Origin: Emiliania huxleyi CCMP1516
Taxonomy: Eukaryota
Direction: 5' to 3'
Length of the DNA stretch: 64,000 nucleotides
Assembly: GCF_000372725.1 (NCBI RefSeq)
Contig: NW_005202428.1
Coordinates: 2,531,791-2,595,790, forward strand
Shown: piece after piece, positions 1-64,000 of the stretch
Layout: every line of letters starts with the position of its first letter
Position numbering within the stretch: the first letter of the stretch is position 1
Position numbers and translations under genes: made by a program
The notes under the pieces: generated by a model
Told to the model about the DNA's origin: nothing
Seen by the model: the letters and a program-made list of their open reading frames with translations, nothing else
Database searches by the model: none

Positions 1-2776
<2,776 letters not shown>

Positions 2777-3861
2777 GCTCCGTGCCTCGCCTCGCGAAAG
2801 ATCGTCGCGAGGCGTGGAGTGGCGTCAGAGCAGGGGACGCCGTGCGCCGCGAAACGGCCGACAAATCCAGATTTTTTTTTCAGCTTAGCCTTCGATGTTA
2901 TGAAACAACGCAAGGCGGACATGGCATATCGCTCTCGGGCCCACAGACATCCCGCACACTCGCCGCACACCCGCCGCCCCCGCGCGCGCCCCACCCCGGC
3001 CGGGAGAGAGGGGAGTGACAGTTTGGGACGGCGACAGCCCGAGTATGTTGAGTCCTGGCTCAACAACGCAGGGTTCAAGAGGGGGTGGTCCGGCTCACAA
3101 GTCCGGCTCACGCGCCTCGAGCTGACCATCTACCGCACTGAGCACTTCCGCCCCCTCGCTCCCAACCCATCCACCCCGCCCCGGGCCGCGCCGCGCGATC
3201 TCGGGCGATCTCGCGCTATCTCGGGCGATCTCGGGGCCGCGCCGCGCTATCTCGGGCGATCTCGGAGCGTCGCTCGCGCGGCGTCACACCTGCTCAAAAA
3301 GGAAGGAGGTTGGAGGCAGGAGGTCACGCCCCATCCAGAGCGCCGTCGTCGCCGGGTTTTTTTTTTGCTTTACTATCTAGATACTCGCGCGTTCCAAGCA
3401 AGTAAACTCCGACGCGCCCGTGTGGGGCGGCGCAACCGCCTGTATCGGCCCATACGATCGTGGTGTGATTCCCCTAATTAGACGATGTGATTTGAGATTT
3501 TTGCAATCCAAACAACTCAACCTGAGTTGGCAAGGTAAGGGGAATGAGGCTCGGAATGCGTTCTCAGAACGTTCAGAACACCGGCCGCTGGGCCCGCCTG
3601 AGGCGCTGAGACCCGGAGCCTCTCTCTCGGCACTAGCAGCAGACAGGCACAGGGACAGTGACGCGGCTCATCAGTCCTCCCTCAGCCCGACCTCGGACGG
3701 AAGACTAGGGATCCCTTATATAGATGTTAAGTGTGGGTTAAGAGGGAGATTCGCGCGAGCTGCGGGACCGCCGGGACGGCGGGCGGGTGATTGCGACTCG
3801 CCGCCGCTTTTGGCGACTTTTGGCGACTTTTGGGACGCGCGATCGACCGGCCGAGAACGAT

Positions 3862-5082
3862 ATGGCGGGTGAGGCCGTCACGGCCATGATCGTGGCTGAC
3901 GACGGCGGCGACGACCCCCTGGCGGACCGCCGCGAGGACCGGGAGGCGGCGGCGGAGCGGGAGAGGAAGGCGAAGGTGGCGAAGCTCAAGGCGCAGACGG
4001 CGAACGCGATGGAGGTGGTGCGGACGCAGCAGGCCGCGAAGGAGCGGGGAGCCTTCGACGAGGCGGCTCTCACTGCGAACGAGGTCGCGGGAGCGCCGGT
4101 GAAGGGCACCTCCGCCATGGTCAAGAGCATCTTCGATTCCCGACGCGATGGCAAAGATTGGAAGATGGTGCAGCGGCGCGAGCAGCGGAAGACCCAGACC
4201 GGCGCGGGCACTGCCGCGCAGGTTCTGGCGGGCCTGGAGACGGTGGCGGCGTCGGCAATGGAGATGTACCAGAAGGACGGCGCGGACGCACTCACGGTGA
4301 CGGATGCGCACGCGGTGCTGGTGAATGACGTGGCGCTGAAGCAGGGCATGCTGGCCATCTCGTCGAAGGCGAGGTCGAACTACCCGCAGTTCGTGTCGTG
4401 GCTGGCCACATTTGCCACGTTTGTGCAGTGCTTCTTCCCCTGCGGCTGGCGGCACAATTTGCCTATAGATGGGAGCGGAGGGAAGGCGATTGCCATCCAG
4501 CCGAAGCCGGTGGTGCTTTACCTGGCGATGGTTGCCAACGGCCTGGTGCCGATGGGCGGGTTCGTGTGCGACTTCGAGGACGGGTCGGCGTCGTTCGCTG
4601 CACGAGGGATGAAGGTGCCGCACTCGAAGAAGAAGCCGTCGGGCGGGAAGGACAACTTCACGATGAAGACGATCGACCTCTTTTTTGACGGGCTGAGCGG
4701 CTGGTCGCGCGCTCACAATGTGCTGGCGCCGCAGGACGACCCGGAGTGGAAGGTGATGATCAAGGCGATGAGGAAGGTGTGCAACGTGCGGCTGGATTCA
4801 AACCGGCCCTACAAGGCGGCGGCGCTGTGCCCGGTGACCGTGGCGTCGCTGATGTCGACCCTGTCGGTGACGAATGCGGGGGACGTGAACTTCGCCGCCG
4901 TGATGGCGCTGGGGCTGGCGTTCTGGATGCGGCCGAACGAGTGGTTTTTCCTCGACGTGGAGTGCTTGGCATTTGTGGAGATGCAAGGCATGGAGCTGCT
5001 GCACATCCTGTTTGTGATCTCGAAGGCGGACGAGTTCAGCTCGGGAGTCGTGCGAGGATCCCTACAAAGGTCGCAGGAATGA
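3862..5082 (+). pseudogene. C-terminally truncated tyrosine recombinase (phage-integrase family; Crypton/DIRS-type)
   Basis: Intronless ORF with a YR core-binding-like region followed by box I (AAVMALGLAFWMRPNE, catalytic R) and the SKxD turn (ISKADEF). It stops before any H-x-x-R or catalytic Tyr. Confidence 0.7.
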
Positions 5083-5197
5083 TCAGAACGGCATCCAGGC
5101 GGCACCGGCCCTACGACTCGGACCGTGCCACAGCCCATCCCCCCAAGCGCCAAGGCAGCCCACCGCCCACCGCCCGGCCCCAGCCGGTCCGACCTCT

Positions 5198-5620
5198 TCA
5201 CACGGCGACGATTGCGCCGCCGGCCGCCGCTGCCAGGGCCGCCGCCTCCGTCGGCGCCAGAACAGGCTCGAGCAGCAGCCACGACTCGTACTCTGCCGAC
5301 GGCGAGCCGTCGTACATCGACGACTCGAGCGAGAGGTCCGTCGCCGCGCCGTTGTCAACGTCGAACTTGGCGACGAAGTTGACGCGGTCACGCTCGATCG
5401 TGCGCCGGCCGTCGTTCACCTTGGCCGTAACCGTGCCCACGCACCAGCCGTAGTGCTCGAAGCGGACCATGATGCGCTGCTCGATGAGCGCGTCGCTGGC
5501 CGGGTTGGTCGGGTCGAGCTGCTCCTCCGTCGGCGAGGCCGCGACAACCTTGAACCCGTCCGGCACGAGCAGCGGCGCCTCCACCATGCCCAGCACGTCC
5601 CCCGCGTCCTCAAAGGTCAC
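5198..5620 (-). pseudogene. Fragment encoding a small beta-barrel (Tudor/SH3-like) domain, probably transposon-derived
   Basis: LIEQRIMVRFEHYGWCVGTVTAKVNDGRR...NFVAKFDVD...SWLLL pattern. No clean start. Next to a CGGG/ACCCG-rich transposon-end-like tract at 5643-5709. Confidence 0.4.
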
Positions 5621-6259
5621 GAGTGGCTCCTCATGCTCCGCTTCGGGTATTTTTCGGGGATACCTGAGAATTCTCGGGTATACCCGGGTTTTACCCGGCC
5701 GGCCACCTGGGTCGGTCCGAGGGTGTTCCAGGAATGATCAGAATGGCGAGGGCCAGAACGTGTTACATGTACATGCACTAGTCAGAACGGACCCCAGTTG
5801 CCGATCCTGCCAACTCAGACTCTAACACTCACACGTCATTTATTTGGGGCCTGGAGCCCCTGCAAAGTGAAGTTTATGGTGGTGCCCCTGCAGACTGATC
5901 TTTATGGGGGTTGCCCTGTTCACGCGCGCGCGAGACGTGCAGACAGGGTTGCCAGGTGAGAGCGAAGTTGTTTTTTGTATTTGTGTATTTGTCCGTTCTC
6001 GACCCTTCGACTGTCCGTGCGTGTGATCACTAACTCTCTTGATTCGCGGGAAGGCGACACGCGCTGATGAGGGATGCTCTGTCATCCTTTGAGACTGGGA
6101 GCGCGCGCAAGCGCACACAACAACGGCTCACGACGCACGCCCACACAAAAGAAAATCCCTAGCACAGGACGGTCGCATCCGAGAGTTGAGAGTTCGAGAC
6201 GTGTCGAGACGTAGCAATCGATCCCGACCGTGATCCCGGACCGTGAGTGAGTGTGGTGA

Positions 6260-6450
<191 letters not shown>

Positions 6451-7057
6451 TATACTCACTCACTCCCTGATCCTAGAGAGGAGCGCAAGCGCACACCTCT
6501 CCCTCTGGACAGGTGGTGGCCCGCCACAAACACGACACAAGCCCCGATTACGCTCGAGACGCGGTGGAAAAAAGAGATGTGAAGGGATTTTTGCTGCGAA
6601 AAATGCGCCGAGGAGCGCCGGCGTGGTGTCGCATGAGAAAAGGCACATGATCACACAGCGCCGACTGGTGTGTCTGTGTGTCTCACGCCTCACACCGCTC
6701 CGACAGAGCAAACATACATGCGTACAAGCTCCTAGAGCTGGACGCGATGTGTGAGGCTACCGCAAAACCGGCCTTTCGTTTCGCGCACCTCTCGCCTCCC
6801 CTGCCTTGCGGGCTCCTTGACAACAGCTCCACCTTGAGTTCTCCCGCTCCGTGCCCGCACTCCCGCGCAGCCCGGGTCTTGTTCATTGCTTGCTGCTCCC
6901 GCCGAGGGACCGGACGTCACCCTGGTCTGGAGACCACGTCAGACCACACCGGCCTTGGGATTTGGCGCGTATCCCGGCTGCTGCCCGTCCTCAAAGGCAA
7001 AGGGAACCTGTACATGACCAGGGGATTGGTGTGAGGGCGGGGTCTCCAGAGGCACGT

Positions 7058-7777
7058 TTAGGACCGAGTTTGGCGCCACGCCTCGTCCATTGAAGAGTAG
7101 ATGCGCGTCTGATTGGCGTAGTCTGGCGTCGCGCGCCGATTCTCGCTGTAGCCCACGATCTTCTTATACTCCTCAAAGTCGATCTGGCCTGCCGCACGCG
7201 GGAGCAGCGGTGAGGAGGCTCTCGCGAGGTGTGCGCGGTGCTGCAGGCCACGACCGTCGCTGTTGAGATCGGCAGAGGCAATCATCGCCTAGGTGGAGGA
7301 GGGAGCGTTGACATGGATGGACCTCCTTCCATGGCCGATCCGCTGATCTATGACATCTGTCTTCGTAAGCCACGCGCGCGCGATCTCTCTCTCTCGCTCG
7401 CTCGCTCTCTCTCGGGCGGCTCTTTTGGGGGCAGACGAGCCTCTGCTCGAGTGCTGGCCTCATCCTTATCACGTAAGGTCTGGAGGAGCGCGCTCTTGAC
7501 CTCGTCGAGGTCAATCTTTCCGGAGTTGTCGAGATCGAGCTTATCGAACGACTCCCGCAGCGCCGCCTGGGCGGTGGGGAAGCGGGGCCATGAGTCGCTT
7601 TGTTGCGTGGTGCGTCTATCCGGCGATCCGCACCAAGTCGCCCAGCTTGCGTTCCGGCCGCAGCAGGTGCCAGGCGTCTGAAGCTTCGCCCTTGGCGAGG
7701 CAGAGGGACCTCGCGAACCGTGTCAGCGGCGTGAGGCGAGCAGACGCCGCACGGTGTGCGGCCGGCAGCCTCCACAT
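7058..7777 (-). CDS. Small two-EF-hand calcium-binding protein, multi-exon, possible N-terminal organellar presequence
   Basis: Exons encode LRESFDKLDLDNSGKIDLDEV and AMIASADLNSDG|QIDFEEY, both canonical EF loops. The N-terminus is Arg/Ala-rich (MWRLPAAHRAASARL). Confidence 0.75.
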
Positions 7778-7933
7778 GCTCTTCGGGCGTCCGTCCGTCC
7801 CTTCGTCAGAGAAGTTTCTCGACAACGCGAGATGCGATTCCTTGTGCGTCAGCGAGATTTTTCAGCGAATTTTTTTCTGCGCGCAAGCGAAATTTTTTGT
7901 CGCACATTTTTTTTTGCGTCCAAGGCACTTGGC

Positions 7934-10900
7934 ATGGCATTTGGCTTCTCCGTTTTGTTCCTTCCCGGCCTGAACGCTGGGCGAAGCTGCGCTCGCTTGC
8001 GCGACGGCTTCTCCTGCGTCGCCAACCCGGAGTGCGGCTGGTGCGCGCACAAATTCTCCTGCGTGCCTGGCAACGAGAGCGGCCCGCTCTCGAGTTTGCG
8101 CTGCGACGGCAACTCGAGCGATGTGGAGCTGCATCGCGCCAAGGTGCTCGACATGAACTACCGGGTACCGCACGTCGAGGGCTGCACCAACGAAGATCGG
8201 TCCAAGTGTGCGCGCTACCACGGGCCGCTGTACACCTATACTGCCGACGAGCTGAACGCGACGGGATACCGCGGCGTCAACTACACGTACAGCGCGCCGG
8301 AGATCTGGGACGTGCTGTGCGAGGCGGGCGGGATGCGCTCCTCGGCCAACTCCACCAAGGGGAGCGGGCACACGCCCTACTGGACGTCGCAGGCGCGCGA
8401 GTCCGCGACACAAGCCTCGACGTCGCCTCCCGGCCTGATCCCCGTCCCTTCTCACACTTCCCTCCCTGCATTGGGACCCGAGCCGTCTCCCTACCCCCCC
8501 TCCCTCTGCTCCAGGCCTGCGACTGCCCCGACGGGCGTGCGGGCATCACCTGCGGCGGCTGCAACGCCGACGCGGGCTGCGGCGCGGGGGAGGAGTGCCG
8601 CCGCTCCTTCTCGCTGGGCAGGGGCGGCAACATCTCTTGCGAGATCGAGGAGATGGTGCCCGACTACATGAAGCTGATGACGCAGTGGTACAACGCCTCT
8701 GGCACGAGAGTCGAGTTTGGCGTCTCGAGCAGCGGAGGCTGCCCGTGGCGCTGGCCTGGGCCTGCCTGGTAGAAGCCGCAACCCTCGCGGTGTGAGCAGG
8801 CTCCTTCTTCCGGATGATGCGGGTGGCCGAGAACCCGAACTGGGCGGGCTTCTACCCCGAGAACGACGCGACGCCGACCCACGGGGACGGAGACCGCATC
8901 CTCTCCGGCGGGATGGTGCTCTTCCTGGAGGCGACGCCTCTGCACGGCGGTAGCTTCTGTTGCACGACGGCACGCGCTGCGGAGTAGGTGCTCTTCACGG
9001 GCGAGGAGACGAGGGCGAGCGACATCGCCTGCCCGGCGCAAGTGGAGGGGGAGGTGTCCTTCCCGTGGTCCGAGGGGGACCGCTGCTTCGAGTGGCAGAG
9101 CAGCGCGGAGCCGGAGAGTCTCGACGCTGTCTGCCCAGAGGACCTGCCTCCCAAGGGGCCAGGCGCAGCCTACCCCTGCCGGGAGAGGTTGCCGGAGAGG
9201 GAAGTCCACACAGGGCACGAGAAGGACGGTCCTCGCCCCCCCTCGCCCGCAGGCACGACCTCGCACTACCAGAACAACGGCTGGGCGAGGTACGCCGAGT
9301 GCAACCTGATCCGCGCTCAGCTCACTCCGCCCGTCCACGTCATCTGCAGAGGGCGGAGCGGGCAGCCCCTCCCGCCCCGCGCCTCCTCGCCGTGTGTCGT
9401 CCGGCTGCCCGTCCGGAGCCTCTCCTTCCGCCTCACCTGCCAGCTGCAGGGCGAGTGCGTCGATCCTGCCCAGATCTCGCCCCCGTCGCCGCCGCCGCTG
9501 CCGCCCGCGGCGCCGCCTGCCGACGTGTCAACGACACGTCCATGCCACGTCCATGACATGTCCACGACACGTCCCTTAGGCGCCGCACTACAGCGACGTG
9601 TGCGGCTCGCCCGACCTGACGACGTATGCACACTGCTGGATGTGGGCCTCGTACGCGACCACGTGGCTCCTCCTCGCCGTCGGCCCGCTCTTCCCCGCAC
9701 CGCTCACGAAGGCGGGCAGCTGCACACGCTGACAGCAGAGCGGTGCGAACAGGCCTGCTCCTCCCCTTCGTGGCGCGGTGGTGCATCGCCCTCGGAACCG
9801 GCGCCTGCCTCCGCCCCGCCCGTCCTCCTTAGCAAGACTGGTGAGACTCACTCTTCTCCACTCGAAGGCTCCTGCCTCCGGCACGCGCGTCCCCCGGCGT
9901 CGCGCCGCTCAGACAGCTTCGGCGCTCGAAGCCCTCTCGTCGCCGCGCCACTCCGCTCCTCGCCGCAGCAGGACCAGGGAGGAGGGACCGCCGACCTCGC
10001 CGCGCCCGCCGCCGCCGACGCCGCCGACGGACGCCGCAGCGCGCTGCGCCCGTCGACGCCCGCCGAAGGGGTCGAGACGTCGGCAGCGCTCGGGCTCCGC
10101 TCCTCTGGCGGCGGCGCCGCACCGCCAGAGGAGCGAGTGTCGACCCGCGACTCACTGTCAACAGGTTCGCCCCTCCGGCGTCGCACCGCCGGACTCCGTC
10201 GGGCGTGCCGCTCCTCGCCGATGTGCAGGCGGCCGCCGCCGCGCGCGAGTGTCCGCCCGCCCGCACGGCCGCAGCAGGCCCCGCCGCCTCTGGCTCCGCG
10301 CTCAGCTGGAGCGGCGTCGCGTACGACGTGGGGCGGAAGCGGATCCTCGAGCCGAACTCGCACCGGCTCTGCCCGGGCCTCTCTTGCCTCATCGGCCCGT
10401 CGGGCGCCGGCAAGTCCTCGCTGCTCGGTATCCTCGCCGGCCGCAAGTCGCGCGGCCGGCTCCGAGGCACGGTCGCGCTGGGCGGCGTGCGTGCGAGCTC
10501 CGCCGAGCGGCGGCTGCAGGCGTGGCACGCGGCGCGGGAGGACGCAGGGCACGTTGCCATGACACGTTCCGAAGAGTGTCCCGCAGGTCGGGTACGTCAC
10601 ACAGGACGACGTGTTGCCCGGCACTTCGACCGTGGCGGAGCACCTGCACTTCCACGCCCGCGTGCGGCTGCCGTGGCTGCCACAGGAGCAGCGGGCCGCC
10701 GTCGTCGCCTCGACGCTCACCGCCCTGTCCCTCACCCGCAAGGCACCCATCCTTCGCCACAGACGCCTCGCCACAGACGCGCAAACTTCGGCTTGTTTCG
10801 GCTCATCTCGGCTCCATCCTGGCTCCGGCTGACAGTGCCCCTCCCCCCCCCCCCCCCGCCAAAGGCCTCCTCCCTCATCGGAGACGCGCACATGCGCGGC

Positions 10901-12790
10901 CTCTCTGGCGGGGAGCGGCGCCGCGTCTCGGTGGCGGTCGAGCTCATCGCTATCCACGGCAGCCCTCGCAGCGTGCTGCTGACAGGTAGCACTCATCAAC
11001 GCGTCCTCGCTGGCAGCAGGCAGCCCGCGCGGCGTGCTGCTGATGGACGAGCCGCTCTCCGGCCTCGACTCGACCAACGCGCGGCTCGTCGTCGCCGCCC
11101 TCTGCGATTTGGTCGGCGTGGCCCTCCCCGCCAACGACGCGGCCGCCCCGCCGCCCGCCGCTCTAGCCGAGCCGGCGGCCGGCGGGGAGGGCGGCGCCGC
11201 GGGCGGCCGAGTCTGCGCTTGCCCGACCATCCTCCTCTCGGTGCACCAGCCGACGTACCGCTTCCTCGAGGCGATGACTGGCCTCGTGGCGATGGCGGCG
11301 GGCGGGCGGCTCCTGTACGGCGGCCCGGTCAAGACTGCGGCCGGCTCGTGCGCACGGCGGCGCAGGCTCTGTCAGGAGGACTCTTGTCGCCCACTCCTCT
11401 CCGTTGTGACTCGTAGGCTCGTGCGCCCTGGCGCAGTGGTTCGACGCAGACGGCGCTTCGCCCCGGCTGGCCCAGATCTCGCCCAACCCCGCGGAGGCGC
11501 TGCTCGACGCGCTTGCGGACCCGAGCGGCGCGATGGTGCTCAAGATCGAGGCGCTGCTGCGGGCGGAGGCAGGCAAGGCGACCCCGCCGGAAGAGATCGC
11601 GGAGCCCGCCGCCGAGGCGGGCGGCTGGCGCGGCCTCCTCGTGCGCGCCGCGCGCCGCGAGTGCGCGCCCGTCTCGTTCGCGATGCAGCTCGACTCGCTC
11701 TCTGCGCGCCATTGCCGCCTGGCGTTGCGGCACCCGATGCTGATCTGGGTCAACCTCGTGTCGACGCTGGTGCTCGCCGTGCTTGCGGGGTTCGCCTTTT
11801 GGCAGACGGGCAAGAACAACGCCCTCGACTCGGGCGTGCTGCAGCGGATCGGGCTCCTCTTCTTCCTCATGCTGGTCTTCATGCTCACCTCCCTCATCAA
11901 CATCCAGCTGTGGCACTCGGAGCGGCTTCTCTACTTCCAGGCGAGACCCGCCGAGACCTGGCCGAGATCTGGCCGAGAGATAGACGGCTGCTACAGTGCC
12001 CACACCCTTCCTCTCATCCTGTTCTCACTTGTCTCCTTCCCACCTGCCTCCTGCTCGGCTTGTGCAGGAGTCGTCCGCCGGCTGCTACGGCCCGCTCGGC
12101 TACGTCGCCTCAAAGTTCCTCTTCGACGCGCTGCCACTGCGCGTGGTGCCGTCGCTGCTCTGCGCGGCGATCGTCTACCCGATGGCGGGGCTACACTCGA
12201 GCGCGCCGCTCGGGGCCGCCCACTCCGCCACCGGCCCGCCGGCGGCGCTCATGTTTGCGCTCGGGCTCTCGCTCGCCAACTTGGTTGGCTACTCGCTCGC
12301 CTCGGCCATCGGGATCGCGTGCCGCTCGCCCTCGGCCGGCATGCAGCTCGGCGCGATGCTCGCGCTCTACTCCTTCCTCTTCTGCGGCCTCCTCGTCAAC
12401 AAGGCGACGCTCGAGAGGATGGGCGAGCACCTCGCACAATCGGGCAGCGCGGCGCTCGGCGGGCTCGTGCGCGCGCTGCCGGCGACCTCCTTCATGTTCC
12501 GCTTCCTCGAGATGGTTCTCGTCAACGAGCTCGGCACCATCGGCGCGCCGATGGTCGACATCGAGCAGCGCGCCATTCCGGGCTCGCCGCACTACCCCGC
12601 GGTGCACGTGCCCGGCCCGTACATCCTCGACTTCCTCGGGTACAACCACGGCGACGAGGGCGCCGCCGGCTGCTGGCTCGACATGCCGTGCGCCGCGTGG
12701 GCCGACCTGCAGGCGCTCGTGCTGTGGCTCGTGGCCGGGCAGGCCTCCTGCTACCTGCTGCTCCGCTTCTTTGTGAGCGACCCGCACTGA
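7934..12790 (+). CDS. ABCG half-transporter with a large Cys-rich extracellular N-terminus (ADP1-like), multi-exon
   Basis: Signal peptide-like start, PSI-like C..C....CGWC.....C, EGF-like CDCPDGRAGITCGGC, Walker A GPSGAGKSS (~10394), YVTQDD, signature LSGGERRR (~10901), Walker B LLMDEPLSGLDS, H-loop SVHQP and a C-terminal ABC2 membrane domain ending VSDPH*. Confidence 0.9.
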
Positions 12791-13043
12791 GTCTGAGAGG
12801 GATCGGCGCGGGGTCACAGTTAGAGCTGGAGGCCGATTCGCGCAAACCTAACCGGAGCCAGGCGGCATGGCCATGTGTGTATGTTTTTAGCTGTGTCTTC
12901 TATTTTGATTCGGAGCGTCGGCAGCGACATCTACGTCGGAAGTCTATACACGCGCAGCCCAGAGACGGCGAGAGAGACCGCCTCCGCTCCGCGCACGCAA
13001 GTCCGCGCGCGAGCCGGCGCGCGGCGGCAAACCCCCCGGCTGT

Positions 13044-14324
13044 GGCTAGTCGTCTGGGGGGGGGGACCCCCCATCTTTGTTTACCGAATGCGTCTCTGGA
13101 TTAGAGTGCGTCTAGTAGGCGTCCTACTTAGACGCTCGCTGAGAACCTGGTTCTCCAGGAGGGGCAGGCCGCGAGGAGAGACCTCACGCGAGCACTCAAG
13201 GCAGGGCCCCCAGGGGAGGGTGCCGAGAGATCACACCGCCTTTTCGTGCTCCCTGGTCCCCCCTCGGTGCCCGGTGCACCCGACACACACACGGTGTCTC
13301 CTGATTCCCTGTCCAAGTATAGTAAAATGTGATCTAGTATGCAAGTGCCATCTCAGAACAGCTGTGCATCTATAGATGCTTGTGGCGTCTAAGATGGAAC
13401 GCGCAACAAAAGACACGGCGCGGCCATCTCCAGGACAGCCGTCGCATCCTAGAATGCCCTGTGTACCCGAGACACATGGTATCTTTGAGATGAAAAGTGC
13501 GTCCTAGAATGCGTTTTTGCATTCTAGGATGCATCGGTAAACAAAGATGGGGGGGTCCCCCCCCAGACGAGTGCCATTTCACTCTCACTGACACGCTAAT
13601 CTTGAAAACGTCTCCAACGGAGCTCCGTGTTGCTTCCAGCGCCCTCCCCCGCGCTCCCTGCGGCCATGGCCGATGCTCCTAGGAAGAGAGGTCATCTGGC
13701 TACCGCGAGAGCGACCCAACTCGTCGACATCGTCCGATGATGGTGCCGCAAAGTCAGCCTTCGGAGGCTATCGTGGGGTCGAGCCGGCAGTAGCCGTGAC
13801 ATGTGGTTCCACCACCCCTCGTAGGCTTTGCCTCTGACCGCCACCGTTCCCAGGCTGCCTAATGGGATGGAAAGGAAGGCTCGGCGAGCGTATAGAAGCG
13901 TGCTCGACCTCGTCGTGCCAACCTGTACGGCAGCGCTGGTAGGCGCGATGAGCGTCGTGCCACCTGACCCGAGACGGGTCGCAGGCGTCGTACCGAGCGC
14001 GTCGAGACCGTGTCCTGATGTGATCTGCACGGGTGAGTCACGTCGGCGTCAAAGGAGCGACGTGCGACCTGTCAGAGCTTGATCTCCGATCTCAGCGGCG
14101 TCGAGTCGTCTCCGGCGCGCGACAAAGGTACATCCCCAGGACGCGCAGAGGCAGCTGCGACCCCGCCGAGTGGACGGCGTCACACAGCGCCACCTGCTGT
14201 GTGCAACCGTCTACTCGGCGGGGTCGCAGCTGCCTCTGGAAGGCACCGACATGTACCTTTTTGCGCAAATGGTCAAATCAAGGTTTTGTAACGCGAGCTG
14301 TGCCACAGTGAAATGGCACTAGCC
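13044..14324. mobile_element. Non-autonomous TIR element (18-bp TIR, 3-bp TSD TGT) whose left TIR is split by a nested MITE
   Basis: Removing the inner element and one AGT restores GGCTAGTGCCATTTCACT, the exact reverse complement of AGTGAAATGGCACTAGCC (14307-14324). TGT lies at 13041-13043 and 14325-14327. Confidence 0.8.
13051..13569. mobile_element. MITE, ~520 bp, ~40-bp TIRs, 3-bp TSD AGT
   Basis: CGTCT(G)nA(C)nATCTTTGTTTACCGA at the left end and its reverse complement at 13531-13569. AGT at 13048-13050 and 13570-13572. Internal perfect hairpin TCCTAGAATGC...GCATTCTAGGA at 13502-13529. Confidence 0.85.
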
Positions 14325-14989
14325 TGTGTGGCCGGTGGCTAGAGACGAGCGGCCTACCTCCAACGGCACTCGCTTGCTTTCTTTCGCTCCAGTCCTGCGG
14401 ATCTTAGTAGACCGGAGGGCTTTGTAGGCTACGAAGCCTTCACACTCCAAGGGGCACCTCCAACGGGGCAGTCTGCTCACGTGCGAGGAACACCTGCCCG
14501 GCCTCGGTCCGGGTGGAGGGTGTGGTTTGGCGCCGACAGACAGTGGAGGCCTAAGCCGAACCCGCCGGGCCGCTGGCGGGGTGACGGTAGAGACCACCAC
14601 TGCAAGACCCACAGCCCCTCGTCGTGTCGTGTCTCCTCCCTCGCTAGGGCTCCCTCGACGGGGACTCGTAACGAGAGACCTCTTTTTAAGCGGACGTGGT
14701 ATATGTACACACAAGTCGGGGTATACGGGGAGAGACTCCATCAGCATCACACCCGCTCGCCCAGGGAATCTACAGCGCTGTCTCAAGGTCCGGCCTGTGG
14801 GCTCCGCCTGCGCTCGGCGGCACCGGGCACACGTGTGAAAAAAAAAGGACGAAACGGTGTGAGCTAGAGCTTCCGCCCGCGACTTAACGCAGACCAAGAC
14901 GCGCGCAAGAGACGACTCATGCACATCGCACACGACACCGCGAGTGAGTGAGCGCCCGCTCATGTTCCTGCCGCGCGGCGTCAGCGCCG

Positions 14990-17024
14990 TCACCGGTTCG
15001 GCGCGATACCCATGTGCTTGAGCCCCAGCCCCGCCTTTTTGCGGTGGTCGCCCTCGAGGTGGCCCGGCTGGCCCTTGACGAAGACGACCCCGTTGCTCGA
15101 GTCGACGCGGTGCTCCGGCAGCCAGCCGACCTCGGCCAGCCACTTTGCGGCGAAAGTGTCGAGCGGCGTGAGGCAGGAGGCCCACTGCGGCACGGCGGAG
15201 AAGGCGGCGTGCAAGCGCGACGACGCGGCGGCCGGCCAGACGCGGTACCACTCGCGGCTCGAGTGCAGCTGCTCGTGCGTCATCTCCCAGAGCTCGAGCT
15301 CGAGCGAGGGCGGGCAGCCGCCGCGCGGCGCCGCCGACTGGCAGAAGCGGCGGGTCTGCGCGGCGAGCTCCGCCTTGTAGTGTGGCTGCAGCGGGTAGCC
15401 CGTCGCGCCGACGAAGGAGGGGACGGCGTTCTGCTGCCTCTCCATCGGGAAGAAGTCCTTGTGCAGGTTGCCTGTAGGGAAAGGAGCGCGTGGGTGTGGA
15501 ACAAGCACGGTGTGAGGGGGGGTGCTCTCCTCGTGTGCAGGGCGCCGATCATGTAGCCGTTGGTGTTGATCTCGACCAGGAAGGCGCGCCCCCGCTCGTC
15601 GAGCACGAGGTCGGGCGAGAGGAAGACGACGCGCTTGTACCGCAGCCCGGCCTGCTTGATCTTGTGGTCGACGTGCAGCAGCTGCTCGCGCGCGAGGAGC
15701 ATCACCTCGACCAGCGTCCGCTCCACGTTAGCCCACGCAACCTCCTTCCAGAAGCGCCGCCCCGACGGCTCCACGTTGTCGTACCAGTAGTCGTTTGTGG
15801 TCGAGGTGGGGTAGAGGCCCTTTTGCGGGGCGAGCACGTCGCGCATCCCGTCCGGGTCCTCGCGGCTGTAGTAGCAGTCGCTCGGGCCCGGGAAGAGGTA
15901 GTGGACGCACGGGTTCTTGACGTGCTTCGGGCTGCCGTCGTACTTCCACATCGACACCTTCGGGATGCCGGTGCCGTAATTACTAATTAATTCATTAATT
16001 AATTAATTAACATCGACACCTTCGGGATGCCGGTGCCGAGGAGGTGGAGGCGGAGCGGGTCGACGGAGAGGAGGACTGTCCAGAGGCGCAGGTCGAACTT
16101 GTGCCCCTTGAAGAGCATGGGCCGCATCACGTAGTCCTGCAGCACAAATTCGCCGGCGGGGATGCGCTGGACGAGCCACTGGCGCGTCGCCTCGTCCGAC
16201 GCGAGGTCCGCCTCGCCCAGCGAGTGCATGTGGATCCCGATCGCGTTGAAGCCGCCCTTGGGCTTGCTGATCCAGATCCGGTGCCGCGGGCCGCCCTCCC
16301 TGGCGCCCGCCCCGCCGGCCGGCTGCTGGTCCGCCATCGAGCCGAGGTTGAAGGCGCGGAAGTCTGCCGCCGCCTCGTACCGGCCCTTTGCGACGGAGAA
16401 GGCGCGCTTGGTGAACTGGCAGTGCCCGCCCTGCTGCGAGGAGGTCGCGCGGAGCGGGTCGTAGCCAAAGCGGCGAAAGCAGCGCTCCTGCAGCCGCGCG
16501 AGCGCGGGCTTGACGCCGAGCAGCTGCGGGATGCCGGGCACGGAGTTGATGATGCCGCCCTTTGGGTAGCGGCCTTTGCCCCGCGGAGGCGGGAAGAAGC
16601 GCGCCTCGTACTCCATCGGCTCGACCCACAGCATGTGCACCGGCCCGCCGTGCTCCGGCTCGCACAGGCCGGCGCGCTCAAACATCTTGCGGACCGTCCC
16701 GCGCATGTCGCCGCGCTGGCCGACGGCGAAGGAGCGGGTGCACCCCGTCGGGACGAGCGGACTCGCCTGGTGGGTGTGCGGCCACGGCGCGCCGCGCGGG
16801 CCCCAGTCAAAGGCGGGCGGCAGGGCTGACGTCCCGTCCGCCATCGTGAAGTAGGCGGAGAGATTGGCGGGGCGTCTGTAGTTCCGAGGCACGGCGTAGT
16901 TGTCCCACGGCAGCCGCTGGCCGTGCGTGGTGGTTCTAAACTCGACGAGGTCGGCCTGCTCTACGTGGCTGGCCACACGCGCGCCGCTCGGCAGCGCCGG
17001 CCTGGCACGGTGGCGAGCATCCAT
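14990..17024 (-). CDS. Tubulin-tyrosine-ligase-like (TTL/TTLL, ATP-grasp) protein, 3 exons
   Basis: WISKPKGGFNAIGI, FVLQDYVMRPMLFKGHKFDLRLW and PDLVLDERGRAFLVEIN motifs. Start codon uncertain. Confidence 0.85.
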
Positions 17025-17359
17025 CGCCGAGCCGCGCCGGAGGGTGGACGCGATGGCGGCGGCGGCGGCCGCGGCGGCGGCAGAGCGTGACGAGTCGGAA
17101 GCGGCGCGGCAGAGGTGGCGGGCACCCAAATTGCGGCGGTTGTCTTTTACTGAAAAAGAATTTTTTCCTTCCACAACACTGGGCACGGGACTGGCGCGCA
17201 CTGGCACTAACACAGGTGCTCCCAGTGTTGTGTGAAAAAAGAAAAAAACACTGGCATCGGCCGAGTCCCAGGCTGGCGGAGGTCGTCTTTCGCCCTGGTA
17301 GGCCACGGTGGCAGCCCCCCCTCGGCCGCCTACTCCCCAGTGGTGCGACTCGCACACGT

Positions 17360-20300
17360 ATGCCGGCCTCCACCGCCGTGCCGTGCTGCCCGAACCGCCA
17401 TGCGCTCAAGCCCTTCGTCACGCCGCACGACCGCTTCAACTGCGACCTCTGCGGCGACGACCAGCCCAAGGGTATCGACATGCGCGGCTGCCGGATCTGC
17501 GAGCACGACGTGTGCGGCAAGTGTTCGCCGCCGGTGGACGTGCCGCTGGACGTGGCGGACGCCGACGCGGAGATCGTCGAGGTGTGTCCGTCGGGCCACC
17601 CGCTCGAGCCGTTTGCGATGGAAGACGAGTTTGGCGAGTGCGACCTCTGCGGGTGTGACCAGCCCGAGGACGCGCCGATGCGCTCGTGCAGAATCTGCGA
17701 CTTCGACGTGTGCCAATCGTGCACCGCGAACCTCGCGCCGCGGCCGCGCGCCGCAGCCGTGCCGCCCGTGCCCGTCGTCGAACGGTCGGATGACATCCGC
17801 AAGCCTGCGATCGACGGCCGCTCTTACCGGTACGTCAAGCTCCCAAACGAGCTGCGGATCGTGCTCGTGTCGGACGGAGAGGCGGACAAGGCGGCGGCCT
17901 CCCTCGACGTTGCCGTGGGACACGCGTGCGACCCTCCGGAGCTGCCAGGCCTCGCCTCCCTCTAATGATTAAGACCTCATCACTAATAATTAATCATGAA
18001 TTAAGCCTCCGGAGCTGCGAGGCCTCGCCTTCATGAATCACTACTGGAACGCATGCTCTTGGCGACTCAGCTGACTCAGCTGGCGATTGTTTGGTCGCGA
18101 GCAGGCCTCGCCCACTTCCTGGAGCACATGCTCTTTCTCGGGACTGCAAAGTACCCGGACGAGGACGACTACACCACCTTCCTCGCGCAGAACGGCGACG
18201 CCTCCAGCTCGCGCGACACCGCCCGGGAGAACGGAAGGATGACTTGACAGGTGGCTCCTAGGCGGCGCCTCCAACGCGTACACCGCCTTCGAAAACACAA
18301 ACTACCACTTCGAGGTGCTGCCCGCGCACCTGCCTGGCGCTCTCGACCGCTTCGCGCAGTTCTTCATCGCGCCGCTCTTCACGGAGAGCGGCGCGAGCCG
18401 CGAGAGGTCCGAGAGGGAGTGCACTTGATGAGCCGGCGGCGGGTGGCTCCTCAGGAGGGCGCGACGGGGCGCGAGCTCAAGGCGATCGAGTCGGAGAATG
18501 CAAAGACGGAGTCTGCTCCGCCGGCTCCTCCTCGCCTCCTTCTCCTGAAGGGGCCTCCCCTCTCTCTCCTAGGCGGACAGCCTCCCGGCCGACACCTGTC
18601 AGCCAATGTCGGGGTGTCTGAAGACGAGTCCTCGATCAACAGGCGAAGAACCTCCAGTCAGACACCTGGCGGCTCGCGCAGCTCACTCGCTGGGCAGCGC
18701 CGCAGCCCGCCGCACTACGCAGCGCTTCACAGCCTCCCTCTCCTCGGACGGGGGCGCCTCCTCCGTGTCTAGGCTGCGAGCCCGGAGCACCCGCAGCACA
18801 AGTTCGGGACAGGCGACACCGATGTGACTCTCCACTCATCACCCCATGCTCGTCACCGTTGCTCGGATGGAGACGCAGGCAACATGGAGACGCTGCGTGA
18901 CCTCGCCGCGCGTCCAGTGACGCTCGACCTGCGGCCAGCTCCCGGCGGCTCCTCTGCTGCCGGCGGCGGCGCGGTGCGCGCGCGGCTCGTGGCGAGCTGC
19001 AGGCCACCCGAGTAGCAGTGGCAGCGATGGAGTGATGGTCCTGATGACAAGAGCCCCACCGCAGTACGCCGCCTTTCCTTGAGGCATGACTCCCCCGCTG
19101 CAGCTTCACAGCTAGAGGTGTGAAGAGACGCTATTCACAGCCTCATTTGAGCATGACTCCCCCGCTGCAGCTTCACAGCTAGAGGTGTGAAGAGACGCTA
19201 TTCACAGCCTCATTTGAGCATGACTCCCCCGCTGCAGGCCGCCGCTGGCCATCCGCGACGCGCTCTTCGCCTTCCACCAGCGGCACTACTCGGCCAACGC
19301 GATGCGGCTCTGCGTGGTCGGCAAGCAGTCTCTCGCCGAGCTCGAGCAGCTCGTGCTGCCGCTCTTCTACCCCATCCCAAACATCAACCGCCCGCCGCCC
19401 GCCTGGCCGGGCGAGCGCTGACCGCCTCCCACGCGGCGAGGCCTGTTGCTGCTGTCGCGAGGTCTGCCCCCCCACCTCGCGTCAGGCGAGCCATATGCCT
19501 CGACCATGCGGCGCGCGCTCGTCAACGTTCCTGTCCGGCAGCTGCGCCTGCTGACGGTCCTGTGGCCGATGCCTCCGATCCGGCAGCTGTGGCGCTCCAA
19601 GCCGCACCGGTACATCTCGCACCTCCTCGGGCACGAGAGCGAGGCTGTGAACAGCGTCTCTTCACACCTCCAGCTGTGAATAGGTACATCTCGCACCTCC
19701 TCGGGCACGAGAGCGAGGGGTCGCTCCCCTCGCTCCTCAAGGGGCTAGCTTCACACCCCAAGCTTCACACCCCTAGCTGTGAATAGGTCGCTCCTCTCGC
19801 TCCTCAAGGGGCTAGCTTCACACCCCAAGCTTCACACCCCTAGCTGTGAATAGGTCGCTCCTCTCGCTCCTCAAGGGGCTAGCTTCACACCCCAAGCTTC
19901 ACACCCCTAGCTGTGAATAGGTCGCTCCTCTCGCTCCTCAAGGGGCTAGCTTCACACCCCAAGCTTCACACCCCTAGCTGTGAATAGGTCGCTCCTCTCG
20001 CTCCTCAAGGGGCTAGCTTCACACCCCAAGCTTCACACCCCTAGCTGTGAATAGGTCGCTCCTCTCGCTCCTCAAGGGGCGCGGCTGGGTCGACTCGCTC
20101 TGCGCCGGCGAGTCCGTCTCCGCCTCCGACTTTGCGATGTTCGAGGTGCAGATGGCCCTGTCGGAGGAGGGGGACGGCAAGGTGGACGAGATTCTGCTCG
20201 AGCTCTTCGCCGCCGTCAACATGCTCCGCGCCCTGCCGCCGGCTCGCTGGGCCGTCGACGAGTGTTGCTACTTGGACGCGACCGCTGATGAGTTGCGCAT

Positions 20301-23300
20301 CGACCGGTAGGCGCGGTGGGTGTTTGAGGAGTGCTCCTCGCTCGCCGAGATGGGGTTCCGGTACAAGGAGCAGGACGAGCCGATGGACGCCGCAAACTCG
20401 CTCGCAACCTCGCTCGAGCACCACCCGCCCGCGGACGTGCTCTCGGCGCCGTACCTGCACCAGGTACCAGGCCCCAGGAGCAAGACTCTCAGCACTGAAT
20501 CAGCCGTCCCTTCTCGACTCGTCTCGGACGCACCCCTACCCGACGCGCTCTCCGCACCCGCTTGTAGGAGTTCGACCCGGCCGCCATCGAGGCGATGCTC
20601 GCCCTGCTCACGCCAGCGCGCGTCATCACCCTCCACTCCTCCCGCTGCGTGGCGGCGGCGGCGCCGTACCGCGAGCCGTGGTACAACACACCCTTCGGCG
20701 CCGCGCACGCCTCGGTTGGACCGCGCTTGCTGGTCTCCCTTTGCCGCACGCGTCTCTGTCCTTCTTTTGTGTAGGCACCGCGCACATCTCGGACGAGACT
20801 CTCGAGCGCTGGGCGGCGGCGAGCGCCGAGGGGGGGATGCTGCGGCTGCCGGACCCAAATCCGTTCATACCGACCGACTTTGGGCGCGACATAGCCGAGA
20901 CATAGCCGAGGTATAGCGAGGCCATAGCCGAGATAAAACCGAGATACACCCGAATTTTCGTCCATCCCGACTGGCCTTGGGCCCGCTTGCGGCCCAGCGC
21001 GCCTCGACGCTCTCTCTCGGGAGGTAGCATTTCCGCTCTCCGCAGGCTGGTGTGTGACAGCGCGCCGGGCGGGGCGGAGGCGCTGCCCCGGCTGCCGACG
21101 CGGCTGCTGGATGAGGTGCGCGTCGCGAGCGGTGGCACGAGGCTGAGGCGAGGCTGAGGCGAGATTGTCCGAGATTAGGCTGGCGTTGAGCTGTGGCACA
21201 AGACGGACGCCACGTTCCGCCGCCCAAAGACGAACATGTGGATGGCGCTGCAGCTCTCGCAGGCGTACGCGACGCCGCTCAAGGTGGGGAGGAGACGTCG
21301 CTCACTGCCACGGCCCTTCTCGCTGTCACTCTTCTGGTTGTTGCGGCGCCCTCCTCCAGGTGGTGATGACGTCGCTCTTCACGCGGCAGTTGTCGGACGA
21401 GCTGACCGAGTTCTCCTACCACGCCGAGGTGATGATGAGAAAAGAGTCACAACAACAACAACAACATTTGCATTCACATTTACATTTACATTCACATTTA
21501 CATTTACAACCACAACGACAGCGACAATCCAACAATAGGTGGCCGGGCTGCACTACCGGGTCCAGTCGAGCAACGGCGGCCTCACGATCCTCTTCGGCGG
21601 ATTCTCGCACAAGCTGCCCGCGCTTAATGAATGACGAATGAGCATTAGTTCATCATTGCTTAGGCGGGTACTCGCACAAGCTGCCCGCGCTGCTGCAGCG
21701 AGTCGTCTCCAAGCTCGCGGAAACTCGCTCGGCCGCGGGAGCGCCTTTGCCCTTCTTCTTTGGACGCACGCGCTTTCCTCTCTCAGGCGCCCGACCTGGC
21801 CGCGGAGCGGTTCGCCATACAGCGCGACAACGTGCGGCGCGGCTACGCGAACTTCTTCAAGGAGGCGCCGCGCCAGCACGCTCTCTACCTCGCTTGCGGG
21901 AGAACGGAGACGTGAAGGCCGAGCTGTGTTTCTTTTGTTGCAGGCGCCGTACCAGCACGCCGTCTACCTCGCCTCGGTCCCGCTCGCGCGGGTGTCGCCG
22001 AATGTCGACGACGGACTGACGGGCGAGGGGTGGTGCTAACTAGGTCCTGCTCGAGGTGCGGCGCCACCACATCCTCGACTACTACCGCGAGGTGGTGGAG
22101 AGCGGCTCGCTCGACCTGGACGAGTACCGAGCCTTCGTGACGGGAGAGCTGCTCGCCTCGTCGCGCATGCTCGCCCTCTGCCACGGCAACGCCTCGGCCG
22201 AGCAGGCGACAGAGACGCGTCCCCGCCGCCCGACACGTCCACGGCACGGCCCATGACACGTCCACGACACGCCGCAGGCCGGCGAGATGGTCGCCGCCGC
22301 CCGGGCCGCCATCGGCTCCAAGCCGCTGAGCTGCGACGAGAGGCGCGAGTGCGAGTCGATGTACCGCGCGCTCGTGCTGCCCGCGGACAGCGAGGTGTGG
22401 GTGCGGCAGCACCCCTCCACGCTGCCCGAGGACCAGCGGCTGCTCGCCAACGCCGACGAGACCAACTCGGCGATTGAGGTCTTCCTGCAGGCCGGGGTCG
22501 ACGAGCGGCCCCGCACGATGCTCGTCGAGATGCTCGAGCAGGCGAGATGACCCGAGATTCGCCCGGGATCGCCCAGGATGATCGCCCGAGATCGCCCGAG
22601 ATCGCCCGAGATCGCCCGAGATCGCCCGAGAGCCATCCTGCAGGTGCTGCACAAGTGCGCCGAGCAGCAGCTGCGCACGGTCGAGCGGCTTGGCTGCGTC
22701 GCGTGGAAAAGCGCATGGCTGCGGGTACAGACGAAGAGAGCTGTGAGTAGGTCGAGCAGCTCGGCTACATCGTGTGGTGCACCTCTCGCTTCACCTACAA
22801 CACGGTCGGCCTCCGCTCCACCCGCCCCGCGGTCGCGCACCAGTCATACTCACAGTCGTGAAAGCATAGGTCGGCCTCCGCTTCATCATCCAGTCCGCGG
22901 TCGCCTCGCCAACCACCCTCGACGAGCGGATCGAGGCCCTTCCTCGAGTCGGCGCCCGCCCCGCTGCATGGGTACTCCTATTGAGCAGCTGGTGGTTTGG
23001 TGTTCATAGGCTTTCCTCGAGACGGCGCCCGCGCTGCTGCGCCACTTCTCCAAAGACGGCGCCTTGAGTGGCTCATGAGTGAGTGATCAGGTGCCCGCGC
23101 TGCTGCGCGACCTCTCCGAGGTCGACTTTGCAGACTACCGCCAGGCGCTGGTGGAGAGGAAGCTCGAGGTGGACAAGAAGCTGCGGCAGGAGACGGCCCG
23201 CTACTGGCGCGAGACGACGCTGCAGCAGCGCGGCAGCGCGGCCGGGAGCGACCTCACGTCCGGCCCACGCCGCCATAGGCACGAGATGACGCCGCTGCAG

Positions 23301-23653
23301 CAGTACGATTTTGACCGCAACGAGCGCGACGCCGAGGCGGTGCGCGCGCTGACGCAGCCGCAGTTGGCCGCCTTCTGGGACGCGACTTTGTCGCGCGCTT
23401 CGGGCGCGCAGCAGCAGGCACCCTTCCGAGCCTGTGAAGAGGTGTGTGAGGAGAGGCGTCCACGGCACGCCCCATAGGCGTGCGGCGCAAGGCGTCCTTC
23501 CAGGTCTTCGCGCCGCATCTCGAGCTGCCGCCGCCGCCCGACGGTGTCGTGTGCCTCGACACGATCGAGGCGGTGCAGCAGTTCAAGAAGTCGCTCTCCG
23601 CATGGCCCGGCGTGCACGAGGAGGGGGGCGGCGGAGACAGCCTCCAGAGCTGA
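17360..23653 (+). CDS. IDE: Insulysin / insulin-degrading enzyme (peptidase M16A) with two N-terminal Cys/His-rich repeats, many introns
   Basis: [24 protein letters not shown], inverted zinc motif [57 protein letters not shown] and [11 protein letters not shown]. Stop TGA at 23651-23653. Confidence 0.92.
19085..19236. repeat. Intronic tandem repeat, 67-nt unit x~2.3, containing the inverted GCTGTGAA/TTCACAC cassette
   Basis: CATGACTCCCCCGCTGCAGCTTCACAGCTAGAGGTGTGAAGAGACGCTATTCACAGCCTCATTTGAG repeated. Confidence 0.9.
19610..19683 (+). other. 74-nt GT-AG intron of insulysin whose 5' part duplicates the next exon
   Basis: Removal gives in-frame [15 protein letters not shown]. The first ~34 nt equal the exon start at 19684. 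Confidence 0.85.
19720..20054 (+). repeat. Intron made of exactly five 67-nt GT...AG units
   Basis: Unit GTCGCTCCTCTCGCTCCTCAAGGGGCTAGCTTCACACCCCAAGCTTCACACCCCTAGCTGTGAATAG; 5 x 67 = 335 nt. Removal restores [13 protein letters not shown]. Confidence 0.9.
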
Positions 23654-24073
23654 GGCGGGTGTCCCGTGTCCGGTCCCCGTGTGCATTCAAAAACGCTGCC
23701 CGTCCGATGAAGGCTCTGCGGGAGTGGGGGCTCACGCGCCCCCCCCTGTTGTAGTGTTCTCTCTCTGATGAAATAAAGAAGAGTCAAGACGCTGCGCGCT
23801 CAGTCCTCAGACGTCAGAGAGCATGAATGATGCGCGACTTTCCGTGACGTCTCAGCGACCGCGCGCCGGAAAAGCAAAAGGTGTATCCTGAAGCTGAACA
23901 CCTGTGTTGCATGTTAGTGCCAGTGCGCGCCAGTCCCGTGCCCAGTGTCGTGCGAGCGAGGGAGTTTTGTTGTAAAATTCTTGCCGCTTTTCGTGTACGG
24001 CTGTGCGTGTTCGAAAATTCTTTTCGCCGTGACATATAGGAGGAGGGCGCGACATTCCTTGCGCTGGCCGCCA

Positions 24074-25189
24074 ATGCATGTCCTGCTCCTCGCCCTGCTG
24101 ACTTCACCCCCCACCCCAGCGGTGCCGATGCCACCCGCGCCGCCTCCATTGCCGCCTCTCGCTCCGCTGCCGCCTCCAGTGCCGCCGCTCGCTCCCCTGC
24201 CGTCCCTTCTTCCACCGGCTGCGCCACCAAGGTGGTGTTTGAACTCGCGTTGCTACGTGTCGCCTAATGAGTCGCCCCACCTGGGCACGAAGGCCGCCCT
24301 CCTCGCTGCGCTGCATGTCCTCGCCTCCGCGGTCCTCACCTTCCACCTCGTCATCGCGGCTATGGCCCTCGCCATCCTTGTGGCCGCCGGCGCAAACGCG
24401 ACTTGCTTGCTCGTTCGCACCGGCGCGACGCGCATCTCCGTCGTCGCCGCCGCTAGCGTCCGGTCTGCGGTGTCTCGCGCCACGGCGAGAGCCACGACGG
24501 ACATTGAGAGCCGTGGCGCCGACGGCATCTCGGTGCAGGCCGTCAACGGCGGTGGCCTCAAGAGTGGCGGCTCAGAGCCTGCGCTGGAGAGAGTGACGAC
24601 AACGACGAACGAGTGCTACCTGTGCTACGATTCGTGCCGCGGCGAGCACGAGCTCGTGCGCGGCGTGTGCGCCTGCAAGCACACGGCGATGCACCTCTCG
24701 TGCCAGCGCAGGATGATCGAGATGGCCGAGGAGGCGGGCAAGCCGAACCCGCTGCAGTGCACGGTCTGCCACACGGACTTCTCGAACGCGGAGTTTGCCG
24801 AGGCGCGCGTCAAGCTCACGCGCGCCGGCGCCCGCTGGCTCCTGATCGCCGTCGGGTCGGTGGTGCTGCTGGCGTGCGCCGTCGCGGCGCTCTGGCCGTG
24901 GGACGGCGAGAGGATGGGGTGGTGGGACTACGCGTGGCGGTCGTTCCTCAACTACGAGGACGTGTCACTCGACGGGCAGCACACCCTGCTCCGATTCTTT
25001 GGCCTCCTCGCCCTCGTCGCCGCCATCTGCCTGAGCAGCTGGACGCTGACCTGGCTGGCTCTCTCCCTGTCGGGCACACTCGACCAGGCGAGGCAGCGGC
25101 CCGACGCCGCCGGCCTCGGCTTCTTCCTGCAACCGCCGATGAGCACGTCGCGGCAGCTCCGCTGCTGGCAACCAACCTGTTCAGCGTAG
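24074..25189 (+). CDS. Membrane-bound RING-CH (RINGv/MARCH-type) E3 ubiquitin ligase, intronless
   Basis: CYLC...VCACK...HLSC...CTVC (C4HC3) between hydrophobic TM segments. Signal peptide-like start and Pro-rich linker. Confidence 0.85.
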   Translation: MHVLLLALLTSPPTPAVPMPPAPPPLPPLAPLPPPVPPLAPLPSLLPPAAPPRWCLNSRCYVSPNESPHLGTKAALLAALHVLASAVLTFHLVIAAMALAILVAAGANATCLLVRTGATRISVVAAASVRSAVSRATARATTDIESRGADGISVQAVNGGGLKSGGSEPALERVTTTTNECYLCYDSCRGEHELVRGVCACKHTAMHLSCQRRMIEMAEEAGKPNPLQCTVCHTDFSNAEFAEARVKLTRAGARWLLIAVGSVVLLACAVAALWPWDGERMGWWDYAWRSFLNYEDVSLDGQHTLLRFFGLLALVAAICLSSWTLTWLALSLSGTLDQARQRPDAAGLGFFLQPPMSTSRQLRCWQPTCSA

Positions 25190-25597
25190 GCCCCTTGTAT
25201 AGTGTCGCGGGTGAGAGCACTCCGCGCGGCCTCCACTCTGGGTCTCTGCTGTGGTGTGCTCTTTCATCACGCGCGCTCCCCTTTCGGTGATGAAACCTGG
25301 TGCCACTTGGTATGTATCAAACCTGGTGCCACTTGGTATGTAATGTCAGACTTGGCCGCCCGTATGATTTTTTAACATTTCTCACAAAATACATACACCT
25401 CGTCTCATACTACATTACGTGCCTTCGAAGGAGGAGCTTGGGGCAGGCGCGCGCCGAGCCTTGCCCGTGGGGAGTGGCTGGCGGCCGCTGGGGCCGAATT
25501 GATGACTAATGTGATATCGGATTAATTTGAATGCCCCATGCCATATACAAAGTGTGTGCAGTGTGGAGTGTGGGTCTCCGCTCCGGCGCACGACTCG

Positions 25598-26230
25598 TCA
25601 CAGCGCTACTGAGAGGTAGGTCGTATCTCGGCCGGACCTGTCCACGCTCCCTTCCGTGATGCTCAGCTGCGTTATACAGGTGCCACTCGGTGTCCGTACC
25701 AGGCCGCTCAGCACCGCGGACGGCGTGGGAGCCACAGCGGGCAGCACCTTGACGCTCCCCCACCGCCCCTGCTCGAGCTGCTCGGGCTCCCACAGCCTCG
25801 ACGTCTCGTCCCCGAAACCCCACAGCTTCATGCGCGGCGGCGCGGGTGCCCTACCTCCGAGGGCCGCCTCGCAGCTGTGCGTGCCGTCGACCTCACCCGC
25901 TGAGCCCTGCTCGTTGTCTCGGGCCCGCCCGTCGTCGCCGTAGCGTCTCTCGTGCTGGCCCGGGCTGCCGCCCGCCGCCTCCTCGGCCTGTGCCTCTGTG
26001 ACTAGGAGCGGCGTCGCTTCGAAAGCGCTGCGTGTCGCTGACGCGTTGGCGCGATGGCCGCGCCGTGGCTTTCGCGGAGAGTGCCTCCGCCGGCCGCTCA
26101 CGCGTCGACCGCATAGGTTTGGGCAATCACCGCCAAACCGCGAGCAGAGCATCGCACAGGAAATCGCGAGGCAGGAGACTGCGGCCAAGCCAATCGCTGC
26201 GGCGAAAGCGTCGTCTGTCACCAAGTCCAT
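25598..26230 (-). CDS. Hypothetical protein with N-terminal hydrophobic anchor
   Basis: ATG at 26230 downstream of T-tracts; MDLVTDDAFAAAIGLAAVSCLAISCAMLC. No recognisable domain. Confidence 0.4.
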   Translation of the reverse strand: MDLVTDDAFAAAIGLAAVSCLAISCAMLCSRFGGDCPNLCGRRVSGRRRHSPRKPRRGHRANASATRSAFEATPLLVTEAQAEEAAGGSPGQHERRYGDDGRARDNEQGSAGEVDGTHSCEAALGGRAPAPPRMKLWGFGDETSRLWEPEQLEQGRWGSVKVLPAVAPTPSAVLSGLVRTPSGTCITQLSITEGSVDRSGRDTTYLSVAL

Positions 26231-26516
26231 CTGTCCGGTGTGTATTTCACGCCGACGAACTCGGGCCGCTGTCCAAAAAAAGTCGCGTAGACGAGCTAAA
26301 AAAATCAAGTACTTTTGTTCACCCGCGTCGCGGATCCCAACGAACGGTGCTGCACGCCACGAGCCCTGGCCGCTTTGTGTATCTCGAGACCTCGAGAGAA
26401 GGCCGCCCGAGGGCCCAACCAAGTGGAGTCCAACCAAAATTGGGCAACCACGAGCCCGCCCCCCCCCCACAACACACACACACACACACAAGAGAAGAAT
26501 CTCAAGCAAGAAAGAA

Positions 26517-26639
<123 letters not shown>

Positions 26640-26850
26640 CGGTGGCGTTGGTTGCACACAATGCGGTGTGAGTATTCGCAAAACCCATTGAGTGCAGCGG
26701 CTCAGCCCCACGCGCGCGCGCTGCGCGCATTGGCCTTAACGGTGCCTTTTTGTGCGTCATCCTGTCACAGAACCGCCGGCCAATTTTGCCGACGATAGGG
26801 TGACCCCACCCGGGCGGCCGATCCGATCAGCTCGCCGTGGAGTCCGCGGC

Positions 26851-29141
26851 ATGCAAACTGCGCCCGATCAGCCCCCGCGCTCGCCTCTCCGATACGCCCT
26901 CGCCCCCCTCTTCCTCCTTCTCGCGGCGGGAGCAGTCCTCTTGCACCACTCGCTCCAGCCGGAAGAGGCTGCCGGAGTCTTGAGCTCCGTCACGGCAGAG
27001 ACTCTGAGGGGAGTTGGGAAGCAGCCGGCAGGTCCGCAGCCCAATCCGAATCGGCTGATCGTGACGACGGACGCCAGCGGGCCCGCCTCGGCGCAGGCGG
27101 AGCAGTCGGCAGTGATTGCGGGCGGAAGAGTCGACATGCGATTTACAAGCGGTTCCACCACGATCGAGGTCGTCGAGTTTCCGGACAGCAGCACGGCGGC
27201 AGCCTACCGGTACACGGCGGGACGCTCTTCGTGGGCGAGAACCGTCGAGGTGGACCTGCCGCGCTACTCCATCCCCGCAGATCCCAGTCCGGACGCGGGC
27301 CGCCGCCAGCTGGCCGAGTCAACGCCGTGGGGCATCCGCAAGGTGTACGAGGGCCAGGGCGAGGGCCAGGGTGTGCCGGACGCCTCCTACTTCCCCTCAG
27401 AGGTGACGCACCCGGTGTGTATCATCGACTCGGGCTACGCGATAACTCACCCCGACCTCCCCGACGCCACCGCGGCGGACCCCTCGCAAGCCAACCCAGC
27501 CGGGAGATTCTACTTTGGTGCCGACATCTGCGCCCACGGCACGCATGTCGCTGGCACGATCGCTGCGATCGGTGGCAACGGCGAGGGAGTGGTGGGCGTC
27601 TACCCGGGCGCGCCTGACCTGGAGATTGTCAAGGTCTTTGGCGCCTCGGACCTCACTTCCGACGAAAATTCGTGCAACTGGGCCTACTCCTCCACCATCC
27701 TCGCCGCGGTGCAGCACTGTGTTGACAGCGGAGCCAAGATCGTATCGAGTGAGAGAGTAGATCCGCACCGGCCGGAGTTGGATGCGGGTCTTCAGACCTC
27801 CCCCCCTTGACTTTGCGCTCCCGTCGATGCGCCCCTCGCAGTGTCCCTCGGCGGCTCCTACACCATGATGTCCGAGCAGCAAGCGTACCAGAGGTATTTC
27901 GACGACGACGGCATCCTCTTCATTGCCGCCGCCGGCAATGACGGTACCACCGGCTACTCGTACCCAGCGTCGTACTCTGCGGTCATGAGCGTCGGTGCCA
28001 CCGACAGCAGCGACACGCGAGCCTACTTCTCGCAGTACAATGACCAAGTCGACATTGCTGCGCCGGGCGTCAACATCGAGTCCACTTATGGCGCCCCGCG
28101 CGGGACCGAGCCGCCGCCGTTCTCTCCGCCCGCCCACACCGCGGTGATTGGCGACTAGGCGCCGATGGCTACAATGCGATTCAGGGGACCTCCATGGCTA
28201 CGCCCCACGTCTCGGGCGTCGCCATGGTGCTCTGGAACAAGTGTGCTCAATCCACGCCCACGGTTGGGAGCCGGTCGCCGCCCAGGCACCACCTCCCGCG
28301 CCACTCACGTCACAGGTACCCCGCCAGTACCAATACCGACATCCGAGCGGCGCTCGAGGCGGGCGCCACAGACGTGGGCAGCCCGGGCCTCGACGACGAG
28401 TACGGCCATGGCATCGTCAACTATTGGGCCGCCGTGCTGGAGCTGATAGGGGGGCCTCCTCACCCACCGCCGTCGCCCCGCCCGCCCCCCGCCCCACCCG
28501 CGATGCCGTGCAAGATGTTCACGGCCATCGTGAAGACCGACCAATGGCCGACGGAGACGCGGTACACCGTCACCAGGAGCACTACGGACGGCGACGAAGT
28601 CGTCGTCCAAAAAGGCCCGTTCAGCCTCCAAAACACCAGGTATTCCTGGGAGGAGTGCATTGACCAGGACGCCTGCACCTTCACCATCTACGACAGCTAC
28701 GGCGACGGCTTGGAGGCGGGAGGCTACTACTCCGTCCTCATCGATGGCGTGGAGGTTGGGTCCGGTGGCAGCTTTAACCAAGAGGACATAATCCACCTGT
28801 GCCGCGGCGGCGGTGGGCTCTGCCCCGAGCCTTGGTTCACAGCCTCTTGCTCCCTGAGCATCCTGACGATCGCACTCATCGGATGCGCCGGAGTTGTGGC
28901 CTTGCTGTGCACCGCCGGCTTGGTGTGGATGGCCTGCAAGGCCGCCGCCAGCGCGCCCGAGCCACCGGTGAAGGGAGGAACGCGCAACTCGGCGGCGGTG
29001 GCGCGGGCGTCGGCGGCCAGCGGCGTGAGGGGGAGCGCCGCCGGGGGACCGCTGGGCCACCACGCCGCCGCTGGCTCCGCGGTGCGGCCATCGGCGGCGA
29101 GCAGCCGCGCCTCGGCAAAGGTGTACCCCAACCCGGGATGA
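26851..29141 (+). CDS. Subtilisin-like serine protease (S8) with C-terminal accessory domain and TM helix, multi-exon
   Basis: Catalytic triad motifs IIDSG, HGTHVAGTI and GTSMATPHVSG, plus AAAGN. C-terminal FTIYDSYGDG domain and hydrophobic SILTIALIGCAGVVALLC segment. Confidence 0.92.
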
Positions 29142-30690
29142 CGACGCGCCGGCGCATGTGACACATGAACTGTGCGCTGGCGGCGACCGCGGAAGACGGT
29201 TGGAAGGAGAAGGAGGACAGGAGGAGGGGTTGCCGCCGTGGGGGTCGCAGGGGGCTTAGGGTTAGGCATGGGGTGGGCCCTTTTGCAGGCGCGCCGCGCC
29301 GTCGCGCGTGTAAAACGTATTGTCTCTATTGACATGAGGCGCAAAAGGGCCGCAGTTAGCGCGCCCCGGGCGGCCCGGCGGCCGCTGTGCTGAGCGGCGC
29401 TATGTAGCTCTGCGCACGCACGCACGCTCGAACGCACACACGGGAGCCTGGCGTGGGGTATAACAACTAACGTGGGGCGGCCAGGTTTGAGATAGACTCG
29501 GTCGAAAGACCCCAGATTGGCACCCGTGCCTCTCTGGATTGAGAGAGAGATTTTTGAAGACCAACAAGAAATCACGACTGACACAGTGATTTGGGCTCGG
29601 CAGCTTGTTAGCCCTCAGCCGAAGCTGGGGCCGGTCCCGTACGCCGTAGCCAAGAGAGCCCGCGCCGATGAGTTCGACGCGGTCGGGGGGCCTTGCGGAG
29701 AGGCCAGCGAGGTGGATTGATGGGAAGGCGAAACACAGTCCGACCAACGACTGGGACACCAACGCGGTATTATGGGTGGACGCAGCTCGCAGGACGGGCG
29801 GTGACGGTCACACAGGAGCGACACACAGAACCACCCAGACAAGACACTCAGCCAACGTGGCTGGCACACATCCTGAGCAACTTCCCTAGTCACCCGCGGC
29901 CGGACTCCATCCGGCACGCATCAGGGTGGCCCGTCACAACGACCACTGGGATCGCGACTCGCCGCTTGCCTTCCTCCCACTGTGAATTTTGTGTGAGCTC
30001 TCAGAGAGAGATTTTTTGTGAAGAGAGAGATTTAGTCGTCGATCGAGAGAGTACGTAAAGTACAGTTGCCGTCCAGAAGAGATTTCGCCAAGAGAGGGGT
30101 ACTTCCTACCCACAGAAAAAGGGGGATGGAGCGGAGGATCCTCCGGTCCTTTTTCAAGGTGTTTTACGGAGCCTTTTTCCCTGGAGCGGTGAGCCCATAG
30201 GGGGTCTCCCCCCGCCCCTTACGACCTAGCCACCCGCGCGGACCCTGCGTCGCGCGCGCGCACCGCAGTGCGCAGAGAAGGCCCCTCGGGTCGCCCGAGA
30301 ACGCATGCCCCGGTCTGTCCCCCCGCCCCCCCTCGTCCCCCACATTGCACATGTCGTGAGGCGCAGGAGTGCTAAGCACGGGCGAGCCGCTCCCCTCAGT
30401 GCCACCCCTCGCGCCGAGCCACTACGTTTTTCGTACTCTGTGTCTCTGTCACAGGAACAGAGATTTTTTGATTTTATTCTCGTGATGAATTGAGAGAAGA
30501 TGTCAGACGGATGAGACACCGCACGGACGAGCTGAGAGAGTGAGAGAGCGGAGAGTAGTCATAAATAAATAAATAAACAAAAATAAAAATACGGACACCG
30601 CTACTGTGAGATGGGTAAAAACTAAGAGAGTAGTCAGTAGAGAGAGAGAGAACACGAATTGATCGGAGCGGAATACGAAGTCGACAAAAC

Positions 30691-31140
30691 AACTCCTACG
30701 CCTTCGGCAACACCGAAGAGAAGGCCCGCCGCCTAAACATGGGCTGCAAGGCGCGCGGGCAGCCCGGCCAACCCTTCGACCACAAGAACGGCCACGGCTA
30801 CGTCAAGGCGCATCGCGGTTTCTACCACGACGCGATCTTTTGTCAAGCGCAACAACTTCAACCTGCTGCTCCACGAGACGTTCGGCGGCGGCTTCTCGCC
30901 CACCGCCGTTCTCAAGCAGTTCTCAAGCTGCGCCGCCTCGCGCGCAAAGTCGCGCGCGGCAGCGTCGACCGCACGGCCTACTCGCCCAAGTACTCGCTTT
31001 CTTTTATGTCCCACCATGCAGAGCGCATTTCTCTCTCTGAGGCTTGTATCTTTAAGAATTCTCTCTCTGTTGTGCGAGGCGTGAACCGCGCCATTCGCTC
31101 TCACCTGGCAACCCTGTCTGCACGTCTCGCGCGCGCGTGA
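30691..31140 (+). pseudogene. Degenerate 3' fragment of a retroelement-like ORF (possibly the restriction-like endonuclease tail of a non-LTR retrotransposon)
   Basis: AFGNTEE...PFDHKNGHGYV...YHDAIF, then a frameshift to LLLHETFGGGFSP, then LRRLAR...DRTAY...SHHAERIS. Frameshifts, a local duplication and no start. The family assignment is from motif resemblance only. Confidence 0.45.
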
Positions 31141-31402
31141 ACAGGGCTCCAGGCCCCAAATGACGTGTGAGTGTTAGAGTTGTTTGGTATTGCTAAAAAT
31201 CTCTCTCTCTCGAAGTCGAAGATTCCGCGCCGGAGAACTCTCCACCCTGTGCAGCGGCGCGCTCCGCGCGTGTTCTGCAGCGGCGCGCTCCGCGCGTGTC
31301 TGCTACCGACGGCGGCGGCGGTGGCGCTGATCCAGCTGTCGATGACATGCCGGCATTTAGTGTACGGTCGGAGAAGGGACGATCTTCCGTGAAAAAAAAA
31401 CC

Positions 31403-33611
31403 ATGGCCAAGTCGGTCCAGGCGTCGAGGATGAGGCCTCCCCTCTCTCCGCAAGCCTTCGTCGCGCAGTCGCGCGCGGCCTTCCTCGCCGGTCCGTCGGC
31501 CGGCGCCACCGCCTCCGCCACAGTCTGGGTGGGCAACGTCGCGGGTGACCTCGACACCATCGTGTCTGCCGTCTGTGCAGCCTACTGCCGGCAGGTGCAG
31601 GGCGCCGAACCGGCCTCACGGCAGCACGTGCCGCTCGTGCCCTTCCCGCGGCCCGATTTTCGGCTGCGGCAGGACGCGTGCCTCCTCTTCCGCCACTGCG
31701 GCTTTGACTTTGACTCCGAGGGCGCCGTGGAGAGCCTCCTCTACTTTCCCGACGAGGCGGCGGCGCCGGCAGAGGCGTGGCGCGGCGCGGGCGCACTCTC
31801 GGTGGCGCTGACCGACCACAACCGGCTGGCGGAGCACTTTGCCGCCTCGCTCGGCGATGTCGTCGTCGAGGTGATCGACCACCACAGCGACGAGCGCGCG
31901 CACCTCTCCTCGTCCGGAGGCGCGCGGCTGATCGACACCTCTGCCGGCGCATCCGCCTCGCCCCCCGGCAGGACCGAGGCCTGGCGCGAGGGACGCGAGT
32001 GGCGTGAGGCGCAGCCTTGCCTGCCGTAGGCTCCGCCTGCTCCCTCGTCTCTGAGCTGCTCCCGCCCGACCCGCCGCACCTCCTCTGCGTGCTGCTGCTC
32101 GGCGCTATCGCGGCCGACACGCGCGGCTTCGACGCGGCGCAGCAAAAGTTCGTCGGGCGCGACGTGGCGGCGGTGCGGCGGCTGATGGCGCTGCTGTCGG
32201 CGGCTGATGTCGGCGGCGGCGGCGAGGCGGGAGAGGCGGGTGCGGGAGAGGTGGGTGCGGGAGAGGCGGGCGTGGGGAGAGCGGAGGTCGAGGCGGCGGC
32301 AGCGGACTTGCGCGGTGCGGCGCTTCCGGCTGCTGCGGCGGTGGGCGGCGCGGCCACGTTCGGCGAGCTGGCGGCGAGGCTGCTCGACGCGCGGTACGAC
32401 GTCTCCTCGCTCGACGTGCACGACCTGCTCCGGCTCGACTACAAGCAGGCGCCGAGAGGACCCGAGAGGACCCGAGAGGACCCGACCCGAGAGGACCCGA
32501 GAGGACCCGAGAGGACCCGAGAGGACCCGAGAGGACCCGAGAGGACCCGAGAGGACTGCTCCGGCTCGGCTACAAGCAGGCGCGGCCGGGCGTGGGGCAG
32601 GGAAGGGGCAGGGTCGGGGCAGGGTCGACGATGGGCGTCCGAGAGCACCTCGCTGCAGCCTCTCCGAAGCTACACAGCACTCTCCGAAGCTACACAGCAC
32701 TCTCCGAAGCGTGCCGGCCTCTCCCCAGGCGCGCGCGGGCGAGCTGGAGGTTGGTGTCTGCGCCGTCTTTGTGCCCCTGCGCGAGCTGATTGCGAGGGCG
32801 GGCGGAGGCGGTGCGCTCTCCGCGGCGATGGCGGCATTTGGCGCGCTTCTCTCCTCCACCGCCTCTCCTCCCTGCCGCCTCTCTCCCCTTCTCCGCCGCC
32901 TCTCCCCGCCATCGCCGCCTCCCTTCCACTGCTTCCTCCGCTACCTCGCATCTGCTCCCCTCGCGAATGATTCCTTCGCGACTGCCCCTCCCCTGTGGTA
33001 CCTCCCCTGTGGTGGCGCCGCACCCTTCTCCGGACGCGTCCACGACACGTCCCGCGGCACGACTGCAGGCGGGCGGAGCGGTGTCGACGTGCTGTTCGCT
33101 CTCTCCGCCGAGGACCGCGCCGCGGGCGGGTCGGGCCTCAAGGGGGTCAGTGTGGTGCCCCTCACCCCAGGGGGGAGAGGCGCGGCGGCGGCGCTCGCGT
33201 CAGCCCTCGAGGCGGCGCCGGAGGGCCTCCCCCCCTCGCTCGCCTCGCAGCCCCTCTTTGTCAAGCAGCAGCTCGGTGGGCAGAGAGATGCGCGGAGAGA
33301 GGCCGCTTGGAGCGAGAGAGCTGCTCCGCCTCACCTTGCTCTTTACACGCGGGCACAGCCAGCGCCGCCCGGGCCGCTGCCCCTGCGCCGCCGCTGCCCC
33401 TGCGCCGCGGCACGCCGCACGACCCGCAGCCCCGTGGCGCCGCCTGTCCGCAGGGACCGACGGGTTTGGCATCGGGTTTGAGGACGCCGACGCCGCCTCC
33501 GGGCTGCGCGTCTCGCCGCTGCGCAACGCCGTCTCTCGCAAGACCTTCCTGCCCACGGTGCTGCACTTTGCGGAGCAGCACCAGCAGGCGGCGTCGGGAC
33601 GAGGGTGTTGA
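31403..33611 (+). CDS. Exopolyphosphatase Prune/PPX1 (DHH family), multi-exon
   Basis: GNVAGDLDTIVSA, LTDHN, VIDHH, VGSACSLV, AIAADT, LRLDYK and SRK motifs. Confidence 0.88.
32455..32555. repeat. Intronic 10-nt tandem repeat (GAGGACCCGA)n
   Basis: Read directly; bracketed by a duplicated exon end CTGCTCCGGCTCG(A/G)CTACAAGCAGGCGC. Confidence 0.9.
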
Positions 33612-33840
33612 ACCTCCATCGGACTCGCCGACGGTAGCTTTGTTGCAGCCTCACGCTCTGCCACTCGCCCGTCCATCCACCTCTGTCGAAAGAAAGAAAA
33701 CAGATCGCGCACGGGAGGTATGGGTGTAAACCGCAAAGAAATATAGCAGGGATCTCCGGGACAGATGGGCGACGCACGAACCCGAGGGCGAGGCACAGCG
33801 GACAGCGCGCACCCCCACATCGTTCTTCGTTGCTGTGTAG

Positions 33841-34826
33841 CTGAGCCCTGGCGGGTCTGACAGACTGACAGCAAACCCGCCCGGACAGCGCCTGACAGTG
33901 CCCGACAGCCTGACAGCGCTGACAGCACTTTCTCTGACAGTCTGACAGCACGTATCTGACAGCCTGACAGCAGAGCCTGACAGGCGAGGTGACCCGTCGC
34001 TGTCAGGCCCTAACGTGACAGCCTGACAGCTGCCTGACAGCCCGACAGCACACAGTGGCCTGACAGCAGCACAGACCGTACACAGACCCCGTAGAGCCTC
34101 TTTCTTATGCCCCATGAGGGTATAACAAAATTACATGCAAAGACATGACATGTGAGTGTGGTCCATGTAGTCATGGGATGGTCATGGGTCTCTCTTTCAA
34201 CCCTCCCGCCCCACCTCTGCGGACCCCTCTCCAGCACCGGCGGCTGTGCTACTACAAATGAAGCTACCAGCTAGCCTTCTGGGGCCCTACAGTCATATGC
34301 CTACGGCGTCTGGGTGGGGGTGGCCGCCGCCGTCTGTGCCGCCGCCGCCGCCTGTGCCTCTGCGCCGCCATCTGCGCTCCCCAGGCGGCCGCCGCCGCCG
34401 GCGTGATCACGCCGTGTAGGAGGGGGGGTAGCTGCGTAGCCGCCGGCGTCATCGGCGTCAGCACCCCCTTGATAGTCAGCGCCCTCTTGATAGTGTCATA
34501 AGTGTGGCTGATGTGTGTCAGAGCCTGACAGCACCCCGACAGCGCACCACCTGACAGCACCTGACAGCAACAGCCCAACGTCTAACAGCAGCAGCAGCCT
34601 GACAGCTCTGACAGCTCCGACAGCGTCTGACAGCAACACCCGACAGCTCCGACAGCACCCGACAGCTACAGATCACCTCGCCTGTCAGACACGCACCCGA
34701 CAGCACCTGACAGCACTGACAGCACCTGACAGCTGGTCTGACAGAGGCACCTGACAGTGCCTGACAGTGCCCGACAGCCCGACAGATCACCTGACAGCAC
34801 CTGACAGCCTGACAGCCAGGGCTCAG
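33841..34826. mobile_element. Non-autonomous DNA transposon, 12-bp TIR CTGAGCCCTGGC, 8-bp TSD CTGTGTAG, dense (C)TGACAG subterminal arrays
   Basis: TSD at 33833-33840 and 34827-34834. TIR partner GCCAGGGCTCAG at 34815-34826. Dozens of TGACAG/CGACAG copies at 33858-34070 and 34515-34816. Confidence 0.88.
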
Positions 34827-35204
34827 CTGTGTAGTGGCGCCACAATGGCCGCCTCCCGTCGCGCCATTGGCACCCTAGCCAGCAGTAGCACCGGAGGCAA
34901 CACCACCAAGCCCACAAGTCACAAGAGTGACGGAGATCGGCTTGCCACGAGCACCGTGACGCCCGACCCTGTGGGCATGCCTGCAATGGCAATTTCATTT
35001 CAGAGATTTGGTTGTTTGTCAATTTCAGCCCGAACCGAGGGTACCGAGCTCGTTTCTCGAAAGGTCTTCCGTCGACTTCCGCGAAATTGGCCTCAACCAC
35101 CGCTCTGAGTAGATTAAAATTACCACGCTATCTCCTAACATCCCTGTGTGGGAGGACGGCGTGCGTCCTGCGCGAGTTTTTTTCTCTTTTCTACGAAGGT
35201 TCCG

Positions 35205-37048
35205 ATGAAGGTCTGCAACATGAGGAGTGCTACTTCGTTACGGTCCGCGGCCCAACCGGTGGAGGACATCAACTTCAGGCGCGGTGAGAGCTATCCATCC
35301 ATCCAGGAGGCAACAACCTCGACGACCGAGGCTGCCTCAGTCACGTCATCCACCCAGGAGGCAACAGACGAGCTGTACGTGAGTGAGGCGGGACAGGAGG
35401 CGGACGACGGCGCCGGCTGCGCCGCCTCTCTTGACCCCGACATCCTCTGCTCCATCTGCCTCGACTTCCTGTTCGAGCCTCTCACGCTGAAGTGCCGCCA
35501 CAGCTTCTGCCGCCTCTGCCTACTCCAGGCCTCGCGGCTCGCGCCCGATGGCGGCGCCTGTCCGCAGTGCCGCGCGGAAATTAGCTTCGACCCAAAGACA
35601 CACGCCCTCGACCAAGGGCTTGCCGCAAAGATCGAGGAGGCAGTACCTCCGGATGAGCTGGAGGCGCGGCGAGCCCACACCACCGCCACGCTGGAGAAGA
35701 TGGCGGCGGCGAACAGCGGGCCCTATCCACTCTTTGTCATGCGAGGATCCGAACGTGGCACGGCTGCGACATTCGGAGCCAGACCTTGGGCAACCGCCGC
35801 CCTCTCAGCCTCTCCTGCCTTCGAGTAGGCTTTGCACCGGGGGCAACAGTCTCGCTCCACTTTTTCGAGCCGCGCTACCGGCTTCTGGCGCGGCGCGCCT
35901 GGGAGGGAGACCGCAGGCTTCCGCCTAGATGCCGTAGTCGACCTGGCAGTCGCACTCACGCGGTGCTCTGAATGCGCTGCACGATGCCGCGTCCACGCCC
36001 CCAGCCGTTTTCATGCGCCAGGTTTCTGTGGGCGCAGTCCGAGCCGACCGCGCCGGGCGAGGCCGGGCTCCAGCCGCAGGCGGCGCTGCTGGTGGTGCTG
36101 GAAAGCGCACGCTTCCGCGCCGGAGGGGAGGCGGCTTGGTGCCGTGTGGGGAGGCTCCGGAGGGGGGGTGCACAGCACGAGCTTCCTCCGGCGCCGTAGG
36201 CGGACGTGAGGGGGCGCGGCGAGGCGCTGGTGCGGCTGGGCCGCTCCTACGTCGAGGCCGGGTCGGGCGGGCTTTGGCTCGCGACGGTCGACGAGTCCGC
36301 CCGCCCCTCCTCCGCGCTGCCGCGAGCCTCCCCCCCTCCCGGCTCTGCCGACCCCTCTATGCTGGAGGGCACCGCCCAGCGGCTGAGGGACGCGATCGCT
36401 CGCGGCGCGCCGGCGTACAATCGCGGGCAAGCGAGGCGGTGCGCCGACATCTACTTACGTGCGGCGCGGGAGGAGCTGCGCGTGAGCGGCGCAGCGAGCT
36501 GTGTGCTCTTGACAGCTCTCTCGAGCACCTCTCTCTGTGGTGAGGCTTGCTCACCTCGCCCTTTTAGGCGCGCGGCTGGTTCGCGACTCGCTGCAGGTCT
36601 CGCGGCGAGAGGGGGGAGGGGAGGGGAAGGGGAGGGGAAGGGAGGGGGGGGGGGAGGGGGAGGGGGAGGGGAGGGGAGGGGCGTCTCTCACGTCGCGAGA
36701 GACTTGGTAGGAGGCGGTGGCAAGCGCCGAGTCGCTGCTGCGCGAGGACTCCCCTGCTCCCCTGCCCCGAAGTATTCAAACTCGACCCATTGTGTGGGCA
36801 GCTCATGTCTCGCCCCGCCGCAGGCGGAGGAGGCGGACGGTGGACATGCGAGGGAGCGAAAGGAGAAGGCGGCGGCGTGGGCTTTGCGCCATGCCTTTGA
36901 CCATGTGTTCGCTCCGCTCTCCCTCAAGGCCGTCCCTCACGGCCGCCGCCCGACAACTCCTACCGCGGCATTGCCCCCTCCTCAGGTGCTCACGTGGATC
37001 GCGTACGACAGCATGCCCAGCGGTTGCACGGGGTGCAGCGTCTGCTGA
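35205..37048 (+). CDS. RING finger + LON substrate-binding domain protein (LONRF-like) with C-terminal helical domain, multi-exon
   Basis: C3HC4 RING CSICLDFLFEPLTLKCRHSFCRLC...CPQCR; YPLFVM; PGATVSLHFFEPRYRLLARRA; C-terminal DAIARGAPAYNRGQARRCADIY. Confidence 0.8.
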
Positions 37049-37665
37049 GGGGTTCGATGCGTCAAGGTAATGGAAGAGAGAGCGCGCGGGGCGGCGAGTC
37101 GCCGCGCAGCGATCGGTCGCCGAACACACTGACTCGCTCCTTCCACGCGGACAGTGATCGTTTCCGTGCGGGCGCAATATACACAATCATTCCATTTTTA
37201 ACCTCTCTCTGGCCGCTCTGCGTCGAGATATAGTGTTGACTCTCCTTAGAGAGCGGATGCGTCGAGAGACGAGACGAGCGTCGGTGTGGCGTGTGTGTGT
37301 ACGAGATTCTTCTGTAGGCCATTATTACGTTGGCTCAGCCACAACACCACGCACGCACATGACACACGGCACAGACACGAGACTTTGACACCAGAGACAC
37401 CGCGGACACCGAAGACCGATCAGGATCACCGACACCTCGTCGCATGTATCATGGGGCGTGGGCGGCACAGCCGATAGCGAGAAACCCGGCGCCGGCCATG
37501 TCTGGCGTTGTGGCGTTGCTTCAGACACCACGACGAGCCGCCCCGTCCTGATGACAAGCGGACACCCTTATGACCTCGCGTTGTCGGCCAGCACGGGTGC
37601 CGCGCCACGCTGCCCCCAGCCTCGTCACCGACCCTCGCCGTGAAGTCGCCCCTGCGCGGCGTGGC

Positions 37666-38621
37666 CTAGGGGCTCGGATCAGCGGGCGAGGACGAGTAGG
37701 CCGTCCGCTCGCGCGCGGCGGCCGGCCGGCCCTCGATGCGCGCGAGCACGTCGTCGAGCGAGTCGCGCAGCGCGAGGCTGGCGCCCGCCTCCCTCATCTC
37801 GCGGAGCACCTGCTCGTTGAGCCCGCCCGGGGTCTGCTCCTCGACGAGCGAGGCAAAGGTGTCCGGGCCCGGCGTGGCGGAGTCGTACGAGACGGTGTGG
37901 TAGACGGCGCCCACCCACCTCGCTGCTGCGCCCGCGTCCACGCCCTGCTCCTGCAGCCAGCTCTGTGCGGCGAGCTGCTGCGCGTAGAGCTGGCCCATCA
38001 GGCAGGTGATGCCAATCATCTTTCGCATCTCCTCCTCGCTGTCCACCTCGACGACGGTGCCGAGCTTGGAGAACAGCGCCGCCACCGGCGCGTGCCGCGG
38101 CGTCATGACGCATGCGCCCCGCTGCTTTGCGACGGGCGGCAGCGGGATGGCTCGCACGACCGACGCGGGCGGCACGGGCGCACAGCATGCCCGCACCTGG
38201 ACACAGGGGAACGGGCGCGCGCGATGGTGCGTCGGGAGGCGGGAGACTCGGCCTCCCTGGCGCAGGGGAGGGAGCGAGGGACAGCGAGGAGGCGGCGGTC
38301 GCGTCGCCGCGCCTCGGCTAGCGGCATTGTGGAGAGGAGCGAGACGACCGTGTGCCTCTCGCTGAAGCGGAGGGCGCGCAGGACCTCCTCGCCAAGCCGC
38401 GGGAGCACGCCGACAAATACCACGTCGGACGCGTCCACCACCGCCTGGTTGTCCTTGGCCACCGTCACGAGCGGCCCAAACTCGGCGCTGAGCTCTGCGG
38501 CGCGGGCGGCGCCGCGCGGCGAGAGGACGAGCGACTTTGGTGGCGCGGGCAGCGTGGCGATGCCGCGAACGATGGCCGCGTTCATCGTGCCGACGCCAAC
38601 GAAGCCGAAGGAATACTCCAT
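37666..38621 (-). CDS. Pyrroline-5-carboxylate reductase family protein, 2 exons
   Basis: Rossmann motif FGFVGVGTM, DNQAVVDASDVVFVGVLP, VRAIPLP and C-terminal EQTPGGLNEQ. Confidence 0.85.
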
Positions 38622-38973
38622 GGGGCGCGGCCTGCTGCCTAATGCGGCGGGATTGCAGAAGAATTCATACGACCGTCATCACTCGTTCCCTTGGGTTACC
38701 TGTCCCCCTGATCGTCCTTCCAAAATCCTGCTCGTGCAGGTGGGGACCCTGTCCTCCTCCCCCATCCCTCGTTTGGGTTGTCTGTTTTGTTTTTTTCTTT
38801 TTTTCTTTCTTTCTTTTCCTTGTCGTGCCAGTGTGCTGTGAGAGAGGCTTGTATCTTAAGAATTCTTTTCCCTTGCGCCTTGGGTTGTCTATTTTCTTTC
38901 TTTCTTTTTCTCGTTCCCTTCGCGAATGGGTTTATCTTTGCGGGAGACATAAGAGCCCCCGCCGCTGATATCG

Positions 38974-40268
38974 CTATCGCATCCACTCAATTTGGGGCAC
39001 CGCTGCATCGAGCGCGCTCCTCAACGCAGGGCTCGAGCTGTGGGCGAGGCAGCCCGCCGCGGCGATGCGGCGATAGAGCGCCTCGTCACGGACGTAGAAG
39101 CGTCTAAGCGCCTGACAAGAAGGGAAAGGGAGGGGCAGGCTGTGGCTGACCCAGAGGTCTACAGGGAGACGAAGTGGCTGGATTGAGCGCCTCCCACGGC
39201 AGGCTGGCGCGGAATCGCTTCATGCGCGACCATGAGTGGTGCACGTTCATGTGCATCGACGGGATCATCCGCGGGTCGCCGTGGAGCGCGCCAAGAGCAG
39301 CCGTCGTGTGGTTATGCAGCTCGGTGGCGCAGACAAGCCAGTGCTCCTCCAGCCAGATGTCGCCAAGCCAGCCCGACTGCAGGTCGGGCTGTGAAAAGTA
39401 GTCGAGCTGCCTCTCAGCGTTGCTAAGGTTGGCGCTGACTCCAAACCAAGAGGCCCGCCTACAGGAACGCACGCACGGGGGTAGGCGCGTTTGTCAGAAC
39501 ATCTCCAGCGACGGCGGGCGCGCGCGCACAAGAGGTCGGAGACCGTTGTCCTACTCTCCAGCCCGCGAATGTGAATCGTGTGACTGTCACTGTGGGCCCC
39601 GCCTTAAGGTAGGCGCCCTGGCCGGCAGCGGGCGGATCGGTGCCCAGCAGGGCCGAGGCACCACTGTTGCATCGCTGAATAGAACCATGCCTGAGGTTCG
39701 CGCACGCTCGCCATGTAGACCCGGGGGACAGTAGACGCCCGAAGCAGGCGCTTCATGTTGAAAAAGGGACGCTCCACCACCGCCACGTCGATTCGCCTGA
39801 TGAGAGTGCCACCCAGCTTTCTTGGCAGAGTTGTGCCCGCCGAACCACAGGCCTGCCGCACCTGAGGCAGGCAACGCTGCGCGGGCATGCACAGATGGGC
39901 AGACCGCCGGTCCCTGAAACAAATGGATGGGGGAATCACCCACGTGTGTGTCTCGGAGTCGGATATGGTCATGGTTCAGGAAGGTGCCAATGTTGCATGC
40001 AGCCACGTTGGAGCGCCAAAGCCCGTGTCCAATGCTCGAGCCACCTGTGAGGGCGTTCCCTGTTTTTACCGTGCGTGGGCCGGTGCGGATGTGCTGCGGG
40101 CCGGCGGGATGGGCGTCGCCAGTCTTGGGAATGTGGACAACGGCAATACGCCATTCGGACACCGACAACGGCGTCGCCTAATCCAACGGGCCAAACGGTG
40201 GCGGTGTGTGTGCGCCCGATCTGTCTGATCGATGATGAGGCGAAGCCTTTCCAAAGCAGCCGCCGCAT
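38974..40268 (-). CDS. Sulfotransferase-fold protein, multi-exon, boundaries uncertain
   Basis: RIAVVHIPKTG|GSS, resembling the 5'-PAPS-binding loop, split by an intron. Terminal exon DEALYRRIAAAGCL. Confidence 0.42.
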
Positions 40269-40559
40269 GACTGATTGGCAAACGAGTCTGACCTCGGGCT
40301 TTGGCTGTGCTTGCCCATCCCCGTAGAGGGTCCTCTCACCTGATGGGGTGTGGGGTGTGGGGGCGCTTGAGCCCGCAACGATTGCGCAGTTGTTTGCGCT
40401 CTGAAAAGTGGTCGAAAGTGGGGAACCAAACTTTCCTTTCTGTTTTAGGTAGATACGTACTTTTTTCTTTAGGTATGTTGTTGGCAAACCAAGACACAGA
40501 GCTCACACAGGATCACAGCGGGAGGTAGGTAGGTAGAAAGGTGAAGAACAGCCAGGCTC

Positions 40560-41215
40560 GGACTGGACACCAACGCGGTATGGGTGGACGCTGGACAGAT
40601 GAGCGGGAGGAAAGCGGCGAGTCGCAATTCCAGGGGTCGTTGTGGCGGGCCACCCTGTGTCCAGAAAGGCATGCATGGATTTCTGTGGGGCCTGCTTTTC
40701 TTTTTGGTGTTTGTTAGTGACCAGTGCGCGCCCTCCCGTGCCCAGAAAGAAAGAAAACAGACGATAGGGATGGGAGGACGGCACGCCGCCACCACACAGG
40801 GATTTTAAGGAGAGGGGTGTGATGCGCTAGCCGTCGCCCACCCTTGGGGGCGTCCGCCTCTTCCTATCTCTCTTGCAGTCTCTCGCCGATTCTCGCTGCA
40901 ACCTTCATGCCACCTCGCGGTCGTCCCACTCTCTTCGTTCTCTCTCTTGTCGCTTCTTCCTCTGTCGCGTCGCTCTCCTCTGCCTCGTTCTGCGACGCCG
41001 CCGCCGCCTGCCTCGCCCTGCTCTCGCTTCTTCTCTCGCCTTTCGTCGCAGCTCTGCCCTCCTCGCGGCATATTTTGGCCCCTCGAGTTTATCGAGCTCT
41101 CCTCGAGCAAGGACGACTCTTCTGACGCCCACTCCGATCATTTGCCGCCAAGTCATATCATTGCTCAGGTCCACTCTCTCTTCGAACACTTGTTTGTACT
41201 TCCACAGATGATGCT
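40560..41215. repeat. Copy of a dispersed intergenic repeat family; serves as the empty-site reference for two insertions
   Basis: 40745-40912 matches 56425-56473 plus 56930-57080. 41137-41210 matches 54846-54876 plus 56114-56173. 40565-40655 matches 29754-29980, partly inverted. Confidence 0.75.
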
Positions 41216-41969
41216 ACCCAACGAGATCAGCGTCTTCAAAGGGTGGCTGTCCTCTTCGCTGAGCGCACAGCCACGGTGCCGGCCTTGCCATACGGTCTGC
41301 TTGCGAGCGTGTTCTGCACGTTCCTGGCAGTCGCCGTCGCAGCGCCAATAGGCACCGCTCGCCAACAGGTTAGCCATACCGAGGCGGGTCCGTACGTGAA
41401 CGCCGCAGGGTCTCAACCCCTGGGCCAGTTGTTGGTGGAACCACCTCAAGGCCGGCGCGCGTGCGCGGGCGATGGACTCCGCCAACAGCTCAAGGGCTTG
41501 CTCCCTCCTCACCACCGCGCGCGCGCTGCTGCAGGAGCGCCGTGTGACGCACTGCGGCATGCCGCACTGCGACATGCCGCAGCTGCACCGTTTCCCTCCG
41601 GACACCATCGTGAACTCGGTGGCCTGCGAGGACGCGGTCAGCACCGCGCCGGATCTCTCCTGAGAGCCGGCGCGGATCGCGGATGCAGCTTTAAGGCTCT
41701 GCCGGCGGATCTGTGGCCTGGCGTATGCCAGGCTGCGGGTCCAAAGTGTCCCGGCGCGGCGCGCGCCACCGCCCCTGGCTGGCGCGGGGCAGGATGTCAG
41801 TACGTGAGTACGGTGTCCCTGTCCCTGTGCTCCACCTTGGCTTGAGTAAGGCTTCGGGCCTGGCCTAATCGCTCGCGCTGAAGAGCCCCGCAAGAGCCCG
41901 GTCCAGACCTAGCTGGCACTTCGGACTCCGTGCCGTCGCTCCTTCTGCTTGTCGCTCGGTCAGACCATC

Positions 41970-42698
41970 ATGAAGACTGGCGAAGCGGAGTCAGACCTAG
42001 CTGGCACTTCGGACTCCGTGCCGCTAGGTCTGCCCGTGGTTTCGGCCTCTGGGGTGGCAATGGGACGGCGCGTGTCTGAGGAGACCAACCGACGCGTCAC
42101 CGTGATAGTCGAAGAGGCTCGCGCAAGAGGCGGCGACAATCAGCCGAGCATCCCTGCTCGGCTGGCGAGCGCCACCTCGCGCAAGCTCACCCTCACGGCC
42201 ACGCGAGTCTTTGGGAGGAAGGGCTGCGCCGTGCCGTCGCATCCCGTCGCGGCCTCGGCGGCGCTGCTTTCTCTAGCCGTCGGCACTGCCGCCTCCACTG
42301 CTGCCTCCGCCGCTGCCCTCGTGCTCGGAATCATCGAGGTCTCGCCGGAGGACTGGTGGTTTCAATGGGTCGGTCTCGAGAACGACGCAGAGGGCGGCGA
42401 GGCGGCCGTCGTCGGCGCCTTTCTCCTCTTGATCGAAGGCCTGCTCTCGCTCGTGCTGCTGCTGCTCAAGTTGGCGCTGCTCTTCTCGGCGTCTCTCGTG
42501 CCTGCAGTCGTCGTGCAGACGCTGGCGTTTAGGCGGCTCGCATGGTGGCCTCATGCCTTGGCCGTCCTCGGCAGCGTGTGCATCGCAGCGTTCGCGGTGG
42601 GCGCGGTTCGGGTGGCCGTGCGAGGGCAGGCCGAGGCGCCGCCCTCGCCCCCGCCGTGGTATGGCTCTGACTTCAGCTATGACAATGACGATGATTAA
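41970..42698 (+). CDS. Hypothetical multi-pass membrane protein
   Basis: Intronless ORF with about 3-4 hydrophobic segments. No recognised domain. Confidence 0.45.
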   Translation: MKTGEAESDLAGTSDSVPLGLPVVSASGVAMGRRVSEETNRRVTVIVEEARARGGDNQPSIPARLASATSRKLTLTATRVFGRKGCAVPSHPVAASAALLSLAVGTAASTAASAAALVLGIIEVSPEDWWFQWVGLENDAEGGEAAVVGAFLLLIEGLLSLVLLLLKLALLFSASLVPAVVVQTLAFRRLAWWPHALAVLGSVCIAAFAVGAVRVAVRGQAEAPPSPPPWYGSDFSYDNDDD

Positions 42699-42933
42699 CG
42701 TCGCGCGGATTGGGTTTGATGTGGCCTGGCCCGGTGCTGCGGGGTCACTTGGGCCAGGTACCAATTTTGTCGAATTTATTTCAAAATCTGCAGGCGCGGA
42801 GCGCCTGCGAAAATTTTGAAGAAATTTGCAGTCGGGCCTGATTTTCATCAGTCAGTCAGTCAGTGTTACACACGTCCTAGCATGGACGACGGGGCACACG
42901 ATCTTTCAAATTTGCGGTGTGGAGTTGGGGGGT

Positions 42934-43152
42934 GGGTTTAGGTTAGGGTTATTAGGGTTAGAGGGTTAGGGTTAGGGTTAGGGTTAGGGTTAGGGTCAGG
43001 GTAGTCTGGTTGTGTCTGTATATGCCAGCGTTGCAGGGTTCTGCGCTGGTATCTGGCCCCACAGCGCCGACGACTAAGACTCAGCCCCACACGCTCTGAC
43101 CTAGGGTTAGGGTTAGGGTTAGGGTTAGGGTTAGGGTTAGGGTTAGGGTTAG
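42934..43152 (+). repeat. Interstitial telomeric (TTAGGG)n tracts, two blocks
   Basis: GGGTTA arrays at ~42934-43001 and 43102-43152, each followed by a related ~95-nt spacer. Confidence 0.92.
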
Positions 43153-43243
43153 TCTCCTTGTGTTTGTATGCCAGCGTTGCAGAGTTCTGCGCTGGGATCT
43201 GGCCCCAGCGCCGACGAGTAAGACTCAGCACCGCACGCTGACC

Positions 43244-43730
43244 CCACCAAATGCCGCCTCAGGGCGCCAGGCCGCCAGCCACCTCCTTACACGCGGCCGG
43301 CGCCCTCTCGCGGCAAAAGGGTCGAGCGAGCGGGCAGAGTCGCGATGTCTGCGCACCCGCGTGCCGATGGGCGGCACACGCAACCGAGAGAGGCCCTGTC
43401 ACGCCGCCAGTAGCGTTCTCCGCACTCCCCACGCCACCAATTGCCGCCTCAGGGCGCCAGCCACCTCCTTACACGATTACACGCGGCCGGCGCCCTCTCG
43501 CGGCAAAAGGGTCGAGCGAGCGGGCAGAGTCGCGCGATGTCTGCGCACCCGCGTGCCGATGGGCGGCACACGCAACCGAGAGAGGCCCTGTCACGCCGCC
43601 AGTAGCGTTCCGCACTCCCCACGCCACCAATTGCCGCCTCAGGGCGCCAGCCACCTCTTACACGCGGCCGGCGCCCTCTCGCGGCAAAAGGGTCGAGCGA
43701 GCGGGCAGAGTCGCGATGTCCCTGCGCACC
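43244..43730. repeat. ~190-nt tandem repeat x~2.5
   Basis: Units start CCACCAA(A/T)TGCCGCCTCAGGGCGCCAG at 43244, 43434 and 43624. Confidence 0.9.
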
Positions 43731-44861
43731 TGGGTGTTCGCCGCCTATATGCTCTATCCTGTGCCAAGACGGACACATTTTGACAATCAAAATCTACCTC
43801 AAAATTTGCGGCCGCCCCTCGAAATTTGCTGATCAAAATTTGCGGTGGCCCGGATCGAAACCTGTACTTTGGCCAAGGGGTCACTCTATACAATTTGAAT
43901 AAAAATACAATTTATTTTAGTGTGTGGTGTTGCGTGGTCCGTGGACCTCTCCTCTCCTATGTGACACCCGGCGCGCCATCCCCCCCTGGATCCACACACG
44001 TCACGCACCAGACGGAGCTGTGTGAACAGTGTCCAGTGTTGCTCTATATTAGAATTAGTGTTAACAGTAAAACAACAGAACAACAGTGGGGCTCCCCAAC
44101 AACAGTAGCTAACGTTAGGCCGGCTGAACAACAATAAGGAAGGCCTGGCAGTGACCCACGACGATCTCCAGCGTCCAGTGCGGGTAATACCCGTAACCCG
44201 AAAATATCCGCGGGGAAAACCCAGAGGTATTTTCGGGTTTTAGCTTTTACCCGGGTTTTTTGGGATTTTCTGCTTGCTGACCGCTGAACAACAGTAACAA
44301 CAGTAACAAACAGTAACAGCTTGGGCTGGGGTGAACACTTGAACAACGTTAAGGATTTCAGCCAACACTAGCGCTCAACTGTTAGAGGCCCAAAGTTAAT
44401 GTTAAACAGCTCTACGGACCAGACACCACACACGCGCGGAGGTACTCCCCACAGTCACACACCCACATTAGACTGGGCGGGAAAGGCACCACCAAGACCA
44501 CACATATTACACCATGTCACCACACCCTCAGACTCAGAGGAGAAGAGGTGTCGGCTCTGTGCGACCTCTGTTCTCTCGAGCGCGCCTCTGTTTCAGCTAT
44601 ATGAGTTGACAGTTGACTTGTGTGTGGTCGGGCACGCTGTGGCCTATCCCTATGGCTATGCCCCAGGCATCGGCGGCTTAGCCTGTTAAACTTTAACCCC
44701 GCGGGCTAGCCCGCGGCCGCGCGCCGCGGGCACGGCGCGTTTGTTCAATGTAAAGATCGAATCGTTGAACGTTGTGCCAGGCGTGGCCCCGCACGTTCAA
44801 CGGTGTACGGACAGCCCCAGCGCGGCAGTCCCGGCCACAGGATGCTCCACGCGATCTTGCG

Positions 44862-46968
44862 TCACGCCTTGTGCCGCTTGCTCGCCTCGTCGGCCTCATG
44901 GTCGGCCTCCCCCTCGCTAGCCGCCTGGTGGGTGGTACGCGCGTGCGTCCCCTCCGCCGAGTTGCCGGCTGCGGCGGCGCCACTGCCCTCCGCACCGCCG
45001 CCGGCTCTTGCCCCGCCGGTGGCCTCCACGGGGGCGGTGACCGTCAGCCAGCTGCCCGGTCCGTGGCCGGGCGGGACGGTGATCTGGAAGATGAGGTGCC
45101 CCCCGCCGACCGTGGCTGGGAAGGCCTGTGAAGGCACAGAGGCGGGTGGTGTGGGGGGAGGGCGCGGGGAAAGAGGGTAGATGCGTGAGGAAAGAGCGAG
45201 CGAGGAGCGAGGAGAGAGAGGGAGAGAGAGAGAGCGAGAGAGAGAGCGAGAGAGGGAGAGCGAGAGCGAGAGCGAGAGAGCGGGCGAGAGCGCGAGAGAG
45301 CGAGAGAGGAAGAAGCGAGAGAGCGAGAGAGCGAGAGAGCGAGAGAGGCAGGGGCAGGGGCAGGGGCAGGGGCAGGGGCAGTGGTATGCAGAGGTAGAGG
45401 CAGAGGCAGGCGTCGGTCACCTGCCCGGCATGCACCCCGTCCGGCACCTGCACCCGGAATTGCTGCTGCTGCTGCGGCGCCGCCTGCGCTTCGCACCCCT
45501 CGCCCGCCTCCTCGCCGTCCTCATCGCCGTGGCTGTTCGCGCCGACGATCTCGCTGCCCTCGTCCGTCAGGACGGTGAGCTCGCTGCCGTCCTCGAGCCG
45601 CACGCGGTACGGCGCAACCTCCCCCGGGGCCATGTCGTCCGCGCGGTGCAGCACCTGCAACAGGACGGTGTGAGAGGGGCAACATGAAAGCTGACCGGCG
45701 GCGCGGACTCTGCGCGGCGCGGCGCCTCCACCACCGTGCCCGCCGCCCACCTCTCCCCCTCCTCCGCGTCGAAGCCCGTGGTGCGGCACTCGACGGCGTC
45801 GCCGGGCTTGAAGCGGAGCGTGCTCGCCTTCCGCGTCAGGTTCTCTGGCGTGGCGAGGCAGTTGTTGAAGGTGCTCGCCTGGCATGACAGGAAGCGATGA
45901 GAGTGGCAACAACGAGGCTGCCGCAGGCAGGGACGCTGCTGGCCAGGAACTGCTCGTCGAGCCCCTTGCCGATGAAGACCATCTTTGACTCGCGCGGCTC
46001 GCCCGGCTGCCACGCCTCCTCGAAGCCGCCGGAGAAGGTCATGTGCACCGCGTGGTAGATGTACCTGAAGGACATGTCGAGGAGATGTCACGGACGTGTC
46101 TTGGACGCGAGACCCGCTGCGCTAGACGCGCTGCTTTTGCTGCGAGTGCGCGACGGCGAGGACGCCCTTCATCCGGTAGATGTCCTCGCCCTGCGACTCT
46201 GCGATGTACTCGAGGAAGTCCGTCGCGAGCTCAAAGTCGAGGTCACCCTTCTGCACCGTCCGCATGTGGCGAGGCGCCCCCTGGTCGAGGGAGACGCTCG
46301 TGACGGTCTTGTCGTGCTGCGTCGGCGCGTTCTCCGGGTTGAGCAGCTGCGGGTTGGTCTGGAGCGCTCGCTGGAGGTCGAAGCCGTGGATGTTGAGCAC
46401 CGAGTCCACCGACACGTCCCCGCGCGAGCAGCGCCGGATGGGCGCAAAAGCGTTGATGCCTCTCAGCCGCGCCTCGATGCGGGCGAGGTCCGCCTCCGTG
46501 ACGAGGTCCGTCTTGTTCAGCAGCAGGCGGTCGGCGAAGGCGGCCTGCGCCACCGCCTCGTTGACGACGCCCTCCGGCTTCACGGCGTCGAGGTGCCGCT
46601 CGACGTGCTTTGCGTCCACCATCGTGACGATGCCGTCCAGGCGCGCGAAGGCCTTGATCTCATCGTAGATGAGGAAGGTTTGCGCGACCGGCGCCGGGTC
46701 CGCCATGCCCGTCGTCTCGATGATGATCGCGTCGAGCTTCAGCTCGCCCGCCGCGGCGCGCTCGGCAAAGCCCTTGAGCAATACAACGAGATCTTGGCGT
46801 ACAGAGCAGCAGAGGCAGCCGTTGAGAACCTCGATGATCTCCTCCTCCGAGCTGAACTTTGAGGTCTTCTGGATGAGCGCGTCGTCGATGCCGACGTCCC
46901 CAAACTCGTTTTCTATTATGGCGATCTTCTTGCCGTGCGTCGCCGTAAGGATGTGGTTGAGGAGCGTC

Positions 46969-47001
<33 letters not shown>

Positions 47002-47036
47002 GTGACCGGCACGCGTTCGGACGAAGAGGAGGCCAT
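44862..47036 (-). CDS. COG0523 / CobW-family (ZNG1-like) metallochaperone GTPase with C-terminal extension, multi-exon
   Basis: PVTVLTGFLGSGKTT, IENEFG, GCLCC, IETTGMADP, NKTD, YRMKG, and CobW_C (HAVH...SKMVFIGK). Confidence 0.92.
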
Positions 47037-47590
47037 GTATGTAATGCCCGGAGGTGTCTACTTGCGGCGCGCGTCTTCGGCCTGACAGCTGTACTAACTA
47101 AAAGAAATCTAGTCGGCTGGCGCGCATCGATGGGGCGCACTGGCTTAAAACTAATTTTGACGGGACTTCGCTTGCTTAAAGAAAGAAAGAAAACAAAACA
47201 ACGAGGGATGGGGGAGTGTGTGTGTGTGTGTGGATGGGGGAGGAGGACAGGGAGGGTCCACACCTGCACGAGCAGGATTTTGGAAGAACGATCAGGGGCA
47301 CAGGGGGTTCTCCGATGCTCCTGACAAGGGACACGACAGGCTCGCAGCGCGGTGGCCGGTGCTCGGAGAGAGAGAGATTTATAACCAACAATGGACTCCC
47401 AACTCCACTGGCGGTCTCATCTCAATCTAGCGACCTGCCTCCAGCTTCTCACTGGCAGCCTCTCGCAACCACAGGCACACTGACACAGGGGTGGCAGGCT
47501 TGCTGTCATGAGGTGAGTATGTTTTCTGTGGGTGAGTGATAGATTCGGCCGGTTTTCTCTTCTCCCAGACAGGTCGTCTCGCCGCCCCCG

Positions 47591-50500
47591 ATGCAGGAGG
47601 ACGAGAACGACTACGACCTCTCCCCGCCCGGCTCTCGGCGAGCGTCCCCGGCGCCACCGACGGCCGCGAAAGACCTGCATGGCATCCACGCCAACCTCGC
47701 ACAGCACGCCGACCGAGCAAAGGAGGACGCTCTCAAGGCGGCCCGCGTTCCTCCAAGCTTGCGCGCCCTCTCGCCACACCGCAGCGTCTCCACCCGCCCG
47801 CTCTCGCCCGCTCAGCCTCCTCCGCCGCCGCCGTGGCATCCTCTTCCGCCGCAGGTCCACGCGCAGGCGGTCGCCTTCAAGGAGGCGGTCGTGGACGCTG
47901 GCTCGCGTCACCTTCAGGAGCTGCGTGCGGCGGTCCCCACCACAAAGTCGGAGGTCTTCTCGGTCCCAGCAGAGAGCAGAGCTCCAGCCGCCTCTCTTCA
48001 CACCTCTCGCGTCTGACGAGTCGCACCGTTCGTTCTCAGGTCGTGCGAAACACGGAGCTCAAGTTCCTCGTGCGCGCCCCATGGCTGCTCGGCCTCTTCG
48101 TCCCTCCTCCCGCGTGGCCGTCGGAGCACCTCACCGTGCAGGCGGCGCCTGCTCAGCGATTCTCCATTCGAGATTGACTACTGACTGCACCTCACCGTAC
48201 CAGGCTCCCCGTGTGGCGGCGACCGTACTCGCTTTCGGCGTGCTCTGCGCCATGGCGGCGGGCGGGCTCGTCTCCCTCCTCCTCCTCCTCCTCTGGTCGG
48301 GTGCCATCTCCGTGTCTCGCTGCTGCCGCCGCCGCCGCCGCTGGCCCTGACCGTGCCCCTGCCCCTGCCCCCAGGCGCCATCTTCGTGCCGCTGCTGCTG
48401 CTGCTGCTGCCACTCGCCGCCGCGGCCTACTGCGGCGCCTGGGTGTACATGGGCACTGCACCGCGCTTCGGCGCCGCCCCGGTGCTCAAGGAGAGGGAGC
48501 AGGCCCGCGCCGCGGCGCACGAGAAGAGGGCGACGGGCCGCGGCTCGAGGTGCGGTGAGCGTGCAAGGCAGCGCCTGTTCACAGCTGGGGCGTGTGGCCA
48601 GGTGACGGCGGAGCTCGAGAGGGCGGTCCGGCTCGTGCAGGGGGCAGAGCACGGAGAGGCGATGCCTGGCACACTCCTCTCTTCTTCCCTCCCCTCTCCT
48701 CTCCTCTCCTAACCTCTCCTCTTCTCCCCTCTTCTCGTCCTCTCCCCTCCCCTCCCCTCCTCTCCCCTCCTCTCCCCTCCCCCTCTTCACAGCGGCGCGC
48801 TGTGACCAGGCGCACTCCGACTTTGCGGCGCACGTGGGGAGCGCCACCTCCTTCGCAGTGTACGGCTGCGGCACCCTCACGCCCTCGCGCGTGGAGGCGG
48901 CCTAGCGGCGTCCCCTTCCCATCGCCGCCACGCCTCTCTCTCCAGGCATCCTCTCTCATTGCCATTGTGATTGTGATTGGCTGCTCTTCCTGCTGCTTCA
49001 CGCTCCTCCTCCTCCTCCTCCCCAGGCATCCTCGCAGCGTCGCACGTCGGGGCCCTGCTCGCGCTCGAGCGGTGCGGCGACTCACCCGGCCACAGCCGGC
49101 CGGCCAGGGCCACCTTCCTGGGTCAGCAGCAGTCGCCCTCGCTGCAGGTACGGCCTCAAGTACGACCAGCTGACCACGCTCGCGGGCGTCTCTGCCGGCG
49201 CGGTGATCGTCGCTTGCCTCTCCGTCGGCTTCGAGGCCGAGGACATCTACGATTTGGTGAGCAAGCGAGGTGCCACCACCGCCCACCCGCCTCCCCCGTC
49301 TCCATTCACAGCTGCTGCTCGCAGGTGAGCAAGATGCCATTCCACCGCCTTGCCTACCCGGAGCTGGGCGCTCTGCTGCGCGCCCTCGGCAACACCGTCC
49401 TCACCCTCCTCCAAGTCATCCGCCGCCAAGGCGCGGTGCCGTGGGCTCTGCGCGAGCTCTCCGCCGGCAACGGGCCCGGCATCAACTCTGGCCGCCCAGC
49501 TCCTGGCGAGGAGCGTGCCCCACATGTCTGCGGTGATGGCTCGCGCTCCTCTCCGTCAGGCGCCGAGCTCGAGCGGATGGTCGGCGAGGCGCTCGCGCAG
49601 AGCCCCGCTGGCTCTGCGGACATCACCCTCGCCCAGGTCCGGGCGCAGCGGCGAGCGGGTGGCGAGGGCAGAAGGCTGTGAAGCGGGGTGGGTGTGAGGT
49701 AGGTCAAGGCGCAGTTCGACAAGCGGGTGGTGATCCTCGTCTCCGAGCTGGACACGGGCCGCGAGCGGCAGCTGACCCCCGAGACGGACCCGCGACTCTA
49801 GATGCCACTCTATGCCGAGCAGATGCCATGTGCTCTAGCAAGCACTCCGGAAGACGCGCCTGTTTGTGCTGCACAAGAGATGCCGCGCTCACACTCTCGC
49901 CCGCGTGCATACTAACCACGCCAGGGCCCGGGCGGGCCTTTGCAACCCGGCGGTCCCAACTCCTCTTGATGATCGCACTCTTTGCGAGCAGGACCCGGAC
50001 CTGCCCCTGCGGGTGGCGGTCCGCATGTCGATGGGCGTGCCCGGGCTGATGGAGCCCTTCCGGTACGGCAGGCACGTCTACTGCGACGGCGGCATGTGCA
50101 ACGACTTCCCGATGAACGCGCTGCCAGACGACGGCGGCAGGCTCGGGCTGATGGTGCGGCCAAAGGCGTGGTATATGTACAACTTCGGGTCGCTGCACCG
50201 ACTCAAGCGCGGCGAGCCGTCGAGCACGACGGGCGAGGCCGCCGCCGAGCTGCGAGAGAAGGGCGGGCTCCGTTCTACGAATGAGTGGTTGGTCTTCAGG
50301 CGAGATCATCGCCGAGCTGCAAGAGATGGAGGCGCGGCTGCAGGGGAGCGGCATCTATCCCGTGCGCGACGCGGTCGACTTGGCGATGACGTGCATGCAG
50401 ACGATGATGGACGCGAACCTCGCGCTCCAGATCCGGATGGCCACGGGCGGGGAGGAGGCGGCCGTGGGCGGGAGGGGCGCATGGCCCCGCTCCTGGGGCG

Positions 50501-51014
50501 AGCTCAAGGCGCTCGTGCTTGAGCGCGGCCGCGGCGAGGCGGCCGCGCCGGCGGCGGACGGCGAGGCGGCGCCGCTCGCAGCCGCCGGGACGGGCGAGGT
50601 TGCCGCGCCGGCGCCTCCGCCGCGGCTGCCCTCTTTCTTCTCCCTCGCGCCGCAGATCGTCACCATCTGCGGCGGCTCTTTCTCTCCGTTTGACTTTGGG
50701 CTCTCCCAGCCGCAGCACACGCAGCGCAGGCCTGCTCTCTTTTTTGTCACGCACAGCCTTTGCTCTGCAGGCTCTCCAAGCTGCAGCACCGGCAGCTCTT
50801 TGTCTCGGGGCAGGTCTCGGTGCACCTCGCGGCAGCGCAGCACGCCATCCGGGAGCTGGAGGGGCCCGAGCCCGCGGCGGCGGCGGGCGGCGACGACGGC
50901 GAGGAGCTAGAGCTCTCGCCGAAGGGGAGGGGGTCCGCCGTGGCGCCCGTGCTCGGACGCGAGGCCAAGCTGAAGCTGCTCCTCTACCTCCTCCACCTCG
51001 ACTACCCGCAGTGA
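47591..51014 (+). CDS. Patatin-like phospholipase with N-terminal transmembrane region, multi-exon
   Basis: Gly-rich loop GGATSF, GVSAG nucleophile elbow, AVRMSMGVPGLMEP and YCDGG catalytic Asp. Ends HLDYPQ*. Confidence 0.82.
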
Positions 51015-52267
51015 TGGCGAGCGGCGCGAGGCCAGAGGCGAGCAGCCAGCCCCCGTGCATCGCCGGGGGGTCGTATGCGTTCCCCAGGGGCAGCTGTGGC
51101 GCGCGAGAGGAAGGCACTATGGTCTACGCGGCATGCAGGGTGCTGATCTCACTTGCGCCCGCCATGGTGACATGTGTGAGAACGTGCTGGCTTGCTGCAG
51201 AGAGCTGCGACTTGCGAGCAGGCGCGCCCAAGATCTCCGTACACGGCTCTCTGACCTGACTGACCTGTCTCTGGCTGTGTACACACAGCACTCAGCAGAG
51301 AGCGCACATACGATCGTGTGTGTGAAAAAACTGTTCAAGTCTTAAAGGCAAAACACAACGCTCTGCGGTTGGTGCACCCCCCACACTGACACATTCCCCT
51401 CATCCCCTACCCTTGGCTGAGCACATCTACCTGCGAGCTAGCCTCTCCGCATTTTCTCTTCCAGTCATCCGCCCGCGCCGCGCGCCATCTCTGGGCGTCT
51501 AGTGCAGCCACTGACAGAGCTATTCCGAAGGAGTGGTCGACGCCTCGCCTAGAGTTCGGGTGGACTTGCGCACTGCTTAGCCCTGAGGGGGGAGTGTGTG
51601 TGAGGTGGTGTAATGTCGTCCCGTTTCAGGCGGCAGGTCAGGGGATTAGCCGGGAGGATTCGGCAGCTCAGCCGGGGGCTGAGCGTCTGCAGGCAGCCTT
51701 CCGCTCGCGCCGAAATTCACAGCCCTCCCGGGCCGACGGGGTGCTCCTTGGATCGGGCCCCGCTCCCCGCTTTTCCTGTACCTGGACTGTCCGGGTCAGG
51801 AGGGTGAGAGTATTGGGTGGGCGAGGGCAGTACATCTGGCGGGTGGGGATTGAGGGACAGCAAGAGGGCTGATTGTCGAGGCTGATTGGGGGGTCAATGG
51901 GCGCGGGCGGCGCTTCGTGGTCCGGATTTTTTTGCTGTGCGAGTCGAGTTCGTGGCCGGTGCGCGGGAGATGAGTTGTCAGTTGGGGCGCGAGACGCGCG
52001 GGACAGTGTTGGAGGCGGCCAGTGAGGTAGGGTTGGCTTTGAGCAGTGCAGCGAGTGTGTGGTCAAGCGTGGGAGCAGCGCGCGAGCACCGGGTTTTTTT
52101 GCTGTGCGAGTCGAGTTTGTGGCCGGTGCGCGGGAACCTGGCTGAAAACCCGCGCATCCGGCCGGTTGTGCGACCGAGGTCGCCGATTGTACGACCGAGG
52201 TCGCAGAGCCTTGGCGACGCGACGCGCACGTCGCCAAGGAGTTGGTAAAATGTCCGAGGTTTTTTAC

Positions 52268-52341
<74 letters not shown>

Positions 52342-52358
52342 GGATGAGGATGAGGATG

Positions 52359-52435
<77 letters not shown>
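52268..52435. repeat. (GAT)n microsatellite with GAG interruptions
   Basis: Read directly. Confidence 0.97.
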
Positions 52436-53022
52436 CGTGTGTGTGGAGAAGAGAGTGAAATACATGAAATTCGCTCCTCGCGGCGTCGGATAAAGTTTTT
52501 TATATTTTAAACGCCGTATCTCCGTCTTCGCAGTTCGCTAGGCCCCCCAGCGTCGCTATACCCTCTACACGCGCTACGCGGGTGCGCAGACATCGGTCCG
52601 CACCCTCTACACCCGGCCGCTACCCCGTTCTATATGGGTATGCCGTATCCCGTAACGACAACACACAAAAATATCAAAATGTGCCAATGCCATATTACAA
52701 AAGAGGAGAGCGAGAGGCACTCGCGAGTGGGAACGCTGATGCTCGCCCAAAACGGCTCCAATCCGAGCCGTACCACGTCCTAATCCGCGGCCAGGCGAAA
52801 ACGGGCGTCGTCTAGCTCAGGCGCTTACGTATGCATACTTTATGAGAATGCTCCGAAGCGGAGGCGCTGGAAAGCGGCGTGCGGGGCCGCGGCGGCCCCG
52901 CACTGCCGTGCCGCGACATTCCTCTCCACCTCCCCATGATGGACCACGGAGCTAAACTGCTGCGGGCCTGCGACACACTGGATCGCGCGACGGGCCGAGC
53001 CAGGAGCCACCGCGCCGCCGCC

Positions 53023-54663
<1,641 letters not shown>

Positions 54664-54876
54664 TGAGAGATCCTTGTGCTGTGCTGGTCCTGTGTATCGG
54701 CCGAAGCGTGCACTCTCGTTTCTTTTCGATTCTTTCGGCACGGCGCTCATTTTGGTAGGCCACCCGCAGGCTCACTGCTCAACGGAGGCGCCGGCGAACA
54801 CCGCCCGGCGCCTTTGCAGAGGGCCAATGACCTCCCCCGCGACAGATCATTTGCCGCCAAGCAAGTGCCAAGTCAT

Positions 54877-56113
54877 CTGAGGGAGGGTGTAGAGGATGTA
54901 GAGTGTGGAGCGCTGTAGAGCTGTAGAGATGTAGAGCGCTCTGGAGCACTGTAGAGCTGTAGAGCTCTACATCCGCCGCGGGACGAGGCGCGTGCGTTGT
55001 AGAGCGATGTAGAGCGCGATTTTGCTGTATGTATAGAGTTTGTTGTAGAGGCTTTACAGCCAAACCGCCGGGAAGGCAGTGACTCAAAGAGGTCGAGTCG
55101 CACTAATGGGGTGTCTCCGAGCTTACTGGAGCCCCGATGGACGGCCCTGACTATCACTGACACACAGAGAGTCCCTCTGACGGCACACAACACCCTATAA
55201 CTGCGTCATGATTGTTGTATCGCGCGCCTTGCGGGGGGGGGGGGCGCGGAAAAGAGGAACCTCTTAGCGCCCTCGCCACGGTGCTGCAAGCAGCGCCGGG
55301 CGACGACGACTTACCGCCTCCCGGTCCCCCTCGGCACACCTCCGCTGCTCAATGTTTGACGACTCGAACCCGTGAAGCTTCCCCGCGCGCGGGTTACCCC
55401 GCACACGGGTCAGCCTGCCAGCCACAAATCCACGCAAGCGTGGTCCGCGCGCATGGCATACAGGCGTCCGCCAGACAGCGCAGAGGCTAGGCGACCGGGG
55501 GAGGACTAGCTCAAGGGCAACACAGCGTCACCAGCCGTTGGCTGGTGACGCTGTGACCAGCCTGCCATGCGTCGCCGGTGCCGCATTCGTCGCTGTGCTT
55601 CTTTAGCAGGCGGTGGACTGTCGGCTGCGAGGACGGTTGCACATTTGCGCGAGGCGAGGCGAGCATTCAGACGCGCTGCATGCGCCATGACTCGCGCCAG
55701 CACGCGTGCGGGAGCTCCTGGCTGAGCGTTGAGTCCAGGCGAGTTGCGCTGGCCACGATCGCTACGCCAAGCCGAGCTGACGCGCCGAGGCGCCGGCCAG
55801 TCGCAGCCGTGAGGCATGCCACAGCAGCAGAGGCACCTGCCACCCATTGGGCGGGCAGACAGAAGGCCAGGGCAGCACTGCCACTGGCAAGTGCAACGCG
55901 CCTCATGTCGGAGAGCGACCGTGCCTCGTTCCTATCGCCGCTTACGATGTAGAGTTTGTTGTAGAGATTTCACGTTGTAGAGCGCCTGTACATCGCTCTA
56001 CAACGCACGCGCCTCGTCACGCGGCGGATGTAGAGCTCTACAGCTCTACAGCGCTCTCCAGCTCTACAGTTCTACAGCGCTCTACACTCTACATCCTCTA
56101 CACCCTCCCTCAG
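54877..56113. mobile_element. Non-autonomous DNA transposon, long (~170 bp, imperfect) TIRs starting CTGAGGGAGGGTGTAGAG, 8-bp TSD CAAGTCAT
   Basis: TSD at 54869-54876 and 56114-56121. TGTAGAG/CTCTACA subterminal arrays. An uninterrupted single CAAGTCAT site exists in the paralogous repeat near 41148. Confidence 0.92.
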
Positions 56114-56473
56114 CAAGTCATATCGTTGCTCAGGTCCACTCTCTCTTCGAACACTTGTACCTCCACCGATGATGTTGGCGCTGGGGTCCCCTTCGGGTGC
56201 ATCGTGACAGCTGACGACGGGATTACCACAGCGCACAGGTGTTTCGTCCTCCTCGGGGTCGTCTTCCCCGGCTTCCCCCGGTTCGGCTCTATACGTTCAG
56301 CACGTTCAGCGTGGCTCACCCTCCATGCCGTGAATAGGCGCTAAGAAAGAACGACAAGGCTTTAGAAATTCTTTTTATCACAACGAAGTAATGAGCGCGC
56401 TCTAGCGCGCGCCAGCAGTAAAGAAAGAAGAAAGAAAACAGACAACCCAAGGGAGGGATGGGAGGACGGCACG

Positions 56474-56917
56474 TTGGGCTCAACGAGGTTTTCCGGAAAA
56501 CAAAAAGGAAAACAGAGGGTCCCCAGCACTTTGCGTTTCCGGAAATTTCCAGGGAAAACAGAGGGTGTTTGGTGCTCCATTCTAGAAACTCGCGAGTTTC
56601 CCTGAGTCTGAGAGCTGGTCTGGCGTCTGGGGCAAAATCTGAGGCAAAATTGAGGAAATCGACAAAATACCCAGGCGGTCGCAGGGTAATTTCCAGGTAT
56701 ACACGGTTTCTCCGCGAAATTCCCGGCATTTTGCCGATTTGGCCTAAAATTTGGCTGATTTTGGGCCCAAACCAGCCTCAGACTCGGCTCAGAGCCAAAA
56801 ATTTGACGATTTCCACGGAGTTTTCCCGGGAAAATAGAGAGGAAAAGAGAGGGTGCTGTAGAGAAAAAAGGAAAGGAAAACAGACGGGGTGCGAGAGGCA
56901 AACCTCGTTGAGCCCAA
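56474..56917. mobile_element. AT-rich MITE, 18-bp perfect TIR TTGGGCTCAACGAGGTTT
   Basis: Partner AAACCTCGTTGAGCCCAA at 56900-56917. GGAAA/TTTCC-rich interior. It interrupts a repeat that is contiguous near 40780. No clean TSD. Confidence 0.78.
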
Positions 56918-57216
56918 ACAAACAAACGGGACGCCGCCACCGCGCCACCACACAGGCAGGGATTTTAAGGAGAGGAGTGTGGTGCTAGCCGTCGCCCACC
57001 CTAATAACCCTTGGGCGTCTGCCTCTTTCTATCTCTCTTCGCAGTCCCTAGGCGATCCTCGCTGCAACCTTCATGCCGCCAAGTCAGCCTCTCTGCGCGC
57101 CTAGGAAATTCTCTTCGTTCGCCCCTCTTTGTGGACCAGCCTCTCTCTCGCTCGCTCGTGCCAGCCTCCTCTCGCCCCTCGCCCTACCTAGTTCGCGAGT
57201 GCTTCCGAGAGTTCTT

Positions 57217-58258
57217 ATGAACGGCACCGTCAACGCCAAGAATGTGGACATCATGGGCTATATTCGCGGCGCCCACGAGGAGGGCGAGCACATCTGCGAC
57301 GGCTTTGTCTTCACGCAGCCCGGCGGCCGGAAGAACGCCGCTGGCGATCCCATCTACGGCTGGAACGACATCGAGGCGGTGCGCTGCGCAAAGTGCGGCG
57401 CGCGGGACGATCGGCACGTGCTGCTCGGCGACATCAACGAGGAGGTCGAGCGGCGCGTCGAGGCACGCCGCAATCGCGAGCAGGCGGCGCGCACAGCGGC
57501 CGTCAAGCGGGCGGCAGACGCAAAGCCGGCGCTGCCGGCGTCGGCGCCCGCCGTGATTGCCGCAGCGCCTCCCGCCGCCTCGGACCCGTGGCTGCTGGAC
57601 GAGTCCACCGACCCGCTGAGCGTGCTGAGCGGCGCGCCGCCAAAGCCAAAGGTCTCTGCGGCGTACTCCCCGTACTTGTCCGAGGTGCAGTACCCGCCGC
57701 AGCAGCAGGCGCAGGGCGAGAGGGACCCCTTCAAGGAGGAGGCGCGCAGAGACGCGAGATGCCGCCGAGATGCCGCCGAGATGCCGCCGAGATGTGGTCG
57801 AGAGCGGTCGAGATGCGGAGATGCGGAGATGCGGCCGAGAGCTGAGAGGGCTCGATGTCGCGATCCCGAGACCTCGCGGCCGCTCGGCCGTCCCCTGAGG
57901 GAGCTTTGCGCCTGCGAGCAGGTGGAGCGCATGGTGCGCGAGAGTCTGGTGCGAGGAGGAGCGCTTCCTCCGCCCGCAGACCAGGCGCCATCCTCTCCTC
58001 CTCCCCTCCTCCCCTCCTCCCCTCCTCCCCTCCTCCCCTCCTCCCCTCCTCCCCTCCTCCCCTCCTCCCCTCCTCCCCTCCTCCCCTCCTCCCCTCCTCT
58101 CCTCGCCGATCTCTCGAGCCGCGATCTCAGCTCCCGCGGTGACGGCTGGTGGGCTGTGGAACTAGGCACCGCCAGACGAGCTGCAGTCCAAGCTGGCCGC
58201 GGCGGAGGCGCAGCTAGCGATGGCACAGAAGAAGCTCGCCGAGGCGGGGCTTGCGTGA
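57217..58258 (+). CDS. Hypothetical protein with putative N-terminal zinc-binding module and C-terminal coiled coil, multi-exon
   Basis: H..C DGF...CAKC......H; last exon ELQSKLAAAEAQLAMAQKKL; typical repeat-filled introns. Confidence 0.6.
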
Positions 58259-59107
58259 GATCGAGCCAGTGACGGGTGGGGGTCGGGGCGTGGGGCGAGA
58301 CTGTTCGAACGCGCGGTCTCCGAGGCATGTTCATGTGGAGGTTGGAGCGAGAGCCTTGGGGCAGCTCACCGTGGTGAGCCAGCTGCCAGTCCGAGCCGCC
58401 GTGCGTGTCGATGATCGTCTCTGGATTCATCGGCATCAATGTAGTGCTATCGTTCTTGCTTGTGGAGAGGTGCGCGCTGCGTCTGTGGTCCTCTCGGCGG
58501 CAACAGCCAAACGGGACACAGGCCTCTATCTACTCGTCTGACGTCTCGCCTCGCTCTCGCGGGCGCGAACAGCGGGGTCGCGCTCTCTAGTCAGCGACGG
58601 CTTGGCGCAGTGGCGCAGAGCCATGGCGCAGAGGCGGGCCCCGCACCTGTGCGCTGGGTCGCTAGGGCTGGGTAGACCAGAAGCAAATTTGATATCTAGC
58701 AATTTCCTCCCAACACCTCACACACGACAGAGGAGAGACGAGAGGTGGCACGACACGGCACACGCTCGGACAGCACGGTTTTAAAAATGACCGTGCCACG
58801 GAAGCCTTGGGGAAGCGGCAGAAGGCGAAAGCAGCTATTAGCACAAATGCGCCGTAAGCGTGACGAGTAAGAAAGAACACAACAGAGCGACACACCAGAC
58901 TGGCACGTGGCAGTCAGAGAGTCAGGACGAGACAGGAACAGAGAGGGAAAGTAGATTGGACAGTGAGCGAATGGTCGGTACATCTCGATTCAGGAACGAG
59001 GGGGTGAAAGATGTAAGGGTGGTTGTGCATGTAGGAACAGGGTACACAAGTGTGCCGGGCGTCAGAGGGACGGTACGGGTAGAGACATGGGCCGATGTGA
59101 GTTGTGA

Positions 59108-60157
59108 TTAGAGGGCGGGTTCAGCTCGACGGGCGAGGGAGGAGCGAGGGCGGGAAGAGGTATGAGCCCCGCAGGTCGTCCAGCGTCGAGCACGGCGAGA
59201 GGGACGCCTAATCTCGGCAGTTTGCAGTGACCCAACAACCCTGCCTGTGCGTGCGAGATCTCGGATGCGAACCGCCTTTGCGAGGTCCAGCTTTAGCAAC
59301 GGTTCAGGCGCTGCCGCCGCCTCCACATCCTCGCCCTCCGATTCCTCCACCTCCTCGCCCTCGTCCACATCGGAGCTCACCGTAAGCGGCGAGGGGCAGA
59401 AGCGAGTAGGCAACTGCGATCCCTCAAGCGCTGCCACTGCCTCCGTCGCTGCCTTGCCTGCAGCTTTTGTCGTAGCCGCTGCTCCGGATTGGCCCGTCAT
59501 GTGCGGCAGCATCTCGCAGATGCTACGCGTGCTCACGCTGCGGAAGCAATATTGGTCATACATGGCAACCGTCGCTTGGTGCCTCGCCAGAGAGCGGTCC
59601 GCGCAGCAGTCTTCGACCAGCAGCACGTCGAAGCCGCGGTGGAAGGCCCCGAGGGCGGTACTGAGCACGCACGCCGAGGTGATGAGGCCACAAACAAGGA
59701 CCCGCGTCACGCCCAAACGGCACAGGCACGCCTCGAGCTCCGTCCGGAAAAAGCCGTCAAAGGTCGACTTCATCACCACCAGCTCGCCCTCGATCTCTTT
59801 GGCCCACGCCTCTGGCTCTGGAAGGATGGGCACCCTGTTGAGTGAGGGGTTGAGGCGGCGCATCGTGGCCACGTGCGGCGATCGCTCATAGTTCGCACGC
59901 ACGTGGACGACACGCACATCGTGAAGCCGCGCAGTTGTGAGCAGGGCTGCTGTCCGGTCTGGCAGAAGAGGGAAGGCAGCCCTCGCGAGGCCACCTGGGC
60001 TGTCTGAGTACCAACAGCGCTGAACGTCAACTACGATGAGCGCGGATCGCCGGCCGTCACCGAGCTGCGCGCTGAGGTCAAAGGCTGCGCACGAGTGCGG
60101 GTTTTTCAACCTTAGTAAGTCGCAGAACTGGCTCGAGTCCTTGTGGCTTTCGTCCAT
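59108..60157 (-). CDS. Isochorismatase-family cysteine hydrolase
   Basis: ALIVVDVQ (Asp), MKSTFDGF (Lys), GLITSACV (Cys) and VEDCCAD. The 3' end may be spliced. Confidence 0.88.
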   Translation of the reverse strand: MDESHKDSSQFCDLLRLKNPHSCAAFDLSAQLGDGRRSALIVVDVQRCWYSDSPGGLARAAFPLLPDRTAALLTTARLHDVRVVHVRANYERSPHVATMRRLNPSLNRVPILPEPEAWAKEIEGELVVMKSTFDGFFRTELEACLCRLGVTRVLVCGLITSACVLSTALGAFHRGFDVLLVEDCCADRSLARHQATVAMYDQYCFRSVSTRSICEMLPHMTGQSGAAATTKAAGKAATEAVAALEGSQLPTRFCPSPLTVSSDVDEGEEVEESEGEDVEAAAAPEPLLKLDLAKAVRIRDLARTGRVVGSLQTAEIRRPSRRARRWTTCGAHTSSRPRSSLARRAEPAL

Positions 60158-60501
60158 GCTCGCGGCCAGCTCCTGGTAATTCTGGGACGGACTCGGGAAA
60201 CGTCCGCTGAAGGTCCGGTCGTCCGGCGCAGATTCCGCTGCTACGAGATCGCCAGTTCGACGCCATTCGTCCTTGCTCTCTCAGTTTTAGGTATGCTCTC
60301 TCAGTGTGCTCTCTCTCTTCTCTCTAAAAAATGAACTTTTCTCTCTAGTGTATGTGGCGACGTACATTCCCGGATGAGGACTCTCCTGACAGGGTTTGCA
60401 ATGAGGAGCGGTCCGCAATCTTTGCAGGTGGAAATTCTTCTTGTGGAAAATCCGCTGCGACGACCGCTCGCGCGTTGTCCGGGCCGCTCGCTTTGTTGCC
60501 G

Positions 60502-63500
60502 ATGCGCGGGGCCGCGATCAGGGCACTCGTCGCAGCAGCGACGACATTCCCTGTCGGCGCCGGCTCGCGCGCTTTGAAGGACAAGGATGATGCCGCCCTT
60601 TTGCCGCTGCCCGCCTCTCCTTCTCCTCAGGCACCTCCTACACTGAGCTGCGCATCGGTCTCGTCCTGCGCGGGTCTCGATCTCCTGGCTGGAGCGGTCC
60701 TCTGCACCGACCGAGGAGAGTGCCGGCCACAGGCTGAGGCCGACTGCGGCAGCGTCTGCTTCGTCCCGGCGGCCTGGCCCATCGCCGAGAGCGGCAGCGG
60801 CGACGCCGGAGCGGAGCTTGCGCCTCGGCCAGCGGCCGAGGCAGCGGAGCCCGCCGAACCCGCGGAACTGGCCGGCGCGGCGGCGGAGTCGGGCGGGGCG
60901 GAAACGAGCGCAGAGGCAGCGGACGCAGAAGCAGAGGCGGTGACGGTGGTGGAGGCGGTGGAGGCGGTGGAGGCGGAGGCGGTGGAGGCGGAGGCGGTGG
61001 AGGTGGACCCGGCGGAAGAGCCTGGGCCCGGCGAGGCGCACGGCGAGGCGGAGAGCGAGCCGCAAGAGGAGGCGCAGCCGCTGCCGCTGCCGCAGCAGCA
61101 GCAGCAGCAAGAGCATCACGCGTCCGAGGCGCAACGGCACTCGCCGGGCCTCGGCGAGAAGGTGTGCAAGGCGAAGGCGGGCCTGGTGCACTGCTGGCTC
61201 GCCGGCTGCGTGGCCGAGTGCTCCAGCGAGATCGCGCCCGCCCTCCTCCTCCTCCTCATCGTCGGGATGTCTGCGCACACCTTTGGCTCGCTGCTGTCCG
61301 GGCTGGGCTTCCCCGCCATCACCACCTTCCTCTTCTTCGGCGTGGTCGCCGGTCCGTACGGCACAAACATCGTGTCCGCCGAGGAGGCGGCCAAGCTCAC
61401 CTGGCTCAACAATGTTGCCCTCGGCTTCATCGGCCTGTCTGCGGGCGGCAAGCTCCACCTCAACGAGGTGCGCGAGAACCTGTCCGCCGCGCTGAGCGTG
61501 CTCGGCGGGCTGGTGACCGTCACCTACTTCGGCTCCATCACGACGACGCTGCTCTTCGGACACATCGTACATCTCGCACCTCCTCGGGCAGGAGAGCGAG
61601 GCTGTGAACAGCGTCTCTTCACACCTCTAGCTGTGAATAGTTCCTCCCCTTCCTCGTCGACGTCACGCTCAACGATAAGATGTCCGCCGCGCTGCTCATC
61701 GCCTGCCTCGCGGTCGCTCGCTCGCCCTCCTCCGCCATCGCAATCATCGAGGAGCTGCACGCCAAGGGCCCCTTCACCACCACCGTCCTCACCGTCACCG
61801 TGCTGATGGACGTGGTCGTCGTGCTGCTCTTCGCGCTCACGCAGCTGGTGGTGAGCTCGCTGCAGGAGGGCGGCGCGGGCGAGGGCGGCGCGGAGGGCGG
61901 CGGAAGCCTGCTGCTCGAGTTCGTGCAGCAGACCCTCCTCTCGGTCGTGCTCGGTTGCCTGATCGGCTTCTCGATGCCGCTCATCTACGCCTGCCCCATC
62001 CCCGAGCCAGACCGGCGAGAGAAGGGGTGGCGCGGTGCGCTGGCCTCCTCCCTCTGCGCCTGGTCGCAGCCTGCCTCTCGAGCCCCCCCTACCTTCTCGC
62101 AGGCGCGCTGGCCTCCTTTTTCCGCGCCACCGTCGGGGTGCTCCTCTCGGTGGCGCAACGGACAACCCTCCTCTTCACCGGGTTCGCCCTCTTCTTCGAC
62201 GAGCGGTACGAGGAGGTGACGGCGGGACGCGCGGCGATCAACCCGCTCGTCTGCTGCATGGTTGCCGGCTTCGTGACGAGCAACCTGACCGCGGGGGGCC
62301 ACGCCTTCCACGAGGCGGTGACGGACCTGTCTGGCCCGATCTACCTCCTCTTCTTCACCTTCACGGGCATCACGATGGACCTGGGCGTGCTGTGGCGCAA
62401 CCGCTCCGCCTGCATCCTCCTCTTCGGCTCGCGCTCCGTCTTCATCGTCCTCGGCTCGCGGATTGGCGGCCAGCTCGGCGGCCAGCCAGCCGAGTACTAC
62501 AACCGCTACTGGATGTCCTTTCTCACTCAGGCGGGCGTCACGCTCGGCCTCGCCCAGTCGGTCGCCCCCCACTTTGTGTGGGGCCCCGACTTTGCGGCTT
62601 GCATCGTCGCGCTGGTCGTGTGCAACCAGATCGTCGGCCCGCCCCTCTTCAAGCACGTCATCAAGCTCGTCAACGAGTCCAACATCGGGTACAACCCCGC
62701 GGAGGTGCCAAAGACTGGCTACGGCCCGCGGATCCGCAACCTCGGCAACGTCAAGAACTCGTCGCTCGGCAAGCCCAAGCCGCGCGGCGTGCTCTGCATC
62801 AAGAGCGCCGACTCGCCCCTCGGCGAGGCGATCACGCGCCGGCTGCGCGAGCTGCAGTGGGAGGTGCTCGTCGCCGACGAGACCTTCTCGCTCAACACGA
62901 GCGTGGACGAGTCGGAGCAGCTGGAGAAGCGCTCGCGCTACAACATCATCGGCCTGCCCGACGAGCTGCAGCGCGAGCTCCTCTCCCGCGAGGGGGCGCA
63001 GGGCATGCCGATCAAGCCGTGGGAGAAGCTCGTCGCCCACCGCTCCATGCCAACCATGCCAAAGCTCCCAATCTCCGAGAGAGACCTCTGGGGCGGCTCC
63101 CCCGTCGTCGCCACGCCGCGGCGCCGCGCCGACGAGGCCCTCCCGTCCGGCTGGGAGCAGCGTCTCTTCACACCTCGCCTGTGGACAGGCGCAGCCCCGA
63201 CCAGGCCCTCGCCGCCCTCCACTCGCGCGGCTTCGGCTCCAACCCGCTCGAGCGGTCCCGGATGCTCGCCTCGAAGCAGCTCGGCTCCGACGCCGTCAGC
63301 TTCGCCGCCGCTGCGGCGCGCACGCCCTTGCCCCGGCTCGACCTCGGTCGCTTCGACGTCGAGTCCGGCGAGGGGCAGGTGCTCGGCTCGCGGCGGACGC
63401 AGATGCCGCAGCGCAGCGGCTCGGTGCGGCGGGCGAGAGCTTCCCTTCAGCGTTCCGGCGCGTCTTCACGGCTGCACGTGTGAGCAGGTGCGGCTGACAG

Positions 63501-64000
63501 CGGGCGAGCCTCGCGAGCCGCGCCGCTCGCCGAGGTCCGGCTCCGGGGGCCGTGCCCACACGCCTCGCGGCCGGCGCGGCTCGCACGACCTCGAGGACGA
63601 CCCGGCCCGGTACGCGTACTCGATGCGGCTGCTCTGGCTGGCAGCGTCGATGAAGAACCTCGACGTGATCCTCGTCCTCGTCTCGTCCGATTCGGAGTGC
63701 CTCGAGGTCTGCCGCCTCGTCAACGAGCTGATGCCGATGATCGAGCGGTCGCGCAAGGCGAGCTGGTCCAAGCCGCCGCAGGTCGTCATCTCGCTCGAGG
63801 ACGAGACGCAGGCGCACCAGCTCACGCCGAGCCCAAACTGCGAGCCGCCGCTCGTGATCGGGCCGCGGCTCGCGCTGCCGCGCCTCATCTGCGAGGTGCT
63901 CCACCCGACGGCGCACTACACGGGCTCGTTCGAGTCGTCCCCGCTCCTCGACGACTCGCTCTCGGTGTCGGACCTGTCCGACCTCGGCCACATGCTCGAC
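60502..64000 (+). CDS. Cation/proton antiporter (CPA, Na+(K+)/H+ exchanger family) with acidic N-terminal region, multi-exon, runs off the window
   Basis: PAITTFLFFGVVAGP, ALGFIGLSAGGKL, VARSPSSAIAIIEEL, VTVLMDVVVV, FFTFTGITMDL, QAGVTLGLA and NQIVGPPLFK. Confidence 0.88.
61567..61640 (+). other. 74-nt GT-AG intron of the antiporter gene, near-identical copy of insulysin intron 19610-19683
   Basis: Removal gives in-frame LLFGHI|FLPFLVDVTLNDKMSAALL; 72/74 identity with 19610-19683. Confidence 0.88.

What the first reader, a model, noticed from the sequence alone, without database searches (positions are those of the whole stretch)
17940..23280. Pervasive 'echo' introns: intron 5' ends are decaying copies of the downstream exon start
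Seen in insulysin: 19610-19683 (perfect ~34-nt echo); 19720 (25-nt echo); 21597-21663 (GC-AG, GCGGATTCTCGCACAAGCTGCCCGCGCT vs exon GCGGGTACTCGCACAAGCTGCCCGCGCT); 21865-21943 (GC-AG); 22680-22750 (27 nt, 5 mismatches vs VEQLGYIVW codons); 22805-22869 (13 nt perfect); and further cases near 22937, 23025 and 23207. Similar echoes occur in PKA, Prune and the sulfotransferase-like gene. The range from perfect to decayed suggests continuing production. Inference: introns arise by duplication of an exonic segment beginning GT/GC plus filler supplying an AG, or exon sequence is repeatedly written over intron ends. Either could help explain the high GC-donor frequency, since the donor is simply the first bases of a GC-rich exon.
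Basis: partly seen in the sequence, partly recalled or inferred. Interest (0 to 1): 0.85.

Follow-up and report, generated by a model that had tools for sequence, protein, structure and literature searches.

The report
Self-copying intron tails make new introns
In this Emiliania-type alga many introns begin with a copy of the next exon's first 15-45 bases, and the youngest end in one shared 40-base piece found at dozens of unrelated sites, so new introns likely arise when the tail of an existing intron is copied into a break that duplicates the target, which would help explain this alga's many introns and unusual GC splice signals.

Summary
Confirmed and extended. In a 29-intron insulysin gene (Emiliania huxleyi or a very close relative), 18 of 29 intron 5' ends match the downstream exon start above the 99th percentile of mismatched pairs; the 3' side does so in 1 of 29. 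The two youngest echo introns end in a ~40-nt module that occurs at 74 distinct sites in metagenome contigs; 59 of 74 carry their own locus-specific echo (median 30 nt, intron median 69 nt). Antisense insertions keep the same geometry, so the echo is a long, variable target-site duplication that donates the GT/GC donor, and the module donates the acceptor. The module has a fixed 3' end, a ragged 5' end with microhomology, and clusters locally. Insulysin intron 9 was also copied whole (72/74 nt, exact GT-AG ends, no duplication) into an antiporter gene 42 kb away. A 74%-identical relative lacks introns 1-10. Likely mechanism: break repair templated by intron RNA; DNA-templated repair is the main rival. 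E. huxleyi introner families are listed in published supplements with duplications unresolved; the scan noted a similar 15-nt footprint in another haptophyte.

The parts
17360..23654 (+). Insulysin (peptidase M16) gene with N-terminal Cys-rich repeats; 30 exons, 29 introns (donors GC 18, GT 9, GA 2)
17949..18104 (+). Intron 1, two stacked units: a 25-nt duplication across the exon 1 end with AT-rich filler (period 73), then an 8-nt echo with other filler
18195..18261 (+). Intron 2, GC-AG, decayed 29-nt echo
18384..18454 (+). Intron 3, GA-AG, decayed 21-nt echo
19084..19237 (-). Module inserted antisense into the 3' end of intron 7 with a 20-25-nt duplication of the acceptor region; two 67-nt units
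19610..19683 (+). Intron 9, GT-AG: perfect 35-nt echo (19610-19644) plus the module
19644..19683 (+). The ~40-nt mobile intron tail (module); the same 11-nt near-palindrome at both ends; supplies the acceptor
19720..20054 (+). Intron 10: five head-to-tail 67-nt units, each a 26-nt echo plus a module variant ending in AG; L092 holds two units
20698..20774 (+). Intron 13, GC-AG, 18-nt echo
21597..21663 (+). Intron 18, GC-AG, 28-nt echo plus AT-rich filler
21865..21943 (+). Intron 20, GC-AG, 29-35-nt echo
22206..22277 (+). Intron 22, GC-AG, decayed echo, 11-nt repeat filler
22680..22750 (+). Intron 24, GT-AG, 27-nt echo with five transitions
22805..22869 (+). Intron 25, GT-AG, 13 perfect nt, ~32 with gaps
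22936..23009 (+). Intron 26, GC-AG, 32-nt echo that runs across the 15-nt exon 27 and fits the genomic continuation (score 34) better than the spliced one (29)
23025..23090 (+). Intron 27, GC-AG (exon starts GT), 27-nt echo
23207..23278 (+). Intron 28, GC-AG, 23-nt echo
23404..23477 (+). Intron 29, GC-AG, decayed 24-nt echo
61567..61640 (+). Whole copy of insulysin intron 9 (72 of 74 nt, with the insulysin-derived echo) in a cation/proton antiporter gene; exact GT-AG ends, no target duplication
63121..63188 (+). Older intron of the same gene with a decayed module and a 22-nt echo
15948..16038 (-). 29-nt duplication around AT-rich filler (period 62); both splice sites lie in the duplication
   Evidence: sequence
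1608..1712 (-). PKA: 38-nt duplication across an acceptor around AT-rich filler (period 67)

Best explanation
The echo is a long copy of the insertion site, and the youngest echo introns share one 40-base intron tail, so these introns are likely gained when a staggered DNA break in a gene is repaired with the 3' end of an existing intron, probably its RNA, as template. Steps: (1, inferred) two nicks 15-45 nt apart open the target; (2, inferred) synthesis starts at the donor intron's AG end and stops after 34-56 nt, sometimes inside the donor's own echo, rarely after the whole intron; (3, shown as pattern) the ragged end joins through 1-6 nt of microhomology and gap filling duplicates the target; (4, shown for this gene) if the duplication starts G-T/C and the total is about 60 nt or more, the first copy serves as donor and the module as acceptor, so splicing restores the coding sequence exactly; (5, shown) the intronic copy decays towards G+C, and the flanking repeats let whole units expand or contract; (6, inferred) each new intron can be the next template, mostly nearby. 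AT-rich and 10-11-nt repeat fillers with the same geometry are likely other products of the same repair. I put the first tier (echo = target duplication at intron gain) at about 0.85 and the RNA template at about 0.55 given that.
For: 59 of 74 distinct module sites carry their own echo above the largest of 400 mismatched pairs; 72 of 74 have G after the AG. Echo median 30 nt, 15 of 59 perfect, 43 of 59 at least 90% identical; introns 59-83 nt. Opposite-strand insertions keep the module's AG end against a 30-45-nt duplication: L066 (WD40) and L010 (aminotransferase) by Pfam, L084 by eye and codon score; so does the copy inside intron 7; in these four the 3' end lies within 2 nt of the AG although splicing does not need it (read). 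Non-echo part 34-56 nt. Junction overlap mean 2.3 nt in the 23 of 43 direct junctions vs 0.73 simulated. 31 pairs share sequence reaching into another site's echo vs null mean 2.5, maximum 10. Exact whole-intron copy at 61567-61640, present also in L062; its removal aligns gap-free with 26 of 29 homologs; L031 carries the unit of L101. 11 of 81 loci hold a further separate copy, all in the same orientation. P0003 (74% identical, on a 51-kb contig) is unbroken over introns 1-10. A 70-nt duplication-plus-filler unit is in L023 and not in L070. Old echoes: A/T to G/C at 31 of 125 sites vs 13 of 323 the other way, no excess at third codon positions (15/25/12), so the intron copy is the one that changed.
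Against: No exonic empty allele of a module intron was found; gain rests on one clearly genomic relative. 15 of 74 sites have no significant echo and 16 of 59 are under 90% identical beside a perfect 26-nt core, so some modules look younger than their echoes, which a single step does not explain. 27 of 29 insulysin intron tails have no family in the ~260 kb examined (those loci were picked by the module), so the mobile-tail route is shown for 2 of 29 and only inferred for the rest. In two antisense cases 1-2 extra bases (G, GC) follow the AG, which fits a pre-mRNA or DNA template as well. Echo 26 fits genomic better than spliced sequence. No enzyme was identified. The annotation-free scan is only modestly enriched (window 0.80% at AG|G vs 0.13-0.38% at other dinucleotides). 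The 31 shared pairs could partly reflect microhomology choice instead of descent.
Confidence: 0.5

Rival explanations
1. Same intron gain, but the template is DNA: microhomology-mediated end joining (polymerase-theta type, recalled) at staggered breaks copies nearby intron DNA or makes filler anew, and splicing selection keeps the products that end in AG.
For: Microhomology, local clustering, nine AT-rich fillers of unrelated sequence between 18-38-nt duplications, extra G after AG in antisense cases, L031 with similar bases on both sides of its foreign unit, echo 26 fitting genomic DNA.
Against: Gives no reason for the 3' end to sit at the AG in four unselected insertions, nor for the exact GT-to-AG copy without flanking homology at 61567.
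Confidence: 0.27
2. Overwriting: the introns are older, and repair from spliced mRNA or cDNA writes the downstream exon start over their 5' ends, while the module spreads separately among intron 3' ends by conversion.
For: Sense bias (47 of 59); echo starts exactly at the junction; 22 of 56 echoes follow an AG and 15 a YAG, some of them existing acceptors; perfect modules beside decayed echoes; echo and non-echo lengths trade off (total SD 4.0 vs 8.9 if independent).
Against: Antisense and intronic insertions with the same geometry cannot come from the host mRNA; P0003 lacks introns 1-10; a minimum intron length near 60 nt also gives the length trade-off.
Confidence: 0.11
3. A non-autonomous mobile element moved by a dedicated enzyme (transposase, recombinase or rolling-circle nuclease) that recognises the 11-12-nt near-palindrome at both module ends.
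For: The terminal motif is both a direct repeat and, being near-palindromic, an imperfect inverted repeat (sequence); introners with donor taken from the duplication are known (10.1101/2020.10.14.339549).
Against: Duplication length varies from 14 to 44 nt and the 5' end is ragged; reported introner duplications are 3-8 nt; same geometry with unrelated fillers.
Confidence: 0.1
4. Chance similarity of GC-rich DNA, selection for splice-site similarity, or assembly error.
For: 65% G+C genome; five-unit array differs from L092.
Against: Null tests; independent contigs L062, L092, L093 reproduce the window's sites with at most 6 mismatches.
Confidence: 0.02

Closest known systems
Introners that carry the 3' splice site and take the 5' splice site from the target duplication (Symbiodinium; Polarella classes 4-6, 8, 10; 10.1101/2020.10.14.339549, parts 1-2 of 4 read; 10.1101/2022.06.06.494994, passages)
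   Same: Donor G-T/C/A is the first copy of the duplication, acceptor is the element's end, downstream exon starts with G, both orientations can give introns.
   Different: There 3-8-nt duplications of fixed length per class, many with inverted ends; here 14-44 nt, variable, making up nearly half of the intron, with a ragged 5' end and pieces of other introns' echoes.
E. huxleyi introner families in the supplements of Gozashti et al. 2022 (PMC9860276, rows seen: 653 elements; families of mean length 37 and 70; TSD '?' or 'N') and 2025 (PMC12130899, rows seen: 5-45 members; TSD 2, 4 or NA; one note '10bp terminal direct repeats', 'co-opt 5' carry 3'')
   Same: Same organism, similar lengths; probably overlap with this family.
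   Different: Identity not shown (no sequence match in the stored 2022 file, which is cut). No long duplication reported; Emiliania is not named in either main text.
[quoted passage not shown]
   Same: Filler between direct repeats from staggered ends.
   Different: There short repeats and unique filler; here long repeats that supply the donor and a filler family that spreads.
Tandem genomic duplication of an AGGT-bearing exon segment (PMC3443670, passages)
   Same: Exon sequence duplicated into the intron; fits L066, L084 and window 15948-16038, where both sites lie in the duplication.
   Different: Foreign filler lies between the copies, and in most cases the acceptor is not duplicated.
Intron transposition by reverse splicing and fungal introner-like elements (PMC3443670, 10.1101/2022.06.06.494994, passages)
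   Same: Fits the exact whole-intron copy at 61567.
   Different: Most copies are 3' halves with long duplications, some antisense; no unusual folding.
Target-primed reverse transcription of non-LTR retroelements (recalled)
   Same: Fixed 3' end, 5' truncation with microhomology, variable duplication.
   Different: No tail, no promoter, no partner element found; duplications longer than usual (recalled).

Membership tests
Introners (broad sense) | Sequence-similar introns at many non-homologous sites | tested here: met
   74 distinct sites share the 3' ~40 nt; similarity covers only about half of each intron
Introners (broad sense) | Removed by splicing without changing the coding sequence | tested here: met
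   introns 9 and 10 against P0009; 61567 against 26 of 29 homologs; not tested for the other sites
Introners (broad sense) | Recent gain: empty sites in relatives | tested here: inconclusive
   P0003 unbroken over introns 1-10; no empty exonic allele in the same species among ten locus pairs
TIR/MITE DNA-transposon introners | Short duplication of constant length | tested here: not met
   14-44 nt among 43 well-kept echoes
TIR/MITE DNA-transposon introners | Terminal inverted repeats at two fixed ends | tested here: not met
   5' end ragged, 34-56 nt; only a near-palindromic motif at both ends
Non-LTR retroelement / SINE | Fixed 3' end, truncated 5' end with microhomology, variable duplication | tested here: met
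Non-LTR retroelement / SINE | A-rich or simple-repeat tail; RNA-derived head | tested here: not met
   module ends in AG; no Rfam match in 19000-20200
Non-LTR retroelement / SINE | Partner element with the same 3' end and a reverse transcriptase | not testable with these tools
   needs the whole genome
Tandem genomic duplication (AGGT model) | Both splice sites from the duplicated segment, no foreign sequence | tested here: not met
   3'-side similarity in 1 of 29; filler present
Fungal introner-like elements / reverse splicing | Whole-intron similarity, no duplication, sense only | tested here: not met
   met only by 61567 and perhaps L031; antisense copies exist
Fungal introner-like elements / reverse splicing | Stable RNA structure (recalled feature) | tested here: not met
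   z -0.7 to -1.8 for four sequences
Break-repair intron gain | Filler between direct repeats, microhomology at a junction | tested here: met
Break-repair intron gain | Dependence on an end-joining pathway | not testable with these tools
   needs mutants or induced breaks

The most novel reading that the evidence does not exclude
Ordinary spliceosomal introns breed without any transposase: excised intron RNA patches staggered breaks in nearby transcribed DNA, the long target duplication builds the donor half, each daughter can found further daughters (leaving a readable pedigree in captured echo pieces), and now and then a whole intron jumps exactly into an unrelated gene, as at 61567. Most introns of this alga, and its GC donors, would come from this chain.
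Probability: 0.35. Interest if true: 0.92.

Novelty: new variant of a known kind. Interest (0 to 1): 0.78.

Why it matters
How spliceosomal introns arise is a long-standing question, and most gains leave no trace of source. Here each young intron records its target (the echo), its donor (the tail, sometimes with a piece of the donor's echo) and its age (echo decay), so direction and order of gains can be read from one genome. The copy at 61567 has a provable direction, because it carries conserved insulysin coding sequence into an antiporter gene. The model offers a cause for the 56-65% GC donors reported for E. huxleyi (PMC4028052, which ascribes them to G+C content) and for poor gene models: P0001 keeps several echoes as coding sequence. 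Introner screens that need whole-intron similarity or look for short duplications would undercount this kind.

Tried and rejected
No whole genome is held, so no genome-wide count. Run search: no RNA holder listed; all 12 runs are guessed RNA. The module pattern found 0 matches in viral contigs. Folding gave no unusual stability; no Rfam match. Tails of 27 of 29 insulysin introns found no family in the DNA held. Idea that old echoes come from a diverged paralog or cDNA: rejected, no third-position excess. First coordinate set was out of frame and was corrected. Ten locus pairs gave no empty exonic site, only unit-number and intronic differences. P0002, P0012, P0013 are also unbroken over many of our intron positions but lie on 2.9-4.4-kb contigs that may be transcripts, so they were not counted. 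Two 14-nt module motifs were not found in the stored 2022 supplement, which is cut; files 13 and 14 of the 2025 supplement were not searched. Ten literature searches listed no paper describing long exon-start duplications in Emiliania introns; the library lacks most subscription papers, and the E. huxleyi genome paper and Huff et al. 2016 were not seen. Scan look-ups by words and by sequence found nothing relevant.
Full report
Setting. The window is 60-73% G+C. Exon 1 of the gene is 99% identical to an Emiliania huxleyi CCMP1516 protein, so the organism is E. huxleyi or a very close relative (inference). I built a 30-exon model of insulysin, 17360-23654, that reads as one frame of about 1150 aa. 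P0009 (98% identical, aa 326-1150) agrees at junctions 7-29 after one 3-nt shift, and P0002/P0003 align without gaps at junctions 1-10. Contigs of four runs, which the tool only guesses to be RNA, join across introns 11, 12, 17, 29, and two runs across 20/21 and 26/27; most of the joint table was not shown.

The observation. All cited echoes are present, with small corrections. Scored from the third base on, 18 of 29 intron starts exceed the 99th percentile of 812 mismatched pairs, 20 of 29 the 95th percentile of 870 random CDS positions; the mirror test at the 3' side gives 1 of 29. The donor dinucleotide equals the exon's first two bases in 24 of 29 (p 7e-5). Five of ten contig-defined introns in two neighbouring genes pass the same bar. 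An annotation-free scan is less sharp: 21 of 2640 AG|G sites vs 0.13-0.38% at seven other dinucleotides. In the 18 echoes, 40 of 52 substitutions are transitions, A/T to G/C at 31 of 125 sites vs 13 of 323 the reverse, with no third-position excess, so the intron copy decayed.

The filler is mobile. The tail of intron 9 recurs five times in the window within 3 mismatches, chance 0.01. A 26-nt core matched 103 metagenome stretches. Of 119 matches including the window, I dropped 6 without a near acceptor, 9 without flanks, 11 inner tandem units and 19 duplicates, leaving 74 sites, two of which are the window's own. 59 of 74 have an echo of their own downstream sequence above the largest of 400 mismatched pairs; 72 of 74 have G after the AG. 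Echoes have median 30 nt, introns 59-83 nt; 15 are perfect and 43 at least 90% identical. The shared part is about 40 nt; the non-echo part is 34-56 nt. In 23 of 43 well-kept cases echo and module join directly, with mean overlap 2.3 nt against 0.73 simulated; in 20 of 43 up to 16 extra bases lie between. Such extra bases often match the end of another site's echo: 31 pairs against a null mean of 2.5, best case 13 nt into the echo of L009 in L077; part of this could be microhomology instead of descent. 11 of 81 loci hold another separate copy, all in the same orientation.

Insertion, not only overwriting. A codon model (150 of 169 test pieces right) scores 47 of 59 sites as sense and 5 clearly antisense. 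L066 and L010 lie opposite to a WD40 and an aminotransferase gene, L084 likely so; in L066 and L084 both splice sites can be read within the duplication. The window's copy inside intron 7 is also reversed, with a 20-25-nt duplication. In all four the module's AG end touches the duplication within 2 nt. Host mRNA cannot template these. P0003, 74% identical and on a 51-kb contig, is unbroken across introns 1-10. A 70-nt duplication-plus-filler unit is present in L023 and absent in L070, two assemblies that may be of one sample, at an intron's 5' end. Nine units have AT-rich filler between 18-38-nt duplications.

A whole intron moved. 61567-61640 matches insulysin intron 9 at 72 of 74 bases, including 35 bases of conserved insulysin coding sequence, inside a cation/proton antiporter gene; it has exact GT and AG ends, no duplication, and its removal aligns without gaps in 26 of 29 homologs. 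L062 holds it too. L031 carries the unit of L101.

Against and unexplained. No empty exonic allele was seen. 15 of 74 sites lack a significant echo and 16 have decayed echoes beside a perfect core, so the module may also replace tails of older introns. Only introns 9 and 10 of insulysin have a tail family in the DNA I hold. Echo 26 fits genomic sequence better than spliced. Echo and non-echo lengths trade off, which a minimum intron length can explain but does not prove. No enzyme is identified.

GC donors. Among 56 non-antisense echo sites the first bases are GC 27, GT 23, GA 6, the six GA all after YAG. G-dinucleotides in the insulysin CDS are GC 43%, GG 23%, GA 20%, GT 13.5%. So availability gives many GC donors, selection enriches GT, and T-to-C drift adds GC (2 of 25 GT-exon sites). 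PMC4028052 (passages) reports 56-65% GC donors and ascribes them to G+C content.

Mechanism. Shown: locus-specific long duplications, a shared tail, fixed 3' and ragged 5' end, microhomology, both orientations, local clustering, decay, unit expansion, one exact whole-intron copy. Inferred: staggered breaks, the template being intron RNA, the chain of donors, and extension to older introns. I favour RNA-templated repair (0.5) over DNA-templated end joining (0.27), overwriting (0.11) and a dedicated mobile-element enzyme (0.10).

Known systems. It works like introners that carry the acceptor and take the donor from the duplication (10.1101/2020.10.14.339549, parts 1-2 of 4; 10.1101/2022.06.06.494994, passages; PMC11282704, passages), but fails the fixed short duplication and fixed ends of the transposon type. 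Supplement rows list E. huxleyi families of mean length 37 and 70 with TSD '?' or 'N' (PMC9860276) and small families with TSD 2, 4 or NA, one noted for 10-bp terminal direct repeats (PMC12130899); they may overlap this family, which I could not show. The classical gain models are from PMC3443670 (passages). Features of target-primed reverse transcription and polymerase theta are recalled. Ten searches listed no description of the long echo; unseen supplements and subscription papers may bear on this. An unchecked scan note, e1-2577349, reports a 15-nt footprint of this kind in another haptophyte.

Verdict. Real; a new variant of introner-type intron gain with unusually long target duplications and a directional case of intron transposition. 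Interest 0.78.

Noticed in passing
window 22542-22643 (intron 23) and P0013: A 69%-identical relative's frame breaks off exactly at this position, and this intron has no echo: it may be an older, shared intron.
   Followed up: partly
window 19720-20054; L092; L063 vs L030: Whole echo units vary in number (5 vs 2; one extra 68-nt unit); real variation or short-read collapse. The same repeats would allow exact intron loss.
   Followed up: partly
L030, L088, L021, L079, L048, L057: All 6 echoes that start with GA follow CAG or TAG, suggesting they lengthen an existing intron instead of acting as donors.
   Followed up: partly
window 18384 and 21720: Two GA donors in insulysin (introns 3 and 19).
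   Followed up: partly
window 17360-17740: Three Cys-rich ZZ-like repeats are fused in front of insulysin; P0002 has a similar N-terminus.
   Followed up: no
window 19610-20054, 61567-61640: The window's module copies share the rarer acceptor variant seen in 6 of 74 sites, in line with local spread.
   Followed up: partly
L072: Two stacked module units whose 5' parts match neither each other nor the downstream exon; possible foreign echoes, as perhaps also in L001 and L100.
   Followed up: no
window 42941-43152 and 43244-43715: Internal TTAGGG arrays beside a 190-nt tandem repeat.
   Followed up: no
window 3860-5060: Intron-free frame on the + strand ending in motifs that look like a tyrosine recombinase (recalled), possibly a mobile-element remnant.
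   Followed up: no
window 659-760, 909-1001, 32425-32582: Copies of the upstream exon end sit inside introns of PKA and Prune, 65-125 nt from the original, around 10-11-nt repeat filler.
   Followed up: partly

What the first reader, a model, noticed from the sequence alone, without database searches (positions are those of the whole stretch)
61567..61640. Apparent spliceosomal intron transposition with a traceable donor: an insulysin intron copied exactly into an antiporter gene 42 kb away
Seen: 19610-19683 (GTACATCTCGCACCTCCTCGGGCACGAGAGCGAGGCTGTGAACAGCGTCTCTTCACACCTCCAGCTGTGAATAG) and 61567-61640 are both 74 nt, differ at 2 positions and match exactly from GT to AG. Similarity does not extend into the flanking exons, and removing each restores the reading frame. 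The first ~34 nt are insulysin coding sequence ([11 protein letters not shown], the conserved M16A HLxGHE region), duplicated from the exon at 19684, so the direction is insulysin to antiporter. Each copy has one private change: the antiporter copy differs from the insulysin exon (GCAG vs GCAC), and the insulysin copy differs from the other cassette copies (CTCCAG vs CTCTAG). There is no TSD or TIR, only ACATC microhomology at the target (CACATC|GTACATC). Inference: precise whole-intron copying fits reverse splicing plus reverse transcription, or RNA/DNA-templated break repair. Clear natural cases with an identifiable donor gene are rare, and this lacks the TIR/TSD hallmarks described for DNA-transposon-derived Introners.
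Basis: partly seen in the sequence, partly recalled or inferred. Interest (0 to 1): 0.93.

Follow-up and report, generated by a model that had tools for sequence, protein, structure and literature searches.

The report
Traceable intron copying in a coccolithophore
In the alga Emiliania huxleyi, a spliced 74-base intron in an antiporter gene is an end-to-end copy of an intron of the insulysin gene and still carries insulysin coding sequence; it belongs to a large family of repeated introns that likely spread by way of excised intron RNA, which gives a rare donor-to-recipient record of how new introns arise.

Summary
Confirmed. 61567-61640 matches 19610-19683 at 72 of 74 bases, GT to AG, with no shared base across either junction. 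An RNA contig skips it exactly; 4 of 4 DNA runs hold it; a paralog and relatives read through the site. Its first 35 bases are single-copy insulysin exon, so the direction holds. It is not a one-off: the 3' 40 bases are a high-copy cassette, seen at 95 sites in metagenome contigs. In 68 of 84 usable sites the intron is a copy of the start of its own downstream exon plus the cassette; 0 of 83 copy the upstream exon. These exon tags expose a second whole-intron copy (phosphodiesterase gene to another gene, 67 of 69 bases) and several 5'-truncated copies. Best reading (0.55, inferred): excised intron RNA is joined 3' end first to DNA; complete events give clean copies, incomplete ones the duplication type. 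DNA capture plus selection remains (0.3). The family is probably among the catalogued E. huxleyi introners of unknown mechanism; this architecture was not found in ten literature searches, nor on other DNA in this scan.

The parts
61567..61640 (+). Recipient intron (74 nt, GT-AG) in a cation/proton antiporter gene; whole copy of the insulysin intron
   Evidence: (RNA contig of X10 skips 74, GT..AG, both=0)
61567..61601 (+). Exon tag: insulysin coding sequence ([11 protein letters not shown] region), 34 of 35 identical to 19684-19718; single-copy depth
   Evidence: (contigs 61461-61621 at depth 70 in X9 and 7 in X2)
61601..61640 (+). Family cassette, 40 nt, with 11-nt direct terminal repeats, ending at the 3' splice AG; high copy
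   Evidence: (summed depth 48611 against 64-97 in plain bins of X9)
61168..61566 (+). Antiporter exon part upstream of the intron (Na_H_Exchanger-like, E 9.7e-05, below the curated cut-off)
61641..62034 (+). Antiporter exon downstream; joins in frame with no gain or loss of codons against homologs
19610..19683 (+). Donor intron in the insulysin (M16) gene: copy of the next 35 exon bases plus cassette
   Evidence: (mRNA contigs of X11 and X12 hold the 35-mer once)
19684..19719 (+). 36-nt insulysin exon, source of the tag
19720..20054 (+). Five tandem 67-nt units (exon copy plus cassette variant), absent from the mRNA
   Evidence: loose end of the X12 contig reads into the exon after the array
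19105..19211 (-). Two cassette units antisense to insulysin, within an intron, with their own target duplication; 3' end lacks the full CAG
63121..63188 (+). Older family intron (68 nt, GC-AG) in the same antiporter gene, with diverged copy of its own downstream exon; spliced
   Evidence: joint in X10 and X13; duplication score 31
62035..62102 (+). 68-nt GT-AG antiporter intron whose start copies the downstream exon start but has no recognisable cassette; spliced
   Evidence: X13; score 28

Best explanation
The antiporter intron is a complete copy of the insulysin intron, likely made from the excised intron RNA, which would be joined by its free 3' AG end to a new site in the DNA and copied there. 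Shown: the copy, its direction, its splicing, the exact ends, and the family pattern (fixed 3' end at the AG, locus-specific 5' half, duplication always of downstream sequence, tails inherited from other genes' introns). Inferred: usually only the 3' part of the donor intron is copied, and the upstream DNA end is extended over the next 13-44 bases before the two are joined, which gives exon copy + cassette + exon; such an insert survives in an exon when the copied exon starts with GT, GC or GA. Now and then the whole intron goes in with blunt ends and brings its own 5' splice site, as here and at L050. The catalyst is untested: reverse splicing into single-stranded DNA (first step only, or both steps) is my first choice, target-primed reverse transcription by a retroelement enzyme the second; the two predict the same junctions.
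For: Both junctions fall exactly on splice sites with 0 shared bases, in a recipient whose homologs align without a gap. Of 37 registers that remove one donor unit, the copy has the GT-AG one. Second whole copy L059 to L050, 67 of 69 identical, spliced form in a transcript-derived protein P0033 and read-through form in P0045. 83 of 84 sites end in CAG or TAG; 68 of 84 duplicate the downstream exon, 0 of 83 the upstream one; the duplication starts at the first exon base in 57 of 68. 16 of 4460 site pairs share at least 8 nt of tail upstream of the cassette against 1 of 8920 in a shifted register; in L009 to L080/L093 and L044 to L096 the tail is exon sequence of one member. At L067 the cassette lies antisense to a WD40 exon, where the host does not need its AG, and still ends at CAG. 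The two whole copies follow a C, whereas 53 of 60 duplication-type sites follow a G. Analogy: partial reverse splicing of a linear group II intron gives precise or 5'-truncated, microhomology-joined 5' junctions (PMC3280974, passages); reverse splicing into R-loop DNA was proposed for introners (PMC4540971; PMC10996645).
Against: No RNA intermediate or enzyme was observed. Selection alone favours exact ends in coding sequence. The donor family forms tandem arrays (9 of 95 sites multi-unit; 19720-20054) whose unit border is AG|GT, so DNA could supply the same unit. Conservation drops sharply about 10 nt upstream of the core (71 of 95 at -10, 28 of 95 at -11), more like an element with a defined 5' edge than random truncation. 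Of the 16 tail-sharing pairs, one is the same locus twice, one is counted twice and three share cassette-internal sequence. Antisense copies exist (7 of 84 by codon score, 1 confirmed by Pfam), against strict coupling to the host transcript. Two copies outside sense exons (19105-19144, L081) stop 2-3 nt short of the AG. The donor has a second usable register, GC-AG at 19644-19717, giving the same mRNA, so the RNA actually excised is not fixed by these data. The group II paper reports no downstream-exon duplications in the passages read ('duplicat' 0 hits). The intron folds no better than shuffles (z -1.0 and -0.7).
Confidence: 0.55

Rival explanations
1. DNA-level copying: during break repair or replication the polymerase switches to a cassette-bearing locus and back (giving exon copy + cassette + exon), or one excised repeat unit is captured at a break; splicing selection keeps only events with exact ends.
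For: Direct repeats and arrays flank most copies; microhomology at some 5' junctions, such as 9 nt at L079 and 3 nt at L050 and L033; copies on either strand; donor and recipient are 42 kb apart; L033 shares 6 nt upstream of the unit with the L106 array. A one-unit circle would open at the right place about 1 time in 74 (inference).
Against: 0 shared bases at both antiporter junctions; the strict downstream-only duplication (68 of 84 against 0 of 83); exact CAG end at antisense L067; 2 whole copies with exact ends among 84 sites is many for random break points (inference).
Confidence: 0.3
2. Classical intron transposition: the lariat reverse-splices into antiporter mRNA, which is reverse-transcribed and recombined into the gene; the duplication-type introns arise by a separate process.
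For: Predicts exactly the clean, sense, TSD-free insertion seen at 61567 and L050; the route is described in PMC3443670 (passages) and PMC3879977.
Against: Needs two mechanisms for one family; partial tails form a continuum with whole copies; cannot place antisense copies; neighbouring introns of the gene are retained, and the rate paradox is noted.
Confidence: 0.09
3. The 40-nt cassette is a non-autonomous element with its own defined ends, moved by an unknown transposase that makes long target duplications and sometimes carries upstream flank.
For: Sharp 5' edge; 11-nt terminal direct repeats; both orientations.
Against: No TIR; duplication length 13-44 nt, or none; carried flank stops exactly at the donor GT in two cases; no mobilising gene was looked for or found.
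Confidence: 0.05
4. Assembly artefact or chance.
For: High-copy repeats can cause misjoins; only assembled contigs, no raw or long reads, could be laid.
Against: The 161-nt contig joining antiporter exon to the insulysin tag is in 4 of 4 DNA runs of four studies, in L065 and in four read-through proteins; the spliced joint is in RNA. One DNA run may be the window's own source.
Confidence: 0.01

Closest known systems
Emiliania huxleyi introner families in Gozashti et al. 2022 (PMC9860276, Table 5/6 rows) and 2025 (PMC12130899, dataset rows fam11, fam24)
   Same: Same species; listed lengths 37 and 70 match the cassette and the whole intron (median 69); mixed GT/GC donors; fam24 is noted as '10bp terminal direct repeats', 'co-opt 5' carry 3'', class Unknown.
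   Different: No sequences were in the files I could search, so identity is inferred.
Near-identical intron pairs in Oikopleura and Mycosphaerella (intron transposition; 14 events in the table of PMC3443670)
   Same: Whole-intron copies at unrelated positions, ascribed to reverse splicing.
   Different: Here direction is fixed by an exon tag, recipients are other genes (the four Oikopleura pairs lie within one gene per PMC3879977), and whole copies sit in a family that also shows truncated copies.
Micromonas IEs and fungal ILEs without TSD/TIR (PMC4540971, PMC3879977)
   Same: Short, non-coding, repeated, spliced, mostly sense.
   Different: Those are alike end to end and reported only on the coding strand; here the 5' half is replaced at most insertions and some copies are antisense.
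DNA-transposon-derived introners that co-opt a splice site from a 3-9-bp TSD (PMC9860276)
   Same: Element carries the 3' splice site; the 5' site comes from duplicated target.
   Different: No TIR; duplication is 13-44 nt and variable; whole copies have none.
Intron gain by tandem genomic duplication (PMC3443670)
   Same: Duplicated exon supplies a splice site.
   Different: A shared cassette between the copies supplies the 3' site; only antisense cases such as L067 take both sites from the duplication.
Linear group II intron retrohoming (PMC3280974)
   Same: 3'-end-first integration with precise or 5'-truncated upstream junctions.
   Different: Self-splicing ribozyme with its own reverse transcriptase; no Rfam match here.

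Membership tests
Introner (broad sense) | Similar introns at many non-homologous sites | tested here: met
   108 loci, 95 distinct sites; several-hundred-fold depth over the cassette
Introner (broad sense) | Removed by splicing | tested here: met
   for four family introns; the rest not tested
Introner (broad sense) | Absent at the same position in homologous genes | tested here: met
   Open frames across the site in paralog P0002 and relatives P0004-P0006, and P0028-P0030 for the donor; some of these records could be transcripts
Introner (broad sense) | Presence/absence polymorphism within the species | tested here: inconclusive
   No intron-less allele in 4 of 4 DNA runs; contigs drop rare variants
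E. huxleyi introner families of Gozashti 2022/2025 | Sequence identity with the published consensus | not testable with these tools
   Motif searches of the held supplements gave 0 hits; one file was cut, two were not searched
MITE / DNA-transposon-derived introner | Terminal inverted repeats | tested here: not met
   Ends are direct repeats; only internal 4-6-bp hairpins
MITE / DNA-transposon-derived introner | Short target duplication of fixed length | tested here: not met
   13-44 nt in 60 sites; none at the recipient
ILE / IE type without TSD and TIR | End-to-end likeness and no target duplication | tested here: not met
   True of 2 pairs only; 68 of 84 sites carry a duplication
ILE / IE type without TSD and TIR | Sense strand only | tested here: not met
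   55 sense, 7 antisense, 22 unclear of 84 by codon score without held-out control; L067 antisense by Pfam
ILE / IE type without TSD and TIR | Stable predicted RNA structure | tested here: not met
   z -1.01, -0.74; cassette alone -1.76
SINE-like, target-primed insertion (features recalled) | Fixed 3' end, variable 5' end, variable target duplication | tested here: met
SINE-like, target-primed insertion (features recalled) | 3' tail or end shared with an autonomous non-LTR partner | not testable with these tools
   No genome held; no poly(A) tail in the sequence
Helitron (features recalled) | No target duplication, CTRR 3' end | tested here: not met
   Ends in GAAYAG with long duplications

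The most novel reading that the evidence does not exclude
E. huxleyi carries a chain-letter intron family spread by the spliceosome itself reverse-splicing excised introns into DNA: both steps give exact whole-intron copies such as this one, the first step alone gives the exon-duplication type, and the exon tags let hundreds of donor-to-recipient events be read from one genome. Many of its ordinary 64-75-nt introns would be decayed products of the same process.
Probability: 0.3. Interest if true: 0.95.

Novelty: new variant of a known kind. Interest (0 to 1): 0.76.

Why it matters
How new spliceosomal introns arise, and whether excised introns can move through RNA, is an old open question, because donors are rarely identifiable and copies in a family cannot be ordered. 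[quoted passage not shown] One genome-wide comparison of unselected copies can tell RNA-defined from DNA-defined ends, in a cultured species with several genome assemblies.

Tried and rejected
No whole genome was held, so no genome-wide intron comparison. Cassette pattern in viral contigs: 0. Rfam over 61400-61800: 0. Folding: no unusual stability. ACATC as a priming microhomology: rejected as weak. Position 62 as a private change: rejected; it differs the same way (donor C, recipient T) in both whole-copy pairs and lies in a CAG context, and CHG methylation is reported for the species (10.1101/2024.05.26.595999, passages), so recurrent C-to-T change is possible but untested. First clustering of sites (92 sites) merged unrelated loci and was replaced (95 sites; 11 dropped for short flanks, leaving 84; at least two pairs among the 95 are still one locus). 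For 12 of the 16 sites without local duplication no donor was found among the loci and no intron start could be fixed with confidence; some look like old, diverged duplications. L033 from L106 is left as ambiguous. No third copy of the insulysin intron among loose ends in X6 and X1 or in 108 loci. In X1 no contig for the cassette-to-second-tag junction of the donor was listed; a hole proves nothing. The X13 RNA-library contig holds the antiporter intron: retention or DNA, not resolved. Earlier findings: none by sequence or place; one loosely related note by words.

Full report
Observation. The two stretches 19610-19683 and 61567-61640 are 74 nt, begin GT, end AG and differ at positions 25 and 62. 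Neither junction shares a base with the donor flanks or the intron ends. The first 35 nt match the exon at 19684-19718 at 34 of 35 positions; a 21-mer from them occurs three times in the window against 0.00 expected in 100 shuffles.

Genes and organism. The recipient exon gives a weak Na_H_Exchanger match and the donor exons M16 peptidase matches. A homolog of the donor exon at 100% identity over 65% of the query is named insulin-degrading metalloproteinase of Emiliania huxleyi, and a 77% paralog of the antiporter clusters with a cation/H+ exchanger of that species, so I take the species to be E. huxleyi. The spliced recipient reads LLFGHI-FLPFL and aligns without a gap to six homologs. The tag encodes the conserved [11 protein letters not shown], and three relatives at 83-84% identity read through both cassette positions of the donor, so the donor intron is itself a recent gain and the direction is insulysin to antiporter.

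Read evidence (contigs only, no raw or long reads). I laid 8 of the 16 runs listed. On the antiporter, the RNA contig of X10 skips 61567-61640 with no ambiguity; X13 has a contig that holds the intron; DNA runs X2 and X9 hold it and show no intron-less joint. On the insulysin side, RNA contigs of X11 and X12 hold the tag once and run on into the next exon; DNA runs X6 and X1 also hold the antiporter-exon-to-tag contig, and no third copy appeared. So 4 of 4 DNA runs carry the copy. Because the tag is duplicated in the donor, 37 registers give the same mRNA, and two are usable splice pairs: GT-AG at 19610-19683 and GC-AG at 19644-19717. The recipient has the first.

The family. Summed depth over the 3' 40 nt is 48611 in X9 against 64-97 in plain bins, and 6858 against about 7-15 in X2 (not a copy number). 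A 27-nt core gave 108 metagenome loci, 113 sites, 95 distinct, 84 with enough flank. Of the 84, 77 end in CAG and 6 in TAG; the next two bases are GT 36, GC 36, GA 8, GG 2, TT 1 (the antiporter), CC 1. In 68 of 84 the 5' half of the intron matches the start of its own downstream exon above the 99th percentile of 6972 mismatched pairs; 0 of 83 match the upstream exon; the match starts at the first exon base in 57 of 68. In 60 clear cases the duplication is 13-44 nt (median 27), the intron 59-78 nt (median 69), and the base before it is G in 53. The core pattern cannot see copies cut inside it.

More traceable copies. L050 holds the 69-nt intron of L059 end to end, 67 of 69 identical, with no local duplication beyond GTG; in L059 the tag is a copy of the next exon, which has a weak phosphodiesterase match. 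A transcript-derived protein reads across the site (P0033) and another assembly reads into the tag (P0045). Truncated copies also occur: 16 of 4460 site pairs share at least 8 nt upstream of the cassette against 1 of 8920 in a shifted register; one pair is one locus twice, one is double-counted and three share cassette-internal sequence, but in L009 to L080/L093 and L044 to L096 the shared tail is exon sequence of one member. L033/L106 and L079/L091 are further, less clean cases. By a codon score trained on window exons, with no held-out control, 55 of 84 sites are sense, 7 antisense, 22 unclear; L067 is antisense in a WD40 gene, takes both splice sites from its duplication and still ends at CAG. 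The antisense pair at 19105-19211 and L081 stop 2-3 nt short of the AG.

Mechanism. Shown: a fixed 3' end at the acceptor, a replaceable 5' half, downstream-only duplication, inherited tails, and two complete copies with splice-exact ends. Inferred: the template is excised intron RNA joined 3' end first. If only its 3' end is joined to a DNA strand, the free upstream end can be extended over the next bases and then joined to the shortened intron, giving exon copy + cassette + exon; if joining is complete, the insertion is clean. Reverse splicing into R-loop DNA (proposed in PMC4540971, passages; favoured in PMC10996645, passages, which also says the spliceosome is not known to do this) fits, as does target-primed reverse transcription (features recalled). 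Partial reverse splicing of a linear group II intron gives precise or 5'-truncated junctions (PMC3280974, passages), but duplications are not mentioned there. I give this class 0.55 (about 0.3 reverse splicing, 0.25 target-primed). DNA template switching or capture of one repeat unit, filtered by selection, gets 0.3: arrays exist (9 of 95 sites), both strands are used, and conservation ends sharply 10 nt upstream of the core. Classical mRNA reverse splicing gets 0.09, a defined mini-element 0.05, artefact 0.01.

Comparison with what is known. Supplement rows of PMC9860276 list 653 introners in five families for E. huxleyi, average lengths 37 or 70, TSDs '?' or 'N'; rows of PMC12130899 list three families per assembly, two of class Unknown, one noted for 10-bp terminal direct repeats. 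These probably include this family, but no sequences were in the files searched (one file cut, files 13 and 14 not searched), and neither main text names the species. A 2012 review tabulates 14 intron transposition events in Mycosphaerella and Oikopleura (PMC3443670, passages); the four Oikopleura pairs lie within one gene (PMC3879977, passages). Ten searches (listings only except for the papers named) showed no account of the exon-duplication architecture or of exon-tag tracing; subscription journals are largely missing from that library.

Verdict. New variant of a known kind; interest 0.76, mainly because the tags make the RNA-versus-DNA question directly testable.

Noticed in passing
window 62035-62102, 63424-63487, 19411-19485: Spliced 64-75-nt introns whose first bases copy the start of the next exon but with a decayed or absent cassette (scores 28, 18, 18); may be older products of the same process.
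   Followed up: partly
L021, L060, L079, L082, L085, L092 and two more: 8 of 84 family sites imply GA-AG introns, a non-canonical donor; splicing not tested.
   Followed up: no
window 19720-20054: Five-unit array next to a 36-nt exon; the X1 contig shows a one-base allele difference in the first unit.
   Followed up: partly
window 47990-48010: Partial cassette match inside what looks like an intron end.
   Followed up: no
window 54877-55014 and 55986-56113: 138-nt inverted repeat pair at 88% identity about 1 kb apart, with related pieces at 38699-38907, 40747-41213, 47232-47304 and 56114-57080; looks like a TIR-type element family.
   Followed up: no
window 5819-5966 and 31094-31180; 17172-17212 and 23912-23952; 29749-29983 and 40561-40657: Dispersed short repeats, 41-63 nt at 86-100% identity.
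   Followed up: no
window 42941-43152 and 43244-43715: Internal TTAGGG tracts beside a 190-nt repeat of 2.5 copies.
   Followed up: no
window about 17400-17730: Cysteine-rich zinc-finger-like frame just upstream of the insulysin M16 domain; the P0031 name mentions a ZZ-type domain.
   Followed up: no
L041, L008, L019, L056 (upstream of the core): Fillers made of the cassette's own 3' part, suggesting a 29-nt periodic ancestor or cassette-on-cassette copying.
   Followed up: no
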